In this document: positions 1 through 20,000 of the stretch, one piece after another
Numbering within the stretch: position 1 is the stretch's first letter
How the letters are laid out: every line of letters starts with the position of its first letter
Source: an uncultured virus (IMG/VR IMGVR_UViG_2630968639_000002)
Lineage: Duplodnaviria > Heunggongvirae > Uroviricota > Caudoviricetes
Strand: one strand, 5' to 3'
Length of the DNA stretch: 20,000 nucleotides
Virus record (IMG/VR): IMGVR_UViG_2630968639_000002
Location: 53,817-73,816 of that record
Program-made: the position numbers and the translations under genes
The notes under the pieces: generated by a model
The model's input: only the letters and a program-made list of their open reading frames with translations
Told to the model about the DNA's origin: nothing
Databases searched by the model: none

Positions 1-2
1 AG

Positions 3-338
3 TTCGTGAGCTGCGACCAGATCTGTCTTGTACTCAACTGTGCCTGTGTAGCCTGGGCTACTGGTCACGCCAGATGATTTGGCCATTTCGCTTTTTTGCT
101 CGGCACGTTTAGCTTGAATTGCATCAAGTGCCTTTTTCGATAGCGTTGGTTCATCTGGAAACTGTGTTGTGTACATTTTCAGTACGGTGTCAGGATCGGC
201 ATCTTTTACTGACTCAGGAATGCCCTCGCAATTACCATTGGCAACATGGGACTTAAAATAGTGAAATGATTTTCCGCACCACTTGCAAACAAGGTAATCA
301 GAAGGATTTTTTTCATTTTGCAGTGCAGTAGTAGTCAT
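3..338 (-). CDS. 5' part of a probable CobS/MoxR-like AAA+ ATPase with N-terminal zinc-finger-like motif (runs off left edge)
   Basis: Translated by hand: MTTTALQNEKNPSDYLVCKWCGKSFHYFKSH..., open to window edge, AAAGGA RBS upstream. The ATPase call is inferred only from adjacency to the CobT-like VWA gene; the ATPase domain is not in the window. Confidence 0.6.
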   Translation of the reverse strand, partial: MTTTALQNEKNPSDYLVCKWCGKSFHYFKSHVANGNCEGIPESVKDADPDTVLKMYTTQFPDEPTLSKKALDAIQAKRAEQKSEMAKSSGVTSSPGYTGTVEYKTDLVAAHE

Positions 339-433
339 GCGTTTTTCCTTTGTTTTCTAATGAGCGTTCAACTTCTTATATAAATATATCATTATCTATC
401 GTAAGTGGTTACTTATCGTTAAGGCTGTTTTGT

Positions 434-2542
434 TCACTTTAAAATGATACGAGATAGTTCAGTAACTACAGATGAACCAAGACTATCAACGCTCGTTACC
501 AGGGCATGATTTGAGTAAAATCTCTCCGGTGCGTCAGTCATGATGCCAATTGCCATCAAATCAATGTCAGTCTGCGTTTCAATTTGCTTCGCAACCGAAC
601 GCAAATGAGCGTCAAAACCTCTCCCAACAGCCCACGGCTCGCCATCACTCAGAACAAGCATGATCTTCCTGTCCTCCATGCGACCGGAAAATAACGATGC
701 AAGGCTGGCTATGCTTTCACCATCCACGTTATTAAGAAGTGGGAATGTGTAGCCTACGCACCCCATACGTGAGCGAACTTCGCGAGAATTTACCTTTTCA
801 TTCCAATTTTTGATGATAGGTAGCATTAAAGATTCAAAGCGAGAGAACTCATACTTGACAGCCTTAAGTTCTCCTGCCGCCATATGACTACCAAATGTAG
901 TGAAGCCGGTGATAATGTTGGGAACATTTATTCGATCAAGGGCATCGGCGATGGTATATGCACTTGCAAGAGCTAGTTTTATCGTTTCGCCACTCATTGA
1001 ACCTGATAAATCAATCACTTGCTGAACACAGGCGTTAACGGCTTTAGATTCTTCTTTTTTACGAAACACGCGATCATCATTCATTGCTAATCTGTAGATA
1101 CTAGAACCATGAATGCGCCCCCGACGCTGGCCCGGTATAAACTGAACTCTGTTTCTGCTTGCTATTGCTCGCTCCAGGTCTTTTGCCAGCGTCGACGAAA
1201 CACCTGACGAAAGATGCTTTTCAATATATTTGTCGAAGAGCTGGTTGCCTTCAGGAACGATGCGATAGCGGCTGATTGGACATCCTCCTAAATCAATATC
1301 GGAGAATGTTTTAATAAGCCGTTTGATATGGGCTTCTGCCTGATCAATCGAGCCGATGAAGTCGTATGAGCGATTGTATGGCCTGTATTCGCTTTTCGAG
1401 CTTTCTGTTAACTCGCTTTTAATCGTTTCGGATAGAGCATCTTCTGTCATGCCTCCGACTTCATCTTCTATGCTATCCAGCTCCTCTAAAGCCTCTTCCA
1501 GACTCATTTTTGACGGAGTTGGGATATCTGAAGAGCCGTCTTCTGTCGTTTTTCTTTTTTCGTGGTCAGCGGTAAATGATTCTGACACCGCGTTATCAGA
1601 AGCATCAGAATCTGATACCTCTTTATCATTTTCTGTATCATCGAATATTGTTTCTGATGATTCAGAATTATCTGAATCATCATCGTCGTTATTATCATGT
1701 TTGTGCTTACTGTGTGATTCTGATTTGATAGATTTGTGATTATCTAACGCTGAGGGTGTCTCATGATCTTCGTTGTCTTCATTGTTTTCTCCAGAGGCAT
1801 CCGTCTGGTCAGCGTCTGAAGGATCGGAAGTTTTTCCCGTAGCTGACTCCTTACCTTTGCTTTCACTTTCAGTGTCTTTGAGGATCTTAGCTATGGTCGC
1901 AGCCACCTTTACACAATCCTCGGTGCAAGACATGTTACGCACGGCCACATCGATACCATGTTCTTTTAATAATGAAATTGGTTTCTCAATGACAGGCCAA
2001 TATTCATCCATGAAATCTACGAACGGTGCTTGGCCATCCCAGGCTCTTACAACCGGACAGAGAAAGAAGTTTAGAAAAAGCGCGCGCTGATCTTTGCCAC
2101 AATAAGCAATAGCCTCTGAAGCCTTTGGTTTAAAGACTTTTTCGATTATAAGGCGCTGAGTTGCCATCAGATTACGTCTTGTTCCGTTAAAGACCTGACC
2201 CATTTTTCGCTCGATGAACACGTCTTCTAAGGCATTCCATAGCGACCAGGAAGGAACGCGTCCTTTTTCTCTCATTTTGTTGGACACACGAATATCGGTA
2301 AACAAAATGTGAGCAACCTCATGATCGAGAAATCCGCGCACAGCATTCATCAATGCCGGTGTTGCGTTATCCGGGATTGATGGGATGTTTACGAGAATTG
2401 GCTCTCCATCATCGTTATAGCGTACATAAGCGTCGTCCCCTCGTTCTGCAACAGGGATGTTTTTACCTGAAAGGAGAGCGACTACTCGTTTTACACTGTC
2501 ACGGAAGTCCTGAACCTCTTTGATGGAACGTTTTTTAGACAT
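434..2542 (-). CDS. CobT-like VWA-domain protein (N-terminal HExxH motif, acidic linker, C-terminal VWA/MIDAS)
   Basis: 702 aa; HEVAH motif; long D/E/S-rich linker; MIDAS DLSGSMS, NVDGE and LSDGEP motifs. Confidence 0.85.
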   Translation of the reverse strand: MSKKRSIKEVQDFRDSVKRVVALLSGKNIPVAERGDDAYVRYNDDGEPILVNIPSIPDNATPALMNAVRGFLDHEVAHILFTDIRVSNKMREKGRVPSWSLWNALEDVFIERKMGQVFNGTRRNLMATQRLIIEKVFKPKASEAIAYCGKDQRALFLNFFLCPVVRAWDGQAPFVDFMDEYWPVIEKPISLLKEHGIDVAVRNMSCTEDCVKVAATIAKILKDTESESKGKESATGKTSDPSDADQTDASGENNEDNEDHETPSALDNHKSIKSESHSKHKHDNNDDDDSDNSESSETIFDDTENDKEVSDSDASDNAVSESFTADHEKRKTTEDGSSDIPTPSKMSLEEALEELDSIEDEVGGMTEDALSETIKSELTESSKSEYRPYNRSYDFIGSIDQAEAHIKRLIKTFSDIDLGGCPISRYRIVPEGNQLFDKYIEKHLSSGVSSTLAKDLERAIASRNRVQFIPGQRRGRIHGSSIYRLAMNDDRVFRKKEESKAVNACVQQVIDLSGSMSGETIKLALASAYTIADALDRINVPNIITGFTTFGSHMAAGELKAVKYEFSRFESLMLPIIKNWNEKVNSREVRSRMGCVGYTFPLLNNVDGESIASLASLFSGRMEDRKIMLVLSDGEPWAVGRGFDAHLRSVAKQIETQTDIDLMAIGIMTDAPERFYSNHALVTSVDSLGSSVVTELSRIILK

Positions 2543-2640
2543 GGCTAATCCTTTGTTATGAAAACAAATTATTTACTAGTGTGTTTAATGTAGCACTGCG
2601 CGAACAGGGAACTAAGCCATTCGCGCAGGGAGAAGAGGGG

Positions 2641-2853
2641 TTAACAGATTCTGACGGCTAAAGACCCGGAGCCGGTATTGAGAAGCGTGAAGCGTTTGTT
2701 GTTAAGTTCGAATATAAATCCAGTTGTGTCATTCACACCAACCTGAATCTGCTCATTCGGTAGATCGGTGAGGATGTCAGCTACACACTCATCAACTAAT
2801 TTCTGTACGTGTCCGATCTCAAGAGCGATTAGGCTGGAAATAGTGGTGTTCAT
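2641..2853 (-). CDS. Hypothetical protein, 70 aa
   Basis: ORF on the backbone strand with a GGA-containing RBS; no recognisable motif. Confidence 0.6.
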   Translation of the reverse strand: MNTTISSLIALEIGHVQKLVDECVADILTDLPNEQIQVGVNDTTGFIFELNNKRFTLLNTGSGSLAVRIC

Positions 2854-3104
2854 TCAATCAATCCATTCTAACTTATACTATGGTAAGGAATACTACTAAA
2901 ATTTGTATCAATACTGAATACATTCATATCATATGCAAGTTGATTTTCTTACCTATTTTTGGCTAATTTTTCTCCGTGCAATGGCCTTTAACCGGTCTTT
3001 TAAGTGCCTATCGAAAAAAATGATAATAGCTTTACAACCCTAACCTTTGATGTAATATCGGTAAGCACTTACCAGAGAGAATTGAACGCGCAAAGGTTGT
3101 AACC

Positions 3105-3491
3105 ATGTCTGATAACAAGATTGAATTTATAGAAAGTCGCTACGCTGCTTTTATCGCAGGGTTGATTGAATCCTCACCTATGAGCCAGGCCCAGATAGCC
3201 AAAACAATTGGGTATAAAAACGCCAACAACCTTTCTTTAATTAAAAGCGGCAAAATTCCTTTGCCTATCGATAAGGTTCGTCCGCTGGCGCTGGCACTGG
3301 GTATTGAGCCAAGTCGTCTTATGATGATGGTGCTGGAAGAACGCCAACCCGAACTCGCAGCATTTTTATACAAAGAAGGCACTGCTCCTCTTAACGAGGA
3401 CGAAAAACAGGTTCTTGCTGCATATAACGAGCGATTCGGTAAAGAGAAAGGCGCATCACAAAAGGTTGTTGAGGCCATAAAGTCTCTATGA
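3105..3491 (+). CDS. XRE/Cro-CI family HTH transcriptional regulator (candidate repressor)
   Basis: SQAQIAKTIGYKNANNLSLIKSGK HTH signature; AAGG RBS; palindromic operator in its promoter. Confidence 0.85.
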   Translation: MSDNKIEFIESRYAAFIAGLIESSPMSQAQIAKTIGYKNANNLSLIKSGKIPLPIDKVRPLALALGIEPSRLMMMVLEERQPELAAFLYKEGTAPLNEDEKQVLAAYNERFGKEKGASQKVVEAIKSL

Positions 3492-4589
3492 AAAATTTAC
3501 ACGAATAAGCTCTGTTGATAGACGATCTCCCTTAAATTTGTGGTCAATTTCGTCTAAATCCGGTTGCTCTACGATTGATGCGATGTACGTCGAGAAACTT
3601 TCTAAGGCGTCTCGCATCTCGTCCATATAATCGTGCCGGTCGTAGACCCGATCTATCCCCTCAAGACTGTGGTTCATGATTTTACGTGATACCTCCTGGC
3701 TTATGCCTAATGCTGGGAAGTAACTACGCGCAGTACGGCGCAAATCTCGGGGTGTAAATGGCTCAAGCTCCATCAGTTCTGGTCGTTCCAGAATACGACG
3801 TAATGCCTGGGCTATTGCCACTTTAGACATAGGAAGGTCTTTCCCGATTTTTTTATTCGAAGGCACGAGCCACTGGCTGTCTTTACCATATTCGAACAAC
3901 TCTTCAATACAAGTGCGCATTAATGAGCTTAAAGGCAGAGAATGCTCACGGGCAGATTTGTTCCTCTTGCCTTGATTCCAAACCCCACGCTTAAGATTGA
4001 ACTCACTTTTTTTAGCCCGCAGTACTTCGTCAGGTCGTCTTGCGGATACAAGACATAGCCTGGCCGCCCATTTTGTACCAGCACACACATTGAAGTAGTC
4101 CCATATATTCCAGAACACCCATACCTCTGCGTCGGTCAGCTTCCGCTCGCGAGGTGTGGGCTTTGCGCCACCGGCAACTTTGTTAAGTGACATATCGTTT
4201 AACGGTGACACGTCTATCATCCCCTGGAAGGCGCACCAGCTAAGGAACTGCTTCATCAGAGAGAAAACGCGGCGGCCCATAACAATTTTGCCATCCAGTA
4301 TTAGTGGGTTGACCAGTTGGTTCACCATGAACCTATTAATGTCACTTACTTTTACATCGGCAATGTGCGGCAAAACATGTATCAAAATACAATGAACAGC
4401 GATCTCTGGCCGACGTCTGGTTATCAGCAGAGATAAGCGAGTGAATAACATGAATGCGTCCGAGAATCTCATGTCATTGCTGACCTGGGAGATCATAACG
4501 GCCTGCATTTGAGATGCTCTTTCGAGATACTCTATCGCCTCTTTTGAGGTGTTCTCCGCAGCGCGTGCTCTGTCAAAGCTATTTTTCAT
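3486..4589 (-). CDS. Tyrosine recombinase / integrase
   Basis: Catalytic motifs ARRPDE (R), RNK (K), RDLRRT (HxxR variant), MNH (H), VY (Y). Confidence 0.9.
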   Translation of the reverse strand: MKNSFDRARAAENTSKEAIEYLERASQMQAVMISQVSNDMRFSDAFMLFTRLSLLITRRRPEIAVHCILIHVLPHIADVKVSDINRFMVNQLVNPLILDGKIVMGRRVFSLMKQFLSWCAFQGMIDVSPLNDMSLNKVAGGAKPTPRERKLTDAEVWVFWNIWDYFNVCAGTKWAARLCLVSARRPDEVLRAKKSEFNLKRGVWNQGKRNKSAREHSLPLSSLMRTCIEELFEYGKDSQWLVPSNKKIGKDLPMSKVAIAQALRRILERPELMELEPFTPRDLRRTARSYFPALGISQEVSRKIMNHSLEGIDRVYDRHDYMDEMRDALESFSTYIASIVEQPDLDEIDHKFKGDRLSTELIRVNFS

Positions 4590-4615
4590 ATGACAATCAC
4601 CGAGTTACGCCGATG

Positions 4616-4635
4616 CACTGTATAAGTAAACAGTA
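4616..4635. promoter_or_regulatory. LexA (SOS) box upstream of the recombinase
   Basis: CACTGTATAAGTAAACAGTA fits CTG-N10-CAG and is close to consensus TACTGTATATATATACAGTA. Confidence 0.8.
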
Positions 4636-4663
4636 TATTAGGCATAGATTCTTATAGGATCAA
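4635..4663 (-). promoter_or_regulatory. Sigma70 promoter of the recombinase
   Basis: Minus strand TTGATC-N17-TAATAT; the -10 element abuts the SOS box. Confidence 0.6.
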
Positions 4664-4687
4664 GAGTAAAAGTAACTCATTTTCACT

Positions 4688-4720
4688 AATGATTCCATAC
4701 ATAGTAGGTATGGAATCATT
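4688..4720. repeat. 13-7-13 perfect inverted repeat, candidate lox-like recombination site
   Basis: AATGATTCCATAC-ATAGTAG-GTATGGAATCATT, ~100 bp upstream of the recombinase start, asymmetric spacer. Confidence 0.6.
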
Positions 4721-4773
4721 TAGACGTCGTTTTTTAAATTTTAAGGTAAACAGGAGTGAGTTTGGTGGGGAAT

Positions 4774-4797
4774 AAAAAACGGCTCCTGTGAGCCGTT
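4774..4797 (-). terminator. Intrinsic terminator after glutaredoxin
   Basis: Minus strand AACGGCTC-ACAG-GAGCCGTT followed by TTTT. Confidence 0.75.
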
Positions 4798-4801
4798 AAA
4801 A

Positions 4802-5047
4802 TCAGAGGGTGCTGACGTATGCAGCCAGTTCTGTGTATCCGCCAATCGGCTGGCCATCGATCAGCACCTGGGGGATAGTCTCTACCGGTTTATCAACAAT
4901 TTCACTTAGTTTTTCCTTGTCGATACCGGCAGTGGTGATGTCGATGTACTCATAATCACCGTAGCCATGTCCCTTTAGTTGCTTCGCCAGCTCAACCGCA
5001 CGTTTGCAGTATGAGCAGTTATCTCGTCCGTAGATAACGACTTTCAT
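4802..5047 (-). CDS. grxA: Glutaredoxin (GrxA-like)
   Basis: CSYC active site, TIPQV and IGGY motifs; start overlaps upstream stop; GAGG RBS. Confidence 0.9.
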   Translation of the reverse strand: MKVVIYGRDNCSYCKRAVELAKQLKGHGYGDYEYIDITTAGIDKEKLSEIVDKPVETIPQVLIDGQPIGGYTELAAYVSTL

Positions 5048-5172
5048 CACTTCACCTCGTGCAACTGCTGTTCATTAACGATGATTGTGTCAATTTCGTA
5101 GCCGTGGATGCGTGGCTTTGGCTTCACTGCCTGACGAGCTGCGCGACGCGCCTGTTTACGTTTGTTTCCCAT
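5047..5172 (-). CDS. Small basic protein, 41 aa, Arg/Lys-rich N-terminus
   Basis: MGNKRKQARRAARQAVKPKPR...; AAAGGA RBS before ATG at 5172; coupled to the glutaredoxin gene. Confidence 0.55.
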   Translation of the reverse strand: MGNKRKQARRAARQAVKPKPRIHGYEIDTIIVNEQQLHEVK

Positions 5173-5321
5173 ATAGAGTCCTTTCAAGTGAGTAAGTGTC
5201 GTGACTATAGCTAAAATGAATAGGTGAGTCATTACCTATTTAATGTGTTTGGTTACTAAGCAGAAATGGCTTTGTGAGGTTGACACATTAGAAACGGCAA
5301 GACAGCTTTAAACTAGCTGAA

Positions 5322-6611
5322 ATGGTATGGTCGATTAGGTATCATTCAGTTTCAAAATTAACCAAAGACACTGATAAAATGCCTGTTTTGTTAATCCTCA
5401 TACTTGGGACAGTGATGATTATTTTCTGGGATACCGTCAAGGAAAACGTAGAGGTCATAGGTACACTTGCCACTTCACTTGCATTTTTCGCCACAGCATG
5501 GGCCGCTTACGAGGCAAGGCATAGTGCAAAGGCAGCAATGAGGGCCACTAGGCTGACGGCAGCTTCACTCCTTGAAATGAAAAAAGCCTCTTTTAAGGAA
5601 TGGTACGGCATATTACTTGAACAGCATAATAGATTACTTGAGGATGTTAACAAGACCTTGCAGGATGATAGGGAACTTAATGCAAAACTGGGAACGAATC
5701 TCATCAAGGCTATTTATTACCATGTAACCAAAAACTCCGTTTACATTAAATATATTAACCACATAGTTTTAATTCTTGATTATTTAGATAAAGACTTCTA
5801 TTCGCCGTCATCAGCCGATTATGAAAAGAGAGCTTACATAGAACAGCTGCGCAACAGCATTAGTCCTAATGTAAGCCTGCTGATAGCTACATTCGGCCTT
5901 AATATTGACACTAATAAAACCTATGACGCAAAGAGGCTTTACAGCCTGCTAAGCAAGTATAACTTCTTCGAAGGCCAACTTTTTTTTGAAGAAGCAATAT
6001 CGAAAGTTCATTATTTGGACTCTTATGCTGCTGTGATATTTGATAACGAATACCGAAAAGATGTAGAGTTTTATGTTGAAGAAATGGTTCGAGGTCGTGA
6101 GACCCCTAAAATCGATTCAAGATATCGTCATTTAAGGGCTACGTTCGCAATTCTGTGGTCTTACAACAACCCCTGCCGACAACATTTGCTTCAAAGATTT
6201 AATGACCTACCTATGCATATGCGAAACAGCATTGAGCTGAGGATGGAAAATGCAGCCGATAAAGTAGCTGAGTTCAACTCTTTGTTACTTGGTTTTATAG
6301 GCTGGGAGCTTAGAATCGCAGGTAATAAAGTGAGGGTGATCAAGGATGAAAAACATTTAAAGAGGCTAATAAAACTCAACGATAAGTATCCTATTCCCCC
6401 CCGAGAGAAAGGTATTCTGTTAACCAATGGTTTCACCAATAGATTCGCTGATGAGATTAAAAATAGTCTGTCTATGTATAAGTTAGAAAATGCCTATTTA
6501 GCACTCAACTCTAATCAACACAAAGAAAAGGTGATTGATGAAATTGTTGTTGAAGTTGAGAAAATTGTCGATAAATTTAAAGCAGAACTTGATTCTTTGG
6601 ATTTCAACTAA
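5322..6611 (+). CDS. Membrane-anchored protein resembling the putative phage abortive infection (putAbiC-like) family; true start may be 5379
   Basis: Two N-terminal hydrophobic segments, LLEQHN and YIEQLRNSIS motifs, AT-rich, opposite to backbone; family assignment from memory. Confidence 0.6.
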   Translation: MVWSIRYHSVSKLTKDTDKMPVLLILILGTVMIIFWDTVKENVEVIGTLATSLAFFATAWAAYEARHSAKAAMRATRLTAASLLEMKKASFKEWYGILLEQHNRLLEDVNKTLQDDRELNAKLGTNLIKAIYYHVTKNSVYIKYINHIVLILDYLDKDFYSPSSADYEKRAYIEQLRNSISPNVSLLIATFGLNIDTNKTYDAKRLYSLLSKYNFFEGQLFFEEAISKVHYLDSYAAVIFDNEYRKDVEFYVEEMVRGRETPKIDSRYRHLRATFAILWSYNNPCRQHLLQRFNDLPMHMRNSIELRMENAADKVAEFNSLLLGFIGWELRIAGNKVRVIKDEKHLKRLIKLNDKYPIPPREKGILLTNGFTNRFADEIKNSLSMYKLENAYLALNSNQHKEKVIDEIVVEVEKIVDKFKAELDSLDFN

Positions 6612-6613
6612 GC

Positions 6614-6637
6614 AAAAAGGGGCCGAAGCCCCTTTAA
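6614..6637. terminator. Bidirectional intrinsic terminator ending the tRNA/ncRNA unit and the Abi-like gene
   Basis: Minus strand AAAGGGGC-TTCG-GCCCCTTTTT with a cUUCGg tetraloop. Confidence 0.85.
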
Positions 6638-6710
6638 TTATTTGCGCTGAAAAAAGTGTTGCTAGGATGTTAGCAAGCTATGGTTAAGAACGTCTGCCGC
6701 AATTGTCTAT

Positions 6711-6788
6711 CACAGCGTTGAGCGGTCTGGTTTATGTTAGCGGAGTCTTAATCTGGGTGATTAAAAGGCCAAACCGCTCAACGCTGTG
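6711..6788 (-). ncRNA. Long stem-loop 1 (20-bp stem, 38-nt loop), RNase III-like substrate
   Basis: cacagcgttgagcggtctgg / ccaaaccgctcaacgctgtg; the single mismatch is G-U on the minus strand. Confidence 0.55.
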
Positions 6789-6790
6789 TC

Positions 6791-6877
6791 TGGCGGAGAG
6801 TAATGGAATCGAACCATCATCGCTTGCGCAATGGGACGGTTTTCAAGACCGCTTGAGCACCATGCTCCCTACTCTCC
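6791..6877 (-). tRNA. tRNA-Ser(TGA)
   Basis: GGAGAGT acceptor stem, GCGGT-cTTGAaa-ACCGT anticodon arm, long variable arm, GGTTCGATTCC, encoded CCA. Confidence 0.95.
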
Positions 6878-6881
6878 AGTT

Positions 6882-7005
6882 GTTGTGGTGCCGGGGGCTT
6901 CCCGGTGTCCTTTGGCTGGTTATCCACCGTGGACGGAGCCAATAGTCATCACAAAGGATCAATATAACCATTTCCCCGCGTGCGCTTAGCCGCATTCACC
7001 ACAAC
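6882..7005 (-). ncRNA. Multi-branched structured RNA element with tRNA-like 3' end
   Basis: Closing stem GTTGTGGTG/CACCACAAC; internal hairpins TGCG-gctaag-CGCA and CCGGG-aagcc-CCCGG followed by CACCA. Confidence 0.5.
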
Positions 7006-7089
7006 GAAAAGAGCACTGTATGACGTTTGCACGGACTTACGCTTAAAACAGGGCAGTCTCGGCGGTTCTCAATGCTCTTTCCTGTTGTG
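7000..7089 (-). ncRNA. Long stem-loop 3 (~19-bp stem, ~51-nt loop), RNase III-like substrate
   Basis: Minus strand cacaacaggaaagagcattg / cagtgctcttttcgttgtg with two G-U pairs and one bulge. Confidence 0.55.
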
Positions 7090-7090
7090 T

Positions 7091-7166
7091 TGGTGCCGGT
7101 TAACGGATTCGAACCGCCGACCATTCGCTTACAAGGCGACTGCTCTACCAACTGAGCTAAACCGGC
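7091..7166 (-). tRNA. tRNA-Thr(TGT)
   Basis: 76 nt cloverleaf, anticodon loop CTTGTAA, GGTTCGAATCC, encoded CCA. Confidence 0.95.
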
Positions 7167-7170
7167 AATT

Positions 7171-7257
7171 TGGTGGGGAGTGATGGAGTCGAACCACCCG
7201 AGTCGCAATGACAGTAGATTTACAGTCTACACCGCTACCTCTACGGACTAACTCCCC
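7171..7257 (-). tRNA. tRNA-Tyr(GTA)
   Basis: GTAGA-ctGTAaa-TCTAC anticodon arm, long variable arm, GGTTCGACTCC, encoded CCA. Confidence 0.95.
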
Positions 7258-7262
7258 TAAAT

Positions 7263-7337
7263 TGGCGATGGTGGGTGGATTCGAACCACCGACCAGTTGG
7301 TTAACAGCCAACTGCTCTACCGCTGAGCTACACCATC
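7263..7337 (-). tRNA. tRNA-Asn(GTT)
   Basis: GTTGG-ctGTTaa-CCAAC anticodon arm, GGTTCGAATCC, encoded CCA. Confidence 0.95.
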
Positions 7338-7545
7338 AATTCGGCACTGCCAGTATTTATTACTCAACAGTGCCAATCGCGACGGTTTAGTTTCTGCCAG
7401 GAAACGCACCGCTACTTGCACTTTTCGTTAGTGCCAGACGCTTTCGACTTCGCTCAATAGTAGAAGGCAAAATCTTTAAGTAGATGATGTTTCTGAGGAC
7501 AGCACCTACTTTGTAATTTATACAATGTGATGTATGGAATCATTT

Positions 7546-7609
7546 GTTGTGAAAACAGGCACCAATGGCAACAGTGGTTAAACCTACACAACAATCCTGT
7601 CTTCACAAC
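7546..7609 (-). ncRNA. Stem-loop 5 (14-bp stem, 36-nt loop)
   Basis: gttgtgaaaacagg / cctgtcttcacaac; mismatch is G-U on the minus strand. Confidence 0.5.
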
Positions 7610-7725
7610 GTTGAGGCCACTACTCCGATTGAATGTTTGCCCAACATGTTACATATCAACGCTCGCCGGTATCTCTGTGAATAGAACCTTAGAATTGATA
7701 AAAATGTAATGGCCTCAACGTTGTG
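7604..7725 (-). ncRNA. Long stem-loop 6 (20-bp stem, 82-nt loop), RNase III-like substrate
   Basis: cacaacgttgaggccactac / gtaatggcctcaacgttgtg; mismatch is G-U on the minus strand. Confidence 0.55.
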
Positions 7726-7801
7726 TGCTGGCTAACCATACCAGCCGGGCTACGTCGCCGCTTTTTAACCCAGTATAAACGACATAATTGAACAAAATGA
7801 C

Positions 7802-7880
7802 GTAACAGGATGGGCGGTCAGAGGCTAAGAATCCGGGAGTCATATGGAGTTGAAAATATACCGACCGCCCATTCTGTTAC
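7802..7880 (-). ncRNA. Long stem-loop 7 (18-bp stem, 43-nt loop with two ACTCC motifs on minus strand)
   Basis: gtaacaggatgggcggtc / gaccgcccattctgttac, 17/18 complementary; strand inferred from the operon (the mismatch is A-C on minus). Confidence 0.5.
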
Positions 7881-7886
7881 TTCATC

Positions 7887-7910
7887 GGAGGGAACACTCA
7901 TGTTCCCTCC
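7887..7910. repeat. Perfect 10-bp hairpin
   Basis: GGAGGGAACA-ctca-TGTTCCCTCC; no U-tract on either side. Confidence 0.6.
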
Positions 7911-8069
7911 TGCGTTCTGCAATCACACTCGCTCAGTGTGTCCCATTTCGGTAACGAGGCTGGAAACTGACCTCGCTGGTGTTTGGCTTATTAGGCTACT
8001 GCCAGATAGACTTCTTCGTTTGCACTTGTATTTAAGTTCAAACAGTCGCGTCTCAACGAAAACAAAGTC

Positions 8070-8098
8070 ATCTTATACATAAAAGATAAGTAAGTAAA
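8070..8098 (-). promoter_or_regulatory. Candidate sigma70 promoter of the ncRNA/tRNA unit, -35 inside the 20-bp operator at 8086-8105
   Basis: Minus strand TTTACT-N17-TAAGAT. Confidence 0.55.
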
Positions 8099-8115
8099 TA
8101 CTTATTGTTGTGTTT

Positions 8116-8406
8116 TTATTCGGTTGTGACTTTTTTGATCAAGGCCACTCTACGACTAGGTGTTCTTGTGATGGTGGCAGTGAATCGTTTCGCTTGGATA
8201 GTAATGGTTTCGTTCTCCTTAAGTTGCCCGTAGCGAGTTTCCACCAGGGTGCCAAGACGCCACAGACCATCATCGATACGTTTATGACTAGCAAATTTAA
8301 TCAGCAGCAGTTTTACGACTAACTGACCTACGTAAAAGGCGAATGCGACTCCGGCCGCTAAGAAATAGGTGGCCAACCACCAGTCCCAAGAAGTTAAATT
8401 GCTCAT
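8116..8406 (-). CDS. Hypothetical membrane protein, 96 aa
   Basis: N-terminal transmembrane segment; ATGA overlap with upstream ORF. Confidence 0.75.
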   Translation of the reverse strand: MSNLTSWDWWLATYFLAAGVAFAFYVGQLVVKLLLIKFASHKRIDDGLWRLGTLVETRYGQLKENETITIQAKRFTATITRTPSRRVALIKKVTTE

Positions 8407-8555
8407 TTTCTAACCTTTGTTTCATGAACTACCCGATACACACGCTTTCCGATGCACAGTGTTTTGGTTTTAAGTTCCTGCTTAATTAAATCACGACAGA
8501 TGCCGAAGCCGATAAGGAAGCCACCCATAAAAGCTAATGAGATGTATGGAATCAT
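8403..8555 (-). CDS. Small hypothetical membrane protein, 50 aa (not in ORF track)
   Basis: MIPYISLAFMGGFLIGFGICRDLIKQELKTK...; GGAG RBS; ATGA overlaps at both ends fill the gap exactly. Confidence 0.75.
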   Translation of the reverse strand: MIPYISLAFMGGFLIGFGICRDLIKQELKTKTLCIGKRVYRVVHETKVRK

Positions 8556-8767
8556 TTTAACGCTCCTGATTCTACTAATTGCTGTAGCAATACTTTCCCT
8601 TTATCAGTTAACTGGTAGTTGGCCGAACACCACGTTTCAGAAACGTTTGCAACCAACCCTAACCGCTCTAACTTAGCTCGCGTTTTAGGCTTCCAGTACT
8701 CAGGGAACTCCGGCCACTTACTTATTTCATGAAGCGTTTCTTTCTCCCGTTTACTTAATACGATCAT
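8552..8767 (-). CDS. Hypothetical protein, 71 aa (possible winged helix)
   Basis: ATGA overlap with ligase stop; LERLGLV...YQLTDKG pattern. Confidence 0.7.
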   Translation of the reverse strand: MIVLSKREKETLHEISKWPEFPEYWKPKTRAKLERLGLVANVSETWCSANYQLTDKGKVLLQQLVESGALK

Positions 8768-10086
8768 TCTTTATCTCCGATTCGATCTTCGGTATCGCGT
8801 AAGCAACGCGGCCATTTCAGTCGTGGGTGGCGTAAGCTGCCATCAGGTGTTTTCTCGTGACAATGAACCTCGACAATACGACCACGGTACTTCTCTTTGT
8901 TGTTCCAGATCTCGTCCAGATATTTATGCTTAATGCCACTCGCACGAACGATGACGCCGTTTTCAAGACGAATAACAATTTTTCCAAGCGTGTTGGCAAA
9001 ACCAGAGTCCGGGTCGCCCGGCTCAAAATCGATAATTTCACCATCTTCTGAATCTTCGTCTTTTAACTTCCACCAGCTGCGGGTACGTTTAAACTCGTAA
9101 ACAGAGTTCGGATCTTTGCCCATCTCCCCTTCTTCGTTATCGTCCAGGCGTTTCATGAAGCGTTCGATGAAGTCTTCGTGGCTATGGATGATGTAGAACG
9201 GATGTAGGTGAATGTCTTGCGCGTAGTCTTCACTGCGATCGTTTTTGAACAACGCCACGAGAATAGCCAGGCGCTCTTTCAGCTTCATACCTGTCTTTGC
9301 ATACTCTTTGGATTTAGCCTGTGCCCGCCATTCCGGTAGGAAGAAGTCGAAAACATGATAAATAGCGCCAATTGCCTGCACGTTCTTTTTGCGCAATGCA
9401 GATACGGACTGGTTAAATGAACCGGCTGTTCCTTCACCATCGAAGAAGATGTGTTTGTGGCCTGAAAGTTTGCCTAATTCGAGCATGGCTGGCTTTAGGT
9501 GATCGAGAGACGTGATTGGATTACCAGTACGAGAAAGGAAGTTCACCTCTTCCTCGTCAACAATAACCTCGCAAATTACTCGCAAACCATCGAGCTTAAG
9601 GCTGCCAATCATCGGCCATTTTGCTTTAGGATTTGGCTTGAAGGGGTATTTGTCGCCTTTTTCTTTATACGGTGACGCCAGCTGCACCTCAAATTTCGGA
9701 ATGGGATTTTCAAAAACCTTGTTGCATAGGCTAATCCCAACACCCGCTTTCGGGTCTTTTAAGAGGAAACGACGGAACACGTCCTGCCCATCGGCGCACA
9801 TTGACGCCACGATAGACTCAACAGCAGCTATTGCTGCGTTCCCCGTCAGCTCGCGAGAGGCCAGCTTATTCAGTATATCAATGGCTTTTTCGTCACTTGG
9901 GACGGACTCACTAAGCGGCTCTGCCACTTTGTATTTCTTTACCCCAAAACGGATGAAAGGGTTGAGCATCAATGAAACCATGCTTTGCTCGAAGTCATCC
10001 ATGTTGGCCAATGCCTCTTTTTTTGCATTGGTTCCCATAGCTTTCATTTCGTCCAGCTTATGCTTAAGTGCGATCAACTTTTTCAT
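8764..10086 (-). CDS. lig: ATP-dependent DNA ligase (phage type)
   Basis: Motif I KLDGLR, motif III FDGE, VFD, motif IV EGEMGK, motif V WWKLK, C-terminal LRHPR. Confidence 0.93.
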   Translation of the reverse strand: MKKLIALKHKLDEMKAMGTNAKKEALANMDDFEQSMVSLMLNPFIRFGVKKYKVAEPLSESVPSDEKAIDILNKLASRELTGNAAIAAVESIVASMCADGQDVFRRFLLKDPKAGVGISLCNKVFENPIPKFEVQLASPYKEKGDKYPFKPNPKAKWPMIGSLKLDGLRVICEVIVDEEEVNFLSRTGNPITSLDHLKPAMLELGKLSGHKHIFFDGEGTAGSFNQSVSALRKKNVQAIGAIYHVFDFFLPEWRAQAKSKEYAKTGMKLKERLAILVALFKNDRSEDYAQDIHLHPFYIIHSHEDFIERFMKRLDDNEEGEMGKDPNSVYEFKRTRSWWKLKDEDSEDGEIIDFEPGDPDSGFANTLGKIVIRLENGVIVRASGIKHKYLDEIWNNKEKYRGRIVEVHCHEKTPDGSLRHPRLKWPRCLRDTEDRIGDKE

Positions 10087-10565
10087 TGTTGTTTTGCCTC
10101 CATATGTTGATCGATTTGCTCATGTGTTTCTTTTGTTGTTTCTTCAAGCAACGCCGCATACACGTCAGTGATCGCTGTTTGTGATGTGGTGCTCTTCTTA
10201 ACCATGCTATTAATCGTTACACTGTCACGTTTTCGTTTTATAGTTCTGGCTTGTTTATTCCGTTCTTCAACCTCCTTAATGAGCGTGGTCATATCTTCGA
10301 AATACAGAGATTCTCCTTTACGAATCTCTTCAACCATCATTTTTAACGCCTTGCATTTGCCTGCTTTAATAGCGGTTGCGCACGACTGGAAAGAAGTTCG
10401 AGGAAGACGGTTTTCTTTGAAGGCAAGAATGGTGTGCTGGCAAACGGAATAGCTGCAATATGCCGACTCACCGTTTATCTTTACTTCCTCACAACGAAGT
10501 GAATAACCGTTATTTCCTGAAATAGAAGGGATTTTTGACAAATCAGCTTTCACAACTACCGCCAT
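10083..10565 (-). CDS. Hypothetical Cys-containing protein, 160 aa
   Basis: Coupled to ligase by ATGA overlap; no recognised family. Confidence 0.7.
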   Translation of the reverse strand: MAVVVKADLSKIPSISGNNGYSLRCEEVKINGESAYCSYSVCQHTILAFKENRLPRTSFQSCATAIKAGKCKALKMMVEEIRKGESLYFEDMTTLIKEVEERNKQARTIKRKRDSVTINSMVKKSTTSQTAITDVYAALLEETTKETHEQIDQHMEAKQQ

Positions 10566-10620
10566 AAATAATCTTGTACTTACCTATCGTTATTTGCGTA
10601 AAAAACGACGCGCGGAGAGA

Positions 10621-11397
10621 TTACCAACTTCCCCAGCTAACCATCTTGCGCTGATTGCTTTCTAAGCGATAGGGGACAAGAAGCTCTGTGACATGATTGG
10701 TGGCGTATGATTTGGCCTCTTGCTCTATCATCGGTAATTCGTTAGCAATCCTGACCACCTTCCAAGCAAATTCCGCCATTACGCCATCACATGCCTTCCC
10801 AGCATCAATAACGATATGCACCAGATCCAACTGGCTTTTGCACATGTCGCAAAGAGACGCATACTCACTCTCTCTGATTACATTTACGGCATCATTAGCC
10901 CCTTTATTAAGCAAGACTTCCAACAGGTTTTTCGGGGTAACGAAATCTGCTTTCAGAGATAATGTCTTTTCACCACTTATCGAACGCAAGTACTCTTCGT
11001 AGTTATTCTTCATCAAACCGCTGCTGCGCATTGCTAGAACTGCTTCTTGAATGGCCGCTTCAATAGTTTCGTCGTTTGAAAGACAAAAAACGGTATTTGT
11101 GTAGATCACTTTGCCATCCATCCATGCACCAACCTGCACTTTAAGACTGAGCGGGTTTTCTTTGCTAATAAAAACAACTAATGCAGAACGCCGTGCACAA
11201 GAAGGTTCACCCCATACGTGTAACTCAACTTTCAGATAAGGTAGCCCTGGTAGCGGGATCTCAACCAAACGAGTGGCGATATGATCCATTGCTGTTTTTA
11301 CCGCTTTTTCAATGATGTCTAGTCGATTGCTCTCGCTGATTTCTAAACCAGTTTTATCAATGATGTCGCAGGCTAATTTCTGAATTTCGTCTTTCAT
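10621..11397 (-). CDS. Hypothetical protein, 258 aa
   Basis: Long ORF with AGGAG RBS. Confidence 0.75.
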   Translation of the reverse strand: MKDEIQKLACDIIDKTGLEISESNRLDIIEKAVKTAMDHIATRLVEIPLPGLPYLKVELHVWGEPSCARRSALVVFISKENPLSLKVQVGAWMDGKVIYTNTVFCLSNDETIEAAIQEAVLAMRSSGLMKNNYEEYLRSISGEKTLSLKADFVTPKNLLEVLLNKGANDAVNVIRESEYASLCDMCKSQLDLVHIVIDAGKACDGVMAEFAWKVVRIANELPMIEQEAKSYATNHVTELLVPYRLESNQRKMVSWGSW

Positions 11398-11472
11398 ACC
11401 AACTCCTAGCTAACAGATGAAAGTATTCTTACAGAAAGATAAGTAATCATCTACTTATTTTAGCGGCACTTG

Positions 11473-12588
11473 TTACGATAGCGCCTTAATGCCCAAAACC
11501 TTGCTTTGCAACTCCAACTGTTTGGTATACGGTTTTGCCCGATAATAGGCTTTGATAACTTGTTCTGGCGTTGCATCGCCTGGGTCGAGTCCTTCCTCGC
11601 CCAAACATGCTACTTTGACATTAAGACCAATACTGGTCAGTCGCCTGGCTGCGGCCATAGTGTTGCGTATAGCTTGCTTTTCACTATCCCACATCATGAT
11701 CACATTACGTAATCCACGCGCCTTGAGCGTCAGGAACGCGCCCAACTGATCTTCTGCATCCTGAGTGGTGTTACCAGATAGATGCATCCCGAACGTTCCT
11801 ATCGGTTCCACGTAATCACGTAATGTTTCTTCATCAAAAATAGCTCGTTTAACTCCCATAACATCGAACGCCCCCTCACAGACAACTACAGTCTGTTTGC
11901 CGACCGCATTATGGCCGTTGTAGAGAAACTTACCTGAAGCTGGAAGCTGCATAGGAAAGAGGTAGCGACGTTCAGCTGTACCGGTAATGTCTCGCCCCTG
12001 AAATGTCTTCATTACCCCATCCAGATCGTAAACCGGTATCAGTATTCGCATATCGAATATCTGTCCTTTAACCTGATCTGTATACGGATCTACATAAGCG
12101 TGCTTGCCTTCGACGCAGTATCGTAGGTCAAAATACTTTGCCATTTCAGGTGATATGTTTCGTTCAACCAGATAGTCTGGAAGACGGCCATCTATAGGAA
12201 GCTCGTAATGACGAGGGAGTGCAACTGGCCCCTCTAACTCGACTGTGCTTGCAAGCACTAGCTCTTCTTTCTTTGGTGCCCACCCCTGGGAAAGAAGGGC
12301 GTTCTGCACATATTCCTCGAACTGTCGTCGTGATTTGCCGCTGTAGTGCTTGAGGAAGACCAGCTTATTGAACTGAATCTCTTCGGGATGATCACCAGCG
12401 AAGCATTTACCGACGCCACTGGTCAGATTGAAATATACCTTCCAGTTGGAGCTGCCGCATACCGGACACTCTTTGATATTCACTTCACGACCGCGAGCAC
12501 TCACGCCTCCACGTCGATAAACGATACCTTCAGTATCCAACCATTGTTCAAAATCTAATTCGGCAATTAGCTCTTTCAGCTCGCTCAC
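11473..12588 (-). CDS. DNA primase (zinc ribbon + TOPRIM); probable GTG start at 12588
   Basis: CPVC zinc motif, FQGR, VCEGAFD, WDSE, LDPGD; adjacent to helicase. The ORF-track extension to 12726 runs through hairpins and is probably non-coding. Confidence 0.85.
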   Translation of the reverse strand: MSELKELIAELDFEQWLDTEGIVYRRGGVSARGREVNIKECPVCGSSNWKVYFNLTSGVGKCFAGDHPEEIQFNKLVFLKHYSGKSRRQFEEYVQNALLSQGWAPKKEELVLASTVELEGPVALPRHYELPIDGRLPDYLVERNISPEMAKYFDLRYCVEGKHAYVDPYTDQVKGQIFDMRILIPVYDLDGVMKTFQGRDITGTAERRYLFPMQLPASGKFLYNGHNAVGKQTVVVCEGAFDVMGVKRAIFDEETLRDYVEPIGTFGMHLSGNTTQDAEDQLGAFLTLKARGLRNVIMMWDSEKQAIRNTMAAARRLTSIGLNVKVACLGEEGLDPGDATPEQVIKAYYRAKPYTKQLELQSKVLGIKALS

Positions 12589-12705
12589 GATAATTCCACT
12601 TTTAACAGGCAATATTGTGACCAACCTAAATGTTGATATAACATAAAGGCTCATGTGTTTTTCTTTTGTGGTTTGGCAAAAGAAAAGTTGTTTCACCAAT
12701 GAATC

Positions 12706-12737
12706 AAGCGTGGAGGTGTTCTCCACGCTTATTTTTT
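12706..12737 (+). terminator. Plus-strand intrinsic terminator between helicase and primase
   Basis: AAGCGTGGAG-gtgtt-CTCCACGCTT followed by ATTTTTT. Confidence 0.65.
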
Positions 12738-14076
12738 AGGTAACGTCTAAGATTCGCTCAATGAAGCGCATTTGTTCGAGGTTTTGTTTAACGCGAATGC
12801 TGATCCCTCCCTGCTGGTTACGCGAACCAGCAAAGTAGAGACGAGCCTCTCCTTTCGCTTCTTCTTCTTCGGTTTTGTTGATCGTTATTACCAGGTCAGC
12901 AATACGTACTTTTTCGATGTTGTCGGCAGCGTGCATCATTGTGGCAACTTCTGACGCGCCACCTTCACGGTTTGTTTGCGATGCTGTGATACCAGCAACG
13001 TTGTGTTTGTCATAAAGAGCACGTAAGTCGGTATAGATACTACGTATGTTGGCGCGATCATCACGAAGGTCATAACTGGCACGCATCAAATCTGCATAGT
13101 CGACAACAACCATGTCAGGCACCATGCCATTGGCTTTCATGCTGTTAAGCATACGATCCAGATCTGCCGGTGACATACTTCCTGACGGACGCTCAACCAC
13201 CCACAAACTACCAATCCCCTTCGTGGCTCCCAACTCTGCCAACTTACGATGAACCTCATCGCGCCGTTCCACCAGCTTGGACATTTCTGTCTCCGACAAT
13301 CTTGCATCAAAACGGTCGGATAAAATGGTGGTGTGAACCTCCAGCGAGAGATACAGAACATTGTAGCCGGCAAGTGTTGCGTTTATGGAAAACTCACCCA
13401 TTGCGGTCGATTTACCGGATTTAGCGAACCCCATGAAGAGCACCATTTCACGCTTCGCCCAGCCTTTTTGGTACAGCAACCTATCGAGCAGAGGGAGTCC
13501 AGTTGTAATGCTGTTTGGCACATACTCCTCTGAAGCCTCATATTCACGCGCTTTCAATCGCTCACTTGCGGAGGTGTAGTAGTCATAGATTCCGGTCGCT
13601 TCGTTCGATCCAATCTGCTGAACCTTGGCCATGATTGCCATCGCCCCCTGAAAGTCGCCCTTCTCTTTCAGTTCAGCAGCCTTAATCAGAGCATCATCAA
13701 ACGCTACGCTTTTTGCGAAGGTTGATACCTGGTCAACCATGTACGAGGTATCAGACAATTTTTCTGCAAGGATGCGCTTAAACGCAGCAACAACATCGGC
13801 GAATAGTTCCTCACGGATAGTCTTATCGCGTTTCGCACGCTTAAGCATATCCAGAATCGCAGATGAAGAGGGCGCGCTCTTGTACATACGGTAATAGCCC
13901 GAAACCATATTAACCAATATGGCATTGGCCGCATTGGCAAATTGGCTAGGTACAACCAGATCTCCAGCACGAGTAAGAAACTCGTGATCACGACAAAAAT
14001 AGGCCGTCAATCTGTTCTGAAAATCTTCATCAAACTCTTCGGACAGCCCGCGTCCTGTATGGCAAAGTTCGGTCAT
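12736..14076 (-). CDS. Replicative DnaB-like (SF4) helicase
   Basis: Walker A GFAKSGKS, LSLE, Walker B VVVDYAD, ASQTNR. Confidence 0.92.
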   Translation of the reverse strand: MTELCHTGRGLSEEFDEDFQNRLTAYFCRDHEFLTRAGDLVVPSQFANAANAILVNMVSGYYRMYKSAPSSSAILDMLKRAKRDKTIREELFADVVAAFKRILAEKLSDTSYMVDQVSTFAKSVAFDDALIKAAELKEKGDFQGAMAIMAKVQQIGSNEATGIYDYYTSASERLKAREYEASEEYVPNSITTGLPLLDRLLYQKGWAKREMVLFMGFAKSGKSTAMGEFSINATLAGYNVLYLSLEVHTTILSDRFDARLSETEMSKLVERRDEVHRKLAELGATKGIGSLWVVERPSGSMSPADLDRMLNSMKANGMVPDMVVVDYADLMRASYDLRDDRANIRSIYTDLRALYDKHNVAGITASQTNREGGASEVATMMHAADNIEKVRIADLVITINKTEEEEAKGEARLYFAGSRNQQGGISIRVKQNLEQMRFIERILDVT

Positions 14077-14119
14077 GTGCTTTCCTTTGTTTTTTAAACA
14101 AATTGTTTTCTAGTATTAG

Positions 14120-14869
14120 TTAATTAGATAGGGGATCAATAAACCGCCGTGCTTCTTCCAGTTCTTCTGGAAAGTGGGCGGAAATAAGGCGCTCTGGAAC
14201 GATTTCCATTAGCCAGATAGCGGAGAAAATTGCGCGTATGCGCTTGCTGCGGGGGATGGTGCGTAAACGCTCCAGAATCCACTCAAAATAGCTTTCCTGA
14301 ATCGGGTTGAACTGCATGTCTCCCATATGCTTAAAGCTAACGAGAGAGTCATCCAGACGGGTTGTTGCGCGTCTGGCTAATTTCTCTTCGAATATCTCAA
14401 TCAGCTCTGGCTGCCACAAATGCTGTGGGCGCGGCAGCTTGTCCCACAGCCGTCGTGCAGCTGCGGAAAGAACGGTGGAGATAAAGTAGTCGTATGAGCA
14501 GCAATAGCGATCCGCAAACTGGCGTGCTTTCCATAGCGACGTTTTATTGGCAGTCGACAACTCCTGATAAGGCAGGCGTTTTAACCCGGTGGTGAACGGA
14601 GCTGTTTCAAAGTGTTCGCGACCGTGCGTCAGCATGATATTTGAGTACTGACGTTTGTATGCCTCCGTAAAAAGACAGGTGGCCATGAGAGGATGCATGT
14701 CGCGGTAATCAAACCACTTCGTCTCGAAGAGTTCAGCCTCGTCTTTACAGCGCGACAAACCAATGTTTTCAGCGACCCACTTGTCCATAACAGCGGTATT
14801 CCACTCTGTCATGAAGTCGTACTGGTCGTTGTCGATGGTATCGAAAAAGATTTGGCTCATGTGGCTCAC
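14120..14869 (-). CDS. Hypothetical protein heading the replication block (start 14869 or 14860)
   Basis: 249 aa ORF directly upstream of the helicase; function unknown. Confidence 0.7.
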   Translation of the reverse strand: MSHMSQIFFDTIDNDQYDFMTEWNTAVMDKWVAENIGLSRCKDEAELFETKWFDYRDMHPLMATCLFTEAYKRQYSNIMLTHGREHFETAPFTTGLKRLPYQELSTANKTSLWKARQFADRYCCSYDYFISTVLSAAARRLWDKLPRPQHLWQPELIEIFEEKLARRATTRLDDSLVSFKHMGDMQFNPIQESYFEWILERLRTIPRSKRIRAIFSAIWLMEIVPERLISAHFPEELEEARRFIDPLSN

Positions 14870-14976
14870 CTGGTAGGTAGTTACTTACTTATCACAATGA
14901 GCGGATGATAGCGACTGGTGGCAGTTTTTGGAAGTGGAAACGGAAGGGAGTTGTTCTGGTGGTGTCTTTTAAAAGA

Positions 14977-15031
14977 CCTGCTTCCGTATATATTTAATAA
15001 GTTACTTATTATTTATATATACAGAAGCAGG
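14977..15031. repeat. 55-bp imperfect palindrome with AT-rich core
   Basis: CCTGCTTCCGTATATAT...ATAAGTTACTTAT...ATATATACAGAAGCAGG. Confidence 0.6.
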
Positions 15032-15142
15032 CATAACTTGTCGTCTTAGACGCCCAGAAGCTCTACACTTTGAGCCTGTTAAATTGATTAAAAACTTATG
15101 TGTAAAATAGAACGCATTAGTCAGTAGCAAAGAGATGCAATA

Positions 15143-15910
15143 ATGGACGATTTATCGGTATACGCGAGATCATTGGATAAGGCTAAATACTATGTTTACT
15201 GTCTCTATGATACAGAAGACAAGATGAAAAGACCGTTTTACATAGGAAAAGGCAAATCGACTCGTTGTCTCGATCACATCAAGTATCCCGATGACTCTCC
15301 CAAATCCATGCGGATCAAAGAACTTTTGGCTAATAAAAAATTAGGCATAGATATACTTCGTCATGGTATGGATGAAACCACAGCCAAACTTGTTGAGGCG
15401 ACATGCATCGACCTTATGGGGGTCGGAGAGCTTACGAATAAGGTACGAGGAAGTGGTTCCATGATGGGCAGAATATCACTGGACGCCTACCATCACTTAG
15501 TGCTGCAAGAGGAAACTGAAATTGCTCCTGAGCACGCCGGTCTTGCCTTCCTGCTAAACAGCACCTACAAGTCAGGAATGTCCGCTCTGGCATTATATGA
15601 AGCTACGCGTGGCGTATGGGCAAAGGTTCCAAGAGACGAGAATCTCAAATATGCCTACGCTACATATGGTGGGCTGATAATGGAAGTTTATCAGATTGAA
15701 TGCTGGGTCAAAGCCGGTTCTCAGCAGTACTTTACAAGGGATATAGCTCTTGGCCCCGACACAAAACGTTATGAATTTGTTGGCAGAATAGCCGATGAGC
15801 ATATTAGAAAACTGTATGTAGGCAAATTAATCAAGAAGCCACCAAGCTACGGTAGCCCTTTTGTGAAGGTTGGGGTGGTTAGGACTGAACATAGTGTTAG
15901 CGCGGCATAA
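15143..15910 (+). CDS. GIY-YIG nuclease-domain protein (LEM-3-like)
   Basis: YYVYCLYD...PFYIGKG..R..DH, E...LVEA..ID, LTN motifs. Confidence 0.8.
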   Translation: MDDLSVYARSLDKAKYYVYCLYDTEDKMKRPFYIGKGKSTRCLDHIKYPDDSPKSMRIKELLANKKLGIDILRHGMDETTAKLVEATCIDLMGVGELTNKVRGSGSMMGRISLDAYHHLVLQEETEIAPEHAGLAFLLNSTYKSGMSALALYEATRGVWAKVPRDENLKYAYATYGGLIMEVYQIECWVKAGSQQYFTRDIALGPDTKRYEFVGRIADEHIRKLYVGKLIKKPPSYGSPFVKVGVVRTEHSVSAA

Positions 15911-15926
15911 AGCTGACACTGTAGTT

Positions 15927-15957
15927 ATGCATTGGCGCAATGTACGCGCCAATGCAT
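15927..15957. terminator. 12-bp hairpin between convergent genes
   Basis: ATGCATTGGCGC-aatgtac-GCGCCAATGCAT. Confidence 0.6.
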
Positions 15958-15962
15958 GATTT

Positions 15963-16322
15963 TTAACCTTTCTTCATCAACTCTCGTTTGATTTCATCGG
16001 TACGCATCGTGACATCGGCAGCGGTGATCGCCTCATTCAATTTCACGATGTCCTCGATTTCCTGCGGTGACTTCTCTGCCAGATGGAAAATGGCTGCTCG
16101 AATCACGTCAGAACGAGTGAACTTCTCGAAGCGAGGGATGAACTTCATCATCTCCAGCAGTTCGAAGTATTCGTCCTCCAGTGACATTGTGCGGCTTTTA
16201 ATTTTCTCTTTGCCACGAGTCGGGCGTCCCTGTGGTCTGACTGGTTGGCGCAAAGGAGTTGTGTTCTTAGCCGGTGCATCAGGCTCTTTGCGCTTTGCTA
16301 GGTCACCCATTTTCATGGACAT
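15963..16322 (-). CDS. Small partition partner of ParA (RHH-like centromere-binding protein)
   Basis: Coupled to parA; flexible basic N-terminus then SRTMSL...TRSDVIRAAI RHH-like pattern. Confidence 0.65.
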   Translation of the reverse strand: MSMKMGDLAKRKEPDAPAKNTTPLRQPVRPQGRPTRGKEKIKSRTMSLEDEYFELLEMMKFIPRFEKFTRSDVIRAAIFHLAEKSPQEIEDIVKLNEAITAADVTMRTDEIKRELMKKG

Positions 16323-16990
16323 TATTCTTCTTCCTCCAGACTCAACAGATAATCTACAAATTCTTCAAACTCGGCTTCCGCCTTTTTGTCGCGCTCGCTA
16401 CCGGTCATTTCAAAGATAGAGCGACCAGACTCTTCCGCATCATCATAGACGTTGCGGTTATATAGATTGACTGGCGCAGACTCGATTCCAAACGTCTCAA
16501 CAATCTCTTTAGCCGCCAGAATGCGAGACACTTGTGATGGCAAAGCCGGGCACTGGTTCATGACCGCGCGGACCTTCACTTTATCGTTTACATTGCGAAC
16601 ATTGTCGATAATAGGATCGATGTCACGTAAAGATTTCAAATCACGACGCTTAGGACGCAGCGGGATAATGATAACGTCAGCCATCAGCATCGCTTGTCGC
16701 TGAATTTCGGAGTCGAAGCCACCAGCATCTACCACTACAAACTCAGCTCTACCCTGAAGCGATTTTAGGTGCTTAATGATGTCATCCTGAACGTATGCAA
16801 AAGGAATCAGCTCAAGGTCTTCGTTCTGTCGACGGTCTTCACACCAGCTCGTTGTCGTGCGCTGAATATCTATATCGGTAATATAAACCTTCTTCTTCTT
16901 TTTGACTTTCAGGCAAACGGCAATTTGCTGGGCAACGGTGGATTTGCCAGGCCCGCCCTTTGTGCCGCCAACCACAAAGATCTTGGTCAT
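16322..16990 (-). CDS. parA: ParA-family partition ATPase (type Ib, no N-terminal HTH)
   Basis: Deviant Walker A KGGPGKST, DIDIQ, VVVDAG, ADVIIIP. Confidence 0.92.
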   Translation of the reverse strand: MTKIFVVGGTKGGPGKSTVAQQIAVCLKVKKKKKVYITDIDIQRTTTSWCEDRRQNEDLELIPFAYVQDDIIKHLKSLQGRAEFVVVDAGGFDSEIQRQAMLMADVIIIPLRPKRRDLKSLRDIDPIIDNVRNVNDKVKVRAVMNQCPALPSQVSRILAAKEIVETFGIESAPVNLYNRNVYDDAEESGRSIFEMTGSERDKKAEAEFEEFVDYLLSLEEEE

Positions 16991-17136
16991 TGGAGAGTTC
17001 CCTTTGCGTATATAATTATCGTCTGAAACAACTTGTTTTCTTATATGTGATATAGCCTAAATGCCTACGGCTGAGGTGTAAAGGTTAAATGGTAGGTTGT
17101 GATTAACAATTGGCAATCATAGCTTGTATTTGTCTG

Positions 17137-17188
17137 TTGAAAAAAGTAACAATGACCTCTATATTACAAGTACGGTGATATGCCGTAC
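17137..17188 (+). promoter_or_regulatory. Toxin-antitoxin promoter and operator
   Basis: TTGAAA-N17-TATATT followed by palindrome GTACGG-tgatatg-CCGTAC (17170-17188), like operators of RHH-GNAT TA systems. Confidence 0.7.
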
Positions 17189-17308
17189 ACAATTTGATAA
17201 TGCACACGTAATGGGCTATAGCCTTTTAAAGTAATTTTTGAGTCGAAAACTCAGTTTGAACAGAGGAGATTGATGGCCTTCCTACATCACGGCCATCAGG
17301 AGGAATAC

Positions 17309-17578
17309 ATGTCAGCACTAAAAAAGCAGCGCATCGATTTGAGATTAACCGATGACGATAAAAGCATCATCGAGGAAGCTGCCGCAATGTCTAACCAGAG
17401 CATTACTCAGTTTATGGTTAGCAGTGCATCTGAACGTGCCGTGAAAGTTATAGAGCAACACCGTAGACTAGTTCTGAATGAAGAATCCTGGAATCTGGTT
17501 ATGGACGCTATAAGCAATCCTCCGGCACCGAACGACAAGCTGAAACGAGCTGCTGATCGTCTGAAAAGCATGGAGTAG
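17309..17578 (+). CDS. tacA: DUF1778 RHH antitoxin (TacA/AtaR/KacA family)
   Basis: KKQRIDLRL...IEEAA...SITQF...NPPAPNDKLKRA; AGGAGG RBS before ATG 17309. Confidence 0.9.
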   Translation: MSALKKQRIDLRLTDDDKSIIEEAAAMSNQSITQFMVSSASERAVKVIEQHRRLVLNEESWNLVMDAISNPPAPNDKLKRAADRLKSME

Positions 17579-17585
17579 TTTACTC

Positions 17586-18107
17586 GTGAGCAATACAACG
17601 ATAGAGATTTTCTCTGGAGAGAAAGATTATGATCTAAACGGTTTTGATTGCGGCGAAGAGTCACTAAACGCCTTTTTAGCCAACCACTTAAAAAGGCAGC
17701 ATGAGGGAAAAATTCTTCGTGCTTATGTGCTTTGCACTCAAGAAGAAAGGCCAAAAGTGTTAGGATATTACACTTTGTCAGGTAGTTGTTTTGAAAAGGA
17801 GTCCTTACCTTCAAGAAGCAAACAAAAGAAGGTTCCTTATCGGAATGTTCCAAGTGTTACTTTGGGTAGGCTGGCTTTGGACAAGTCCCTTCAAGGTCAA
17901 GGATTTGGCTCAATGCTTGTAACACATGCAATGCGCGTTGTGTACAATGCATCTCTTGCTGTAGGCATTCATGGACTTTTCGTTGAGGCGTTAAATGACA
18001 AAGCCAAGGCGTTTTATAAAAGTTTAGGCTTTGTCCAGCTGGTTGGTAACAACGAGCGTTCTTTGTTCTATCCTACAAAATCTATCGAAAAATTGTTCGA
18101 AGAATAA
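17586..18107 (+). CDS. tacT: GNAT acetyltransferase toxin (TacT/AtaT/KacT family)
   Basis: FDCG...LN.FL, LGRLA, acetyl-CoA motif QGQGFG, AKAFYKSLGF; follows the antitoxin. Confidence 0.9.
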   Translation: MSNTTIEIFSGEKDYDLNGFDCGEESLNAFLANHLKRQHEGKILRAYVLCTQEERPKVLGYYTLSGSCFEKESLPSRSKQKKVPYRNVPSVTLGRLALDKSLQGQGFGSMLVTHAMRVVYNASLAVGIHGLFVEALNDKAKAFYKSLGFVQLVGNNERSLFYPTKSIEKLFEE

Positions 18108-18110
18108 TGT

Positions 18111-18132
18111 GTTCCCCTCATTTGAGGGGAAC
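18111..18132. terminator. Hairpin between the TA operon and lysis genes
   Basis: GTTCCCCTCA-tt-TGAGGGGAAC. Confidence 0.65.
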
Positions 18133-18139
18133 TTCGACA

Positions 18140-18325
18140 TCACCAACCACAAACCCTCTCTCCCATCGTATTGTGAAAAAGGATTTGGCGTTCGGTTTCT
18201 TCAGTCATTACATCATTATTGCTGATATAGATAGGCTCAGCCCCATCGCAGAACAACACGCTGGCTGTTTGTGGTTTAATGACGCACCCACTTATCATAC
18301 AACTCACGATGAACGGCAGAAGCAT
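18140..18325 (-). CDS. o-spanin-like lipoprotein (Rz1-like)
   Basis: MLLPFIVSCMISG-C lipobox; start overlaps the 3' end of the i-spanin in another frame. Confidence 0.7.
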   Translation of the reverse strand: MLLPFIVSCMISGCVIKPQTASVLFCDGAEPIYISNNDVMTEETERQILFHNTMGERVCGW

Positions 18326-18527
18326 CTTTCTGACGTATTTTACTGCTCGTCTCATTCACCACTTTCACTGTGTTTTGAAGTCGTTTTCTGTCTTCCTGTT
18401 TTGCCTTCTCTTCCATTGCTCGTCGCGCCGCATTCCCGCCCATCGTGTAAGCGCCGACAAGAACGAAAAGAACGGCAGCCAGCGTAATCAAAGCAACTTT
18501 TAGCTTTGTCATCAGGCTGCCTAGCAT
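18276..18527 (-). CDS. i-spanin-like protein (Rz-like)
   Basis: N-terminal TM helix plus coiled coil; follows the endolysin. Confidence 0.7.
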   Translation of the reverse strand: MLGSLMTKLKVALITLAAVLFVLVGAYTMGGNAARRAMEEKAKQEDRKRLQNTVKVVNETSSKIRQKDASAVHRELYDKWVRH

Positions 18528-18528
18528 A

Positions 18529-19221
18529 TTAGACCATCCCTTTCTGGTGTTTTCTTACCTGCGACCAGGCAATGAATCCTGCCACAACAATAGTGGCAAT
18601 ACCGAAGATGATGCGTACTGTATCCCCGCTAGAGATATGACCTTGTGCTTTATCCATAGCAGCGGAAACCTGCGGCATAACATCGGCCAGCTGCGCCAGA
18701 CCAATACCTGCTGTAACAGTTGCGCCTGCGGTTTCTTTAGTTACAGGAACAGCCTTCACGGTTTTCACCGGCTTAACAACGCCAGCTCGACGCAGACCTT
18801 CCTCAATAACTTCTGCCGCATACCAGGTGTTCAGCGTTTTTAGCGGGCCTCGGCCATTCTCGTGGCGAATGATTGCCTCAACCAAAGGTCGAAGGATGTC
18901 GTAATCATGCAGATCGATGATCATGTCTGCGGTTACACCAACGGCTTTAGACACCTCATTAATGTAGGCGTCAGTATTGTTTTCATTCGGCGGTGCCCAG
19001 CGTTCAATAACTTCACGAATGGTATCGATACTTGTGCCGTCTTTTGCGCGACGTTTATCGTGGTAGGTAATTAGAGTCACCGCCAGCGCACGAATCCCCC
19101 AAACAGGGTCTTTAAACGTGCAAAAGCGCGGTTCGGCAGGGTTGTCGATTAGCCCCTGCCACGGCGAACCTTTGTCGAGGTTGCCAGGGTTGTTATTACG
19201 AATGCCTCTCGGAGTTTTCAT
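18529..19221 (-). CDS. Lysozyme-fold endolysin-like protein with C-terminal membrane segment
   Basis: RGIRNNNPGNL, RWAPPNEN, IIRHENG motifs; CAGGAG RBS before ATG 19221; position in lysis cassette. Confidence 0.75.
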   Translation of the reverse strand: MKTPRGIRNNNPGNLDKGSPWQGLIDNPAEPRFCTFKDPVWGIRALAVTLITYHDKRRAKDGTSIDTIREVIERWAPPNENNTDAYINEVSKAVGVTADMIIDLHDYDILRPLVEAIIRHENGRGPLKTLNTWYAAEVIEEGLRRAGVVKPVKTVKAVPVTKETAGATVTAGIGLAQLADVMPQVSAAMDKAQGHISSGDTVRIIFGIATIVVAGFIAWSQVRKHQKGMV

Positions 19222-19234
19222 CCTTGATCTCCTG

Positions 19235-19558
19235 TTATTGCAGTCCATTCTTCACGCCATAAGCGGCCAGACCCAGCAGCAGCGCGGTAATCAGGAACGA
19301 CGTTATCTTTGAGATAATGCCGCCAAAGAACCCGCTGGAGATGGCGTCTAGCCGATTAAGTAGTTTGTCCAGGTTGGAGTGCTGAATGCTGTGTTGCGAA
19401 GGCGTCATATCGCCAAAGTAGGCTTTGAGCTGGTCGTTGACCTCCTGGCCAATTTCCTCACGCAACTCCTTACCTAATTTGCCGACAACTTCACGCGCAA
19501 CGATAGCGGCAATGCGCTCTACCTGCTCTGGCGTTACGCCTGCCATCTCGTTCGACAT
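19235..19558 (-). CDS. Holin-like membrane protein
   Basis: C-terminal TM helix, upstream of the endolysin; GGAGG RBS. Confidence 0.55.
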   Translation of the reverse strand: MSNEMAGVTPEQVERIAAIVAREVVGKLGKELREEIGQEVNDQLKAYFGDMTPSQHSIQHSNLDKLLNRLDAISSGFFGGIISKITSFLITALLLGLAAYGVKNGLQ

Positions 19559-19632
19559 TATTTCCTCCATGAATCGTCAAATCGGGATGGCGGTTTTATA
19601 TCATAAAACGCCCACACTTGGTAGGTAAGTAC

Positions 19633-19998
19633 TTACACATGAGCGCCGTAAATTGCCCCAACTTTAGTCCAAGTTGGAGCATTACCAGTAACAGCTTTAC
19701 CAGCTGCTCCGCCGTTATATTCTGTACCGTTACCTTGAGTATTACATCTTCCTCCAGCAGCACCGACATTACCACCCGAACCGCCTGTATATGCACTAAG
19801 AGACCCCTCACCAACAGATCCTTTACCAGGAGCGGAAATAGTACCAGCAGTTGCACCGGAACTCATATGAGAGGAAGACCCACCAGCACCGAATGGGCAA
19901 CCACCGCCACCACCAAATATTAGTTTACCCCTGTTACCGCCGCCACCGCCGCCACCACCTCCAGCGATTGCACCATTATTCGTAATACGCAAGCGTGT
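19633..19998 (-). CDS. C-terminus of a T-even gp38-like tail-fibre adhesin (partial)
   Basis: Polyglycine motifs NNGAIAGGGGGGG, GGGGGCPFG, GGAAGKAV, PTW..VGAIYG. Confidence 0.8.
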   Translation of the reverse strand, partial: TRLRITNNGAIAGGGGGGGGGNRGKLIFGGGGGCPFGAGGSSSHMSSGATAGTISAPGKGSVGEGSLSAYTGGSGGNVGAAGGRCNTQGNGTEYNGGAAGKAVTGNAPTWTKVGAIYGAHV

Positions 19999-20000
19999 AC

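What the first reader, a model, noticed from the sequence alone, without database searches (positions are those of the whole stretch)
6711..8098. Array of RNase III-like stems with variable loops, interleaved with tRNAs: candidate processed small-RNA polycistron
Seen: about 1.4 kb without credible protein genes lies between a minus-strand promoter (8070-8098) and a UUCG terminator (6614-6637). Besides four tRNAs it holds six long stems (6711-6788, 6882-7005, 7000-7089, 7546-7609, 7604-7725, 7802-7880) of 9-20 bp enclosing unrelated loops of about 36-106 nt. Five are closed by CACA(A/G)C/G(T/C)TGTG. In four of the five imperfect stems the mismatches are G-U on the minus strand, which suggests selection at the RNA level. 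Established: RNase III cuts ~20-bp stems with UGAG/AGAG-type boxes and releases small RNAs from phage leaders such as the dicBF operon. Inference: this is a conserved processing scaffold carrying interchangeable cargo RNAs that may silence host or competitor genes, organised as a structural array and not a direct-repeat array.
Basis: partly seen in the sequence, partly recalled or inferred. Interest (0 to 1): 0.85.

Follow-up and report, generated by a model that had tools for sequence, protein, structure and literature searches.

The report
Phage RNase III small-RNA cassette array
A phage-plasmid carries a non-coding operon that a host enzyme very probably cuts into small folded RNAs, some of them swapped like cassettes between phages, but what those RNAs do is still unknown.

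Summary
The stems are real and are under selection as minus-strand RNA. They lie in the tRNA operon of an SSU5-type E. coli phage-plasmid, and they are not six of one kind. Three (7604-7725, 7000-7089, 6711-6788) fit E. coli RNase III site geometry. Related stems in the K-12 prophages Qin, Rac and e14 are cut in vivo at 5 of 6 positions given by that geometry (Altuvia 2018 tables). Two (7546-7609, 6882-7005) share GUUGUG with the stem upstream and probably close only after the cut; 6882-7005 is STnc100-like. 7802-7880 is a separate class. Modules are swapped only after tRNA-Asn (19 layouts in 67 loci); one stem family carries 49 loop types across enterobacterial phages. The other loops are fixed orthologues. 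Gene silencing found no support: no excess complementarity to 41 host RNAs, no Hfq chimeras for homologous pieces in EPEC; mRNA targets barely tested. The scan had noted that RNA and these modules on other DNA; the link to mapped cuts was made here.

The parts
8070..8098 (-). sigma-70-type promoter (-35 TTTACT 8098-8093, -10 TAAGAT 8075-8070); start inferred near 8063; overlaps a palindrome at 8086-8105 that recurs on the contig
   Evidence: sequence; looser motif in 73 of 77 loci, palindrome copies; not listed by the scanner
8040..8064 (-). 5' arm complementary to host tmRNA nt 81-104, across the resume codon
   Evidence: duplex -25.5 kcal/mol with host versus -10.7 with its own tag; 14 of 500 shuffles as good; arm in 73 of 77 loci; P1 and other tag-bearing phage loci also pair there
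7991..8023 (-). tmRNA-like tag frame ANEEVYLAVA-stop; no tRNA-like domain found
   Evidence: weak Rfam tmRNA hits; a 10-codon AN..YLAVA frame in 73 of 77 sequences; ARAGORN finds no tmRNA
7887..7977 (-). tmRNA-like 3' part: candidate pseudoknot 7977-7941, hairpin 7910-7887
   Evidence: read by eye from alignment A2; RNA contig 7941-8021 at depth 570 versus 9-20 beside it in run X1
7802..7880 (-). S6: long stem with a GGCGGU..ACCGCC core and a C/U-rich loop; resembles DicF/KilS hairpins by eye; not in RNase III register; fixed position
   Evidence: motif in 67 of 77 loci; no DicF Rfam hit
7604..7725 (-). S5: RNase III-type stem; predicted cuts 7718/7717 and 7610/7609, 108-nt loop RNA; fixed orthologous loop
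   Evidence: register; 98.4% of cells paired, 4 of 19 pairs changed on both sides in 10 sequences
7546..7609 (-). S4: closing stem starting at the GUUGUG freed by the S5 cut
   Evidence: 6-nt overlap; closing helix kept with variable interior in 19 sequence variants
7338..7545 (-). structured spacer with several hairpins before tRNA-Asn
   Evidence: z -4.0; present with divergence in relatives
7263..7337 (-). tRNA-Asn(GTT)
7171..7257 (-). tRNA-Tyr(GTA)
7091..7166 (-). tRNA-Thr(TGT)
7000..7089 (-). S3: RNase III stem of the widespread swappable family; predicted cuts 7081/7080 and 7006/7005, 75-nt loop RNA
   Evidence: 5' arm 15/20 and 16/20 identical to the Qin and Rac stems cut in vivo
6882..7005 (-). 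S2: STnc100/PasD-like multibranch RNA, homologous to the dicF-dicB spacer and the e14 ymfH leader; swappable
   Evidence: Rfam STnc100 41.3 bits, gathering 47; homologues; 5' end matches mapped RNase III sites and read starts
6791..6877 (-). tRNA-Ser(TGA)
6711..6788 (-). S1: RNase III-type stem after the last tRNA; predicted cuts 6781/6780 and 6717/6716, 64-nt loop RNA; fixed position
   Evidence: two-sided changes at pairs 8 and 12 among 12 arm variants
6614..6637 (-). UUCG intrinsic terminator, probably serving both directions
   Evidence: motif found in 58 of 77 stretches, several of which end before it

Best explanation
One ~1.45-kb non-coding transcript (about 8063 to 6614) is cut by host RNase III at three stems (S5, S3, S1) and, by standard knowledge, by RNase P at the tRNAs. 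Each double cut frees a 64-108-nt loop RNA closed by a 10-12-bp helix. It also frees the GUUGUG of the 3' arm, which then pairs with a downstream CACAAC and closes the next unit (S4, S2). This explains the 6-nt overlaps and gives products with paired, protected ends. The same two scaffolds (RNase III stem plus a tRNA-shaped 'B' unit) recur across enterobacterial phages with dozens of different inserts. They are gained, lost and swapped in the slot after tRNA-Asn, probably by recombination through the repeated arms. Shown: stems, register, module turnover, in vivo cutting of related stems. Inferred: cutting in this phage, the stem switch, stability of the products. Least certain: that inserts are effectors; my best guess is folded mimics or decoys of host RNAs rather than Hfq-type antisense RNAs.
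For: S5, S3 and S1 all carry U-G at pair 17, U-A at pair 18, A-U at pair 11 and no G-C at pair 9. These are the distal-box and proximal-box rules of PMC1540722. Chance is 0.8-1.8% per stem in any register. In 109 distinct S3-family stems, pair 18 is U-A in 109, pairs 9 and 11 are never G-C or C-G, and pair 17 is U-G in 74. K-12 relatives: e14 cut predicted at 1201383 and then found in the in vivo list. Qin 1649182 and 1649251 were computed and listed. Rac 1418556 and 1418485 fit the same geometry (recognised after seeing them). 8 of 9 molecules from an e14-type homologue start at the base equal to 7005. 19 module layouts in 67 loci. 49 loop clusters among 109 stems and 25 insert clusters among 52 B units. 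P1 has the same array.
Against: No read-level data for this phage's own operon. In three contig-level RNA runs the modules downstream of 7880 were no deeper than neighbouring genes (5-20 versus 9-16 in X1), and two runs were nearly flat, like DNA. The predicted e14 5'-arm cut (1201414) is not in the list. The 3' arm was part of my search pattern, so its conservation in the viral-scan stems is partly built in. No target was found for any insert. The homologous loop and B unit at the EPEC dicF_1 locus gave no Hfq chimeras, while DicF did.
Confidence: 0.78

Rival explanations
1. The stems are only processing punctuation. RNase III cuts and the closing stems shape and stabilise the tRNAs, the tmRNA-like RNA or downstream mRNA; the loops and inserts are near-neutral filler shuffled by recombination.
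For: In other phages a single stem-plus-B unit usually sits in a leader (2 or more stems in only 18 of 80 loci); the downstream ORF is a holin in 9 of 25 tested. No targets or Hfq chimeras were found. Low RNA depth over the modules.
Against: S1 follows the last tRNA with no gene behind it. 23 of 67 loci have one tRNA and no swappable unit but keep S1, and S5 and S6 are near-universal. S5 loops keep invariant internal motifs across divergent relatives. The same inserts persist in both SSU5-type elements and P1.
Confidence: 0.35
2. The released RNAs are base-pairing regulators or sponges, like DicF or PasD.
For: DicF lies directly behind such a stem in Qin. STnc100-related PasD binds Hfq with targets. 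The 5' arm pairs with host tmRNA. The S1 and S6 loops are C/U-rich. The S3 loop has a split 14-nt complement to DicF, reached by 0 of 2000 shuffles.
Against: Across 73 insert clusters and 41 host RNAs, antisense and split matches equal the shuffled level; split matches of 14 or more arise about 3 times per shuffled set. The S3-DicF energy gain is only -2.6 kcal/mol. The predicted loop products have no U tail. No long antisense match to the K-12 chromosome or to the phage contig.
Confidence: 0.25
3. The stems are DNA-level elements (attC-like cassette sites or cruciforms) that mobilise the inserts.
For: Cassette-like gain and loss between recurring ends. A recombinase-like gene lies at 3486-4589 (the Cyrano counterpart is annotated integrase).
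Against: G-U pairs work on one strand only. The conserved pairs are exactly the RNase III boxes. Related stems are cut as RNA in vivo. The ends do not fit the attC cores RYYYAAC/GTTRRRY (consensus recalled, compared by eye).
Confidence: 0.05

Closest known systems
dicBF operon leader of E. coli Qin prophage (RNase III sites flanking DicF; PMC10448788, PMC6212723)
   Same: Same stem family with the same cut geometry (1649182/1649251), and a spacer homologous to S2 whose 5' end is a mapped RNase III site (1649454).
   Different: One stem and one B unit in a protein-coding operon. There the B unit is excised through its own long stem; here its closing stem is 9 bp. No DicF match here. The window is an all-RNA operon with a swappable slot.
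STnc100 (Rfam RF02076) and PasD prophage sRNAs (10.64898/2026.05.13.724894; PMC8550237)
   Same: S2 matches at E 3.5e-7, sharing the 5' GGUGAAU and the 3' hairpin-CACC framework.
   Different: 41.3 bits, below the gathering score of 47; different interior; no own terminator; no evidence of Hfq binding.
T7 early-region RNase III sites (R1.1; PMC1540722)
   Same: Distal and proximal boxes in the same register.
   Different: T7 sites have tiny loops and separate protein genes; these enclose 38-82-nt structured loops and overlap a second stem.
Phage P1 ban-operon leader (trnA, trnT, annotated 'dicF-like region', plp, upl)
   Same: Same ingredients in the same order: tag-bearing tmRNA-like RNA, RNase III-type stems, tRNAs, alternating stem and B units.
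   Different: The record annotates two opposite-strand ORFs over the array and no RNA modules; the transcript continues into tciABC and ban.
tmRNA (SsrA)
   Same: Resume context and 10-codon tag ending in a hydrophobic AVA; candidate pseudoknot.
   Different: No tRNA-like domain found; the 5' arm is antisense to host tmRNA.

Membership tests
E. coli RNase III stem substrate (S1, S3, S5) | helix of at least 11 bp above the cut, about 20 bp in all | tested here: met
   19-20 pairs each; rule from PMC1540722
E. coli RNase III stem substrate (S1, S3, S5) | distal box U-G then U-A at the 9th and 10th pair from the cut | tested here: met
   3 of 3
E. coli RNase III stem substrate (S1, S3, S5) | no G-C/C-G at proximal box positions 2 and 4 | tested here: met
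   3 of 3; 109 of 109 S3-family stems
E. coli RNase III stem substrate (S1, S3, S5) | rnc-dependent cleavage of these very stems | not testable with these tools
   only related K-12 stems have data: 5 of 6 positions listed
E. coli RNase III stem substrate (S2, S4, S6) | boxes in the same register | tested here: not met
   S2 closes with 9 bp and S4 with 14 bp; S6 is long enough but lacks the canonical distal box, so a cut is not excluded
STnc100 (RF02076) | score at or above gathering threshold 47 | tested here: not met
   41.3 bits, E 3.5e-7: STnc100-like, not filed as a member
DicF (RF00039), for S6 | covariance model match | tested here: not met
   no hit at E<=5
tmRNA | tag reading frame with resume context | tested here: met
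   73 of 77 sequences
tmRNA | tRNA-like domain with acceptor stem and CCA | tested here: not met
   ARAGORN finds none in the window or 28 loci; Rfam hits far below gathering
Hfq-dependent base-pairing sRNA | seed with targets and Hfq binding | tested here: inconclusive
   no excess matches to 41 host RNAs; no chimeras for homologous pieces in EPEC; mRNA targets not screened properly
C4/CI phage antisense RNAs (RNase P-processed) | Rfam C4-type match and cis targets in the phage | tested here: not met
   no C4 hit; longest match elsewhere on the contig 10-12 nt (contig incomplete)
Integron attC cassette array | RYYYAAC/GTTRRRY cores | tested here: not met
   ends are CACAAC/GTTGTG; consensus recalled, compared by eye

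The most novel reading that the evidence does not exclude
Enterobacterial phages share a mix-and-match small-RNA cassette system. A constant RNase III stem and a constant tRNA-shaped scaffold with a loop-loop 'elbow' release dozens of different folded RNAs. These act as a variable arsenal of mimics, decoys or antisense RNAs against host RNA machinery and defences, alongside an anti-tmRNA RNA and spare tRNAs. It would be an RNA counterpart of phage accessory-gene hotspots.
Probability: 0.4. Interest if true: 0.9.

Novelty: new variant of a known kind. Interest (0 to 1): 0.72.

Why it matters
The dicBF RNase III site has been treated as a single case. Here it is one member of a large phage family whose stems keep the RNase III recognition boxes while the enclosed RNA changes (49 loop types in one capped sample). 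That gives exact, testable product ends for an unannotated operon on a common E. coli, Klebsiella, Salmonella and Enterobacter phage-plasmid group. It also re-reads the plp/upl region of P1 and defines a pool of over 70 candidate phage small RNAs that gene annotation misses. If the inserts are effectors, this is a new layer of phage-host conflict. If not, it is still a neat processing switch.

Tried and rejected
S3 loop as a DicF sponge: striking alone, but no better than chance once 41 host RNAs were tested. General antisense or mimic enrichment among 73 insert clusters: none (sense matches of 12 nt or more were 3 observed against about 1.7 expected). S1 seed search for ribosome-binding-site targets in K-12: 27 hits against 14 for the control pattern, not followed up. 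A 5'-arm consensus search of K-12 missed the prophage stems and was uninformative. Lambda PreS as an RNase III-released precedent was my recollection; the preprint text has no 'RNase III', so I dropped it. The highly expressed Cyrano gene CYRAN_43 lies outside this operon. Slips: one search used a structure off by one column (repeated); the tag pattern was mistyped (counts come); the Qin and Rac pair rows were printed without the bulge and are not used; the ungapped stem finder missed bulged stems (replaced). Raw-read run X17 did not hold this phage. The second EPEC pattern hit (L206) lies in what reads as coding sequence, not a module.

Full report
Setting. The window is part of an SSU5-type phage-plasmid. 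The region matches E. coli plasmids of about 110 kb at up to 99.9%, Cyrano at 97% and SSU5 at 74%. The laid genome is one 73.8-kb contig with no host chromosome, so host comparisons used K-12 MG1655 records.

Observation. All six stems, the four tRNAs, the promoter-like sequence and the terminator are present, and the stems exceed chance. G-U pairs fall on the minus strand in four of five imperfect stems. I number the stems from the terminator: S1 6711-6788, S2 6882-7005, S3 7000-7089, S4 7546-7609, S5 7604-7725, S6 7802-7880. S5/S4 and S3/S2 each share six bases, so the members of a pair compete for one GUUGUG.

Three stems are RNase III sites by geometry. Counting pairs from the base, S5, S3 and S1 each have A-U or U-A at pair 9, A-U at pair 11, U-G at pair 17 and U-A at pair 18. 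Pertzev and Nicholson (PMC1540722; passages, results part 1 and figure legends part 1 read) give a distal box of UA/UG and G-C antideterminants at proximal box positions 2 and 4. I mapped their pair numbering onto these stems, which puts the cuts after pair 8 on the 5' arm and just before GUUGUG on the 3' arm. Permuting each stem's pairs meets the rules in any register 0.8-1.8% of the time. S2, S4 and S6 are not in this register.

Related stems are cut there in vivo. K-12 has relatives in three prophages. I used Altuvia 2018 (PMC6212723; passages, one section and supplement rows read; the file was cut when stored). For e14 I computed 1201383 and then found it listed, with wild-type median 286 and mutant 0; the predicted 5'-arm cut is not listed. 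For Qin the same rule gave 1649182 and 1649251, both listed as the known sites upstream of DicF. For Rac, 1418556 and 1418485 fit the rule exactly, but I recognised this stem after seeing the numbers. That is 5 of 6 positions. The Qin homologue of S2 also starts at a listed site, 1649454, cut through its own longer stem. Separately, 8 of 9 molecules in raw-read run X17 began at the base equal to 7005 and ran on into e14-type sequence.

Covariation. S5: 98.4% of cells are paired and 4 of 19 pairs changed on both sides in 10 chosen sequences; 2 of 500 shuffles reached that count (the sequences are related, so this is not a probability). S1 and S6 arms show two-sided and wobble changes. S4 keeps its closing helix while its interior varies. 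In 109 S3-family stems, pairs 8, 10 and 14 take alternative Watson-Crick forms. The 3' arm was in my search pattern, so only the 5' arm is a free test for the viral-scan stems.

What is swapped. Of 77 sequences (74 viral loci, SSU5, one Kluyvera contig and the window; L075 was too short and left out), 67 span tRNA-Asn to S1. They show 19 layouts; 23 have nothing between the two, and the window's layout occurs twice. A capped scan of viral contigs gave 119 loci and 120 junctions, 114 with a full stem. Pooled with the SSU5-type stems, 109 distinct stems fall into 49 loop clusters; 52 major-type B units fall into 25 insert clusters. B units have a 9-bp closing stem and two small hairpins whose loops are complementary (GCUGAU with AUCAGC or UUCAGC in 47 of 52). 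Two variants seen change both loops together, which suggests a tRNA-like elbow (inference). In other phages the unit often precedes a holin or early genes (25 ORFs from plus-strand loci only). P1 carries a full array under its plp and upl annotations. S1, S4, S5 and S6 stay in place and diverge; they are not swapped.

The 5' end. Positions 8064-7887 form a tmRNA-like RNA: a tag frame kept in 73 of 77 sequences with synonymous and conservative changes, no tRNA-like domain, and a 5' arm that pairs with host tmRNA across the resume codon. I saw the tag myself; the arm was a lead from earlier scan notes. Alone the arm is modest (14 of 500 shuffles), but arms of different sequence in P1 and six other tag-bearing phage loci pair with the same host stretch, some of them SSU5-unrelated and one P1-like. 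In run X1 this piece had depth 570 against 9-20 nearby. Runs X2 and X4 were nearly flat, and contigs cannot show ends or strand.

Function of the cargo. Results here are negative. There is no long antisense match in K-12 or on the phage contig, and no excess of matches to 41 host RNAs. In EPEC RIL-seq tables (PMC8550237; passages and supplement rows found by coordinate prefix) chimeras at the dicF_1 locus come from DicF only, not from the homologous loop or B unit. Depth over the modules in X1 was at background, although small folded RNAs are commonly lost in standard libraries (own knowledge). Against pure filler: S1 has nothing to process behind it, the S5 loop keeps invariant motifs across divergent relatives, and the same inserts persist in different phage groups. 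I put effector function at a little over even odds, with mimic or decoy action ahead of antisense silencing.

Literature. Ten searches returned no listing that describes this array, the stem family or a phage anti-tmRNA RNA. None was worded exactly for the array, most results were seen only as listings, and subscription journals are missing. Also read as passages: PMC10448788, PMC5371410 (plus supplement rows), the PreS preprint, the Pas preprint (plus a search of its PMC supplement) and PMC9928086 (plus supplement rows). Supplementary tables of the Pas preprint that I could not see may list these modules among STnc100 hits. Faubladier 1990 and the P1 genome paper were not read.

Verdict. A real, RNA-level, RNase III-punctuated non-coding operon with a swappable slot. 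The processing chemistry and some parts are known; the modular family appears undescribed, and the function of the inserts is open.

Noticed in passing
window 8086-8105: Palindrome overlapping the -35 box, with four similar copies elsewhere on the contig (two inside the window, near 11458 and 14892); possible repressor operator.
   Followed up: partly
L080 973-1542 (P1 plp, upl): These two annotated ORFs lie antisense to the stem and B-unit array and may be spurious.
   Followed up: partly
L084, L091, L101, L114: In other phages the tmRNA-like RNA follows the 3' arm of an RNase III-type stem, so the cut could make its 5' end; tags vary (ANDDVVLMAA, ANEEMYLAAA, ANDEQFLAVA).
   Followed up: partly
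L107 (B insert): 13-nt identity to host GlmY; another insert has 12 nt identical to RyhB and one loop 13 nt identical to the tmRNA T arm. Not above chance overall, but candidate mimics.
   Followed up: no
L203, NC_000913.3 1201184 and 1201113: A second e14 stem of similar build, with one extra pair, is cut twice in vivo; e14 thus has stem, B unit, DicF-like hairpin, stem in a row, under the ymfH annotation.
   Followed up: partly
L207 906-1003 (Rac kilS): KilS is a DicF-like hairpin between an RNase III stem and a B unit, the same order as in Qin.
   Followed up: partly
window 5322-6611: 429-aa AT-rich ORF (phrog_18168, unknown function) convergent on the terminator; the slot behind the terminator holds different genes in relatives.
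   Followed up: no
window 6791-6877: tRNA-Ser scores best against the tRNA-Sec model, in line with an 8/4 fold noted earlier in the scan.
   Followed up: no
window 17270-18107: Small ORF plus GNAT acetyltransferase, a likely type II toxin-antitoxin pair.
   Followed up: no
L201 4532-5086 (CYRAN_43): Cyrano gene of unknown function expressed 723-fold above background in LF82 (PMC9928086), just downstream of this operon.
   Followed up: no
L048, L050, L063: The operon is interrupted by unrelated sequence, probably insertions, in these loci.
   Followed up: no
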